A stretch of 64,000 bases of DNA. Source: Corallochytrium limacisporum Hawaii. Its lineage: Eukaryota; Protista; Pluriformea. Every line of letters begins with the position of its first letter. The first letter of the stretch is position 1. Shown here in pieces: positions 1 to 64,000 of this stretch. A model generated the notes under the pieces. That model saw only the letters and a program-made list of their open reading frames with translations. It searched no databases and was not told the DNA's origin. The translations under genes and the position numbers were made by a program. The stretch is from assembly GCA_002811645.1 (NCBI GenBank), contig PDIP01000025.1, forward strand, positions 34,245 through 98,244. The letters are read 5' to 3'.

Positions 1-2062
1 TGTTGCGTTTTGGTCGCACCGGCTTCTGCACTGGAACATCAGGTTGAGTCTCCCCATCAGGCAACTGAGTCCCGTCAGTAGAGGGCTTGGAAGACCTGCG
101 CTTGGGCCGCTTCACAGACGAAGCTTCCGCAGGTACAACCTGTGCTTCTTCGGCCGACTTTGGCGTCGGCGCCTCCCGGGCGTGCGTTTCCTTATTTGAA
201 TCACCCGCCCCGCTCACCATCCCACCTAGAGCAACAGTTCCCGCTCCTTCCTCAAGAAGCTCAGTCTGCTGCTTCTTCGGCTGTGATTCGGTCTCATCTG
301 TTGTTGCCTTCTGTGGCAGGACTTTTCGCTCGGATTCCCCCTGCTTATCTGCGGGTGCAACAGGGGTCTTTGAAACCTTTGAAGAGTCCATTGGAGCCGA
401 GCTCTGGGACTCTCCGGGCGTTGAGGCTGCTGCACTTGCTACAGCTGCGGCACCTGCTACAGCTGCGGCACCTGCCACGGCCGCGACCTTCCCATCACTC
501 GGGGTCGTAGCGTCCTTTTGGGTACGTGACCCAGAACGGGAACCAGAACGGGAACCAGAACGGGAGCCCGAGCGAGAACCCTTGCGCGACCCAGACCTTC
601 TTTCCGTAGATGGATCTGCATCGGTCCGGCGACTCCGGTTTACCGCGCCATACGCACCAGCCGCCCCGGCAGCAGTGCCAGCACGCTTGGAGCGGCTTCC
701 TGAACGACTTGAGGGCCGGCTCGAGCTCTTCCTGCCTTCTTCTCCTTCGGGCTCACCTTCAGGCTCCTTAGATTTGGACTGTTTGCTTCCAAACAGCTTT
801 GAGAAAAATGTGCCACCTTCCGACTTACTGAGATCATCCTTAGAACGAGGCTTCTTGTCCTTCCTCGATCTCCTCAGATTTCCCTGTTCGGCATATTCGG
901 GATCAGTCTCTTTTGGCCGCAAGTCCTGAACGGGCAGGCCTGGCTCTGAGTGCTGACGCCGGTGCCTTTCCTTGGAACTTTTTCTGACGGGTGGCTCAGG
1001 CGCATCGCCCGTCGGACGTGACGATGGATCTAGTCCACTCAAAGAAATGGCAGATACACCCCCTCCCATGGCTCCTGCCATTACTACATTTTCCGCACTA
1101 ACGGCCGTACCCCGAGGTGTGATGATGCCCTCCATTTCTGCACGATTCAATTCTTGTGTCCGTCTAATGTCTACATACAGATTTGACGATGACTTTGATC
1201 GCGTGCGCTGGCCCGTTTTCCTGTAATTTTCAACCTTGCGGCGCAGTTCTGTCATCGCTTGCTCATCATTCAGATACTTCGGTCCGACAGATGCAGCGGT
1301 GCTGCGACGGAAGTCATCGATTTGTTGCTGCGACTTTGTATGGAATTCCTCCTCGCGCTGCTGGCGTTCCAATGCAGCCTGACCTTCCGGTCCACTGAGA
1401 GCAGCATCCATAATATTTCCCCGGGAGTCTCGTAAGATACGATCCTTCTCGTCTTCTTGACCATGAATGCGGCCCTTGTGCTTGTTGTAGAAATCAGCCC
1501 AGTCTGCTTCCGGCTCCACAATACCCCGCGGTGCAGGAGACGGCGAGCTCTTGACCGGACTGGGGGGACCTGACCGTGAGCCATAAGAACCAGGTGTAGT
1601 AGGTACACTATCTGCCAGCTTCTTAAGCTCCCTGCTATATTCTTCCTTGCGTCGGAAAGTGGTTCGAATGTCCCTCTCATACTCGTCTCCTCCCAAGGGC
1701 ATAAGATCCAGGTATCGCCGTTTTCTAGGAGCATACCACGATGGATCAATCGGAGGATATTCGTCTACAGGGGTCCCTTTCTTCTTCTGCCGCTCACTCC
1801 TGACCTCCCGTCCCTTGCCGCCGTCACCCATATCCACAATCTCGTCCTCACCGGGAAGTTTGAAGTCCATTTGGTCATCATCCTCGTGGACAAGAACATC
1901 GTCGTCATTCCAAGCGGTCACCAAGTCATCAAAAACGTCGGCAAAGTCTGCTGGCCCTCTCTTCCCGCGAGGTGACGGCCGTGCCGCTCTCAAGTTACCA
2001 CTGCCCATAGGACTCTTTAGTCCTGGACCCTTGGACGTGTTTGATCGACCACTGGCCAACAT
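1..2062 (-). CDS. Large low-complexity, charged S/R/G/A-rich protein of unknown function, 3'-partial (runs off the window start)
   Basis: Manual translation from ATG 2062 (context gccATG) gives MLASGRSNTSKGPGLKSPMG...DFADVFDDLVTAWNDDD...GSRSGSRSGSRS...KPVRPKRN with no stop down to base 1 (>680 aa). The + strand ORFs 87-929, 972-1226 and 1647-2111 share one frame and read as antisense shadows (REPEREP mirrors GSRSGSRS). It is missing from the ORF track, probably because its stop lies outside the window. Confidence 0.85.
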   Translation of the reverse strand, partial: MLASGRSNTSKGPGLKSPMGSGNLRAARPSPRGKRGPADFADVFDDLVTAWNDDDVLVHEDDDQMDFKLPGEDEIVDMGDGGKGREVRSERQKKKGTPVDEYPPIDPSWYAPRKRRYLDLMPLGGDEYERDIRTTFRRKEEYSRELKKLADSVPTTPGSYGSRSGPPSPVKSSPSPAPRGIVEPEADWADFYNKHKGRIHGQEDEKDRILRDSRGNIMDAALSGPEGQAALERQQREEEFHTKSQQQIDDFRRSTAASVGPKYLNDEQAMTELRRKVENYRKTGQRTRSKSSSNLYVDIRRTQELNRAEMEGIITPRGTAVSAENVVMAGAMGGGVSAISLSGLDPSSRPTGDAPEPPVRKSSKERHRRQHSEPGLPVQDLRPKETDPEYAEQGNLRRSRKDKKPRSKDDLSKSEGGTFFSKLFGSKQSKSKEPEGEPEGEEGRKSSSRPSSRSGSRSKRAGTAAGAAGAYGAVNRSRRTDADPSTERRSGSRKGSRSGSRSGSRSGSRSGSRTQKDATTPSDGKVAAVAGAAAVAGAAAVASAAASTPGESQSSAPMDSSKVSKTPVAPADKQGESERKVLPQKATTDETESQPKKQQTELLEEGAGTVALGGMVSGAGDSNKETHAREAPTPKSAEEAQVVPAEASSVKRPKRRSSKPSTDGTQLPDGETQPDVPVQKPVRPKRN
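438..580. repeat. Coding tandem repeats: 18-bp unit (AAAVAG) and 12-bp unit (GSRS)
   Basis: gctacagctgcggcacct x2 at about 438-475 and ccagaacgggaa-like units x4 at about 530-580. Confidence 0.8.
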
Positions 2063-3863
2063 GGCTTCTGCAAGTGATGTGAGGCCAACGAACTCTATTG
2101 GACTCACATAATCGTGGTCTTGAGACTCGTCGCTTTGCACCTTTGTCTGTTGGTTTTATCGCAGCAACGCCAAATACCTGTCGTTGCCCAGAAAAAGGCC
2201 TCCGGAATCCTGAGCGAGACTCAACACCCAATCGGGTCCGACCCCACGGGCCCCGAGCACTCCCTACCTGTTCCGAGCCCGTTCCCTCTCTGTGCGCCCT
2301 TGCCGTCCCATTTAGGGCTTCCAACTACTGGCCAAAACGCGTCCAATATTTTGCCATCTCTTACCCCGCCTGGCCCAAAAAGTGCAATTCGTCGAAGTAC
2401 AGAATCCAAGTCCCTCCCCACTCTGGTTCAATTGACACCAAGCAAAAGTGATCTACCTTTGCCAATCCCGAATATTGCGGAAGTGGTGCGAGCGGGGGAA
2501 GAATGGTTGCGGCCATCTACCTCGGACCATTTGGCCTGTGTGGTTTTCTCGTGTCTCGGTTGTGAACAAAAGCTTGTACTTTTTGGGCAAAGGACCGCTT
2601 AGCCCCAAGGGTGATGAAGTGGCACACAGCGTGAGCGGAGGAGCGGGGTCCATTCCTTCCGTTAGTTATTTCATATCACTACTGCGGGTTCCGAACGGAC
2701 GGACCCGGCTTTTTTCCACTTCCAGGACGTACCCAATTGGTTCTAGGGGATTTGAAGAAGGGGGGGGGGGCTCAGCAGCAGCGACAAAAAACAGAACATC
2801 GAGGAACACACGATGAAAAAAAAAGAAACAGCGAGCCAGGCAGAGAGAATACAAAGAAAATTTTAGAAAAACAAAAAAAGGAACAACAACAAAGGGACCG
2901 ACCACCAGGACCACGTACAAGAGAACGAGTCTGAAATAATAAGGGAAAGTACGACAGTTTGGAATTGGTTTTGGTGGACAGGGCGTGCTGCGGTGGCATA
3001 CGGTTGTCCGGCCCCAAACCACCACCACCACCACCGTTCCCGACCCGGGTCACTGCTGGAGGGTGCTTCACCAGGGACACTCCCTGATGACAAAACACAG
3101 GGAACTGTGTCCCCCAATACATATGGCGAAGCCGCAGCCAACAATAGCAGCCGATGGCCAACACGCACTCCATGGGTGATGATCATCCGTGTTGCGGTTG
3201 CCATTTCACTCCTCGGTACATCTTGCAATGCAAGTGTGACAAGCAGCACCAGCTCTGCGAGTGTGCGCACAAACCTGTGTGTACGGCTTCAGTCCCACTG
3301 ACCAACGACCCTCTTCACCATCTTCTTCAACACACACCTCAACACACCCTCACCACTCCCTTCCCCACGGGGCTAGGATCGAAAGGAATTGGAGCATGGG
3401 TCGGGCCGACAAGCAGCAGGGGTCCGGTCGCTTTAGCAGGAGAAACGATAGTCAGAGGACGTAGCCTCGACATAGAAAACACAGTCACCCCTCCCCACTC
3501 GATTCCCTCTCCCTCCTCTGCAATCAAAAGCGGACAGAAAAAATTGCCATGGACGGTTTCTATGGGCTCGAAGGCTCAGTGTACTGTGGCACTGGGGAAA
3601 AACGGGATTCCCTTTTTCATCGTCGTGTGATATATTCTATATACGGACTCTGGAATTTGCACCCACCCAAGGGCACTAGGGATGGGGGACTCGTGTGTTG
3701 TTATCGAGTTGGAGACCCAGCTAGTGCAGTGCACAGCTATATATGATGCGGAATGAGTATCCTACCAGAGATCTCCCGTGGGTATGCACACACGCACAGT
3801 GGAAAAGTTTTAGTGTATCATATGTGAGTAGACTCCAGCAGCTGGACTGCACGAGGAAGTAAG

Positions 3864-4889
3864 ATGGCGTCCACGTCGTCAACGAAAAAGCCACTCGAAT
3901 TGCACACATGGTCCGAGAAATGGGGTCTTACGACTTCCAGCCCGGAAGGACTGGCGCTGATGGCATATGCTCATGTGGTGGGTGTGAACCTGAAGATCGT
4001 AAATGAAAATAATCCAAGAATGTCGCCGACAGGACAGCTCCCCTTTCTCAAGGACCACCACGGTCGCACAATCACTGGGTTAGACAATAGTCTCAACTAT
4101 CTGCGCGAACATGGAACGCGAAAACATGAGGACGGCCTTAGTCAAGAGGAACAGTTAACATCACAGGGACTGATTGCACTTGTGGAAGAAAGTCTAGTAC
4201 CTGCCTTGTTCTACGACTGGTGTTACGATGGAGATAACTGGGAAAAGGGAATGCGTCATGCCTTTGAAGAGATGTTGCCATTCCCGTTGAACTATCTTGA
4301 ACCGTCGAGAATTTTGGCTTCCCTCAATGCTATGATTGGGCTTCGCCATGGCGTACGTGGTTCCAACGTAAGAAATGGCGATGACTTGTACACATCAGCT
4401 AATCGGGCTTTGGACGTACTACAACAGACTATTGTGTCAAGTGGAAAACCATTGAGTGGCAGTAAGTACGGAGCGGTAGATGCTGTTGTTTGGGCATGTT
4501 TGAAGGTTGGATTGGCAGTTCCCACTGAGAAGTCCGCATTCAAGAAGATGATTGAAGCAAGACCCGAGCTTGTGGTGTGGGTCAAGGCGACAGACAAGCA
4601 AGTCGGCGATGCAGCGGGTCAGAGCGGTGAGTACGGTACAGATGGTAAGAGCAAGGACCAGAGCAAGACGGCACCGGGTATGCCGTCAGAGGAGGAAAAC
4701 CGGAAGATGATTCAGGGTGGACGACTACCATTTATCGCGTTTACCGTCACAGCCATGATCGGGTACGCACTTTACAATGGTATGTTCCTTCTGCGGCGCT
4801 TGCAGGCTGTGCAAGCACAGCAGGCCAGGCGCGCAGGAATGAGTCAGCAGCCCGCTAAAGTAGACTACCGCAAGTTCATGGAACATTAG
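3864..4889 (+). CDS. MTX1: Metaxin-1/Sam37-like mitochondrial outer-membrane protein (GST fold, C-terminal TM anchor)
   Basis: WGLTTSSPEGLALMAY and NPRMSPTGQLPFL match metaxin N-terminal motifs; LVEESLVPALFYDW, PFPLNYL; hydrophobic C-terminal helix LPFIAFTVTAMIGYALY. Confidence 0.85.
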   Translation: MASTSSTKKPLELHTWSEKWGLTTSSPEGLALMAYAHVVGVNLKIVNENNPRMSPTGQLPFLKDHHGRTITGLDNSLNYLREHGTRKHEDGLSQEEQLTSQGLIALVEESLVPALFYDWCYDGDNWEKGMRHAFEEMLPFPLNYLEPSRILASLNAMIGLRHGVRGSNVRNGDDLYTSANRALDVLQQTIVSSGKPLSGSKYGAVDAVVWACLKVGLAVPTEKSAFKKMIEARPELVVWVKATDKQVGDAAGQSGEYGTDGKSKDQSKTAPGMPSEEENRKMIQGGRLPFIAFTVTAMIGYALYNGMFLLRRLQAVQAQQARRAGMSQQPAKVDYRKFMEH

Positions 4890-4940
4890 TGTGATCTAGT
4901 GGTTGTAATAAAATAGTCATGATACGTTTTCCTAACCCGC

Positions 4941-5681
4941 TCATGTAGTTTGCATCGGTCTGGTCTTAGGCCTTGCTCCACCGGACTTCATCAATTTACG
5001 AAGCAAGACATAGTTCAGCCACCAGATGCCCACAGCTCCTCCGAGGCCAAAGAGCGTGATCGGGTTCCTAAACTTTTCCCGCTCACATTCCTCGTAGCTC
5101 TTCCACAGACCGTATGAATGGACCAGTCCGCGAAAGATAAAAAAGATAGCATACTGAACAACTTCTGAGACAACAAACAGTTTAGTGTCAGCTAAACCAG
5201 CGAACTGCAGCAGCTTCCGCCAGTGCAGGAAAATAGAGTGTGGCTCTGCGAGCAGTGCCAAAAAAGTATATGGTTGATACATCCGCACGTACAGAGATAG
5301 AGCCAGTCCGAACACAACGATCACATGGTGATTTCTGGTCATCCGATCAGTCTTGAACAGATCTTTAGCAGCCATGCTATACGTGTCAAAGATGAAATAT
5401 CCAAGGGACCAAGCTACGGCTTGCCTGACATATACGCTGTGATACTCATCCATATGGTCAAAGACCCTCAACCCATTCTCAACCAACTCCTTGGCCAGGA
5501 GGTATGTCACCGTGACCGCATGACAAAACGATCCCGAATGGTTGCGGAACAACAGCCTGCTTCTAGGAGACAGTGACTGTGGGATGAGACCCGCGACCTC
5601 AACTCCTTTATCGACCGCAGCATGCAGCAAAAATGATACCGCGGCCCAGGCGATCGTTCTGGGGCCATCCATTAATGGCAT
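4941..5681 (-). CDS. TLC (TRAM/LAG1/CLN8) domain membrane protein, TLCD/TMEM56-like
   Basis: SFCHA, SLGYFIFD, HH (RNHHVIV), LLAEPHSIFLHWR and FFIFR motifs; multiple TM helices. Confidence 0.85.
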   Translation of the reverse strand: MPLMDGPRTIAWAAVSFLLHAAVDKGVEVAGLIPQSLSPRSRLLFRNHSGSFCHAVTVTYLLAKELVENGLRVFDHMDEYHSVYVRQAVAWSLGYFIFDTYSMAAKDLFKTDRMTRNHHVIVVFGLALSLYVRMYQPYTFLALLAEPHSIFLHWRKLLQFAGLADTKLFVVSEVVQYAIFFIFRGLVHSYGLWKSYEECEREKFRNPITLFGLGGAVGIWWLNYVLLRKLMKSGGARPKTRPMQTT

Positions 5682-6645
5682 GGTTCTAAAGCCTTATCTA
5701 GTCCGCACAAGGAATGCGGATTGGGGCCATGCCAGACGTCAGATTGAAGAGGACAAGTACCCACATCGCGTGTGGCATTGCGTACGGACTGATGAGTCTC
5801 GCCAATGGCTGCTTCTCGCTTCGCGGATGGGGATGCAAGGCGCGCTCCTTGCGAGTGCCAAAAACAGCGAAAAGCAAACGCACAGTCCACAATTATTGAT
5901 CAATAAATTTACGCTCGATATTTTCTCAAGCGGGTCAAAAGAATCATTGGGCCCCCCCTCCATTCGATAGTGGCCACCTCCTGTGCGTTGGGAACACTAT
6001 AGGAAAAAGGCCCCAGGTTCTCAATTAATGGGGACGGGGAAGGTACAGTGGCAGTTCTATAGTGAAGACACCATACCGTACCTAGTTTACGACAAGTAGG
6101 AAGTGGAGAGGACATTCTGGGCGGAGGTTCAGTACCTTATTTACCTGCTTGCTGGACCAAAACTCAGCCTACTTTATGGTAGCGAAGGACAAAATGACCC
6201 TTCTGTTTCGAGCTGTGCCAGTGTCTTTTCCCGTTCGCGATGGACACCATTCTTGGAGTGTCTGTATAGTGAACATATGGAAACTGTCTCGCACAAGACG
6301 TAGGTTAAGCGTCTGCTCTTTAGCGAAAGGCTCGCCAGGGACAGGACATTTTGGGCGGTGAACGAGGACAAAGGAAGGACGTTCTGAACGGTTGCAGTTC
6401 TTCACAAACCTGTCTGAAGTGATTCTATCTCTCTCGTGGGAGGACCATTTGTGCTCTCTACCAGTATTGATTATTCGCGTGGGGCAGGTAGAACTACCAG
6501 GTCTGAACCGAAGACCAAATTTTTATATCCGGACTGCTTTACTTTATTCTGCGTATCCGCACGCGGTCGATAGCTCACAGTGGGCAGGTTTTTTCAAGCG
6601 CGAACACGACTTCACAGTACTATACCTTCTTCAGTCATGCTTCTC

Positions 6646-7617
6646 CTAAACAAGAGACTTGTGCTCGGGTACGCTCGGGGGAATGTGGAGCCCACCGGCC
6701 TGATGATAAGGGGGGACATCGGGGCAATAAGAGTGTTCCGAATAGAACCTTTGGGTGCAAGTGCTAATGACGGAGACGGGAGGCTGTCTTTCGCCGTTAA
6801 GATACATTGGAAAGGAGAAGACCACCACTGTATCGCTTGACACGGCTTCACCGGTAGTGCTCGCTTGTCTAATGATAGGCTGACACATGCCATATGAATT
6901 TTCGCTGTACTCGACATCGAAAGTCAGGCTGCCCATCTTGTTGTCAAAGACGAGAGTCAAAGTCTGATCCTCCAGGTTACAAGCGCTCCCATCAATGTCG
7001 AGGGTGGCGGTCGAGATTCCCGAATCGAAGGGTACTGCATTCTCCTGGTACAGTGAGATGGAATCCGGGCTTTCATAAATGGTACCAGCGGGAAGAAGGT
7101 TGTAGTTGTGGAACTGGACAAACCCTGTTGGTGTGTTGATGCCACCATCCTGGGCTAACATGGGAACTCCAGGGCAGCCACCGTTGAGCAGCCATTCACT
7201 GGCAAGGCAAGAGCTAATTGCGGAGTAACGGCCACCATCGCTGTTTACCATGGCATTACCGTAGACGGTGACAATACCAGGCGTATCAAAGACATCTGTA
7301 TCCGAGATGGCTGCAATAGAGTTGATTTTGACGACGCATTCCTCTTCGTCGCCCCCCAGAGCATAGTACTCAATATCTGCCTTGAGCCCACCCTGATTGT
7401 TGTCGATCATGATATTAAGGCTCTGAACCTCAAACTGATCAGAAGATCCATAGGCGCTTACCTCTATGTTCAGTGAAGTATTTGGGCTTGGGTAGGTCCA
7501 GGAGGATTGGCGGTGGTAAGTGGACGAAAGCATGTCAGGAGCGCTAACCGTGCCTTGTGGGATATCCGCATAGTTATATATTTGAAGGCTTCCAGTGCAA
7601 GTGGTAAAAGCTGGCAT
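6646..7617 (-). CDS. Orphan acidic beta-rich protein made of two ~150-aa tandem repeats
   Basis: 323-aa ORF; residues 8-163 and 164-313 align (TGxxQxxNYxxxPxGT; ExQxLxxxxDNxxGxLxxDxEY...C; SxISxC...CPxVPxxxQxGGxxxP). Confidence 0.7.
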   Translation of the reverse strand: MPAFTTCTGSLQIYNYADIPQGTVSAPDMLSSTYHRQSSWTYPSPNTSLNIEVSAYGSSDQFEVQSLNIMIDNNQGGLKADIEYYALGGDEEECVVKINSIAAISDTDVFDTPGIVTVYGNAMVNSDGGRYSAISSCLASEWLLNGGCPGVPMLAQDGGINTPTGFVQFHNYNLLPAGTIYESPDSISLYQENAVPFDSGISTATLDIDGSACNLEDQTLTLVFDNKMGSLTFDVEYSENSYGMCQPIIRQASTTGEAVSSDTVVVFSFPMYLNGERQPPVSVISTCTQRFYSEHSYCPDVPPYHQAGGLHIPPSVPEHKSLV

Positions 7618-10600
7618 TTCAATAATTACAAGGACCTCAATTCCCTGCTTTCGATAGTACGCAACCGAACCAGATTCACTTTGGAGCAGATTCAGACTGC
7701 CTTTTGTACCTAGTTCCGCCGTCCCTGATTACTGGGTGATGGTAAGCTGTCCTTCAATCCTTTTGCAATCGAGTCCAGTGCCACTTGCAAAGAATCCTTT
7801 CTCAGGCACGCCGTTGGTTCCTGGCTTGCATTGGGAGATGATGGGACAATTGGAACGACCAGACCGGACTAGTTCCCAAGTCTTCAGCTTCCCATGCTAT
7901 TGCCATCCATCCACGAAATTCGTTCTATAGAGGAATCTGTAGTCTCATAATCCAATACTGTGTCCAATCCCCGTGTTAGCAGACTGATATTCACGGTTAT
8001 GGTGGCTTTCTATGCACATCAAGACATACACTCTCTGCAGGGTCACTTTAGGTCCTGCAGGTACGATTTTGTATTGGGCCGGGGGAAAGGGGAAAGGGGA
8101 ACACAATCATTTGCCCTGCGCACGCTTCATCTCGTACCCTTCTCCATTGGCTCAGTATCAATTTACAACAAACCCGATGGCCCTCCGTCCCCCCATTCAC
8201 TCAAATTCTATTTTCGGGGTGACTTTATGGTTGCCAGCCTGAGCAGAGTTCTGAACATGCCAGGTACTACATGTTCACCCGTCTGGAGCTGCCAAAATCC
8301 CTGTCCGCCACAGTTTCCCTTGTCACACAAGGTCCTGGAAGGACAGCTGACCAATTTGTTACAGTCTACCAGCCAAAGCGACAATCGCAGTGCAAATTTC
8401 TTTTGAATCTGTAGTGGACAGTGCAATAGCTTGCTCACTTTCGCATGGCCATCCTGTCTAGCTACCCAGCCCGGTGCGTCCACCCCTCAACCCCCGCAAT
8501 TGCTAAAAAAAAAGCCTTCCATTTCATCGAACGACGTTCCCCCCGAAAGAAACTACAAGAGAAGGAAAATCTTATAATAAATGGCCTTGCATGAAACAAG
8601 CAACAATTTTTGTAGCGACGGGTGGGGCAAAGTCTGCACGACAGTAAGCGCATTGCAGGTGCGGAAATCACTGCGCAGGCTGCTGACTCCGGGAAAGGTA
8701 CGGTCACCAGCGGTTCCAGCATTGACCAAAAAAGAAAAAGAAAAAGGAGAGACCGGCGGATATATTTTAATATCCGGATTAGTTACGAACCTAGGGGTTG
8801 TGATCAATAACTTAAATTGGGGGTCAGTTTTGGAAGTATTGAACAGTCGGCCCTAAGACAATTCTTTGTCTAATTCGTTGATCCACTTGGAGCGGGTCAG
8901 CTGGTGGTGCTCCGCCTATCAGTTGGACTCAACCCGCTGCTGGCTAATTGCCAATCTCTATCAGTCCAGCGCATCCGATCCCTGGCTCTTGGCCCCCCCC
9001 CTCGGGGGGGTGGGGGCCGTTGTTCGTCGTTACACCATAGTGGGTTCATTGCAATCGTCCGTCCCCTGAGGAGGCTGCAGGAGATGTGTGGGGGAGGAGG
9101 GGCTGCTTTCGGGGACTTCGTTACGTCTGACTCCCCGCCCGGCCAACATCATACTGTACCAGATCGCAGATGTCCATATCCCCGGCCGTTTACCTTAGGT
9201 CTCGATCTGTAACATGCTTAAGCGAGGGAAGGCCTCTGATCCCGACAGCTGTCACTGGAAAAACGATGGATCAAAGTGGTAGAGTCCTGAATGCTAATCC
9301 CAGCGGCGGCGACGTTCCAACGTAGAATTACTATCTGACAGATAGAGCTGGTGCTGCGACATCTATTGGCTGTGGGGAGCTTGGGACTGATACTTTAAAT
9401 ATTCAATCAGACCACTGCGATTTCTCAAAGAGGACACAAACTGCTCACTCCCTCATTCCAATGCAGCCGCCACTGAGACATACACAGCGAGACTGCAGTC
9501 CGGTGGGGGATTCATAGCAAATGAATCGCTCGCTCAGGAAATGTTCCTGAGCACCGGGCATAAAAAGTTAACCCCTTCGATTCACTGCCGATCAAACAAA
9601 ACTATCTGCTGTAGTCCTAACCAGTAGGTAAGTGGGTAATCAGCAGGGTCACGCAATCAAAAGAGCAATGTTGGCACCAGGTCTTGGCCAAAGATTGCCT
9701 CCCGATGAACTATATACTTTGGTGGGATACATTTTTGGTCTCCGCGAGTACTTAAAACCACCAGTACCTGTGTATCCTCTTCACTTTGGTGCCAGGCCCA
9801 CCAAGGGATATATTTCGGTCGGTTCCCCCAAACTCTGAGCACTCGTGGGTATATTGAATGAACATGGACTATTGTATTGTTGGGATTTGTTTTCCGCACT
9901 TTTGTGGGAGGGGAGTGGCGAATTTGAGCTCAATTTCCCTACACTTTATATATGGAGAACAAAGGTGTGTCGATGTCCCTGCCACTTGACTGGAACGTTC
10001 CAGTTCAATTCTTAGGGTACCACAACGTGAGAGCATATAGCTGTATTCAGGTTCCCTTTTCGCTATTGGGCTCCATGTGGTGCGGTCCTGGAAGTCCAAG
10101 TTTATTGCAACTGGTGCTGTAATTTAATCGGTAGCAGGTAGTACTGGGTCTGTAGTTTGCAGCCAGGGCCCGCGACATAGCGTCTGGCTGGCGCGATGGT
10201 TAACCTCTTTGACTCCCACAGGTCACGCGGGCTTATCCAATACTGAATGCCCGCTTTCCATCTGCTTGCAGTTGGGATCGACGGGAAACAAAACTGCAAT
10301 TATCGTCACAGTGCCAGAACCACTGACGGCAGAGATCCTAAGAAAGAAGTTTCCAGAGCTAGCGTTTAGTTTGGATCATGAGACACCCCCAATGTGGCAG
10401 TGGCTGTGAAACATGTCTATGATGTGGCCTCTGATCTTTGGTCGATTGTCTGTGTGGGGCTGCCTTGCCATTTTGTTCTCGGTTTCGAACCCATGAGAGG
10501 AAAGAACCCAAGCTGGTGTCTGTGTACAGCTGCGTGGGTTCCAGCTGCTGTATGAGCCCATAACGTTTTGAAACCCGCTGTCCTCTTCCCTCCCACTCTT

Positions 10601-12700
10601 ATACGCTGCATCAATATCTGTACACAGTATGTATGTATGTATGTCTGTAGGGACTATGAAGCTACTTTCCGTTCCATCATTCTTTGACATGTGCGCTTTG
10701 TGGCAGCGTAGCATAGGAACACCACACCTGACCCAGTCTGCAACAGTCGCACTCCATAAGAGAAAGAGACAGCCTACCATAAATTCACGCCTCCTGGTTG
10801 TAGCGTGCTTCTCTTCTTTATGAAAGCCGGACGTTGCAAATCACCCCCTGGTCACCCGCAATTCACCAACAAGAGGCTCCCTCGAACAGCTGACCTGCTT
10901 GGGGGTGGCGGACTCGCACGGACGTGACGCATGCAAGGCAGACAGTAGTACCAAATACAAACGGTCTCGAACCTTAAAGTGCACGACACTCATGTCCAAA
11001 GTCTTCGAGTCCTGCCCACCCTGAACACAGAGGGTTAGCCCCAGCTCCAGCTGGTGTCGACTTGTGCACAGCAATCGGTGCCAGAAGCGCAATTATATGT
11101 CGTCATGAAAATAAGCTAAGGGGTTGATAGTAAATAAACTGCAGTACTGTGAGCCGTGCCGCATGTGTGACGATACTTTGCTTTTTAAGTCTTCTTCCCG
11201 GACGGGCTCGTACTACTGATTCTCAGACTAGTCATCTGCCCCTCCCCCGCACCCCCCCCTCGCGCGGCCTTCCTTCCCTCCCCAAAGCAAGGTTGCAGAT
11301 TGTTCCTTGCTCTGTGTTAAGTATGCTGCGGCTGTCCTCTTTCCCCTGAAAGCCACACCGGGAATTTTTCCTTGTCCCACAAACCCCCATTGCTGTCTCT
11401 TCCTTGCCAAAATGCGGTCTGGGCACCTGGGTGCGGAACTCAAGTTTCTCCCCGTACAGGTCAGTCTTTCACTATAGCCGGCACATCAGCTGCTGTCAGT
11501 TGCAATACTGCTGCTGCACCTGAGAGATGACTCGACGTGATAGAGTTGCCGTGCCCTGAGTTGGCTGGGGTGAAAGGCGGCTACTCAGTTTACCTTCCAA
11601 GATGTTCTGATGTACCAATATTTCGACTCCAGCGAAGAAGGAACTCCTGCATTTAATACTCGGCGCGGAAGAAGCACAAAAGGAACTGATACGGTACCTA
11701 AGCCCATACAAATGAGCCCATTCCGTGTATATCTCCCGGATCGTCGCCCCCAACACTGAGCGCTGGGACCCGACAGTGTCTGCAGACAGAAATGCGTGGT
11801 GTTCGTTTTGACAAACCAAAAAAAAAGAAGTTCGGTGCTTCGGTGCTTTCCCCATTCTCCGCCTCCCCCCCCCCCTCCCGGGGCCCCGCTCCTCTTCCCC
11901 CGCCGCCTGGGGTGATGTACCCTTCTTTTTTGGACTCCGTTCCTACAATAGCTTCTCTCGTTCGTTGCCGTCGTCAATATCGCTGCCGCTTTCTTTGAAC
12001 CCTTCGACCTGGCTGCCCCATTCGGCGGATCTGCGATGTGAAAGAGTCTCCGGGCCGGGAAAGAGTGGTTCCCCCCCCCCCCGGGGCGTCTGAGTTTACG
12101 ACTCGTATGTTTCGTTGCGGGAGATAAAATATTCTTGTCCGGTCTGTACTGAATAACTTGCACAATTGTCAGAGGCTATGTTGATGTGCGGAAACGGTGT
12201 GCACAGACTCAGGGGACCGCAAACAGTATCCTATCGGTGGGTCCCGGTTTCATAAGGTCCCTTTGAATATGGAGGCTTGGTGCACCCACTAATCAATGCC
12301 ACATATATTCAGTACCAACAACAGGCAGAGACTGGTAGGAGCATTCTTCGGGGGATGAGGGCGGGCGGTGACGCGAATTCAACGAGGAAAACTGGATAGA
12401 GGAAGCGATTCGAAAGGGTCCCATCATCATCTGAGGGTGCACGTCGCACGTTCAGAAGAACAAGCTGTGCCACACGGTTTTGGCTGACGACCAGCACTTC
12501 CGCCTCACGGGTATCAGCTGATGATAATGGATGCGGTCATAGCTACCACCGAACTATATGCCAAGAGCACACAAAGAGGTATGTAAGCTATTTCCAGTTT
12601 CGTAAGTGAATGCACAGGCAGCAAGGTCTCATGGACTTGAAGTTAACTGCACGAATATATTCGGAACGACAAGAGAGTCCCAAATCAAAGTGAAACAGAT

Positions 12701-14713
12701 ATGACATCAGAGGTCCATATCGACGTTCCCGCCTTCGCGGAAGAGCGGATCGCGTCTTCCAAGAAGAGACAGGATGAGCGAATGAAGATCACATACGAGG
12801 ACGTGAATTTTGAAGTCTATCGGAAACTCGGCCGCAAGGAAAAGGCTCCCCCAGGAGTTACAGTTTCTGATGATGGCAAAGGCTACACCAGGAATATTTT
12901 GAAGAATATTAATGGTACCTTTGAACCTGGACGTCTGACAGCCATCATGGGTGCCTCTGGTGCGGGTAAGACAACTCTACTCAACGCTATTGCTGGCAAC
13001 TTCACGACAGGTACACTGAAGGGCAAAGTGTCCGTTAATGGCAAAGAGTGCCATGCCAAAACGATGGCCAAGCTGAGTGGTTTCGTTTATCAGGAAGATC
13101 TTCTTCTAGACACACAGACTGTGCGGGAAGTTATTTATACAAGTGCTCGTCTGCGCCTGCCGAAAGCCTACTCTGACGAATTGGTAAGGGAACGGGTTGA
13201 GGACATTATTGATATGCTGCATCTGAGCAAGGTGGCAGATACATACATCGGAGACACGTCCAAGAAAGGAATTTCGGGTGGTGAGAAGAAGCGTACCGCT
13301 GTGGCTGTTGAAATGATTACCAACCCAGCCATTCTGTACTTGGATGAACCAACCAGTGGTCTGGATACTTTCACAGCTTTCAGTGTGGTCAAGAATCTTC
13401 ACGATTTGGCGGAAATGGGTCGCACAGTGGTTGCCACCATTCATCAGCCTTCCTCGGAAATCTTCTTCATGTTTGATGATGTTGTTCTTTTGGCCGATGG
13501 TGAGGTAATGTATCACGGTCCAGTGAGGAAGATTGTAGAGTACTTTGCCAAACGCGGCTATCCTACCCCTACGTATTCCAACCCGGCTGACTTTTTGTTT
13601 ATGAAGGTGCTGAATACCACGGGCATTGAGGGAGTACAGCACGTTTTGGAGGCGGGATCCGGCAGCAGCGCATCCGATGAGATTTCTAACGAGGACGACC
13701 AAAAGAAGTCGGAACACCTTCGCTATTCTGCCAGCTCGGAAGATCCCATTCTTCGCATCAGGACACTTCTGGGATTGTGGCCCAGGAGTGAAGAGTATCA
13801 AGAACTGATGTTGAAGATGAATAAGAACAACGGCTCAGGACTTGGTTCTGCTTTGTTGAAGAGCAGCGCTGATATGTTCCTGCAGTTCAAGGTCCTTGCC
13901 GCTCGCAACTCTGCAAATGCGCTGAGAAATCCACTCATTGTGCGCGCTAAATTCGGATCAACCATTTTCATTGCCTTGATTATGGGTCTCATCTATCTTG
14001 ACATTGGTCTTGACCAGGAGAGTGTACAGGGGCGCCTGGGTTCTCTCTTCTTCATAGCTGTCAACTACGTCTTCAGTGCCGCTATCGGTACTGTCTCCGT
14101 GTTTGGCATGGAGCGGAAGGTCTTTGAGCGTGAGTATGCTGGCAATTTCTACGGCCTCACGTCTTACTTTGTCTCCAAGGTGGTAACAGAGCTGCCCTAC
14201 TCTGTCATCTTCCCCATGATTGGTTCTGCCATTATGTACTGGATGATTGGCTACCAGGCGGACGCCGGCAAGTTCTTCATCTATACTTTGACCTTGATTT
14301 TATTGGCCAATGCTGGTGGTGCCATCGGTATCTTCGCCGGCTGTGCCTTTAGTGATCTAGCTGTCGCGAATGCTATTCTACCCCTGATCATTTTGCCACT
14401 CATGATCTTCTCAGGCTTCTTTGTCAACGACGACAACATCCCGCCATACTTTGACTGGATCAAGTACCTGAGTCCCATGAAGTATGGATTCTCTGTGCTG
14501 GCACAGAATGAATTCGATGGGCTTGAGTTTGAGTGCGAACCGAATCAACCCTGTTTCGAGAACGGTCAGCAGGTAATCGATGCTTACAATCTGGCTGACG
14601 ATGGTGGCATTGCCGAAAATCTCATCTACCTCACGTTGCTCTACATCGGACTGATGATTTGCTCGTACTTTGCTCTGTATATGCTCGTCCGCAAGACCCG
14701 CAAGAACAAGTAA
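12701..14713 (+). CDS. ABCG/White-family half ABC transporter (NBD-TMD)
   Basis: Walker A GASGAGKTT, Q-loop FVYQED, signature ISGGEKKR, Walker B ILYLDEPTSGLD, H-loop ATIHQP, NPADF, six-TM ABC2 membrane domain. Confidence 0.97.
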   Translation: MTSEVHIDVPAFAEERIASSKKRQDERMKITYEDVNFEVYRKLGRKEKAPPGVTVSDDGKGYTRNILKNINGTFEPGRLTAIMGASGAGKTTLLNAIAGNFTTGTLKGKVSVNGKECHAKTMAKLSGFVYQEDLLLDTQTVREVIYTSARLRLPKAYSDELVRERVEDIIDMLHLSKVADTYIGDTSKKGISGGEKKRTAVAVEMITNPAILYLDEPTSGLDTFTAFSVVKNLHDLAEMGRTVVATIHQPSSEIFFMFDDVVLLADGEVMYHGPVRKIVEYFAKRGYPTPTYSNPADFLFMKVLNTTGIEGVQHVLEAGSGSSASDEISNEDDQKKSEHLRYSASSEDPILRIRTLLGLWPRSEEYQELMLKMNKNNGSGLGSALLKSSADMFLQFKVLAARNSANALRNPLIVRAKFGSTIFIALIMGLIYLDIGLDQESVQGRLGSLFFIAVNYVFSAAIGTVSVFGMERKVFEREYAGNFYGLTSYFVSKVVTELPYSVIFPMIGSAIMYWMIGYQADAGKFFIYTLTLILLANAGGAIGIFAGCAFSDLAVANAILPLIILPLMIFSGFFVNDDNIPPYFDWIKYLSPMKYGFSVLAQNEFDGLEFECEPNQPCFENGQQVIDAYNLADDGGIAENLIYLTLLYIGLMICSYFALYMLVRKTRKNK

Positions 14714-15229
14714 ATCTTGCATTTAGCACCCACTCATATTGTAGAACATGCATACATCGTCCATATTACACCACATATTATATTGCCGTACCTACATCAT
14801 TCAAGAGCCCGCTTTTTTTTCGGACTCTGTTTCTGTTTAACCCTTGACTGGGCTCACAAGGGATCTACCTATTCGCCTGCTGACTCGCCCAGGTCACTGG
14901 GGTGATTACTGAATCTAAGGGGGGAGGGCTGTCAGAACTATCGAAGCGATGTGTGGAGCATTTGGAAGGGTCTCGAACGCGCCAAAGAGACCCAAAGCAC
15001 CTGGGGAGTATTCCTGGCAGGTATATATGATAACACAAAGCTGTGTTACGCAATGGACACTTTGGTGCATGGACGGTGGACTGTATTTTATGAAATAGTG
15101 AAGACAAGTCCACTGTGGGTCCTGTGTCAGACCTAGCGTTAGTGTTTGCGAAGGGCGACTTCAATGGGTGTGACATCATCTAAAAACCAACTTAGAACGG
15201 CTGCTTAAGAAAGCCATACACGTTATTCC

Positions 15230-16015
15230 ATGGGTCATTCGATCATTGAAATGGGTCGTAGTAATATTGGAGACAGAAATCCAGCGGCTAAGGATGATAA
15301 ACCGAGGTCTCTAGCCGCAACAGACTCAACGGAGCGATTTAGCTACCGTGTACTAGGCTTTGACATTGTCATGCTACTTACAGAACTTGCCTGTGAAAAT
15401 TACATGGTTCAGGTGGTATCACGCACTCCGAGTACATCAGAAAAACCATTGTATGATTATTATCGAGAGCAGTTTTTGGAGAATGATTGGGTGTACTGGT
15501 GGAGTCATGTTGGGTACGACTATCCCCAGGCAACATTTGACGAATGGCTAATCCTGTGGCTGATTGTCGGCTTTGCCCACGGTTTGGCGGGTATCTTGTT
15601 GATCCATCGCCAGGTGCGGTGCATTTGGATCACTCGATGGTTGCGTGTAATGACATTCTGGTCTGTGATCCTTCCAAATCCACGGGAACATTGCGCGAGG
15701 AGACTGAAGGGAGAACCAAAGTTCTGGTCACCCATGGTCGGAGGGGCATGTAAGGACCTGATATTTTCGGGCCACACTGTATTCTACACCATGTTCCTGG
15801 TCATGGGATACTGGTTGGCCCGACGATACGAACGTCAGACCCGGAGGTATGGTTGGCTCCTGTGGGTCTTGATGTTGAACATATTTGCACAGAGGTCCGT
15901 ACGTGCGGTGACTGAGCGCATGCACTACAGTATTGATATGCTAGTCGGATTCTATGTCACCTTTTTGGTATGGAAGGTCGAGGAGCTATATTTCTGGCTC
16001 CCAAGTCCTTGGTGA
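15230..16015 (+). CDS. Sphingomyelin synthase/IPC synthase-like phosphotransferase (PAP2_C)
   Basis: RVMTFWSVILPNPREHC (D2-like), CKDLIFSGHT (D3) and HYSIDMLVG (D4 catalytic H...D) motifs; TM helices. Confidence 0.85.
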   Translation: MGHSIIEMGRSNIGDRNPAAKDDKPRSLAATDSTERFSYRVLGFDIVMLLTELACENYMVQVVSRTPSTSEKPLYDYYREQFLENDWVYWWSHVGYDYPQATFDEWLILWLIVGFAHGLAGILLIHRQVRCIWITRWLRVMTFWSVILPNPREHCARRLKGEPKFWSPMVGGACKDLIFSGHTVFYTMFLVMGYWLARRYERQTRRYGWLLWVLMLNIFAQRSVRAVTERMHYSIDMLVGFYVTFLVWKVEELYFWLPSPW

Positions 16016-16062
16016 TTCTATTACACTATGTTACATACGACTTCTACACCTAACTTATCAAC

Positions 16063-19000
16063 TCATGTTGTGAGCAGATTCGGAATGGAGGGTACCTGTG
16101 AACCCATTACCCGAGCACCATATACATCAGGGAAACTCTCAAAGCCGTCACGGGGTCGGATATAGCCGTCCGGAGTCACCATAATAGGGTATGCCATGAG
16201 ATGACCACTCATTGGTAAATCATCCTGAGATGCGAACGCGGCCAGATTCTTATCTGCGCATTCCTGAACGCGCCTCCTGCATTCTATCGAGCTGGGATCA
16301 TCAAAGATAGGATCGTAGTGGCCAAGGTGCTCTGCAAACAGCGACCGACGAAATCCACTAACGATCCCACGCGGCAAAGGTGCGTCCGGGTTGCCACAGC
16401 GCACAGTACGTTTCTCACTGTCCACCATCAGCGGTGGAAGCGTGTATCCTTTCTGTGAAGCGGCCACGGCCATCTCGGTGTCCCGGGTGCCTTCGAGACT
16501 TCGATTGTTGATGTTTGCGGAACCAATGAGCACGACTTCATCATCCACAATCATCATCTTGGAGTGAACGTAGATTGGGGCGCGATTGGTGCGGGCCATC
16601 GCAGATCCGCCAGACTTTGAAGAGGCTTTTTGAACCTTACGACGAAGTGCGAAGCCTTTGCTAACATCTTCAAAACTTTGCTCGGGAGGGTTAACGTCAG
16701 CTCCTTCCTTCCAGGTGCGCGGCATGTCACGAACAAGTCGCTGTTCCTCATCGACTGGAAGCAAAGGTTGATGGGGTTGTTCTGGCTCCCGAGTCCCTAG
16801 AGCAAAGAATTTAAGATAGTCTGTGGGTTTCCTATCTGTGACTCCATGTTCCTCTAGAGCCTTACCAATCTGACTGTACATCATTGTCTGAGTCTTGTGC
16901 TGCCAATGCAAAATAACTTGCATGGCACCCGCGGTCGGATGGCCTTCTGGCCACAGCGGCATGACTACATAAGCACAAAATTCTTCTCCGCTGCGGATCT
17001 TTGATACACATTTTCGTGCAATTTCACCGGGCACAAGATTGTTTGCACCGCACTCTTGGTGACTGTCCCACAACTGACAGCTTCCCAAAAAGTATTGGTT
17101 CTCAACGAAAATGTATCGCTGTGCACGACGAATATGGTGAACGTATGCTCGACTAATGGAGTCATCAATGAATCGGCCCTTCTTGAATGTGCCAAATTGA
17201 TGCAGCTGACTTGGTTTTCGCTCAAAAATTGCGCTTCGTTCGTCAATGCTTCTCAAATATTGCGCCCGCCAAGGGGCCCGAGATGGCGGCAGTACTTTCT
17301 GTGGAGGTCCGGAATCGTCAAAATGTGCATGCCTCGGTTCAGTCGAACGCATTCCGTTCGGCCGATCTTTCCTCATGGAACGCGAGGTTTTATGTACCGA
17401 ATCGGGACTGTCGTCTGGCTCCTCTTCAATTGCAGAGGGAGGTTCACTCAGCGCTAAACCGTGAGCATGCTCCGGACAAATCTCGTGTTCCTTTATGGTC
17501 AGGAACTTCTTAGGGTCACTGATGTTTTTTAGGATGGCCGTCGGTCTGCGGCTGTCACGGGTCCAGCGTTCATGGAAATTCTCCAACAGATCAAAGACGA
17601 CCGGTCCTTCTACCCTCACGTGGATATCATGCCACGGCTCCCGAGGGCCATAAATCTTGTTCACTCCAGGAACCATATTCTGAATAAAGTCCTCAGCATG
17701 AACGTTATCGATGGTACTGAATAACTCATGGCCTGGAGAATCGTAGCGACCGTGAGTAAGGTCAATGCCACCTAGGAACGCGATGAAGCGACGTCGCTCT
17801 AAATCGGCGACATCCTTTTCTCCTCGCATGCGATCTCGCAGTTCCCGGAACCTTGTGTATATCTTGTCTCTTCTGCGTACATTTTCCATCTCGGTGGTTC
17901 GGAAGCTATCCCTCATCTTTTGAGAATCTAAGCTTGGCCGTTGTGGCCTCAAACTGTCCATGCCTGGGTCACGTTCATCCACCTCCGCTTCAGAGATCTC
18001 GAGCCCCGTTGATTGTGTACGAGACCTGGACCTCGAACGAGCTTGAGACTTTCTCGTTCCGTCTATTTCTGTCAAGGTGTTGCTTCGAACAAACTTTGGA
18101 GGTGCTCCTGACAGATCCACAGATCCTCGTGTCTGTTGTACATCCTCACTGACCTTCGCAACAATATCCCTAAACTTCGAAGTTCCCGTTCCCGACTTCA
18201 TAGACTTCATTGCAGTCTTCCGTTGATCCTGTAAACTTGAACCCAGGGCCTCGATGGTCACTTTGGGAAGAACTAACTCGTCACCGCTGGGAATGGCGTC
18301 CACAATCACACACTTTTGGTGATGGGTGAAGGTGGTGTTGATTAGGAATCCAGATCCGAAGCCGACAGTTCGATCAGCGTGCCGTGTGGTCTTCTTCACG
18401 CGAACCTTTGTGCGTCTGAAGAATTTCTTGGTTTGTTCATCATGAGTGCCCATCATACCATCTGTCGATCGGATACCCATGTCAATGCTTGTCTGATCGT
18501 CCCATAGAAGCAAGCGGACATCCACTCCTTCAAAGTCTGCTTTGTGTTTCAAAATGTCTCCCAGTTTCATTTGTGGGTTCTCTTTGTAAAAATCAGGAAT
18601 CTCCTGCTCGGCGCCAAGATCTATACTATCTCGCACAATTTGAAGATCGGTCCACACTGCCCATCCTACGATGTAGATTACACGCTTTGCTCTGCAGATG
18701 GCTCTGAAAGTGTCATGCCACAGAGGAGCAGCCTTGTAAACCTCTCCACAGGCAAGGGGAATGTCAGGAAGCTGTCCTTCTTTCACATGCGCATCCTGAT
18801 ACGGAATCACTCGATTTCCATCACTCATCCCGAAGTATGCTTCGGGCACCTGAGGTTGATCGAGATGTGGCGTTTCATGCCAGTGCGCATACTTTACATC
18901 CAGGCAAATCTCACCAGCATAGTCACCTCCTGGAGTGCGAAGGTCAAACCAACCAGATACCTCCCTCTGTTGCACCAATCTGTAAGCTGGTATGGCGACA

Positions 19001-19347
19001 GACCCAAGGAGTTGCATACCCACTAGATCCTTATCTTTCACCTGCACTAGGAGCTCTGAGGACTCTGCCAGTACGGGAAAGGAGAAGCGCTCGTTCCAAA
19101 CTGGTGTCAGAGTGTTGGATTTGACACTGGTCTTAATTCTCCTTGTTCGTCCCACATGCACTGTTACGTAGGGATCAGATGCGGCCCACTGACTTAACCA
19201 TTTCGAGACTTTGGACTGGTTTTTCTGTCCGCTCCCTGGACTTGGTGTTTCACGCCGCTTGGGAGCAAAACAATACAGGGCGTCAGCAGCTGGAAGGTCA
19301 CGCGCCTCCCGAACCACTACCACAATGCTTCCATGGAGCCAGACCAT
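16063..19347 (-). CDS. C2-domain (plant alpha/beta/gamma/delta-like) phospholipase D
   Basis: N-terminal C2 (LHGSIVVVVREARDLP, SDPYVTV, PVWNERF); HKD1 THHQKCVIVD; GGIDLTHGRYD; PREPWHDIH; ENQYFLGS; HKD2 YVHSKMMIVDD...GSANINNRSLEGTRDTE; C-terminal P..LTT. Confidence 0.97.
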   Translation of the reverse strand: MVWLHGSIVVVVREARDLPAADALYCFAPKRRETPSPGSGQKNQSKVSKWLSQWAASDPYVTVHVGRTRRIKTSVKSNTLTPVWNERFSFPVLAESSELLVQVKDKDLVGMQLLGSVAIPAYRLVQQREVSGWFDLRTPGGDYAGEICLDVKYAHWHETPHLDQPQVPEAYFGMSDGNRVIPYQDAHVKEGQLPDIPLACGEVYKAAPLWHDTFRAICRAKRVIYIVGWAVWTDLQIVRDSIDLGAEQEIPDFYKENPQMKLGDILKHKADFEGVDVRLLLWDDQTSIDMGIRSTDGMMGTHDEQTKKFFRRTKVRVKKTTRHADRTVGFGSGFLINTTFTHHQKCVIVDAIPSGDELVLPKVTIEALGSSLQDQRKTAMKSMKSGTGTSKFRDIVAKVSEDVQQTRGSVDLSGAPPKFVRSNTLTEIDGTRKSQARSRSRSRTQSTGLEISEAEVDERDPGMDSLRPQRPSLDSQKMRDSFRTTEMENVRRRDKIYTRFRELRDRMRGEKDVADLERRRFIAFLGGIDLTHGRYDSPGHELFSTIDNVHAEDFIQNMVPGVNKIYGPREPWHDIHVRVEGPVVFDLLENFHERWTRDSRRPTAILKNISDPKKFLTIKEHEICPEHAHGLALSEPPSAIEEEPDDSPDSVHKTSRSMRKDRPNGMRSTEPRHAHFDDSGPPQKVLPPSRAPWRAQYLRSIDERSAIFERKPSQLHQFGTFKKGRFIDDSISRAYVHHIRRAQRYIFVENQYFLGSCQLWDSHQECGANNLVPGEIARKCVSKIRSGEEFCAYVVMPLWPEGHPTAGAMQVILHWQHKTQTMMYSQIGKALEEHGVTDRKPTDYLKFFALGTREPEQPHQPLLPVDEEQRLVRDMPRTWKEGADVNPPEQSFEDVSKGFALRRKVQKASSKSGGSAMARTNRAPIYVHSKMMIVDDEVVLIGSANINNRSLEGTRDTEMAVAASQKGYTLPPLMVDSEKRTVRCGNPDAPLPRGIVSGFRRSLFAEHLGHYDPIFDDPSSIECRRRVQECADKNLAAFASQDDLPMSGHLMAYPIMVTPDGYIRPRDGFESFPDVYGARVMGSQVPSIPNLLTT

Positions 19348-20856
19348 TGTGAGTCTGTGCGGTGATTCTGCAGTAGATTTCTATCTATCGTAGTCACCTA
19401 TAGGCTTTCCCTAGAAGTGGTGTTCATACTATTCAAACATTCATCCTATCGTCGTAGATCCTGGGATCCATTATGTACTAAATACCCGGAGTCATCCTGA
19501 CCTAAGGCAGCAATGGTACCGGTAGCGATTTCACGGCGTACCTACAGGCCTTCTCAGAAACCCACAGGTCCCGCCAAGGAAAGTGAACGAAGGATCTACT
19601 TTCTTCTTGGGGGTTTTCGCAGCACCAGGGGTGGCTTCCAAAAACATATTTCAAAGGACTAAGCAAAATGCGATTAAGTTTTCAATATATTTACTACGCA
19701 ATTCCGCTGACTTCTCAGCGACGCTGGGACCAAGCACACATACTTTCGAAGCCCGACGAGGCTGCCACGAACGAAAAAGCACAGCGGCCTTGGAATGGAC
19801 AGACCCGAACGTCGTCGGGACCGGGACAACCCGCTCCATTAGGTGAAACTAGGGGAGGGCGGCGGGGCAGATTTAATATTTTGGAAATATGGAACTAATT
19901 GATAGAACGAGAAAAATTCTCCTCACTCTGCTCCCCTATCAAACCCCCTCCCCTCCCCACCCTCCGCTATCCAAACCTTATCATCGTTTGTTTTCGCTTG
20001 CCCATCGTGTCCCTCTTCCTGCGGTCAGAGCCGCACTGAAAACCAGTGTAACGAAGCCTGTGGGCCAACAGCACCCAGCCCTGGACGGGATTGGTGATTG
20101 CCCAACGACCATGAACACTACGTTCGCGATGGGAATGCCTTCAGTTCTTGGTGCTGGAATGTATGGGTCTCATTTACGTACAATCCATCCCCTCCAACAG
20201 AAGTTCAGTCAGCAACAGGAATGATTTCGCAGGGCCAACGCCACTATCAGCGTTGCTTGCTTTCTCACTATCAGATCCAACTCTGTGTGCGATGCTTATG
20301 GCATGCCGACGACGTTCGGTGCCTGTCTCCGGCAGCATGGTCGCAGACAAAGCGGTAGAACATGCCAGCATCCATCAGATACTCTATGATGTAAGTATGC
20401 CTCGGACATGGTAGCACAAACTGGCTCTGGTGAGCATCATCCTTTCTGTGGAAAGGATATTTTTGCTGTCCGCCCTTGTATCCCTTTCTCTTTTGGCCCC
20501 ATAAAATTTTCTTTTCTTCTGACATTTCCTTTCGGCTATTAAGGCGCGGTCCCCGGCCCCCCCCGCTACGGCAGTACGGGAAGGGCCGGGTACCCCGTTC
20601 CCTTCGACTCTCTATGTGTCAGAAAAGGAAAGTAAAGCGAGGGAGGCTTTATTTAGGTACGGTAAGTCGAGGGTGAGTGCGGATCAGACAGGTCATAAGC
20701 TAACCAAAACGACACAGCGGCAACCCTTTGTCAGTGGTCATGGTAACACGGGACCAGAACAATACACATGTGGAGATTCATTTATGTTTTTCTTTTTAAA
20801 ACCCTTGGAAATGCTTCGGAACAAACAATGAGATCGACTTGATCGTCCATGCAGAT

Positions 20857-22539
20857 TTAGATCTTCCAGCAATATGCGGCCGGCACGAAACCTTCACCAC
20901 CATCAAACTTTCGGATCTTCATCCATCCATCGCCATCATCGGGCTCCAGTAATTCAACGACCTCATCCTTAATACAGGACACCTCTGTTCCCGTGGATGC
21001 GTCGAAATCGTAGAGCATTTTGTACGTCGGGGCGACCGGAGTGGCAGCAGGAGTGCTCCTCAGAGAACTCGTCCCTTTCCTCGAAGGCCTTGAAGGCCTG
21101 GGCTTGGAGGGTGCCGGGTCACCTGGGGAGACGTTGATTTCACCAACACTGCCATTCGGTGATGTCCGTGCTGTTGATCCCGGTGTGAGAATTGGAGTGG
21201 TTCCTCCCGCACTAGAAATCGAGTTGACATCATGCAGCGGCAGACTGAGATTGGATCCGTTCAATGACTGAATCGAAGGATCACCTACTGGTGCGGTGCG
21301 GAAGAGCTTCGGCGGCAGTTTTGGAATAATATCATTTCGCGCTGGCTTCGCTGGCAGCTCCATATCTTTATGGACGCAAGCAATACGTACAGTCGCCTTG
21401 TAAATCATGCGGATCGCACTTGTGAGCCTGCGCTCAGCAACACTCCTGTCTTCCTCGCTTGCCGAATTCCTCACCAATTCTTCTGCCCTGATCTTATCCT
21501 GAGTTGCAGTCTGAAGCCGGTCCTTCCAGTACATGGTTTGTTGTTCCGGGCTCATCTTCGAGATATCCATACCCTCACTCTTGTTGTTCTTTCGTCCCAG
21601 CTTGTTCAGCTTGCTCTTCATGCTCCCCGAACGCTTCACCTTGTCTTCATAGAACTCCTTCTCTATCTCTTCACCGGGCAGATCCCCGCTTATCAGATCA
21701 CGCATCATCTTCTTCAGCTCCAACTCAGTGGTCGTTTCGTCTTTCTGTTTTGTCAACCGTTCGACAAGGATCCTGTAGGCTGGAATGACTTGGCCGTGGG
21801 CAAAGATGTAGTTGTCGAGTGCACCGATGCACCGTTCAACAATCTTCTTCTGTCCATAGTAGAATTGACCCATGATCTTTGGCATGGTCTCGTACTCGTG
21901 GACAAGCTTAAACTGGTTAACCCTGATGATGTACTCGTGGTACTCCTTCTCTGCAATTTTGGATGCGGCTTGCTTCTCTTGGGCGTCCTGCATCAACTTC
22001 TGCATCTTGCCCAGGTCAGTCTTCTTGCTATCCTTCGCAGCGATTGCCTGCTCAGCCTCCTTACATTTAGAGTGATACTTTTCCTTTGCGTTTTCCAAAA
22101 GAGAGACCTGTTCCTGGAATTGTGATTCTGCCTTGGCACCCTCGTCCTGAAGACGCTGGAACTCATCCGAGATTTCTTGAAAAGATGCCTTCATCCGCTT
22201 GTAAACTTCGCTCATGAGGTTGTCTGAGAACTTGTCCAGTGCCTTAGTCAATTCATTTGTCTCCTTGACACATGCAGCCAGCGCAGCAGTCAAGGGGGTT
22301 ACCTCGCCGTGTTTTGCAATCTTGGTATTCCACTGGGTCATAAACTGCTTCAGTCCCGTCACATGCTTCTGTTCCAGCTCTGCACGCTCCTTCATGAATT
22401 TTGACAGTACACGATACTGCTCGAGTTGGAAATTAGCCTTCTTGGACACAGTATCGAACTGGTCAAAGAGATTAAGTCCCCATTCGCCCGCGGACACAGG
22501 AAAGTCCTGGTCGCCATGCGGTGTTGTGGCCTCCGCCAT
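20857..22539 (-). CDS. FNBP1: F-BAR/HR1-like/SH3 protein of the FNBP1/CIP4/TOCA family
   Basis: WGLNLFDQFDTV resembles FBP17 WGTELWDQFD; FMKERAELE; DISKMSPEQQ resembles DFSNLPPEQR; C-terminal SH3 MLYDFD...DDGDGWMKIR...EGFVPAAY. Confidence 0.85.
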   Translation of the reverse strand: MAEATTPHGDQDFPVSAGEWGLNLFDQFDTVSKKANFQLEQYRVLSKFMKERAELEQKHVTGLKQFMTQWNTKIAKHGEVTPLTAALAACVKETNELTKALDKFSDNLMSEVYKRMKASFQEISDEFQRLQDEGAKAESQFQEQVSLLENAKEKYHSKCKEAEQAIAAKDSKKTDLGKMQKLMQDAQEKQAASKIAEKEYHEYIIRVNQFKLVHEYETMPKIMGQFYYGQKKIVERCIGALDNYIFAHGQVIPAYRILVERLTKQKDETTTELELKKMMRDLISGDLPGEEIEKEFYEDKVKRSGSMKSKLNKLGRKNNKSEGMDISKMSPEQQTMYWKDRLQTATQDKIRAEELVRNSASEEDRSVAERRLTSAIRMIYKATVRIACVHKDMELPAKPARNDIIPKLPPKLFRTAPVGDPSIQSLNGSNLSLPLHDVNSISSAGGTTPILTPGSTARTSPNGSVGEINVSPGDPAPSKPRPSRPSRKGTSSLRSTPAATPVAPTYKMLYDFDASTGTEVSCIKDEVVELLEPDDGDGWMKIRKFDGGEGFVPAAYCWKI

Positions 22540-22991
22540 GTTTATGGCTCTACGTCTTCAGCCTGTAGGTCTCCCACACACCAATTAGAGTAAAGAACAG
22601 CGGGTCTGCAATGTTCAGCCTCGCCTCATTCCCTGTACGATACTCTTGGGTCAGTCTTCTGTATACTTCGATAGCCAGCAATGGGGCCGTGTGTGCTCTT
22701 ACCATTCACAGTCTCCAGAAACAACGGATCTGGCCCTTACCCTAACTACCCGAACAACTCCAATCACTGCATCGTCTACAACCACGCTTAGAGAAAGACT
22801 GCACCAGAAGCGTTTCCAATATGTTCGAACAACTGCGGCTTCTCGTGTGGGCTTCGGCATGGCGCTCACAACACCTCAATCCGAAAGAAAAAACTCCAAC
22901 AAAAAGATGCACCACACCTACCGAGACCCAAACCCCCACCAGTTCTTTTAGAGGGACACCCGAGCAGGGTTCAGCGGGAAAGTTGACGGAA

Positions 22992-23027
22992 GGGCAGGGG
23001 AGGGCCCCCCCGGGGCGGGGAGGGGGG
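22992..23027 (+). promoter_or_regulatory. Putative G-quadruplex motif about 450 bp upstream of the F-BAR gene
   Basis: GGG ca GGGG a GGG ccccccc GGGG c GGGG a GGGGGG: six G-runs with short loops. Function is inferred only. Confidence 0.35.
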
Positions 23028-25038
23028 TTCGCAAATTACCCAAGAAAATGCGGAAAGATTTATTGGTCGACTGCACCCCCCAGGAGACCCCACCTCCGGC
23101 GTACATCCCCACTGGTGCACTGTAACCTGGAACAGAAAACACTCGTCGGAAGTCGTGCTCGCGCCGTGAACAACATTGGTGCCCACTACGACTCCTTTTG
23201 ATGGAGTTACGTCTGAATACTCACTATATCGTTCTCCACAATTCATTTCATTGGCTGAAAGCAGGCTATGGAGAGCGGTAGTGGGTGCCAAACCTTTGCA
23301 CCATGCCTGGACCCGGCCGGTTTTTGTGGAGGAGGTGTCTCACACATTAATGAGAGAAACAGTAGAGGCGATAAAAAGGCAAAACACCGCGAAATATCTT
23401 TACATTCAGTACTTGATTCCTGTAGGTATCATGCGAGGGGACCTTCCCGGTGTTTATCGATGAACACACTCGCCGTCCGTACTGTGATGATACATCTGCT
23501 ACCGCGCGTCATCAAGGCCTCCTCACCCGCTCTCGTCCAGGACTTTTTGCAACCACGCCAGCCGAAAACGTTCGGTAATTTTCTATGTTGGCGCCCTCCT
23601 TCGCTACCCCAACGGCAGGATAGTGAGGGCGGCCAGGGACCGGCCATGCCATCATAGGCAAAAGAATTCATGCCCTTTTACTAAACTAAACTATACATGG
23701 ATTTCGCGAAATGGGTCTCAGGGAATTCGGAAATTCAGTACTATAACTTAAAATATTCTCCCCGCAGCCAGTTGGTGCCAACGCATACCACCCCTCAGTC
23801 GGTTCGGATGACACATTGAGGCAATTGAACGGAAAACTCCCATGCTTTGAAGTTCCTCCCCTGTATTGTCCACTGTGCCAGCTTGGTGTGGCTCCGGTCT
23901 GGGGCTATAATCCCCCAATGTTTCTCATGGAACAAAAATGTCGCTTTATCGCCGTTAAGTGCAGGGTTACGGAACAAAAACCCCCTTCTTTCATCACCAC
24001 AGGGCAGCGGCGGTACAAACGGGGGAGTCATAATTTGGCCCGCTCTATGGTAGCGTCAATGTTGGGTGCGAAGTAGTCCTTTATTGAGTGCCAGTGTCGA
24101 ATCAGCCGCAGGCTGGAGGGCTGCAAATAAGGGGCGAACAATGGAACCGCAAGGGGGGTTACGCTACCCAGGGGGCTCAGACCGAAATATTCAATCACAC
24201 AAAAACGGACACGTATGGGGCTCTGGTTTAGCTGGATTTGATTCTTTTGATTTTATGGGTTTGAAGTTATAAATCTCGTAAAATGTTCCTTTTCTTGTTG
24301 ATTATATGAATCGAATCAACCATTCGAAATTTTTTCTACCACCGTACTGCAGAACTTGCCAATCCCGGACAGCAGGGGCGAGACTGTAGGACCCGAGACT
24401 TTTCTCTGACTCGCCCCGGAGGTGTTTTTTGCCAACGTTCCCGTTATCAGACCCACACGGAACAATTTCTCTCACCCCGCGTCCCAGTCCCGTATCTCTG
24501 CAGTAGAAATGAAATGGGGCGCACTGCTACCACTGGATCCGTCCGGGTCGTCCGGTCTTTTGGCCAAAGAACTCAGCGGAAAATGCGTGGAAGAGTGAGA
24601 ACCGCCGAATGAGAATGTCGTATGGCGCAACCCAAACCTCATGCCCCAACCCTGGTCCCTTTCAAAAACTTAGTGAACCCGAAAACTCCGAAAAAAAATT
24701 CCCCTAGAGAGTGATTAAATCTTTCGACATAGCATCGCTTCTTCTCTTGGCCCTCCCTAAGACCAGAGCAGGGCCAAAAGGGAGCCTCTGACACCCGCCG
24801 ACAGTCGGTGAGGCTAGTCGTTCTTGTCCCCCTGCATAGATTCCTACATCGGTGTCTTAAATGGGAAATACACTGGACGTCTTCGGGTCTATCGGAGAAA
24901 GCCACCTGGATCTGTCTGAATGTATCATTTCAGTACATGGGAGGTAATTAAAACGAGAAGTTTATGAAAACCATGTACCATTTTACCACACTGTAAATCA
25001 TAGTAGGCTCAAGAGGGCGGCGGACTGCTACAAGCGTC

Positions 25039-26202
25039 ATGCCGGACACGAAGAGAATGGTAGGAAAGAGCCACGAGGCCTACGGGCGATTGCGAGAGTC
25101 GACAGACTCGCTGGGAGCTGGTTCTTCCGGAGTTAGTACTTCTACAGTGCAGAATGGTAGTGTAAATGGCCGTACCAACGGCGGGCCGATGCCTAGGAAG
25201 TCACAAGAGGCCCATGCAGAATCACTGCCACCTGCCGCTGGCCCTGACGAGCCTCTGCCGTCATACAATGCTGCCGTCCGCGAGAGCAGGGCTGCTCAGA
25301 TGCCTGGCACATATGATCCTAACCAACCGCAGGCAGTCCGATCTGGTATCATGGGCCCATACAGAATTACATATGGAGTCGCACGGGGAGAGACTGATAT
25401 GCGGCGAAAGAAGGCATTCACGGCAGCTTGGTGTATTGGTGCGTGTTGTCTGTGCACCTTCTGCTTTTTTGTTGGGCCGGCTTTAATTATTTGCGCACCA
25501 AACTGGGGAGCTCGCTTCGGTGCAGTCTTCGGTTGTGGAGTCGGTCTCGTTATCGTGGGTGCGACGTTCTTAATCGAATACGAAACCTCATTGAAGGACG
25601 AGTGCGAACGCTGCTTTGAGCAGAACTTTGCACCTGGATGCGATAATCCGGACACCCTTGATCAAGACGAACCGGATATTTCCTCAGGTGAATGTGACTT
25701 CTTCAAGGCTAGCCGCATTTACATGCCTATCTTTACAGTGGTCGGGCTCGCTATGGTAGCACTTTCGATTTGGGGGTGGAGACGACATTACCGTCTGAAG
25801 ACTGCTCATCTGACGCAGGCAAGGCAACAGGCAAACACTCAAGGTGTACAACAGATGCAGATGCAAAACTTTGATGGAAATTCACACATGGTCAACGGTC
25901 CCCAGCTAGCCTTTCGACCAGGTGAAGCACCGCCTCCAGGATATTGGCCACCTGGTGTAACTCCTCCTGTTTACGGATCTTCTCTGAGTAATGGTCAACC
26001 TTCTGCAGCTTATCCACCGCAGGATTACCAGGGATACACGTCACAGACTCCCCCAATTGCCAACTTTCAGCCGGCAAACAACGCAACACATGATCATAGT
26101 CTGACATCCACCCAGAACGCGTCAGTTGATCCGCCCGGCTATGCACCGCCCGCACTCGACGATACACCGCCTGTGTGGAATCCGAGTTCATCTGGTCAAT
26201 AG
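25039..26202 (+). CDS. NDFIP/Bsd2-like three-TM adaptor for Nedd4/Rsp5 ligases, with P/Q/Y-rich tail
   Basis: LPSYNAA motif upstream of the TMs; CFFVGPALIICAPNWGARFGAVFGCGVGLVI resembles NDFIP FNWIGFFLSFCLTTSAAGRYGAISGFGLSLI; third TM; tail with PPGY, PPVY, PPGY. Confidence 0.6.
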   Translation: MPDTKRMVGKSHEAYGRLRESTDSLGAGSSGVSTSTVQNGSVNGRTNGGPMPRKSQEAHAESLPPAAGPDEPLPSYNAAVRESRAAQMPGTYDPNQPQAVRSGIMGPYRITYGVARGETDMRRKKAFTAAWCIGACCLCTFCFFVGPALIICAPNWGARFGAVFGCGVGLVIVGATFLIEYETSLKDECERCFEQNFAPGCDNPDTLDQDEPDISSGECDFFKASRIYMPIFTVVGLAMVALSIWGWRRHYRLKTAHLTQARQQANTQGVQQMQMQNFDGNSHMVNGPQLAFRPGEAPPPGYWPPGVTPPVYGSSLSNGQPSAAYPPQDYQGYTSQTPPIANFQPANNATHDHSLTSTQNASVDPPGYAPPALDDTPPVWNPSSSGQ

Positions 26203-27299
26203 AACATGACCCTCCATTCATTCGTACAGACATCCATAAACTCCAATCATCTCCGAAATCCAAGCTGTAAGCTTTCTGAACATAAATTTCCACGAAACCC
26301 GCCCTGACCAAGTTTTGGCACCTTCCGACGTTATTCATCGAATTTGATCAATACTATTGATACAACCGACTTCAGGAAACCTCCCTTCACCTGCCGCAGC
26401 AGCGTCCCGCCCTCTCCGGAGGCCAACGGCTTGTTCAAGCACCTCAACCCTTCCACGGTTGCCAATACGGGAAGCTAACCGCGTGTCCGAAATGCCACAG
26501 AAAACTACAATATATTCAGTACACAAACTATGCCGCTCTGGTTTCCCAGGAAGTGTCCCCTCAGCGGGGTCTCTCCCGTCTTGGCAATATTTTTTTTTCT
26601 TCTTCCTCCCCGATCTGGTTTCAGTTTGAGAATTATCTCAATGGCACTTCATCTTCCGGACCCGCTCCTCAGTATGTGGTGCTTAGTCAAGGGCCAGGAC
26701 AATCGAAAGCCAAATACCGGTGTGCGACATTCCAAATTTCCTTCTTGTCCAAGCTACCACTACTGCCCGGGCGCGATTACCCCATGCCTCAGGATAATTT
26801 TCTCAACATACAAAATGAATACATCGAAAATGTAGCGGTGTTAGGTGAAGGCCACCAGTGCCCCCGGCGGCTTACGGCTGTTAGTCTCTACTTTTGCGGG
26901 TTGGGAAGAAGGGTGTTCCCTCCAGCAGGGTTGACCTGTTACACAAGTCTATAGGGCAACCAGCGCTCGATATCGCATCATGGATTAGTGTCGAGCACGA
27001 CACTTGGAATTCTAGAGTTGGTACGAGTGCGCACAGAGAGAAAGCAAGAGGGTTGTTGTCGCGTTCTTGTGTGAGAGACCGTTTTGCAAATGTCTTCTTC
27101 GAAACACAATAGCTTCGTGAATCTATATCAGACAGTACGGTCCTTAAAGGCGTTGTCTTGGCTCAAAAGAGTAATTTGGTATACTGCGCACACGAGAGAA
27201 AGGGCGAAAGTATATTTGTACATTATGGCATAGCTGACTTTGATAATCACTACTCAAAGGAGAGAACGAAAACGGCAGAACGGAAGTTTGTAGTTTACA

Positions 27300-28769
27300 A
27301 TGAACGCTGGAGACTACGAGCGGCTCGATGACTATGAGCCCCGCAATGGAGGGTTTCTTGGCGGGCTTAAGTCGACAGTGAGATGCATCCGTTCATGTCT
27401 GTGCTGCTGCTGCTGCACGGGCCCAGTGTGTGTAATCGTTGGAATTTTGTTCCTGCTTGCTGCATTTAAAGGAGCTAGAGAGGACCTTGTGGTGGAGTAT
27501 GGGGACCTTGTCCACAATTGGCAGGTGAAGGGTGGAGCAAGAGACTCTTTTGGAGCCGTTGGCTTCCAGTTTACAGACGCCGCACTAGGGTCTGGGGACC
27601 AATGGCTGAAGACAACGCAAACTCATCCCCACGATCCTATAAATGACCACCACAAGAAGAAGTTGCCTACGTATACGTCCTTGGTTGCACTTGCCGATGG
27701 TCTCCCAATTCAATACGGCACTCGTACAGCCACTGATATCATGCTGCAGGCCGAGGTGCTCAAAAACCCGAAGACCAGGATAGATGTGGGAGTTACCCTA
27801 GCTTCATGGATTCCATTCCAAAGGAAAGACATTCTTCATCCCAAGGTTCCACGCATTCCTGGCAAGGTGCAGGGATACAAATCCAAGTCTTCTTTGGGTT
27901 GTCGGGACCCAGGTGACTGCGACCACATCAGTGATCATGATCGTCGTCGCGAATGCAAGAGGAAGCCGTACTGTACACAAAAATGTGAAGGCCAGTATGA
28001 TCGGTCACACCAGCGATGCTATATCCCGATGTATCTGCAGAGTGTGTGTCTGAGCTACGATCCTCAAGCCGCCGTGTTCCGCAACCGTTGGACAGGTGGA
28101 GATGTTGCAGGCTGTTTCTACGAGTACATAGACCTTGAAAACTCGTTTCTGAAGGGCATTGTGTGCGATGAATGTAAGCATGGTATGCCTGGCAGGTATA
28201 GTCCACATGGTATCATTCCCAGTGATATCCGTGTGACGGTGCGTCACATTGACGACCCGTACCTTTTTGTATCGTGGGCCACTAATGGCTACTATGACTT
28301 TGGCCTCACCCGAGGAGAGAACTTCAGTATCGCTATTCCGTTCATTATTGTGGGTCTCTTTTTCACTACAAGTGTCATCGTCCTCAGCTTGCGGTTTAAG
28401 AGGTGGCTTTGCGGCGGGTCGACTCCCGACGTGCAAGCGAATTCGGCCCCGTACCCTGACGAACAGACTCCGCTGGTCGGAGGTAATGCCACGGGCTACC
28501 CCGCCCAAGGACCAAATGGAGGGGCGTACTACCCACCTAATGTACAACCAATGTCCAGTAACTACCAGTACCCATCGAGCGGAGGCCTGCCCTTAGTTGC
28601 AGCCGGTAACACGACCTACTATCAACCATACCAGCAGCAACAACCTCCTGTGGGTGTCCAGCCACCTCCTCCGGGCTTCATCAACCCACAGCAACAGGTG
28701 CCACCCTCAGATCCACCGCCGCCTTACGATGTGGCTCCCAGCGCACCAGAGCATCCAAGCAAATCCTAG
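27300..28769 (+). CDS. Two-TM membrane protein with a Cys string, a large Cys-rich luminal loop and a PPxY-bearing P/Q/Y-rich tail
   Basis: YERL at N-terminus, CLCCCCC before TM1, Cys-rich loop, VRHIDDPY...TNGYYDFG before TM2, tail ending PPPPYDVAPSAP. Confidence 0.85.
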   Translation: MNAGDYERLDDYEPRNGGFLGGLKSTVRCIRSCLCCCCCTGPVCVIVGILFLLAAFKGAREDLVVEYGDLVHNWQVKGGARDSFGAVGFQFTDAALGSGDQWLKTTQTHPHDPINDHHKKKLPTYTSLVALADGLPIQYGTRTATDIMLQAEVLKNPKTRIDVGVTLASWIPFQRKDILHPKVPRIPGKVQGYKSKSSLGCRDPGDCDHISDHDRRRECKRKPYCTQKCEGQYDRSHQRCYIPMYLQSVCLSYDPQAAVFRNRWTGGDVAGCFYEYIDLENSFLKGIVCDECKHGMPGRYSPHGIIPSDIRVTVRHIDDPYLFVSWATNGYYDFGLTRGENFSIAIPFIIVGLFFTTSVIVLSLRFKRWLCGGSTPDVQANSAPYPDEQTPLVGGNATGYPAQGPNGGAYYPPNVQPMSSNYQYPSSGGLPLVAAGNTTYYQPYQQQQPPVGVQPPPPGFINPQQQVPPSDPPPPYDVAPSAPEHPSKS

Positions 28770-28882
28770 ATGAGCCCTCGACGTTGTTATCTTTTTCTGT
28801 CCTTTCAAGGACATATGTAAGTATATGCATTTAGTGTTGATCATCAATGTTGTTACTGTCTCTATTGCGTGTTGCTAGTTGC

Positions 28883-31510
28883 TCACTTACTCGCTTTTCC
28901 GTTGGAGCCGCCATTTGTTGGCCCCTCCGCTCCATTCAATCCACCAATCAGGCCTTTGGCTGTGTTGAAGAGGTTGATAGGAGAGTTGCCGTCGGTAATG
29001 ATTGTGCTCTGGACGCCCAAGGACTGTAAAAGCTTAACCTGCATCTCAGGACCACTGGTGGCAATGGCTTGAATGGTCTCCGCACCAATGGCACCAACCA
29101 TCTGCTGGAACTTCTTTGTCTCAATCTCGGCCGTTTCCTTGGCCTTTGCCATCTCGAGCTCGGCTTGCTGTTGCAGATACTTGACCTCTGCCTCGCGGGC
29201 ACGGGCCAAACGCTCGAATTCAGAGTCTGCCTCGATTTTTGCAGCGTCCGCTTTGAGCTGGGCCTGGCGCACGGCTGCGGCACCCTCAATCTCAGCAGCC
29301 TCGGCGCGGGCTTGAGCCTCTGCCTTGGCCTGACCTGTAGACTCCACGGCGGCACTCTTAGCCTGCAACTCAATGAGACGGGCCTTCTCGACCTCAGCAG
29401 AACTCTGGTCTGAAATTCGTTGACGTTCGAGGCGACCCCTGGCCTCCTGCTCAGTCTGCTGGGCCCGATGGCGCGCAGCGGCCTCCTGAGCACTCGTTGT
29501 GATCTCAATAGCAAGCTGCACACTCTTCTGCAGGGCATCCCTGGTTCGCTGGTCCACAGGCTCAACAGACTGGATGTCGACAGATGTGATGCTCAAACAG
29601 TTGGTCGGGAAATGAAGGTCCTTGCGGATCTTCCCATCATCGTCCATACCGAAGACAGAGCTTCGGATGATGGTTGCAGAGTTCTTATGGAAGTCATCAA
29701 ATTGACAGCCAGCAACCTTGCCGCGGATCCGGCTCGCGATAGCTTTGCAGGCATTGCCAACAAAATCAGGTTCGGAAAAAATTTTGGCAGCATGGGACTT
29801 GTCCTTGCTGTCAATGCTGAAGCACCAGTTGTAGCTCAGTTGCAGGTGCAGACGTGCGTGATCAGCAGTCTCTACCGTCACAATGTCGGTCATGAAATCC
29901 GGACCCAAATACAAGCAAATGGTTTTGATGACGTTGGGTCGCTTCGGCTTGCCACCAGATATGCTCAGCAGGGTAAAATGCTCATCACAATCTAACATAA
30001 CCAAATCTGGGCCGAACACCACGCGAGCTGTCTTGCTCTTATAGTTGTAGACCTGAACAGCGGCGTTATGCGGGACGCGGAACGTGACCACTCGGGTCTT
30101 GTCCCTGTGCTTCTTTGGTTGCGGAGTTCCCTTTTCATTGCGATCAGCGATGACGTCCTTACCGCTCAAGAGCAAGTTCTCCACCGTGTCTGGGAGGTCT
30201 TTGGCCCACAGTTCCTCATACTCATTCAGCATGTATGTCTGATTCACCACACTTCGTACTCGACCTGATCGGGTATCACGGACGTAGATCCCTTCGTTCT
30301 CGTCAAGGGGAATGGCACTACGCCTCTGTAGAACCTCAACTTCCACTGGGGGAGTCATTTCTTCCGGGCCCCTCACCATCCACTTGTCACCAGCATTGCG
30401 CTTGGTACCGTCAGTGTCAGTGTATGCTTCCGTTGCTGTCAGCACAACACCTTCGTCTTCCTGTAGAACGAGAACATCCTCAATTCCATTCTCTAGGAAC
30501 TCTCCCGGTTGCAGGAAGAAAGACTTCTCTCCCGCGACGAGCTTCTTGCGACCGAGTTGAGGTCTTCCAGTGGCAGAATCTACAGGATCCATTACGACGC
30601 AGAACTGCCGAGAGGTGAGAGTTGTGATTTCCTGGACACTGACGATCTCTTCATAAACATCTGCCAGATGCGTCTCTGCATCGCTCATAGTGACCAACCA
30701 TTCCTCACCATTCTTTCGCTTCTTGCCATAGACATCTGTGAATGTACGTGTAGCGCGAAGCTGTAGGGCTTGCTTCTCTGTGAGAATAGTAGCCTTGACC
30801 ACATCAACAACCTCCTCAAATACCCCAGGAAGATAGGCTCCAATGGAGCGGACCAGCCATTCCTCACCAGCCACACGAGAACTTCCCTCTTTATCAATGC
30901 AGCTGTTCAGTGCCCGAAGCCGGAGACCTTGGTTAGGTTTGATGATGCGTGCCTGACGGGTTTCAACCACTTCAACCTCGGATCGTGGCACATATGTGCC
31001 GGGACCCTCGAAAAGCCATTCATCACCAGCAACACGGTTTGTGTTGGTGTCATCTGTGAAATCAAGTTCAGCACGCAGATGCAGCGCAGTGTGCGGCTTG
31101 ACTACTGTCAACGCGGTGACTGGTTCAGAGAGGATCTCACCCGGATACAACGGAAAGGGATCACTGGACAGGCAAATTTGCTTTTGACCAAAGAGCAGTT
31201 TCACTTGGCCTGTCTTATCGGTGATCACTTCATCATCTTCGCCTCTCTGAACAGGGTTCTGCACGACGCAGTAGTGACGAGGAGGGACGGTTACCATTTT
31301 CTCAGGCCCAAATACGACCACTTCATTGTCCTGGCGAATAAATGTCATCGGACCCTGAACGAGGCGAGTCACGTTAGTCGTGTGGTCCAGGCAGTGAAGA
31401 AAGTAAAACGGTGGGATACGGTACACCGTATCCCCTGAGTTTCCCATACCCTTCATTCCGTTGCGGGCTTCAGAGGGCTTCGGGGGATCATAATCGCTGT
31501 TACCGAACAT
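28883..31510 (-). CDS. MVP: Major vault protein
   Basis: Vault repeats ([24 protein letters not shown]), shoulder domain ([25 protein letters not shown]), cap helix [25 protein letters not shown]-terminal [14 protein letters not shown]. Confidence 0.99.
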
Positions 31511-32665
31511 TGCGAGCTGTGTGCTACTGGCGAGTTCGTCGACCTGTGGATGATGAGTCTCAGGCCCTGTATCTGGGATCAGTCCGAACGGGGTTTACCG
31601 TCAAATACGTTTTGAAGTCTACGGCAGCTTGTACGAAATGAGTGGATAGTGATCTGAATTGTGATGAGAGCCTCTATATGGCACTCTTATCGGAATCCAT
31701 TGTCCGATGTGGGATTCATCTCTCGCCCTTGGCATTTCTTCAGCTTTGCCCTCATTCACTATTGACGCTGGTCACTCCCAAACCCTTCGCCGCCGTCCTG
31801 ACGGGCCCAACCACTCAAGAATTCCTAGCAGCGAGGCCCGAGCAGGAGGAAAGCTTACCACCTGTTTTCAATAATTTACGAGCAGAAACCAGTGACAGGG
31901 GCAGAAAAAAATATCTTCCGCCAAGAATGCAACTACAGGTTAGTAACAAATGTCACCAAAATCTTTTCGGATCCTTAGGTCACAAATCATTAGGAGGCAG
32001 CAGGCGGAATTCTTGGCAAAGGCGATCGGAGCGGTTTTCAAAACGCTTGGCACTGCCAGGGAAAACCGTATTTGGCTATTTTACAGTTGCTTTGCTCGGG
32101 CAAACCAAGTAAGTGCCGTGCATGCAAATCGTGGTCCCTCCCCGGAAGGCTCGATCCCATTTCTTCCTGTATCGTCCGAGCGCCCATAGTATTCGAACAT
32201 CAGTAGCGTTGCCTCCATGTCAGAGGAAAGTGGACGGACACTGGGGATCTCGAGTTCACTGGGCTGGAGGGAGCAATGTTGTGCCCGACATACTCCCATC
32301 TTGACGGTGTAGTACCAGTTTGAAGTTGCCCTTTATTTGCCTTTGGGGATGCCTAGGCCATAGTGGTTTAGGACAGCAGCCTGCCCTCCTCCCGGATGGG
32401 TCTGTTTCTAAGACCATTCCGTATATCTATGTGTTACAGTAAATTCTGCGATAAATATGTGGTGCCCGTTGGCACAAAGCGTTCGGATGGAAGGACCCTT
32501 ACCACGAGCGTTTCTTTGAGGGTCTCACACCAGGTAGAAAGTCTGCTGCTCCATACGACTAGAATGCTCTCCTGGTGTCTGTCAGCAACACAATGAGGTC
32601 ATTAGTGACCTTGAGGTCGATAAAAGCATGCCAGGCGCAAACGCACATCTTGACTCGGTCTCACA

Positions 32666-34363
32666 ATGCCGACGATTTTTAATGCGAATGTTGGCCTCTT
32701 AGGGCACATCGACTCCGGAAAGACAACCATTGCAAAAGCTTTGAGTGCAGTTGCTTCCACTGCATCGTTTGATAAAAATCCACAAAGTCAAGAGAGAGGA
32801 ATTACATTGGACTTAGGTTTTAGTTCCTTTGATCTTCCGTCAGTGCCAGAGAAGCATGAAGAAGCTGGCTATGAAAAGATTCAGATTACTTTGGTTGACT
32901 GTCCAGGACATGCACAACTGATCAAGACCATCATTGGGGGTGCTTCGATTATCGATTTAATGGTGCTTGTCGTAGACGCACAAAAAGGATTCCAGACGCA
33001 AACGGCCGAGTGTTTGGTTATTGGTGAGATCACCGCTGATGTTCTCATCGTTGCCTTGAACAAAGTGGACGCTTTCCCTGAGGGAAAGCGCCCTGCATCT
33101 GTGGAAAGGGTAACGAAAAAGATACGAAAAACATTGGAATCCACCAAGTTCAAAGATGCAACTATTGTGCCGCTGAGTGCATCGAAAGCTGTGCAAGTCA
33201 AGGCAGGACAAGAAGAAGATGACGGTTCACTCTTCGGCCTACAGAACCTTATCCAAGCAATCTTGAACCAGCTGCCTCCACCACAGCGAGATGAAAGTGG
33301 CCCATTCATCATGGCAGTTGATCATTGCTTCCAAATCAAAGGTCAGGGCACTGTTGCAACTGGCACGGTAACGTCAGGATCGGTATCTGTAGGTGACACA
33401 GTGGCTATTCCAGAGCATAGTCTGGAACGGAAAGTGAAGTCCATGCAGCGGTTTAAGAAGCCGGTTGAAAAGGCCATTCAAGGTGATCGCATTGGCCTTT
33501 GTGTCACTAATTTCGACGCCAAGAAGATGGAACGGGGCCTTATCTGCGAGCCTCAGAGTGTACGACAAGCTCATGGTATCATCATAAAGGTTTGCAAAGT
33601 CCGGTTTTTCAAAGACGATTGCGCGACAAACTCGCAGATTCATATATCTATGGGTCATACAACTGTGATCGGCAAGGTCGTGTTCTTTGCTCTGCCAAAA
33701 GCAGATTCCGAAGCGAAACTAGACATAGCAAAGATGAATCTCAATGGCAAGCAGGCAACTATCGACCAAAGCAAAGAGTATGCATGGCTGCCAGCACTGA
33801 TCGGTGAGAACGAGGATCAAACAGGTGACGGAGGTGAGAGGGTAGGATTCGACGAGAGCTCCACAGCCCGCATTCCCATCGTGGACACCAGAGAGCAATA
33901 TGCATTAGTTGAATTTCAGCATCCAGTGATTGTACTTCCAGGACTCTTTGTGATTGGGAGCCGTCTGGACTATGATATTGAGTCTCATCGATGCCGATTG
34001 GCATTCTACGGTACTATCTGCCACTCGTATACATCTCCCAAATGGAAGGAGGTAGAACTACAGAAACTGAAAGTGTTCAAAGACAAGCGGCGGAGTGGAC
34101 AGGTTCATCGCATGAAGAATGAGCGTGAAATTATTGTCCAGGACTTATTCACCAAGGAGAGTAATCTGGACCGGTTCGTGAACCGCAATGTTATCCTCGA
34201 CACAGGAGAAGTGGGCACGATATCCGGAGGATTCGGTAAGAGCGGAAAAATCAATGTTGACCTCAAAGTAGACTTGACAGCGGAAGCACAGAAGAAGATC
34301 AAAGCCAAGCGAAAGCTCGAAGTGCACATGGACACCAGGAAGTACATGTTTCACAGGCCGTAG
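32666..34363 (+). CDS. EEFSEC: Selenocysteine-specific elongation factor eEFSec
   Basis: NVGLLGHIDSGKT, STASFDKNPQSQERGITLDLGFSSF, TLVDCPGHAQLIKTIIGGA, QTQTAECLVIG, NKVD, VDHCFQIKGQGTV, CRLAFYG, FGKSGK. Confidence 0.98.
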   Translation: MPTIFNANVGLLGHIDSGKTTIAKALSAVASTASFDKNPQSQERGITLDLGFSSFDLPSVPEKHEEAGYEKIQITLVDCPGHAQLIKTIIGGASIIDLMVLVVDAQKGFQTQTAECLVIGEITADVLIVALNKVDAFPEGKRPASVERVTKKIRKTLESTKFKDATIVPLSASKAVQVKAGQEEDDGSLFGLQNLIQAILNQLPPPQRDESGPFIMAVDHCFQIKGQGTVATGTVTSGSVSVGDTVAIPEHSLERKVKSMQRFKKPVEKAIQGDRIGLCVTNFDAKKMERGLICEPQSVRQAHGIIIKVCKVRFFKDDCATNSQIHISMGHTTVIGKVVFFALPKADSEAKLDIAKMNLNGKQATIDQSKEYAWLPALIGENEDQTGDGGERVGFDESSTARIPIVDTREQYALVEFQHPVIVLPGLFVIGSRLDYDIESHRCRLAFYGTICHSYTSPKWKEVELQKLKVFKDKRRSGQVHRMKNEREIIVQDLFTKESNLDRFVNRNVILDTGEVGTISGGFGKSGKINVDLKVDLTAEAQKKIKAKRKLEVHMDTRKYMFHRP

Positions 34364-34400
34364 GTGGCTTCTTTGTATCGTAGCATTACAATTGTATTAC

Positions 34401-37106
34401 TTATCCGGCACTGGCTCCAGATCGGAAATCCGTTTTCGTCACGGGGCACACACTTATGTCTTTGCTGCATCCCTTGTGGACGAGAGTCCCATTTGGATAC
34501 CTTAGAATCGGGCCATCCCGAAGGGCCCGATGGCACAGGTCGCATGCACGCATATCAGAAACGTACTCCATCGTAGTACCAAGCCTGTATGCTCTCATGC
34601 CACTTTGTTGAGCCTCACCTTCAAGCAGCTTGCGTTGCACTTGATTCTGGCGCTCCAGTGAGGTTTGTGCAGTCCACACCTGGTTGAGGTAGTCACTAAT
34701 CATGAATAAGGACCATTCTCCTGGTAGCTTCTCCAGAACCTCGTCGACTTCGAACGCTCCTGAGTTTCGCCCCAACACTTGCTTGATGCCTTCAGCATTG
34801 GCCACTGGATCTTCCAGAAGAACAGTTAGTAAAACATTGAGATTGTGCTGTTTGCTGTCGGAGTCGATCCTGCACAGCTCCTCAGCCATCTGCCAGTCAC
34901 CTCCCCCAGCTACTATAGTTCTGAACGCCTTCTCGAACTCTCCAACTTGCCACAAAACATAAGCCTTTTCGGCATGCAGATCCGTTCCCTCTATAAGAGC
35001 CAAAATTTTGTCCAGCTTGTACAGCTTTGAAGTCCTAATAAGTGCGGTCAGTTGCTTCTTATATGGACACTGCCCTGGATCATGCGTGCAGTCATGGGCG
35101 CAATGATTAATGAGGAGTTCGGCGAGTTTGGTGTGCACAAAGGGTTCCTTGGAATCGTTCTCATCGACCGCATGCAACAAGTACAAGATCATGGCGTCTG
35201 CTCCAAAGTCTCCAAGGAAACGACAGATCTGCTTTTCTGTCAACCAATTCCGACCGCTGTCCGAATCGTTAACTAAGCCATCTTCATGCTCTTTTAGAAC
35301 GAGCAGATGCACTCCGAGTTCAACATTCCGCTGCAAGAACCACTCGCATAGAGACCAGTAGTCATCGTTTAGCGGCATTTCGGATACATACGGAAGCATG
35401 TACTCTGTCAAGTATTCAAATTCCTCCGACTCTGGACTCTGATCCTCGACCTGTTGCCACAGCGAGATTGCCCGAGGAAGGAAGCCACTGGCAATCATCA
35501 GTTGAGCAGCCGCTCTGTATCTTTCCATGCTCAATAATTTTTCGGTGCACCAACTTGCATCAATATTACGCACTTCAGAATCAAGAAAGTCCAATAACTG
35601 CGTGCGATTTGAACCCTCCTGTGCATAGATGATCACTAGGGCATGATTCAGGTCCGTGACTTCGTCATCATTTCGAGACTTCTTCCTTGCGCGATCCCGT
35701 GCACTCACGACCAACATTTCAAGGAGGGACTGGAATGCCGCTTTCCGCTCCTTCTCTGGGTTTTCTTCTTCAAGGATTTTCGCTCTGCGCTTCGTAAATG
35801 ACGAATCCGGCAGCGGCCTAAATCTTGTGTTTGTGTACAAAGGAAGGCCGAGAAAGGGGAAAAAGTTTCGGACGTCCACATCCTCAGCGTCCAATAGAAA
35901 AGTGATAGCCTCGTCGTACCTGTCGTTGTCGATTGCGTACATCCCGATCTTTGAAACTTCCATACAATACTGTTGCCGTTGGATGGGATCAAATTCTCCC
36001 GCATTATCCAACAACAAGGAACGTGCCAGTGTTTGCGCTTCAAGTAAATGTCCTTGATCTCTTACAGATTCGATCTGAATGCGAGCTGATTCTTGACTAA
36101 TCATGTACACATTACGGTTGGTAACCAAGAGATCGAGCCGGTCAGCAGACGGCAACATGAGCGATGGCCTTGACACAGACAGGGTTTGAACCACCCTCTT
36201 ATCGGCCAAATTGATAATTTTCACCCCTCCATCATCAGGATATGACGCGTATAAGTATGGGTGCACATATATCAAAGATCGAGGACTGTGTGCAAACGCT
36301 ATGTTTAGGAGCAGGCGACCTTGATCGTTGACATTCACCAAAAGCTCTTCCTTGTGCTCAGTGTCGTCATATTTCTTTCTGCAACGGAAGAGGTACTCTC
36401 GGCGTGGTCCGAGGAAAGCGCAATGTCCGGCGAAGTCTTTGATGGGCTTATAGTCCACTAGTATCTTGTTAACCACTCCGGTTTCTGTGCGCACAATGTA
36501 GAATGCAGTTGAGGAAACCATAGCAATCTCTTTGTCCCTTCTAACCATATCAATAGGTGTGTCTGGTAAACTAAATTCTCCGTGGTTCACAAGCTGATCT
36601 GCTGTCAGGGTGTAGTTCGTACACGTTTTTTTCCGTACCACGCTGAATTGCAAGCCATCAGAGTATCTAATTGAAGTACCGGCATCACGACGAACAAGAT
36701 TAACACCTTTTAACACATTGGAAGTCAGTCCACTCAGTTCTACTTGGAGTGTGTACATGTTCAAGACAAATATGTGGTTGTTGCACAGTACAACGCATCG
36801 CCCTGTGTTGGCTTGCATCAGTACATCAGAGACAGGATGTACCTTTTTACTGCCTTCCGGCAGCAGAGATTGAGATATGACTTCTTGACATCGATAATTT
36901 ATGGTTTTCTCAGCTCTCGGTGACAAAGAAGAGTCGTCCTCATCAGTATGTCCTAGATCTTCCTGCAGCATTATGTACGATACTTTGCCGTCCGCCCAAC
37001 CAGCAACTACGTTTTCCCCATCCTTATCCACAGCGGTGATCCTTGAAGAAGATCCCAGTCCATGCACTATCAGATGTGTGCGACAGACTCGAAGTGAATA
37101 GCCCAT
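34401..37106 (-). CDS. TGFBRAP1: TGFBRAP1/Vps3 (Vps39-family) tethering-complex subunit
   Basis: N-terminal CNH-like propeller, alpha-solenoid with HTKLAELL and clathrin-like repeat, EVLEKLPGEWSL, C-terminal CDLC...RYPNG..VH..C...CPVT zinc finger. Vps39 itself is not excluded. Confidence 0.8.
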   Translation of the reverse strand: MGYSLRVCRTHLIVHGLGSSSRITAVDKDGENVVAGWADGKVSYIMLQEDLGHTDEDDSSLSPRAEKTINYRCQEVISQSLLPEGSKKVHPVSDVLMQANTGRCVVLCNNHIFVLNMYTLQVELSGLTSNVLKGVNLVRRDAGTSIRYSDGLQFSVVRKKTCTNYTLTADQLVNHGEFSLPDTPIDMVRRDKEIAMVSSTAFYIVRTETGVVNKILVDYKPIKDFAGHCAFLGPRREYLFRCRKKYDDTEHKEELLVNVNDQGRLLLNIAFAHSPRSLIYVHPYLYASYPDDGGVKIINLADKRVVQTLSVSRPSLMLPSADRLDLLVTNRNVYMISQESARIQIESVRDQGHLLEAQTLARSLLLDNAGEFDPIQRQQYCMEVSKIGMYAIDNDRYDEAITFLLDAEDVDVRNFFPFLGLPLYTNTRFRPLPDSSFTKRRAKILEEENPEKERKAAFQSLLEMLVVSARDRARKKSRNDDEVTDLNHALVIIYAQEGSNRTQLLDFLDSEVRNIDASWCTEKLLSMERYRAAAQLMIASGFLPRAISLWQQVEDQSPESEEFEYLTEYMLPYVSEMPLNDDYWSLCEWFLQRNVELGVHLLVLKEHEDGLVNDSDSGRNWLTEKQICRFLGDFGADAMILYLLHAVDENDSKEPFVHTKLAELLINHCAHDCTHDPGQCPYKKQLTALIRTSKLYKLDKILALIEGTDLHAEKAYVLWQVGEFEKAFRTIVAGGGDWQMAEELCRIDSDSKQHNLNVLLTVLLEDPVANAEGIKQVLGRNSGAFEVDEVLEKLPGEWSLFMISDYLNQVWTAQTSLERQNQVQRKLLEGEAQQSGMRAYRLGTTMEYVSDMRACDLCHRALRDGPILRYPNGTLVHKGCSKDISVCPVTKTDFRSGASAG

Positions 37107-37369
37107 GACTGTATGTAATATAAGGGTCTGATCACTACATATTCATTGTTGGCCTTGGGCCCAATCGTCGAACTAAAACACTTGCCCCATAGCGCAACTC
37201 CATTTTCGCATACGACAACACATCTATTCGACTTCACATCATACCACCCTACTAAGAGCTCTTGTACACTGTAGCGCCATAACCGCGTCTCTCAACTACG
37301 TTTCATTGTTTGATGTTTTCATTCATTTTCATCGTATCCGATGGGGCCGGCCTTTCCTGCGCAGCCGAT

Positions 37370-37419
37370 CCGCACCCACCCCCTCGAACAGACCCCGGGC
37401 GTCGAAAGGGTGGGGGCGG
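37370..37419. promoter_or_regulatory. GC-rich imperfect palindrome at the centre of the divergent TGFBRAP1/FLCN spacer
   Basis: ccgc-a-cccaccc-cc-tcga [14-nt loop] tcga-aa-gggtggg-g-gcgg; centre about 37395 versus start-codon midpoint about 37400. Confidence 0.4.
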
Positions 37420-37692
37420 GAAGGCTCATGCCAGGGTTGAGGTCGTCAGGGTCGTGGTCTTCTTTGTCGTGGATGGCTATTTCAAGTCAGACCTCGCTCA
37501 ATAAGCGATTGTCAATATCGTGTAATGGAGCAAGCTTATTGAAAACCAGTGAAGAAGCCGCAATTTCAATTTGGGGTTCGAGCAAACGAAGTCATGGTGT
37601 TTCCGTAAACATTCATGTGGGCCCTCTGTGCCACATGATCCTCGGTTTTGGTATCATATTCCATGTGATAAGGGGAGAAGAAATAGGTCGCA

Positions 37693-39669
37693 ATGAACGC
37701 CATTGTATCTTTGAACCATTTTTGTGACCTGCATGGTCCCAGTGTCATCTTCTGCACCCAAGCATTTCATGCAAGAAAGGAAGAGGAAAGTGACGATGAA
37801 AGCGAGTCGGATGAAGAAATTGAGTCAATGGAAGACGGTGATGGTGGCGACTCTACGGTTTCGTACAACCCTTCAACAGCGTCTAAAGCATCACGAGCAT
37901 CTCGGTTAAGAGGTTACTATAACGAAGCCAGGCGTCGGGAGTACTCACCGACAGCGAGTGAAGCAGGTGGAGTAAGTCAATATGTCACAGAGAAATTCAA
38001 GAGCTCCGCCACGGTGTGCAATGCTTGCAGTTCTGTTGGTCCATTTTATAAGCCCCAGTCAACAACAAGATTACATGATGAGGAGGCAAGTGATGAGCCC
38101 AAAGCCGCTGAATCAGAAAAGGACAAGGAAGATGATGTTGACGGGTACGTGAGCAGCGACCACAAGCTCAAAGTTTCATACGTGTCAACGCACTATCCGG
38201 ACAATGCAAAGCTTTACAGCGTACTGAGGCAAGCCTGTGTACGATCTCTAAGCTGTGAGGTAACGCCAGGTCGAGAAGGACCTGTCATGTTTGGTGACCA
38301 CCGCAATGGGTATTGTGTGAGTTATACTTTCCATCTTGCAGACACTCAAGCGCGTGGGCACCAGCGGTTTTGGAGCATTGTGTTTCTCATGACTGACAAA
38401 ACATATTTGGCCAACTCCTGGCCTTTTCTTTGCAATAACATGGCTTTCGTAGTCACTAAACTGCAGGCCATGGCCAAGGCTATCTATGATAAGGAGAAGA
38501 AGAAGCAATCAGGGCCTCAGCTGGGAAGCAACAGAGTCGGCCTTCTAGGAGATCGATTCATGCGTATGCGCACAACTCACTCATTCAGAGGATTAGCACA
38601 GCTATTGGAGCAGCCCCACATCTGGCGAGAGATTCATCTCGCATTTTGCTGGATTCTTTCCGGATGTAGTATTCGACTGGTTGAGAAACAGTTGGAGGGC
38701 GAGGCAATGTTGGCTACGCCTTCAAATGCGGCATACTTGTACAAAGAAGAGAAGGAAGAACAGAGGGAAGACGAGGAAGGAGTATTGTCACCTATGAAGA
38801 TGCCCTTGGATGTGACCTTCAGCAACGTCAGTTTGTTTTCAATTGAGAATAGTGCAGCCAACGTGTCTACCGTCTCTTCTGTAAAGTCAAATGGCAGTCA
38901 GTCTGGAGGCCACAATTCACTGATCGGCTTGCGCATGCTTCTGGGAGCACAGCTGTTTGGTCAGCTTGTGTACGGCGTGGTTGCGGGCAATCAAATTGTC
39001 GTACGTGGTCCTGAAAGTGTTACTTCTGCCATGGTCAAGGTTGTAAGCGTCCTTCTACCTGCGCGCCACATATCATCCGTTGCAGTCTATGACGATCAGT
39101 ATCGGCCAATTTGGGAATGCCCTGTGCTGGGTCTGGAACCATCCTGTGAGATTCCCTCAGATGTTGACCGTAAGACAATGTTGTTAATCGACATTGCGGA
39201 AAAGCCTCAGGCGAGCCAACGCTCAGTGTTTTCAGACTCTGGATGCTCCAGCAATGATGTGCGCAGTGGCTGTGCGGAAGGCGGTATTACGCCTGGAAGT
39301 GGTAGCAGCAACAGATACTACGGAGTGACGCTAAGTACAGATTTAAGACGATTCCCAACAAACACATGGTTGGCATCTCGAATCTGTGAAATCTTCGATG
39401 CAGCTGCAAAGTCTTGCAACCCAACAGAAACCAACCTTTCAGAGGAACGTGTCATCCTTGCGCAGATAACTGCATTGAAAGAAGAATGGATGACAATGGT
39501 AAAGGCTTTCTTCACGTGGAGCAGGAGTGTGACGGAACGAAAGAGCAGGCTCAATATCAAACAGTTCCTTGTGATTTTTCAATTGCAGGACACGGACGTT
39601 CCAATTCTGCAGTTCTGGACATCAGGCATTGCGCGCAGCGCACGACTGCGCCTCATGAAGGGTGATTAA
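37693..39669 (+). CDS. FLCN: Folliculin (longin + DENN)
   Basis: MNAIVSLNHFCDLHGPSVIFCTQ, CNAC, LRQACVRSLSCEVTPGREGPVMFGD, ARGHQRFWSI, YLANSWPFL, GNQIVVRG, ILQFWTSG. Confidence 0.97.
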   Translation: MNAIVSLNHFCDLHGPSVIFCTQAFHARKEEESDDESESDEEIESMEDGDGGDSTVSYNPSTASKASRASRLRGYYNEARRREYSPTASEAGGVSQYVTEKFKSSATVCNACSSVGPFYKPQSTTRLHDEEASDEPKAAESEKDKEDDVDGYVSSDHKLKVSYVSTHYPDNAKLYSVLRQACVRSLSCEVTPGREGPVMFGDHRNGYCVSYTFHLADTQARGHQRFWSIVFLMTDKTYLANSWPFLCNNMAFVVTKLQAMAKAIYDKEKKKQSGPQLGSNRVGLLGDRFMRMRTTHSFRGLAQLLEQPHIWREIHLAFCWILSGCSIRLVEKQLEGEAMLATPSNAAYLYKEEKEEQREDEEGVLSPMKMPLDVTFSNVSLFSIENSAANVSTVSSVKSNGSQSGGHNSLIGLRMLLGAQLFGQLVYGVVAGNQIVVRGPESVTSAMVKVVSVLLPARHISSVAVYDDQYRPIWECPVLGLEPSCEIPSDVDRKTMLLIDIAEKPQASQRSVFSDSGCSSNDVRSGCAEGGITPGSGSSNRYYGVTLSTDLRRFPTNTWLASRICEIFDAAAKSCNPTETNLSEERVILAQITALKEEWMTMVKAFFTWSRSVTERKSRLNIKQFLVIFQLQDTDVPILQFWTSGIARSARLRLMKGD

Positions 39670-39694
39670 AGTGTGTGGCAGACGTGTAGATTTA

Positions 39695-41482
39695 TTACAT
39701 TGCTTTGGTGAACTGTTGAATGAATGAGCTACCATTGATAATGCCAGTGGTGCCGATCAGATATTCAGCAGCGGGCGTTTCATTCTGGGCCAAGAATCGC
39801 AGAGCAGCAATTTCTGTGAAGGTGCACCCGCCCAGGAAAAAGACAAAATGCATGCTGGGTTGTGATTTCTCTGAATCATTCAGCTGTAGGCGCATTTGTA
39901 CATTAGGGGGCAGGTTCTGAGTGGTGCGGAAGAACCCACCTGGGAGCATGTTTTCAATTTGGTCGACATTGCGCAAATCCCCTTTACGAGAGATCGCCTC
40001 GACCAGGCGCACAGACAATGGGGCGTATCCACTGTGTACATAACTGATGTCATCAGGGTCCATTTCGTCAATGTCGTCGTTGATCAAGCGCAGCATTTTC
40101 CGCAGGTGAGGATACGCAGGCTTCCCGGAGTACTCTCTGAAAAGGTTAGCCGATGCCAGGTTGTCCAAGGTAACGATATGCTTGACTCCGTATGTATGCA
40201 CAATCTCACGACAGTAGTGAGTGTACTGATCGCTTCTCAGCCCACCGGAGGTGATGCTCCACAAACAAAGAAGGCGCAAAACAATTGGAAGCTTCATTTC
40301 TCTGGCAATGGCGGTGTCGATAAAGTCCTTGATCTGCGACGTGTCCCCGTTGCATAAAATGTTTTGCTCACAATTGAGAATGTTGTTAAAATCCTTTTCA
40401 GACGCAATGCGTAAGATCTCTTCTGCAATAGCTGTGTGGATGCTCAAGCTTTGATGTTGCTGCTGCAGCCCACTGAGTTGGCCCACAAAATTTTTCATCT
40501 CCTTGACAGTCTTCACATCGTGCCTCTCATCGTACTTTGCAGACATCGCCTTTGCTTTCTTGTGCAGCATGGGACCCACCTTGGCAAAACTGAGGTCTCG
40601 AATGTCCTTGAACAGCATGTCCTGTGATGAAAGCTGTACCTTTGTCTTCTTACTGCCCTGTCCCGCCGGCTGCATTGCACGTGGGCCTGTTTGGGGCTTG
40701 TGGAAAGCGACATATCCATTCTCGATCCCAAGGACTTCGTCGATCAGACCTTCATGGGTCAACTGAGTGCAGAGGGGTGTAATGAGATCGATGCCTCTAT
40801 CAATAAGCACCAAGCGACCGATCTTGGGGCTGATGAGTGGATCAAATTTGGTGGCCTCCTTTCGCATTCGAAGACACATCTCTGCGGTAATTCGAGAGTT
40901 GTGCCCAAACCCTATGATCTCGGGAATGATTCCCATTATGCTTTGTACCTTCATGATAGCTCGGGCACTTGCATACATTTGGTCACTTTCTCCCAGAATT
41001 TGTGTGTTGTAAAAGGCGCTGTGCAGTTCTAGACTAATAACATCATTTTCGTATGGCACAGCATCAAGTGCCAGCTCCATGACGTGGACCTCCGAGAGGA
41101 CATTCTCTGCCTCCATGATTTCATTGCATAGTTGAACCTTGCGCGGTGTCAGAAGCAAGTAATGATTGGACGGCTCGGGACGAGCTCTCAAGAATCGCAC
41201 ATGTTGGCACACTTTCAAGAAATTACTAGACTTCGGCCTCATGATATACACAACGTTCTCCACATCCTCCCCGATTTCGGCATCGCTTAGAGACTTGAGA
41301 CTGGCCACCCCGAGTTCCCGAAGGAACGGCCAGTCTGTGACAAAGCCGATGAAACCAATAATCGAGTCCTCAACTACGAGACATTTCCTTTTGTCGCGTC
41401 CGATGTCACTCATAACTTCGGTCAGTTTCTGCCGGGCCTCTTTGGTGAGGACTCCTGAAAGTCTTTGCATCTCCCCAGACAT
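39695..41482 (-). CDS. VPS33: Vps33 (Sec1/Munc18-family HOPS/CORVET subunit)
   Basis: DVISLE, LIDRGIDLITPLCTQLTHEGLIDE, DISYVHSGYAPLSVRLVE, FVFFLGGCTFTEIAALRFL, TTGIING. Confidence 0.97.
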   Translation of the reverse strand: MSGEMQRLSGVLTKEARQKLTEVMSDIGRDKRKCLVVEDSIIGFIGFVTDWPFLRELGVASLKSLSDAEIGEDVENVVYIMRPKSSNFLKVCQHVRFLRARPEPSNHYLLLTPRKVQLCNEIMEAENVLSEVHVMELALDAVPYENDVISLELHSAFYNTQILGESDQMYASARAIMKVQSIMGIIPEIIGFGHNSRITAEMCLRMRKEATKFDPLISPKIGRLVLIDRGIDLITPLCTQLTHEGLIDEVLGIENGYVAFHKPQTGPRAMQPAGQGSKKTKVQLSSQDMLFKDIRDLSFAKVGPMLHKKAKAMSAKYDERHDVKTVKEMKNFVGQLSGLQQQHQSLSIHTAIAEEILRIASEKDFNNILNCEQNILCNGDTSQIKDFIDTAIAREMKLPIVLRLLCLWSITSGGLRSDQYTHYCREIVHTYGVKHIVTLDNLASANLFREYSGKPAYPHLRKMLRLINDDIDEMDPDDISYVHSGYAPLSVRLVEAISRKGDLRNVDQIENMLPGGFFRTTQNLPPNVQMRLQLNDSEKSQPSMHFVFFLGGCTFTEIAALRFLAQNETPAAEYLIGTTGIINGSSFIQQFTKAM

Positions 41483-41839
41483 TTTAGCTGGACCTTGCGA
41501 CCTGACTTGTTCGGACCTCTACTACAATATGTCTCGACTAAAATTTACTGTAATCGCTACATCGTTCGCATCATCACACCGACTTAGGGTCAATGTTGTC
41601 AAGATAGATCAATCCTCAGTGATTGAGCTGGTCGTGTTGTGTGTATCAGTATGCCTGTTCTAAAGTACCACAATTTGGCCCGTTAAGCCGGGAATATTAC
41701 TGGTAGAAATTGTATGCCAATTTCAAATACAGACGTAAGCTTCCATACACCCACTATTGAAAATCACATCTTTAGGCCAGTCAATATGGACCGCAGCTGC
41801 ATTAATTTGTTGTATTTGGAAATGCGGCCCCCCCCCCTT

Positions 41840-43729
41840 TTACGTCGAGGCATGGTCAGCAGCACTACCGCCAGTCTCTTCATAGAGTGCCAGGTGCTCA
41901 AGGGCCACTTTGTAGTTATACTTTAGGTCCTCGGTCTCCTCAAAAAAGGAAGGATCAAACGCGACAAGCTCCTTCCTCAGCTTCTCGTTTTCCTCTCGGA
42001 GACTGTTAAGCTCTTCCCCGCCGATAGTCTGCTTCTGGTGCCCGTCTCTAAGGGCTCGATTAAGTTCCTCCTTTGAGAGACCGACCTCCTTCTTGCGGGC
42101 TTCACACTCATCTTGTAATCGGCGTATGGCAGCACTGTTCTCTTCATCGGCGCGAAGTCTGTCCTTGAGCACTTTCTCATAGTCCTTCTCAATGTCTGCA
42201 ATGCTCTCATCGGCCGATCTAATTTTGGTGTGGCTCGCTGTGATGCGCTCTTCTGCTTGTACGACCATGGCATTCAATGTGCGGCTATTTTCTTTCAAAG
42301 GCGCAATGTCGTGGTCCTTCTCCCGGATTTGCTCTCTAAGAAGACCGTTGCGTTCTTGCAATTTAGTGATACGAGCACCCAACTCTGCTGTGACCTTCCC
42401 AGCGTCAGGAGTAGACATCTTCTCTGTCTTCATGTGCTCCAGAGACGCCATGCTACCTGAATACATGTTCTTCATCTTCTCGTACCGCTTAAGGTCCATA
42501 TACTTCGTGTATGGCACACCCTGACCGCTGGTTGCGTCCTTGGCAATGTTATCAGATTCAGTTGGGCGCAGAGACATTCGGTTCTTTGCCGCTGACAATG
42601 CCGGGACTCTCATGCTCGGCTGATGTGGTCTGGAATACTTGAGGTCAAGGAACGAACTGTTCGCTTCAATGATCTCCATTCGGAGTGTCTTGATGGTCTT
42701 TTGCAATCTAGCATTGTCTTTGATCAGCTGAGAGCAATCATTATCTTCAATTTGGGCAACAATGTCCTCGAATTGATTCTGGAGTTGGCGATTGACAGAT
42801 TGCAACTGTTCGTTGGTCTCCTTCAGCTTGCGTACCTCGTTTCTCACACGGTTATCGTCCTCTGGGGTAACCCCTGTGCCGGTGTCCTCGGGTTGGCGGT
42901 TGCTGAGGGCAAATGGAATGGTTTGCCGTGGACGAGAACTCGAGGGCTTTGTCTCCTCCAGCTCCGCCTCAAGCTGCTCCACGGCTGCCTTGCCAGGCCA
43001 TACGTGCCCTCCTCGTACCGCTTGCTCCGCACAGCAAGATCGGCACTGCGTTGTTCACTTACTTGCAAGGCGTCTTCCGTATCCTTCAATTCTTTCTCCA
43101 GTTCCGCCATGGCACCTTTCTCGTCACTCCCTCGGTTCTTCTCGATGGTTGATTTCATACCTTTCATGGCTGTCAGACGGTTGGTAATCTCATCCAGATC
43201 TGTATCTAGCAACTTCCTCGTTTAAGTTCCGAACCAGATCTTCGCTCTCCTGAAGCATCCGCTTCAGACGCAATGCTTCATTCTTTTCAACCTTAATGGT
43301 TTGCTGCAATTTCTGGTTCGCGGAGGTTAAGTTCTGGTTCTCTTCCTGCAGTTATGCTTGTCTAATGACTCGAAGTCTCCGACCACCAAGTTTGACTTGA
43401 CATTCCTTCAACTCCACATCTTTCGTTTCCAGGTCAGTGCTCAGACGTTCAACTTCCACTTCAAGATCTGCAATGTGTTCTGCATTATCTCCCAGTCGAT
43501 CCAGCTCCTCCTCTTGCTGCTCCACCAGTGTGCCCTTCAGTTCCATCACAAGCTTGTGTGAGCTGGAAGAGCTTCATGAGCTCCTCGGGCGAAGCGTCAT
43601 CTTCTGGTGACATTTCTGCATCTACAAGATGATCATAAAGCTCTTCCAGAAGCCCAGTACTGCCTCCTTGTTGTGCAAAGTACGGCCGAATGTCGATGGC
43701 CAAAATATGATCCCAGTCAACATTGCCAT
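41840..43729 (-). pseudogene. CEP290: Shortened, frameshifted CEP290 (ciliary transition-zone protein) relic
   Basis: Joined fragments give M(A)NVDWDHILAID, KLFQLTQ/xVMELK, RYEEGTYGL/AKAAVE and KELVAFDPSFFEETEDLKYNYK. These match remembered CEP290 motifs NINWKEIMKVD, HLFRITQSLMKMK, DYESGVYGLEDAVVE and KELENFDPSFFEEIEDLKYNYK. Frameshifts at about 43725, 43551, 43200 and 42991; TAA at 43354-43352. Confidence 0.85.
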
Positions 43730-44241
43730 GCTTCGGTAGAGCCGCGAATGGCGGCAATAAACGGTGCAGCCATACCAATGTTCCAGTCTATCGTTCCGGG
43801 TGTATAGGTTTTGGCCGTTTATCACATATTTCCAGGCCAGTTGGCTGTGCATGTCCAAATACACCATATCGCTGTGTTAAAAATACCCCTGTTCTGATCA
43901 AGATTAGCGAGCCCAAATAGGCGCAGTTGGCCCAAATCCAGGAGTCCGATCTCCCCCCAGCCAGTTCCCCATAGCATACGCCGCTATTTTCGCGCTTTCC
44001 TTCAGCCAGACGAAGTGCCCAGAGCGTTCGGACGGGAGGAGCGAATGACAGTAGGGAAGAAGTCGCTGCCACCCGCCTTCGAAACTGGCTTAGTGACAAG
44101 GCATCCGAGAATGAAAACAGGCTGGGAATGGAGGCGGGTTTATTGGTTAGAAAAGTACATGTTATGATCAATAATTTGCGATACGAATGGTATGATTTGG
44201 CGCTACTATTTAGCATTCTTTGCAAGATCTTCGAGCCGGAT

Positions 44242-45279
44242 TCAGTCTTCTAATAGGAATCTCAGAGCATTGGTGTTGAACTCCTCAATGGCATCCTGTT
44301 GGACCCAATGAGATGCACCGGGAATTATCTTCAGTTGTCCTTTGCCGGCAGCAATCATCTTTAGCGATTGCTTCGCAGCAGACAGCTCGATTGCACCATC
44401 CTTCTCTCCCCACAGTAAGAGAATTGGACAGTTTGCCTTGACACTTTCGTCTGCGAGGGCAGGATTGCCTTCAATGCTGAACACATTCCGAAAATAGTTG
44501 ATCGGCCCGCTGAAGCCGCCCGGTTGTGCAAAGTAATATCTATAGACGAAAAGCTCCTCGTCGGAAAGGGCGGTTTGCTTGACACCCATGACCTTGCCGG
44601 TGAACATGTGGTCCAATGCTCTAAAATCGTGCATTGACAGATAGAACTCTGGCAGCCAAGGCAGCTGAAAAAGAAATATGTACCAGCTCTTTCGCAGTTG
44701 TGCAATCGAGCTTAGTGGATGAATCGCTTTCGGATGAGGACAGTTTGCGATAATCAACTTGTCTACCATGTGGGGATATTTTAGGACAAAAAGCCAGGAG
44801 ATCATACCACCCCAGTCATGGCTGATGACGGTAGCCTTTTCATGCCCTAGACCCTTTACAATTTGTGCAATATCCTCGACCAAAACAGGCCATTCATAGT
44901 CCCGTGTCTTCGGTGGCCGCTCGCTTTCTCCATATCCCCGGAGGTCTACGGCCACTGTTTGATAGTGCTCAGAGAAAAACACCAACTGGTGACGCCAACT
45001 GTACCAATTTTCTGGAAACCCATGCAATAGGAGCAGAAGGGGGCCAGAGCCTTTCGAGACGAAGTGGAATCTCATCCCGTTGGCTCTAACAAAGCCGTGT
45101 TCCCCCAGTTTGACATCATCAAGGGTTTGTGGCCTCAACGAATAGTCTGATTTACGGAAGACCTGTTTTCCTTCTGTGAAATATAATTGGAGCAGTTTAA
45201 ATGCGACCACAATGCCATAGAAGACTGCAACTGCGCCCACTAATGCACTGAGCAGAAGTTGGCGTGTCGCTGACATCAT
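44242..45279 (-). CDS. Epoxide hydrolase, EPHX3/EPHX4-like alpha/beta hydrolase with N-terminal TM anchor
   Basis: HGFPENWYSWRHQL, DLRGYGES, nucleophile HDWGG, lid SWYIFLFQ and INYFR tyrosines, WGEKD, catalytic HWVQQD. Confidence 0.95.
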   Translation of the reverse strand: MMSATRQLLLSALVGAVAVFYGIVVAFKLLQLYFTEGKQVFRKSDYSLRPQTLDDVKLGEHGFVRANGMRFHFVSKGSGPLLLLLHGFPENWYSWRHQLVFFSEHYQTVAVDLRGYGESERPPKTRDYEWPVLVEDIAQIVKGLGHEKATVISHDWGGMISWLFVLKYPHMVDKLIIANCPHPKAIHPLSSIAQLRKSWYIFLFQLPWLPEFYLSMHDFRALDHMFTGKVMGVKQTALSDEELFVYRYYFAQPGGFSGPINYFRNVFSIEGNPALADESVKANCPILLLWGEKDGAIELSAAKQSLKMIAAGKGQLKIIPGASHWVQQDAIEEFNTNALRFLLED

Positions 45280-46591
45280 GTTAATCCTTGTGTGAGTGCA
45301 AACAGCGCCATACTCTGCAAAATGATCAGGGTTCGTCAGGATAGGTTGGTTTGGTCGGAAAACATTGCCGTATCCTGCATTTCCTTATATACGTAATAAA
45401 GACGAGCTCCTCCGCCAGTAGCAGCATTCATTTGGCTGTCGACTGATATGTCCGTTCCGTTCAAAGACGGGTTTGTTCGCTCTCAAGCTTGGTTGGGATT
45501 TCCTGTTGACTAAGCTATGACCCACCGGCATTGGCAAGTCGACGATTTTCTTTCAATCCTTGTGCGGTTACTTTACAGGGATGGTACAACCAGTACTTGA
45601 ATTATTGCGCTCCCCACAGGTCTTTCACGGCTGGGCGCAGTATCAGCCAATGGTACTTGCTATGTATATACTATTGTCCCCTTCGAATTGAAAGAAGCTC
45701 TGTCATTTCTGTAGGGGTAGTGGGAGGGAGTTACACGAAGACTCAGCGAAACCAAATAGGTAGACACGGGAAAGCAACAACGCACACGCTTTCCGCTTGT
45801 TTCACTCGCAATGTCGACTGCCATTTAACTGGCAAGGATATTCACAAGTTTTAGCAAGAGAGAATTCAGCTTGTTTTAGGTTCTTCACACGCACTTTCCA
45901 ATGGGCAATTCTGTTGATCAGATCACTGATATTCTCTGACACATCGCAATCCAATTCACAATGTGTTCTGACAGAAAATTGAATTTAGTAATGAAAATCA
46001 GTAAGTGTTGGATAAATTCAATCAATTTTTGCCCGGTATCTGATTAGGAATGTTGAACTCGTCATCTGGACATGCTCTCAGCCGAAAAATGAGACGGAAT
46101 CGGTTAATCCTGGGATTTGAATGCATTGCGCACAAATCTTAGTGGTACGGAAATGAAATTGACTGATGGAACTCAAATATCCCCTCTAAAACTCCTCGGA
46201 GGTACGGCAGGACCTCTTATTTACGATTAGAACAGAGATTTCTGTTACGACAGTCTTTGTGAAATGCTTTCTAGACGTGTAGGTAGGCATTTGTAGCTGG
46301 AAGCTACTAGAAATTAGCATACTGGACGAATAATTTTGGGCTTCATTGCTCTTCTTGTTTATTCTGTCAATTGGCTGATAAACTCTAGGGTCCGTACGGT
46401 AGTGTAGAACGACACATCTTTTGCAATATTGTGATTGATACGGAATTGTGGCAATCGCGATCGTGAAATTAAGAGCAAATACTACACCCGCTGTGCGATC
46501 AGACACTAAATCTGTTTAGTATGCTATACAAATCTATAATTTCTCAAGGATAAGAAAAGAAATTCTTTTGTGGCCTGTAAACAAGTTCTAG

Positions 46592-48340
46592 TTATACCTC
46601 GTTCAATAATTTTTCACACTGTTTCTTCCAGTGGTCCTTGAGGTACGGTATGCCACTGAAAAATTGAGAGCGCCAGATATCCGGCCCGAAACGAGCCCCG
46701 TACACAGTGCATACCTCCTCCCGCGCATTAAGTCGTCGGTCATTCTTTTGCATCCCCATGCGGTTCATTTTATACCCTACATCAGTCTCCTTGCTGACTA
46801 GAATGGACTCCAAGACAACCACTTTCATGTTAAATACCTTCGTGATGAACGAGGTTTCCACATCGACGCCCCAGGCGTAGGTTAGCAGTGGATCAAAACG
46901 GCCGTACCGGAAGTACCAGTCGCCTCTCCACATGGCAAAGATGTTGTCGATCATCCAAGTAGTCCGTGGAGGATAACTCTCTCGGCTCTTCGCACGGGTG
47001 GGACCAGGAGCGTCATACTCTGTGATTAAGTTGTCCCACTGGGTTGTGCTAGCTTTGGTCAGGGCGGGATGCACACCGGCTACCGACTTGTCACTCTTCA
47101 GGATCTTGGCCATTTCAGCAATGATGTCTCCTTGCCCCTCTTCCACCTTGGCAGACGTGATGGTCAGGACAATGCCCAGATAGGCTTCCCTGCGCATTGA
47201 CGCCATCGCTTCTGCATACGCAACACCCATCATCCAACCGTGATTGGTTTGCACATTGTGCTGAAGTTTCACGGTGGCATCCTCATAGGCATGCTCAGGC
47301 TCGCAGCCATTGTCCACAATGATGATATCAATCGGCCAGTCGACTTCAGTTTTCAGGTAATTATGGATCTCAGCAGTCCGCTCTGGCATGTTAAACGTGG
47401 TCAGAACGATGGCGACACGATCGCCCACTGGCAGATTGTAGTATCCCTCACGGCGCTGTTCTGTACTAGAGTGGACCCGCCAGAAGTAGCCCTCCACATC
47501 GCGTAGAGATGTGTAGATGAATTTGGCCAGCCGCGGTGGAAAAGCGTCACTCCACAGAGGAATGCCGGGAGCCAGTAGCAGATCCTTCGCCATGTGATAT
47601 TCGGAACTCAGCTGCAGCTCTTGCAATGATCTGATCTCTCTTTCGGCCAAGCTTCGAACCACTGAGGTTCCTAGTATCATTGTACCAGAAGAGAAAGGTG
47701 TACAGCATTCCTTACCATACAGTACGTCAATGCCCGTGTGTGTCTTGTTCAGAAGAGTTCTCAGAACCTTGGGGTCAATGATAACACTGCGTTCCATTAA
47801 AATGTACCAGTCGGGTCGTACTGCAACCTCGTAGGCCTCTTGCAATGCCTGCTGCACCGCATGATCTCTGGTGGTATCCACGAACTTCAGGTCAATTCCT
47901 TCCTCTCGCAACATGAAGCCGTATGTAGCGGTCATCAGCTCTTGTTCACTCGCGTCCACTCCTGCCATGAAGACTACACTATGGAAAGTCAATGGTGGCA
48001 GATCGCTCCAAACGACCTCCTGGGCCTCAATTGGTGGAGTAGCCGCGGCTGTCGGTGACATTGCGCACAGTGGTGCACTTGGGGGATCGGCAGCCCCTAT
48101 TGGTAGGGATGCGATGTTTACCATTGCACTGCTCCTGGAGAGGAGATGCAAAAGGTATAGCATTGCACCCACAACCACAGGAGCCCAGAATCTGAATTTC
48201 ACCAAGAGCCTCATTGGTGTTTCGCCTCTCTTTGCCTGCAAATGCGTCTCGCTCTCTTTCCCCGTTGTGCTCTGCTCCAAAAGCCTCTCCGTTGCTGGAT
48301 CTATCTCGATTTGCATTCCGCAGACTTCATTGGTCATCAT
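46592..48340 (-). CDS. Type II membrane glycosyltransferase: degenerate GT-A-like domain followed by a GT2-like domain
   Basis: N-terminal signal anchor (FWAPVVVGAMLYLLHLL); DWYILMERSVIID.K.LR.LL and FSSGTMIL resemble a fringe/GT31-like fold; VAIVLTTFN...IIIVDNG and GRFDP..YAWGVD are GT2-like. Confidence 0.7.
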   Translation of the reverse strand: MMTNEVCGMQIEIDPATERLLEQSTTGKESETHLQAKRGETPMRLLVKFRFWAPVVVGAMLYLLHLLSRSSAMVNIASLPIGAADPPSAPLCAMSPTAAATPPIEAQEVVWSDLPPLTFHSVVFMAGVDASEQELMTATYGFMLREEGIDLKFVDTTRDHAVQQALQEAYEVAVRPDWYILMERSVIIDPKVLRTLLNKTHTGIDVLYGKECCTPFSSGTMILGTSVVRSLAEREIRSLQELQLSSEYHMAKDLLLAPGIPLWSDAFPPRLAKFIYTSLRDVEGYFWRVHSSTEQRREGYYNLPVGDRVAIVLTTFNMPERTAEIHNYLKTEVDWPIDIIIVDNGCEPEHAYEDATVKLQHNVQTNHGWMMGVAYAEAMASMRREAYLGIVLTITSAKVEEGQGDIIAEMAKILKSDKSVAGVHPALTKASTTQWDNLITEYDAPGPTRAKSRESYPPRTTWMIDNIFAMWRGDWYFRYGRFDPLLTYAWGVDVETSFITKVFNMKVVVLESILVSKETDVGYKMNRMGMQKNDRRLNAREEVCTVYGARFGPDIWRSQFFSGIPYLKDHWKKQCEKLLNEV

Positions 48341-49747
48341 AACGCGTGACTAAAATACCCATTCCTACGCGTCCCATGGAAGTATCAACTGACTGACTGA
48401 AGTACGTCTTGAACGGTCATTAGTGAGCACCAAAAAGTCTGACACATTGCTGGCGTGCGAGATTCGCTGCCCCGGTGCCTCACAGTACAACTACTCCTTT
48501 CCCTTTCCGGTCAACAATTACAATGACGCATGCATACAAATTCCCTTTCCTTCTCTCTGTGTCTCCATAATGTGTCTTTGTGTCCCCCTTGACAATACCA
48601 CTTACTTCGAACACAAGTTTGTAAGACAGTAATTAAACCGCAACTGAAAAGTAGATCTAAGTAGTCCTGAGATGAATACGGTTGTGTAGAGCGATGACGA
48701 GGCCGGAAGGGGGCGGAAGGGAGTCCATACCAACCGTTTCCAGGGGCAGGGCGAAGGCGGCCGTCTTTCTCACATAGAAAATATATGAAATCTCAGACGA
48801 TGAGGGAACCCAGTCGTTCAGTGCGTGAGCACAGTGCCAAAGCGGAAAGGGGAAAAAAGGAGCGCCGATTGGGTGATTGGTTCAGGTTGGAAAAAGCCAT
48901 AGTGAAAGTCCATAAAATGTGATCAAATTTCGGGGGCCTCTTTTCTACCCGTTTCTGGTACTTTGGCGAGGTACTGAGGCGGTCTCAGGGCCCTTTGCTG
49001 CACTGCAAATGAGATTGGAGGCCCACATCTCCGGGGAAGGCGGGGCTCATTAGTGAAGTTTGGCTGTGGAAGTGAAACTGGTCCAGTCCTACAGCCACCC
49101 GATAGCGGAAGGGAGGCCTCCTGCTGCCACCACTGGCTTCGTTCGCGCCACGGGGACCGCCGCGTTTGGGAGGGCAGGCACCGCAAAGCCTCTGTGCCTT
49201 AGGTGGTGCGGCGACGAGCATTGGTGCTGTCGGTGTCCCCAGCCAGACCAAAGTTTGGGAGAGGGGCTGCTCGAATTTCGCGCGGGGACAATCACTACTT
49301 GTCCAGTCTGCCTATGCCCATCTGCTTGCTGTGCCGCCGTGATCACTGAGACTCTGTGCGAGATCTTCTTTGTGCTCAGAGCGATTTCCGGATATTGTGG
49401 ACTGTTCGTCTTCATTTAGTCAAAAGCAGAGAGTGTGTGGGATGTGCGACAGGTATCTTTATGTTGCCTGCACACACAGGAGAACTTGCAACGACCCCTG
49501 CGGGGTACAGTTCGTACCCGTCGCAGATAGAAGCATGGGAATGGATTCGTGCTGGTGCTTCTGAGGTTTAGCATCGGAAAGACTCTTTGACGGATCTGAT
49601 CTAAAAATGGAGACATATTAGCCACAACTAGGAGTGCAATATTTAAAGAATGACAACAACAAACGAACGGGTATGCAATAGTATAACGGTTCCGATAGTG
49701 TAAACAAGCGGAACTCGGTCTTATCGGAACGAGAGGACGCCCTCAGC

Positions 49748-52700
49748 ATGGCAGACGTGAGGAGTCCACGGACGAACTTGGACTCGTTCCTCGAGGACGC
49801 CCTCCGAGAAGTTGGAGAAGGTCGAGACAGCTTTGAACCCCCTAGATCTACAGGTTCACCCAAACACAACTCTCATGATCTTATCGGGCCTGAAGACTAT
49901 GATTCGGAGGACACAGACAAGATCATCTTCGAAAAGCCAAATCGGGACACACACGTGAAGCACGGACCAAAAGTGTTTTCCCACTCGGATCATGGCGTGC
50001 ATCCTCGTATCCCTGAGAAATCAAATTTTGCATCACCACACATTGGACCTGGTATGGACGGTATTGAAGATTTGGACCGCCTTCGGATACACAATTATCT
50101 TCATCGCAGCACAAAAGCTATGGACCCAGGGACAAAGGGTGAGCGAATATCGAAACCTGCGCAAGTCCCAATAGAAGCCAAGCATGCCAATCAGCCCTCG
50201 TCAGCGACAGACTCAAAACCAGACTACTCTATAACTCTAGAGCGCACAGATTCCATCGGCACCCGTACAAAGAAGTTCATAGAGAGGGCCGCTCGTCGTC
50301 GCGCAGAATTCCGTGCATCCCAGGATGCTGAGCAGCAGCAGGCCCATACCTTCAAACCAGATCGCAGCTTTGGGGGACAACGCAGCAAGCGTCTTGAAGA
50401 GTTGGAGAAGCATTTGAATCAGTTGAAGGTTGAGGACCGTCTCATGAGGTACGCCCGGGAGAAGCAGCAGAACCGTTTGGAGCAAGGCATCCGCAGCGCC
50501 CACAGTGAAGACGAAGATATGGAGGAATGCACATTTGAACCCGATCTCAGCCTTGGAGGCCAGCGTAGGCGCTACCGTGTTTTGAATGGGGATGTAGTGA
50601 AGGATTCGGAACCGCAGTATATTCGCTACCGGGAGCAGCAGGCTGCACGGGAGATTTGGCGCAAGACTATGAAGGCCCGGGAGGCTGAAGATGAGATGGC
50701 CCAGGCACCGGGCGTTCCGGAGATTAATCCAACTTCTCGACGCATAAGCAATGCAAAAGCCTTAGGAAAGAATGTCAACGTCTACGACCGTCTATACGAA
50801 GCAGCGGTGCGGAAGGAGGAGAGGCTTGAAAACCTACGCAAGCCACCCAAGGTGCGCGAAGCCAGTCCACAGAGCTCTGTCAAGCGAGGACACCACCTCT
50901 ACTCTGAGGCATGCAAGAAAGAGGCCAAATTAACGAAGATGAAAGCCGACCAAGACCATAGTATTCAGAAAAGGATGACCAGCAGCAAGACAACCAACAA
51001 ATCTGCGATTATCTTGCGTACCGCATCGGAGAACCGTATGGTGACCTTACTCAGCGACGCACGTCGCCGTTTCGGAGGTTGGCTTGGCGTAGATGAGCTT
51101 GCTGGTCTCTTGGTAGCAGTTGACATCGTCGGCGGTAAGCACAGCTGCGAATCTGCAGATAAGCGCACCTGCCAAGCTGTCTGGAACGCCATTACAGACG
51201 GGACAAAGGTGTTGCTCGATATGCGCAATAGCTACATGAAGCTTCATCCAGTCCTCTTTCGACCCAGGAAGCCGGAGCCGAGTGAACGTACTCCCAATTC
51301 TGCGTTGGGAAGTACCACAGAACTTGGTCGAAAAGAGGAATACGACAGACATGTAGAAGAGATCAACAGAATTTGGATTGAAATGAGTGAACAGGAAAGG
51401 GCGGAAGGCGAGTTGTTAGTGCGCTTGCGCTTCCCTAAAAAGGTTGAACTGGGCGATGCCATTCCGTTTGAATTTGTTGCGCAATTCTGCCTGGTAACAG
51501 TGTGGTGTCTATATTTTGCGGACACTATGAATCTCAACCAGAGTACCACTGTCACTCCGACGTTAGTGACCTACGATGTTGAACGATTGCAGAGTTTTCT
51601 GGATCGACATTTCTATCTGACCAACAACATGCCATTGATTCCAGATCTTTTGGAAATCGCCACTCGCCTGAAGCAGCAGGCTGCTCTTCAGCGGCCCGGT
51701 CTTCGTGGTCCAGCTTTCCGGGCTCGCCCTACAGAGACTGAAAAGCACCTTGCGGAAGAGGAGGCCAAGAAGCTGCACAAGGAGAAGCGTGCACCTTCTC
51801 CGCGTCGTGTTGCTGCTATGCATGAGTTCTATCATCGTGCCATGGATAGACGTGACCAGCTTCGTGACAAACAGATGAACGAGGAATTGAAGGAATGCCA
51901 TTTTCAGCCCATGATCAATCGCAACACCGATTCTCTGGCGGTACGACACTACCACCGTGAGGTGCTGAAACCAGAGACCCGTCGTGATCAGCTGCTCAGG
52001 GAGAAGTGGCTGAAGGAGGAGGAGGAGTTCAGCAAACACCACACATTCCAGCCGAGCATTGACAACGGGTTTTACGTACGAACCAAAAACATAACACAGG
52101 CGGACAAGGAGCCAAACGACAACCATACCATTGAGAACGTAAATGATACTGGCTTTTCCTGCCTGACCAAGAGCACGGTGACGTCACATCAGTTTGCAGA
52201 GCCTCCAACAGGATATTACGAGAGTGTAGCCCGCATCCGAGAGGCTCGCCTGAACAAACTCCAGAAGCAGTGGCGGGAAAATCGCCTGGGACTGCCTGAG
52301 AAGCAGTTTAAGCGTGGAGTAGTCGTTCCCTTTGGCATTGACAACCGTCAGCATGAATTGCAGGCCAAGAGAAAGCAGAAAGCAGGCCCGGTTGCCTTCC
52401 ACGTCGAAGTGCAGTTGGGTGCCAAACGTGGAGCTACCTTGGTTGTTCGAGAGCAAGCGAATCTGTGGAAGCTTGCAGAAGGCTTTGTTCGCACGTACGG
52501 TTTGCGTGTTGAAATGACCCCACGTCTGCACGTGACACTGTGCGAGCAGGCTTTGGCCGTGTGCGGAGAAGACGGATTCATGACGAAGTTCCCAGAGGAT
52601 GCCCAAGACATTACGAACATTATCGAAGAGGAGCATGGCGGTCTCCGCTCGGAGCGGCAGCCAGATGCCAGTCCCGGGCTTAACAGTTTCGACTTCCCAG

Positions 52701-53878
52701 TCCACGTTCAAGAACACGAAGCACGGGACAAAGAAACTATAGGCCGGACTGCTTCACCAGACATGGAGGGAAGGTTCCTGGAGCACGTGGCCATGATGGA
52801 TCGCTCACAGGAAGTTGATGCCTACACCCAGTTCGACATGGAGAGCGAAGACGACGATGAGAATGAAATGACCCGTGGACCACAATCCGCTGCAATTTCA
52901 AAGGCCAAACCTGCTCACTCATCCCGCAGTGGTCATTTGACGGCACCGCTCATGCTAAGCGGCGAGGGGGTTCAAAATCACGAGCTCACATTGGCCTTTG
53001 TAGACGCCGCTCTACAGGACAGCCAGTACATCTACACCCTCCTGGATTGCACCTGGACTCGACTTGGTCCCGGAGGCGCCGCTGACGAGCTGTACGACAG
53101 GTATGGACGTCTCCTCCTTGGAGAGGATGACATTGGCTGCTTCATTGAATGCAAGGCACGAACGGTTCGCAAGCCCCGGCCCGGTGTGAAGGTCGCTGAT
53201 CACGCAGAACAGACCTCGGTGCAGTTCCTTGGTCTTGTCGGTCCCATTGCGGCACACGTTCCGCATGCTATTGAAGCGAGTCTCAAGGGCCACATGTCTA
53301 GTGAGCATGTGGCCACTCCAGTGACCGAACTGTCCCCTCGTCCAACGGGAATCAACTCCATGCCCTGGACTCCTAAAACAGTTGCAATGTTACATGGCCC
53401 CGTTGAAGGTCGGACCCTGCTGCCTAGGATTCACTGGGAGTACGGTGGCGCGGCCAGCGAAGGCGAAGAGACAGTGCGCTTGCAACCAATCTCTGGACAA
53501 GAAGTAAGGTATATATGGTACCGCGCTGTCCTTGGCAAGATCCACGGAACTGGATCGCACCGGGATTTGTCAGAAGCCATCGAACTAGCCCTGAACGACT
53601 GGAAGGACCGTCTCTGCAATGGGAAACAGTGGAGTACTGTGAACGAGGATATCGTTCGCATATGGAACGTTGTGCCTCCTCGCCATGTACCGGTGGCCGC
53701 CTCTCAAGGATACACGCCGACATCCGATGACATTGGCTATTGCCTGAGGATGGTAATTACGGTGGTACATCCGGACGGCGAGCACCTGAACAAAGAGTTC
53801 CACTTGCTCACGGACCCAGTGGTCAGCCATCAATGCGCTGCTTCGGCGGAATACGAACCCCAATTGGTGGATGTCTAA
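49748..53878 (+). CDS. Large coiled-coil protein with ECTFxPxI/DRLY repeats and C-terminal AIR9-like (A9) repeats; probably microtubule-associated
   Basis: HTFKPD, EECTFEPDL, KECHFQPMIN, HTFQPSI, VEDRLM, VYDRLY, GHHLY; CTWTR...LGEDDIGCFIEC and YIWYR...YTPTSDDIGYCLRMVI. Confidence 0.8.
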   Translation: MADVRSPRTNLDSFLEDALREVGEGRDSFEPPRSTGSPKHNSHDLIGPEDYDSEDTDKIIFEKPNRDTHVKHGPKVFSHSDHGVHPRIPEKSNFASPHIGPGMDGIEDLDRLRIHNYLHRSTKAMDPGTKGERISKPAQVPIEAKHANQPSSATDSKPDYSITLERTDSIGTRTKKFIERAARRRAEFRASQDAEQQQAHTFKPDRSFGGQRSKRLEELEKHLNQLKVEDRLMRYAREKQQNRLEQGIRSAHSEDEDMEECTFEPDLSLGGQRRRYRVLNGDVVKDSEPQYIRYREQQAAREIWRKTMKAREAEDEMAQAPGVPEINPTSRRISNAKALGKNVNVYDRLYEAAVRKEERLENLRKPPKVREASPQSSVKRGHHLYSEACKKEAKLTKMKADQDHSIQKRMTSSKTTNKSAIILRTASENRMVTLLSDARRRFGGWLGVDELAGLLVAVDIVGGKHSCESADKRTCQAVWNAITDGTKVLLDMRNSYMKLHPVLFRPRKPEPSERTPNSALGSTTELGRKEEYDRHVEEINRIWIEMSEQERAEGELLVRLRFPKKVELGDAIPFEFVAQFCLVTVWCLYFADTMNLNQSTTVTPTLVTYDVERLQSFLDRHFYLTNNMPLIPDLLEIATRLKQQAALQRPGLRGPAFRARPTETEKHLAEEEAKKLHKEKRAPSPRRVAAMHEFYHRAMDRRDQLRDKQMNEELKECHFQPMINRNTDSLAVRHYHREVLKPETRRDQLLREKWLKEEEEFSKHHTFQPSIDNGFYVRTKNITQADKEPNDNHTIENVNDTGFSCLTKSTVTSHQFAEPPTGYYESVARIREARLNKLQKQWRENRLGLPEKQFKRGVVVPFGIDNRQHELQAKRKQKAGPVAFHVEVQLGAKRGATLVVREQANLWKLAEGFVRTYGLRVEMTPRLHVTLCEQALAVCGEDGFMTKFPEDAQDITNIIEEEHGGLRSERQPDASPGLNSFDFPVHVQEHEARDKETIGRTASPDMEGRFLEHVAMMDRSQEVDAYTQFDMESEDDDENEMTRGPQSAAISKAKPAHSSRSGHLTAPLMLSGEGVQNHELTLAFVDAALQDSQYIYTLLDCTWTRLGPGGAADELYDRYGRLLLGEDDIGCFIECKARTVRKPRPGVKVADHAEQTSVQFLGLVGPIAAHVPHAIEASLKGHMSSEHVATPVTELSPRPTGINSMPWTPKTVAMLHGPVEGRTLLPRIHWEYGGAASEGEETVRLQPISGQEVRYIWYRAVLGKIHGTGSHRDLSEAIELALNDWKDRLCNGKQWSTVNEDIVRIWNVVPPRHVPVAASQGYTPTSDDIGYCLRMVITVVHPDGEHLNKEFHLLTDPVVSHQCAASAEYEPQLVDV

Positions 53879-55751
53879 GAGATTCAGGAATGAGGAAAAA
53901 GACTACCGAAGACTTGGCCGCAGCATTTTGAAGGCTCATCAAAATTGGGGCCCCTTTTCGACAGCCAAGGAGGAGCAAACTTACCATAAAACGATCACAT
54001 GGGGGAATTTGTAACCACGTAATTCCGATCTATCAGGCATGTGATGGACGGTGTCTGAGTTGTTTGTTTCCGATGTCGTGTATCTTCTTCAGCATGACTC
54101 TATGGGGATATAATCCTTGTGCACACTGCTTTACATTGGTTATGACGGTTCTTATGCACCTACCTCCCCGTCCGTTCCGCCTTCCATATTATTGCGTCAA
54201 CAAATAACTACCAACTTGTCCATATAGGCAAAAAATGGGTAAAGTGCGGTCCATTGCTCCGTCAACACCATGCATGTGAAGTTGCATGTGTCACTGCGAA
54301 GCACTCTGCGGCCATCCACAGGCACCGTGTTGCCTTGTGTTGAACATGAATCATTCGTGGTGAACGTTCAACGAAACTGGATAATGAAGCTTTGTACTAT
54401 AAATGCATACAAACCAGCCGGAACTGATAAACTGGTTTCCCTGTAAGAACAGGTTTGGTGTTTATCAAGTACATCTCCCTTTCATTTTCAAAGACAAGAG
54501 ATTAAACGCGGTGAAATTTTCTGATAGAGTGATGATGACGGAGGCTCTCGAGGATGACGGAAACGTGCGCTTTGCTAATCTGCGCATCCCGCGTAACGAT
54601 CTCCGCTGCTTGTTTTTGTCCACAGGCGCATCCCCGGGCTCTCACAGACCTGCCATGTGCCTCTGTCTCTCTCGACCTCGCTCGGCCCCTCGGTTTCCAC
54701 TTTAACCAATTCCTCAAATCTCGCCGAACACCAGTCCCGATCCTTTCACAATCAATGAACCACAGGCACACACATGCACTCACACCCAGACCTTCTCTCC
54801 CCCGGAACTATCCCTTGACATGTGGCCCCGCAAGAAGCCCGTTCCGTCCGTCCCTCCCTCCGTGCGCTGCCCCTCGCCCCGCCAGAGCGGTAAATGAGGT
54901 AGAGACAGGGCGAGAAGAGGAGAGGGGAGGGTGAGGCGCAGTTGGGATGAGGGGTGGAAGAAGAAGCAGCAAACCCCAGTCTTGGATGGCAAGCCCAAAC
55001 AAGAGCGTGTTTTGAAGGCCCCCCCCCCACCCACCTCGGCTCTCAGAACTCAAACCAAGAATTTCAGAGAGTGGCGCCCACGAGGAAGAGGGGGGGGGGT
55101 AAGTGTCGTGGGCCGAGCCGCCGCGGGGGGGGGAGAGAGGGTGGTTCGGTTGATGTGGGGTGGGAGTGGCTACGAGCGATAAAGAAGAAAAAGTACCAGA
55201 AGGGAAATGGCGATGGGGTCAAGCCCTGTCGACGATTCAACTATCGCTTCTTCTTCTTCTTCTTCCTTTTTTTTCTCTTTTTTTTTTCACTATATATTTC
55301 CCTAAGGGAATTATGGTTATACATTCACGAACTTTTTTTTCAATTTCTTACGTAAGAGGGATGTCTGAAGACACACGGGCGGGCGGGCGATCGAACCGGG
55401 AAGGATCAGCACAAGGTTCAGCCGCAAACGGAGAGATTACGGAGTTCAAAGTAGAACCCCAAAAAAAAAAGAGAGGGGAGGCAGGCGCAGAGTGGGTGGT
55501 GGCACGGGGATGTTTGCAAACGGCGGCAGTGGTTAATGAGGCTTGTGCCAGAACTCACACCGGGCACGGCATTGTGTCTGTGCGAGAAGACCCCGGGGGG
55601 GGGTTGGTCACAAGGCAGCTAAGAGAGCGGGGCGCCGCGGTGTGCCAAAGACACAACTCCCTCGCTCTCCCAAGGCGGCGGCATCGGGCTCCCGGTCGGC
55701 AACGAGCAAAGCAAGGCGGCTCTAATTTGATTAGGCATCTCCACCCCCCCC

Positions 55752-55838
55752 NNNNNNNNNNNNNNNNNNNNNNNNNNNNNNNNNNNNNNNNNNNNNNNNN
55801 NNNNNNNNNNNNNNNNNNNNNNNNNNNNNNNNNNNNNN
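55752..55838. other. Assembly gap (N run) flanked by C homopolymers
   Basis: Run of N between C8 and C15G8. Confidence 0.99.
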
Positions 55839-56416
55839 CCCCCCCCCCCCCCCGGGGGGGGAGTAAAAAGGTAGGGCGGAGCGGTTGAAGAGCGCGGTTT
55901 GTGTTTTCCCCGGTTGGTGCGGACCAAAAGACGAGGAGGAGGATGATGATGAGAGTGGGGGGGGGGTTTATTTATTGATAGAAATAAGTCAGGCGGAGGC
56001 AGGGGCCATGAATCATTGAAATGGAGAAGAAAGCCCCGGGGAAACGACAATTTTAAAAAAAGAAAACACCGTGGACATCGGCCCCCGCGGGCGGGACCCC
56101 TCCACAAAAAAGGGAATGAAAACACCCGAGAAGAATTGAACAAAGGAAAAGGGGCGCGCTTCAAAAAAAAGACACTTACCACCCTTGCCTCCGCGTTTCC
56201 CTTTTTTGTTTTCACTCGTGGCCCGGAACGGGCAAGGGGGGGGGACAGCGGACTGAGAGGTTGGGGAGGGGGATGACAAGGGATCAGTAACTTAAATCCC
56301 CGTTTTCTATGTACCACGGTATGGGGTAAGTTTATGAAGAGAGGAGACAGATAAACCCGCCCTCTCCCTCCCGCGAGGGCGCGGCAAGAAGGGGGGGGGG
56401 GAAGGGGAAGTGGGTT

Positions 56417-56500
56417 TCTCTCTCTCTCTCTCACACTCTCGCTCTGTGTTTGTGTGTGTGTGTGTGTGTGTCTCTCTCTCTCTCTGTCGCTGTCTCTCTC
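56417..56500. repeat. Compound (CT)n/(GT)n microsatellite
   Basis: tctctctctctctc...tgtgtgtgtgtgtgtgtgtg-tctctctctctctc. Confidence 0.9.
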
Positions 56501-57303
56501 ACAGTTCCCGGGCGCCACCAAAGTGGGTGTCTTAATTTTTTCCTTCCTTTTTCTTACTACTTTTTCGTCTGCGTACTGAGCTGCGCCGCATGTTTCTGCA
56601 CTTTCGATTCCTGTCGCAGTAGGACCAACGTGACCTGGGGGAAAAGACTGAATCAGCCTTCATCACGAGAGGACTGATGTGCGCTAGTGTGTGCGCGTAG
56701 AAGGAGAAGTGGACATTTGAACAATGGTTGCAACAATTGAAGGAACAATGAACAGGCACATTACCGATGGAATTACCCGTTCATACGACGCAGTGCCATC
56801 ACGAGCATATCATTTGTCCCCCATGTGGAGATGTTCAAATCATCAGGTCCCATCGATACTCCTAGTCATTCGTAGACGTAACCGATCTATGCCAGCGGAG
56901 TCGTGTAATACAAGACATCTAGAGTGGATGCAGCATTCAATGACTTGGCCATCTCACTCACCCACTGTGTTCTCATCGATGTTCGCCCCACTGTGATGGT
57001 TGGAAGAGCGAAGAAAGCGCCAGAGTTTAGGCGGGGTACTGGTTGCTCTCAGTATAGTGAGTGAACTCGGTCTTAAAGACAAAGTGACAAATCAGTGCAG
57101 AGCTCACCGAAGAACGGCTCAGCAAAGAAAGCAATGGAGAAAACTTGTATGGTATGTGTATAGGACACCTTTGGTGAAATGGTAATGTATGATGATGTCT
57201 ATATGGATCTAGAAGTGCTATGAATATGAGAATGTGGATATGCGAATGGATATCGAACTATGTGTGTGAGTGGGAGCATAGAGAGGCATCCCATTCTTCT
57301 GGC

Positions 57304-58947
57304 TTAGGCGACCTGAATATCCATGGCCTTGTTGTCCTGCAAGTAGGCGTTGGCATCAAAGTCAGGGATTTGCTTCTTGAGTGCTGTGATGGTGCGGGCC
57401 TCGCGCTCGCGGCGGAACATGGCTTCCTTCTCCTCCTGGATGTCGGTGATCTGGTCGGCATCGTACCTGGGCACAAGCGCGAAAGTTACTATGACACCAA
57501 ACAGACCGACAACGCAGGAGAGGATGAAGACAACCTGGGAGTCCATCACGGCGAAGACGTAGCTGAAGATGGCGGCACCAACCTTACCGGAGGCAGCGGA
57601 GAAACCGTGCAGACGAGCCTTGTGGGCAGAAGGGAAGTACTCACCGGGAATGACGTAGGTCATGGCACCGGGACCGTAGAAGGAGATCAGGTTGGTAATA
57701 GTGTACAGAGCAGCCATGGCGTAGGTGCCTGGAGTGGAGGCACTCAAGGGGGAGTAGGCAGCACCCAGAACCAAGAAGATTACAACAAGTGCAGCGAAGG
57801 AGTAGCCCATAATGTTCACGCGTCCCCAGCGGTCCAGAGTGAAAGCGGCTAGGAAACCAGCGGGCAGACCAACGGCATTAAAGACAAGGTGGAACTGAGC
57901 TTTGGCGTGGTCAGACTTAATTCCAAAACCAGAGGCGACCTCAGATGAGGCCAGGCCGTTTCCGATGGTGATGATGTCAAAGAGGAACCAAGCAAGAGCA
58001 GTGCCAGCAACGTCCCTGCCATAGGTAGCAATCAGAGCACCAAAGTCGACCATGAAGCGGTGGAACCAGTGCTCGACTTCGTGCTTGGTCTGAGCAGGGG
58101 CAATGGATAGGCGGTGGCTGCGGCGAACCTCGCGGACGTCGTTGTCCTCAACAGCGTGGGAAAGGATGGACAGGCGGGTCAGGGCAACATCTTCGATCTC
58201 TTTGGCCCTCTTAAAGTCCTCAGATTCTTCCATGGCATAACGCATGTACAGAGAGATACCAATGGGTACCAGAGCAAGTGCCATGGTAGTGCGCCAGATG
58301 GGGTCGTTACCGACGCCACCGGCTTCCATGGCAAGGGGAATTGCGGCACCGATGGTGGCACCGAGAGGCTGCATAGCGAACACAAGGGTCATGAGCTTTC
58401 CGCGGAGCTTGGGCGAGCAAGACTCAGCAGCGACGGTAGCAGACAGAGGGTACTCACCACCCACACCAACACCGGTGATCAGGCGGAAGAGAGAGAGCCA
58501 AGCCCAGACGGGGAAGTCGGAAGGGTTCTGGGCAATGGTGCAACCAATGGTACCAAGGACAATGAGAACACCAGTAACTAGATAGAGAGGACGACGACCG
58601 TACCGATCGGCGAGATAACCAAAGGTCAGCTGACCGATCACAGCTCCCCAAAGAGCCAGAGAAGACATAAGACCTAGCTGACCATCAGTGACACCGTACT
58701 CGTCCTGAATGTAGGGTCCTGCGGCGGAGATGGAGAACAGAGAGTAAGAGTCACCAAAGAAACCAAGCATGGCGGCAAACAAAGCCTTTTTGCTCACAGG
58801 AGGGTCTACAGAGCTAGACTTCGACTCCTTCTCAAATCCTTTGCTACTATCTTCATTGTAGAGGGCGGCGTGGTCATCACTCTTGAGGACGATATCTGTA
58901 AGGTTGACCTCGGGGGTCACCGGCGAATGGTTCATGTTGGGAGGCAT
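57304..58947 (-). CDS. MFS phosphate:H+ symporter-family (Pho84/PHT1/Git1-like) transporter
   Basis: AMLGFFGDSYSLF, FGYLADRYGRR, GVGVGGEYPLSATVAAE, VFAMQ, WFLFDI, GPGAMTYVIPGEYFP...HGFSAASGKVGA. First in-frame ATG is at 58947 (the track start at 59025 is not ATG). Confidence 0.93.
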   Translation of the reverse strand: MPPNMNHSPVTPEVNLTDIVLKSDDHAALYNEDSSKGFEKESKSSSVDPPVSKKALFAAMLGFFGDSYSLFSISAAGPYIQDEYGVTDGQLGLMSSLALWGAVIGQLTFGYLADRYGRRPLYLVTGVLIVLGTIGCTIAQNPSDFPVWAWLSLFRLITGVGVGGEYPLSATVAAESCSPKLRGKLMTLVFAMQPLGATIGAAIPLAMEAGGVGNDPIWRTTMALALVPIGISLYMRYAMEESEDFKRAKEIEDVALTRLSILSHAVEDNDVREVRRSHRLSIAPAQTKHEVEHWFHRFMVDFGALIATYGRDVAGTALAWFLFDIITIGNGLASSEVASGFGIKSDHAKAQFHLVFNAVGLPAGFLAAFTLDRWGRVNIMGYSFAALVVIFLVLGAAYSPLSASTPGTYAMAALYTITNLISFYGPGAMTYVIPGEYFPSAHKARLHGFSAASGKVGAAIFSYVFAVMDSQVVFILSCVVGLFGVIVTFALVPRYDADQITDIQEEKEAMFRREREARTITALKKQIPDFDANAYLQDNKAMDIQVA

Positions 58948-61900
58948 TCTGTGTATGTGCGCGCAAAGGGTTCTAATTTCCTTACGGCCAGTAAAATATA
59001 AATATTGTTTCTTGATCAGACTCAACAGTCAACTGCGACGTCTAATGACATGTAGACGCTTAAATACCCCATGGATCATTCACTCGTTGTCAATATTTCC
59101 AAGGGGATTTAAATCCCTTCACATGAATGTACTAAGCGAGCATGCAACACCGACATATGTGAAGAGAAGTGAAACAGTTTCCTCCCTAGGAATCTCGTTC
59201 ATCAATTTTAGGGCTTCAACATCTCTTTCCACTCCCCTGCGGTACGCTGAAATCCAGGGGCGATTCTCTTTTCATTTTCAAAAGAATGGTCGCAGCGGTT
59301 TTCGTGGAGTTCGAACGCCGTGGTGACCTTTCCCCCTTTCTTTCCCTTTCCCCTCCCACCCCTTTTGCTTCACTTTCCCCCCAGCGCGTGTATCTTTCTG
59401 GATACGCCCCGTTCTTGGACTATGGCCTCGAGGGGTAACCCGCGGCATCTGTGCCAAACCCCCTCCCCCCCCCCCGGGGGTGTGTGTGTGTGTCGCGTGG
59501 GGGGAATATCGCTCTTCTTTTTGCTTCGCGCTTTGGAAGGAGAAAGGGAGGCAGAGGGGGGGGAGCTTTGGGTGGGTTCACTCTCTGGGCGCCCTTCCCC
59601 CCCCCCTCTTCCCTCCCTCGCGGGCCAGCAGCGAGGCTGTCTCTGTGGTCTCTCGTTCTCGCGTAGACGACCAGTGAAAGTTCGAATGAACCGCTCTGAT
59701 AAGCCAAACAGGACCCTTGCATAATTTTGTGCCGTATATTTTGTATGAAAAGCTACTACATTGTGGTGCCGAGCACAATCCGCAGGGGTGAAACTGAGGC
59801 GGAAGAGTGTGAGAATGGCTGTCCAAGCAGCGTGTGCCATGGTTCCATTGAATCGAGCGGAGAATCTTGCTGCGCAGCACAAGGGCCGCCACGAACAAAA
59901 GAAAAGGGGGGGGGGGAGACAACAGCACGCAGTGATAGAGCGCGTCAAGCGTGTATGTGTGTGTGCTTGTAGAGGTGGTTGTTTTGATTTTCTGTTGTAG
60001 CGTGTGTTGTGCGCGGGTTGAGGAGTAAATTAGACACAGCACGCACCCCCCCCACACCGACCACCCACAGAGTGACAGACAGTACGGTACGTGCGATAGA
60101 GACGGTGATGAGAAACGGAGGGGAGGGAAGCGGGGGAGGCTCCCGCCTTGGGGGGGGGGGGTTACCAGCGGGAGGAGTTTGCATTTGAGACGGTGAGAAG
60201 AACCGGAAAGCGAGGCCGAAGAAAAAAAAATATTTAACGGTGTAAACAAATCCCCACCAAGACTGGGTTGTACACACTGCACACAATCGAAATGTGTTTC
60301 TGTGCGCGGCTGTATCGCATGCGTACATCCAGATAAACACACTGCCAACGACACGAGAGCGATATGCTGTGACGACGCAAACTTATTGACACACCACGAT
60401 ACCTAGCGTTAAGACTTTTTGCTCTGCTGGACGACCCTTTTGGGAAGTTTGACATGGTAATCTGCTGGGCCCAAAACTCATATACATCTCAGATCTCTTG
60501 CTCCACTCCGCTCAGGTTCATGTCATACGACCGATGTTACTGGGTCAAGGACAAACTGGCCTTGATGAATCGGGACACGGTGAGATGACCCGTATTTCAC
60601 AGGCTTTTTTTAGCAGGATGCACACACTTTCAGCTCAGCTGCGTACCGTAGTTCCGCATACGAACCCGTAAAATGACGAAGGACTGCGGGAGTCTATACC
60701 AACGGAGGGCGACGTAGGCACACGATCGTTGAACTCGTCCCCGGTTGGCGGTGCCAGCGAGACAAACATGAAACAACCACATGGATCATTACAGGCACAT
60801 TCTACACACTTATTCGGTGAAGAAAAAACATACAGTCTTTTGGCCCGTGGATCCCCCAGCCACCCCCACCTCCCCCCCTGGCACGAGTTCTTGCAACACC
60901 TCCCCAAATCACCGACCAGGGGTCAAGTATTCGTATATCTGATCCACCCTTAAGCCATATCAAATTAACGTGCATTCCGTAACATCTCAGACGGCATCCC
61001 AGCAATGCGGCGAGGCTAAGAAGAAAGCGGCATCATCAGACTCCGACAACACCCTCAGAGTTTGGAACTTGCCAACGGCAGGCCCCCCATTCCGCCTCAT
61101 CAATGGTGTTTGACAAGGGATATTACATTCCCGGTCGACCAGCCAAGCCTCTCGCATCATGAACGGCACAAAGCGGGCAGGTATTTGCCTCGAAACACAT
61201 GATGTGTGCTTGTCGGCTCGTCAGGTGTGCCACTCCCTCATATTTCCTCCAAAGGGGCAAAAGATCGAGTCCCCCCCCCCTTTCTTCTTCCCTTCCCTTC
61301 CCTTCCCTTTCTTCTTCCGAACTTTTCCTTTTCTCCACACCGCTTCTCACCTGACCGGGGATCGAGCCGGAAAGGGTCCCGTTTGGAAAAAAAAAAATAA
61401 GACTTGGAAAGAAAAGAAGAAGAAGGAGGGGGGGGGATTGTGCCAATAACCGCACCAAAGGGAGGGCGTGTAGAGTCATTGCATAGAATCGTGGGGAAAA
61501 GCACCCACGGGAACCACACCGCAAGGGAGGAGGAGGCCGATGGCCAACCCACCGCACGAAGGTCCGATGTTCGGAAACCAAGGCGGGTCTCGCAGGTAAT
61601 GCCGTATGCACAAAAAATAGAGGGAAAAGCTGAAATCGCTGGAACATCGGAACATTATACATCCGATGGTAAGAACGGGACTAAGACAAGACACGGGGAG
61701 AGAGAGGGAGGGAGAGAGAAAAGAGAGGAAAAAGTGAAAAGGAACAAAAAGAAAAAAAAAGTTTTCAAGTTCGTTTATCCAACACTGTCTTTTATTTCCC
61801 CTTACTTTTTCCTTGTCCCTGACCTGCCCCCCCCCCCGGGGGGGGGGGGTTCGATGGCTTGCAGTTTGTAAACGCACCACCACCCGACAGACAGCTGGCG

Positions 61901-63798
61901 GGGGTAGCGGGGGCGCGCGATAGAGGAGGGTATGATTGCCCATCCCCGTCGGTTGGGCATCAAGGTCTAAAGGTCTTCATAGGCAGCATGTGATATTGAA
62001 CACTGTGGGCTCCCAAGCGATCGCCGAATAGCGGTAGTAGAGGATGCTCAGAAGTTCCCTTTTCTTCGACATAAAACGATGTGTGGCTGTTCTGCGCAAA
62101 AAAACTTGCCCAACCTGGCAAGTGATGACGCTTGTTCACAAAGGCATTGGGATCGGGTCGTGCTCAGGAACCTGGGGCGGGTTTCTCTGGTGCGCGCACA
62201 TGGGGACTTTTGCATGGCCCGCAGGAAGGCCAAAGAGAAGAAAGTTTGTTCGTTACCTGAATACTCCCATCTCGCTGTGCACAGTACTGCCAGTGTGGCA
62301 ATCGTGCAATACAAACGTTTTATAGCCTCCACTCATTCGGCGGGGTGTGCGTATCAGTGTGTTAATGTAGTGTCCGGGACAAATCATAGTTCACATTTTC
62401 ATTGGGGATCTGCGCACTCATACTTACGTCACATGGGAGGCGGAAAGATCGAATTGGATCATTTTTAAAACTTGTCGAATTCGGGGCAATGTTTTCTTTT
62501 CTTTTCTTTTCTTTTTTTTTGGGGGGTTTCCTTTCCATTCTTTTGGCCCCAATTGGCTATTCACCCAAAAGGCAACCGGAAATGTCTACAAAACGAGCGC
62601 GACACGGTTCTGTGGCTTAAAAGAAAAGGGGAAGAAAAAAACAAAAAAAACAAAAACTGAACAATTTTGAAACCCGTTTGGTCGTCCGAAAGCGACGCGC
62701 ACACATACGCGCACGGGAGTCCATGTCCATCTCTTTATCCAATTTTACTATATCTTTTTATACTTTCTTTTCTTTCTTTGATCGCTCACCCTAATTTCTT
62801 TCCTTTTTGGAATCCTCTTTTCTTTCACTGTATAGATCTTTCAGCTCTTAGGGAAAATCCTACAGATGGGTGCTGAACGCGCACTGACAGATCTATACAA
62901 AACGTATGGACCTAGCGCGTTAGGTCTTCCTTTGAGAGTGTAGTGTACCCAGGGGATATTAATACCCGTTCGAATGAGATGGATGTAAAGAAAATGAATA
63001 CAAAACAAGAACAAGAACAACAAAAAACCCTCGTCTCTACCTTTCCTCCACCGTTACAGTTTTTTATTCGCTTACTCAACCTTCGAAAGGGGGGGCTGGT
63101 CGTGCGCTGCAGTGTGTTCCCTATAGTTCCCTTTCCTTCTCAGTTCCAACTTTCTTTTAAATCCCCCCCTCCCCCCTTTCCCTTCCCCCTCCAAACCCCT
63201 CCTGAGCGATTTCTCCGATCAAAGGGTTCGGCAATACTGAGTCTATGGGGAACAGGTCCTGGAGATTTTATTTTGTCGATGCGTACTCCTGTCCGATACG
63301 AGCAGTCGTCCACATCTCAGGGTTTCCCTTTTTTCCTTGAGTTCTGGACATGCTCAGTATGTCCAAGAACGAAAAGCCTTGAATAGCTCGATCTTAATTA
63401 CTTCTCCCACCACTCCACGTTCACCAAACTTCAGCGGGGATGTGAGGGTTTCGGGTTCTGTCGTTAGCAGGAAACCATGGCCCGTGGCGGTGTACACCAT
63501 GCGGAGCTGGTGCAGTGAACACTGTCAACGCAGGATAGATTGCGTTGCCACTGTAGGAAAGCAACAACAAACGGAGACATTCTGCAGTATCCGCAAAGCG
63601 TTCCAAGCGATGTGGGCGATCGAGATGTACCTTCCCCATACCAAAAAGAAGGAAACGTAGCATTGTCGCTTTCTTTTCGTGTTGTGGATGCCGCAGGGCC
63701 GACCAGAAGGTGTGACCACCGCCGTTCGCGGTGGGTTTATGGCCAGCATGCCCAGAAGTCCGCAGGAGAGAGCACATGGAAGGGGCACAGAGTGAGGG

Positions 63799-63947
63799 AC
63801 ACACACACACGCACACGCACACACACCCACAGACACAAGGTGTGGATTTGCGGTTGGGTGTGTGATTTGGCTTCTGAACGAGCAGCAGGACAATTGGGGA
63901 GTAGAAAAAGATATCACACGAAACAAAATTAGAAAAAAAGAATTTGT

Positions 63948-64000
<53 letters not shown>
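63799..64000. repeat. (CA)n-like and terminal (GA)n microsatellites
   Basis: acacacacacacgcacacgcacacacac at about 63799-63832; (ga)n from about 63947 to the window end. Confidence 0.9.

Follow-up and report, generated by a model that had tools for sequence, protein, structure and literature searches.

A minus-strand locus at 43729–41840 of the window (the whole 64,000-nucleotide stretch of DNA that was analysed) is best explained as a transcribed unitary pseudogene that marks the loss of a flagellum, and as all that is left, in one shrunken copy, of a CEP290-type coiled-coil gene of the transition zone; we assign this reading a probability of about 0.78. Direct observation covers the lesions and their recurrence in independent data, the single-copy status of the gene and the condition of other cilium genes, to which a course of decay may be fitted. 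The ancestral gene was probably about 2,000–2,500 codons long, and internal deletions would have removed most of its central coiled coil, shrinking it to about 630 codons. Afterwards, in the order of events that we infer, the 5′ 40% would have taken four small indels and one nonsense mutation. The promoter would still fire, so that RNA is made, and translation is presumably absent.

Layout and lesions of the locus

The window belongs to one contig of a 24.1-Mb, 286-contig, intron-poor eukaryotic genome. The best match of the lesion-free 3′ open reading frame (ORF) of the locus is the EukProt protein Clim_evm26s141, at 100% identity, which identifies the genome as that of Corallochytrium limacisporum, a unicellular relative of the animals. 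Neighbouring genes are intact, comprising a Sec1/VPS33 gene for which the Pfam model is covered end to end (1–575 of 575) and a complete alpha/beta hydrolase of 345 aa. Since TAA, TAG and TGA all terminate neighbouring genes, the genetic code is standard, and an alternative code is ruled out.

Frames are numbered here by the window coordinate of the first codon base, modulo 3, and all features of the relic are on the minus strand. By direct reading the relic comprises ~630 codons, mostly coiled coil, which are readable only with four frame changes and with one stop passed. The probable ancestral start codon, an ATG in frame 1 (43727–43729), now opens only a 35-codon ORF. Right behind this ATG the frame changes from 1 to 2 at a TGGCAA (lesion 1, 43723–43728), giving the N-terminal piece in frame 2 (43554–43733, ..NVDWDHILAID...LMKLFQLTQ, with NVDWDHIL at 43724–43701 and LMKLFQLTQ at 43580–43554). 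One surplus base at 43553, between ..LTQ and LVMELK.., changes the frame from 2 back to 1 (lesion 2). A coiled-coil piece in frame 1 (43355–43552, LVMELKGTLVEQQ...GGRRLRVIRQA) then meets an in-frame TAA (lesion 3, 43352–43354), beyond which the same frame continues as a further coiled-coil piece (43214–43351, LQEENQNLTSANQ...NLNEE). Lesion 4 is a change from frame 1 to 0 whose position is approximate (43213–43222, near 43215); the piece that follows in frame 0 ends in RYEEGTYGL (42993–43212), its YEEGTYGL block lying at 43017–42994. At a second TGGCAA the frame changes from 0 to 1 (lesion 5, 42990–42995, near 42992). The remainder is the lesion-free 3′ ORF, 380 codons in frame 1 (41840–42982, stop codon at 41842–41840), which contains the conserved C-terminal motif LREENEKLRKELVAFDPSFFEETEDLKYNY at 42001–41912, with the core FDPSFFEETEDLKYNY at 41959–41912. 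A run of ten G lies just past the stop codon (window 41828–41837) and is three bases shorter in a second strain.

When log-odds scores for codon usage were derived from 15 long ORFs of the window and scanned along the locus, the best frames were 2, 1, 0 and 1 over the same intervals as the pieces, and the frame changes therefore belong to the coding signal and go beyond the spotting of motifs. The changes cancel pairwise (1-2-1 and 1-0-1), such that the ATG and the 3′ ORF share one frame. The TGGCAA context recurs at two of the shifts (lesions 1 and 5); this was given no weight, the exact positions of the indels not being determinable. In the sequenced strain no 5′-proximal ORF exceeds 76 codons, and the 3′ ORF amounts to 279 codons when counted from its first ATG.

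Independent sequence data and a second strain

Logan contigs are built from reads independently of the assembly. For two DNA runs of the likely source sample, these contigs are identical to the window over 41400–44400, at depths of 184 and 892. A contig from another sample and another study (X3) covers 41942–43540 with no differences and no gaps, and it carries, unspliced, the TAA of lesion 3, the shift of lesion 4 near 43215 and that of lesion 5 near 42992. The identical DNA contigs of two runs, together with an independent RNA-like contig bearing three of the lesions, exclude an assembly error; the lesions are real, and are neither assembly nor annotation artefacts. No second copy of the N-terminal, middle or 3′ piece was found elsewhere in the genome, an absence that is not absolute given an assembly in 286 contigs.

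The RNA nature of run X3, and of a further run (X4), is the tool's guess. Contigs of these two runs cover three genes and leave intergenic DNA bare (about 41650–41733 and 43860–44132), a pattern which fits RNA and indicates that the locus is transcribed and colinear with the DNA. The transcribed unit of the relic, taken as the extent of the RNA-like X4 contig, would be 41734–43859 on the minus strand; rare spliced or edited transcripts, transcript ends and expression levels lie beyond the reach of such contigs. Runs X5–X7, from sponge and marine metagenomes, hold 5–7% of the locus's sampled words, which may derive from environmental relatives or from a conserved part.

The annotated model Clim_evm26s141 (538 aa) runs over window 43546–41843, starts at the ATG at 43546 and is 100% identical to the 3′ ORF over residues 15–380 of the latter. 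It contains three gaps with GT..AG ends on the minus strand: one of 24 bases that contains the TAA (43369–43346), one of 22 bases (43234–43213) and one of about 44 bases (42981–42938). All three fall within the ungapped X3 contig, and mini-introns are ruled out by this RNA-like contig, which is unspliced at each of them. Model and relic are the same locus, but the model hides the TAA and two shifts behind gaps that have no RNA-like support. Invented mini-introns can in this way mask pseudogenes, which are then counted as present genes in comparative datasets.

X4 has the same organism code as the window, comes from another sample and shows scattered substitutions. Its single 1,464-base contig spans 41734–42813 and 43475–43859. 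At lesions 1 and 2 it is colinear with the window, the only gap in that part being the one at 43701; these two lesions are thus common to both strains and older than the strain split. The stretch at 42814–43474 is absent from the second strain, 661 bases being replaced by one, so that 660 bases net are lost, the frame is preserved and lesions 3–5 (the TAA and both downstream shifts) disappear. A canonical intron is ruled out for this skip, whose ends are AT..CA on the coding strand and whose two sides are separated by one foreign base. The deletion joins the ATG at 43546 to the 3′ ORF, yielding an ATG-led ORF of ~348 codons. In addition, a T-run (43701–43705) is one base longer in the X4 contig, so that the ATG at 43729 again opens the frame of the N-terminal piece, although this frame closes after 88 codons owing to the shift at 43553. 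Four coding substitutions separate the strains, two synonymous (42014, 42263) and two non-synonymous (42776, N>K; 43658, T>A), too few to test constraint. The shared lesions 1 and 2, with the 660-base deletion and the one-base insertion found in one strain, imply that decay began before the split and went on after it; on this reading, the gene was already dead in the common ancestor of the two strains.

The preliminary description of this locus had read ~630 codons in pieces, with landmarks in a fixed order, interrupted by four shifts and a TAA, and direct reading and the codon-usage scan recovered both the order and the positions. Its statements that the neighbours are intact and that sequencing error is unlikely agree with the Sec1/VPS33 and hydrolase genes and with the identical DNA contigs of two runs, respectively, while the erosion by large internal deletions and small indels that it proposed is seen directly in the second strain. 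It had named an assembly error or tiny introns, and an intact copy elsewhere, as findings that would overturn it. Instead, reads-based and transcript-like contigs are equally broken and unspliced, and no piece is duplicated in the 24.1-Mb genome.

Probable assignment to CEP290 and the state of other cilium genes

Significant similarity between the locus and other proteins is confined to the C-terminal ~60 residues, and the related proteins are unnamed. A phmmer search of 1.8 billion proteins gave 87 matches to the C-terminal motif at E<1e-3, nearly all on query residues ~300–378, with E 9e-11 for the best non-self match of the 3′ ORF; blastp gave E values down to 2e-16. In almost all matches inspected the motif forms the extreme C-terminus of a long coiled-coil protein. 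A lack of similarity, which the preliminary description had also listed as grounds for refutation, was therefore not what was found, the C-terminus of the relic matching the C-termini of giant coiled-coil proteins. In an EF-hand-rich protein of ~1,100 aa from environmental contigs (P0070/P0091), a CEP290-type C-terminal motif is internal (residues 804–850); either two genes were fused in the gene call or the domain has genuinely been shuffled.

The relative P0095 was located on an NCBI contig (locus L014, GCA_024449935.1), where three ORFs of 700, 400 and 1441 aa follow one another on one strand and P0095 is the third. The first of these (700 aa) contains ..WKERYEDGYGLADAL.., and the sequence RYEDGYGLA, comparable to RYEEGTYGL of the relic, precedes the C-terminal motif in the same order. 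These ORFs and the two landmarks indicate that YE.G.YGL and the C-terminal motif belong there to one gene of ~2,500 residues. The two landmarks are ~2,160 residues apart in L014 versus ~350 codons in the relic, in which the order of landmarks is kept and a CEP290-like length (~2,000–2,500 aa) is not, only ~630 codons being left.

Searches with the other parts of the locus, run piece by piece or through the annotated model (P0001), were less informative. The N-terminal piece had no significant match in L014, in the ESM Atlas or among the relatives' proteins compared, a set that contained no N-terminus of a relative, and the internal piece had none among the same relatives' proteins. Pfam returned no more than weak coiled-coil noise for any piece; in the ESM Atlas the annotated model matched generic coiled-coil families, and the N-terminal piece had no match. 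The Pfam family CEP209_CC5 (PF16574) had no match in the locus pieces or anywhere in the genome; it had none in the long homologues P0094–96 or the L014 ORFs either, and is thus a weak criterion outside animals. No protein named CEP290 appeared among the phmmer matches, in word-indexed protein searches, in cluster look-ups of 20 matches or in the PDB. The word-indexed searches, whose length window excludes ~2,500-aa proteins for a short query, returned the query itself or unnamed close kin (P0001, region 420–538; P0070, 780–870; P0094, 1000–1356). As a text string, the C-terminal motif was not found in a literature search.

Human CEP290 starts with MPPNINWKEIMKVD.., contains YESGVYGL internally and has the C-terminus ..NFDPSFFEEIEDLKYNYKEE.. 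/ ..FDPSFFEEIEDLKYNY... The N-terminal piece of the relic would resemble the human start, the C-terminal motif appears to be shared and the order of landmarks is the same. The relic is accordingly like CEP290 (NPHP6/MKS4) in its NxxW..I..D start, its internal YE.G.YGL and its extreme C-terminal ..FDPSFFEE.EDLKYNY.., in being coiled coil almost throughout, and in co-occurring with MKS-module genes. In contrast to CEP290, it has ~630 codons rather than about 2,000–2,500, lacks the central region including CEP209_CC5, and bears five disabling lesions with no intact ORF from a start codon. The size of the L014 gene, the order of the blocks and their coiled-coil nature fit CEP290, and the locus appears to be a CEP290-type gene. 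Of the CEP290 motifs claimed in the preliminary description, the C-terminal one has significant database similarity, and the likeness of the N-terminal piece and of YEEGTYGL to CEP290 is putative.

CEP290 assembles the MKS module, to which B9D1, B9D2, meckelin and CC2D2A belong (PMC4794247). One B9-domain gene of the genome (L004, C282:9707–10180) contains an in-frame TAG, and another (L005/L006, C70:23139–23563) contains two in-frame TAGs and a frame change. Of meckelin there is a stub matching the last 43 of 825 model positions, in a 54-codon open frame (L013, C247:5706–5834). The IFT57 match falls into two halves that differ in frame and are separated by 46 bases, and no intron is plausible where they meet (L009/L010, C143:188816–189830). 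Matches to dynein heavy chains with a D6 domain (L007, C184; L008, C182) yielded one only, in a 4,907-codon ORF, the second match being midasin. Neither an axonemal nor an IFT dynein heavy chain was detected in intact form in the genome, and CC2D2A, tektin and RSP3 had no match in it. The N-terminal domain of SAS-6 lies in an uninterrupted 585-codon frame (L015, C230:138930–139304), and, in contrast to the decaying transition-zone genes, this gene of the centriolar cartwheel looks intact. The decay of the CEP290-like gene together with its MKS partners and with motility and IFT genes indicates that selection for a flagellum is relaxed. Support is thereby lent to the earlier proposal that the locus is a fossil of recent or ongoing flagellum loss, given the broken B9, meckelin and IFT57 genes and the absence of matches to CC2D2A, tektin and RSP3.

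Alternative readings and the flagellum question

Neutral decay does not wholly account for the absence of lesions from the 3′ 60% of the relic, which hints that the 3′ ORF was or is under constraint: all five lesions lie within the first 250 of the 630 codons and none in the following 380 (P about 0.01 under a uniform lesion rate). It is conceivable, if unlikely, that only the 5′ part is dead, and that translation of the 3′ ORF continues to yield a short C-terminal piece of CEP290 which has kept some non-ciliary role (e.g. at the centriole or a microtubule-organising centre). Besides the distribution of lesions, such a role would be in keeping with the in-frame deletion that links the ATG at 43546 to the 3′ ORF in the second strain, with the synonymous nature of two of the three between-strain substitutions in the 3′ ORF, with transcription of the locus in both strains and with an intact SAS-6. 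However, in the sequenced strain the 3′ ORF has 23 ATGs ahead of its first in-frame one, two synonymous changes against one non-synonymous carry no statistical weight (P about 0.15), and a deletion is in frame by accident one time in three. Furthermore, >1,800 central codons, including the only Pfam-defined CEP290 region, are gone, and the partner genes are dead. The more specific proposal that selection has kept the 3′ 60% as a C-terminal CEP290 fragment, co-opted once the flagellum was lost for a task outside the cilium (perhaps at the centriole), with the 660-base deletion of the second strain acting as a repair that reconnects an ATG, is likewise unlikely.

Two further readings question whether the gene is broken, or which gene it is. 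Tiny introns, RNA editing, programmed frameshifting or read-through, perhaps only in a rare flagellated stage, could leave the gene intact at the RNA or protein level, and the GT..AG gaps of 24, 22 and about 44 bases by which the annotated model bridges three lesions, the pairwise cancelling of frame changes (1-2-1, 1-0-1) and the TGGCAA at two shifts could be cited in favour. We regard this as hardly credible, since the RNA-like X3 contig follows the DNA base for base through the TAA and two shifts, and the stretches that the model skips continue both the coiled coil and the codon signal; the model also omits the N-terminal piece and leaves the two 5′ lesions unbridged. Moreover, no single recoding signal fits the mixture of lesions (TAA here, TAG in the B9 genes, +1 and −1 shifts, large deletions), and a 660-base deletion between strains would be unexpected in a conserved recoded gene. 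Alternatively, the locus might be a broken coiled-coil gene other than CEP290, its C-terminal motif belonging to another family or being a shared short module. The failure of the Pfam, PDB, Atlas and word-indexed protein searches to return a named CEP290, the occurrence of the motif within the EF-hand protein P0070 and the lack of significant matches for the N-terminal and internal pieces among the relatives' proteins compared would all be accommodated. This, too, is improbable: nearly all matches inspected are long coiled-coil proteins that end in the motif, the L014 gene of ~2,500 residues has YEDGYGL upstream in the same order as in the relic, and the landmarks of human CEP290 come in a matching order.

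The preferred reading, a transcribed unitary pseudogene, places the relic among the unitary pseudogenes that follow the loss of a trait (e.g. ciliary genes in flagellum-less lineages). Like these, it is single copy, presumably at its original locus and between intact neighbours; it carries frameshifts, a nonsense codon and deletions, its partners are decaying in parallel and it is still transcribed. In contrast to other such cases, the relic has been caught early, with frames, codon bias and end motifs still readable, it is in different stages of decay in two strains, and genes of this kind were counted as present in published work predicting a cryptic flagellum.

That work, by Torruella et al. 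(2015) as cited in PMC7147346 and PMC12731214, predicts a cryptic flagellated stage in Corallochytrium from its toolkit genes. A detailed life-cycle study of the organism does not mention a flagellum and describes no flagellated stage, and no report of pseudogenised cilium genes or of CEP290 in this organism was found in a literature search. For the transition-zone gate-keeper and its partners in the MKS module, the genes are dead or close to gone, and no more than one dynein heavy chain was found. The proposal in the literature that Corallochytrium limacisporum hides a flagellum looks doubtful, and Corallochytrium may represent flagellum loss caught in progress, a view that we prefer to that of a hidden flagellate. 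The matter has some reach, as reconstructions of the animal ancestor draw on few unicellular lineages, Corallochytrium among them; at this locus and at the few other cilium genes checked, the presence of a homologous transcript or gene model does not amount to the presence of a functional gene. Strain-level polymorphism at the relic could serve to date steps of flagellum loss.
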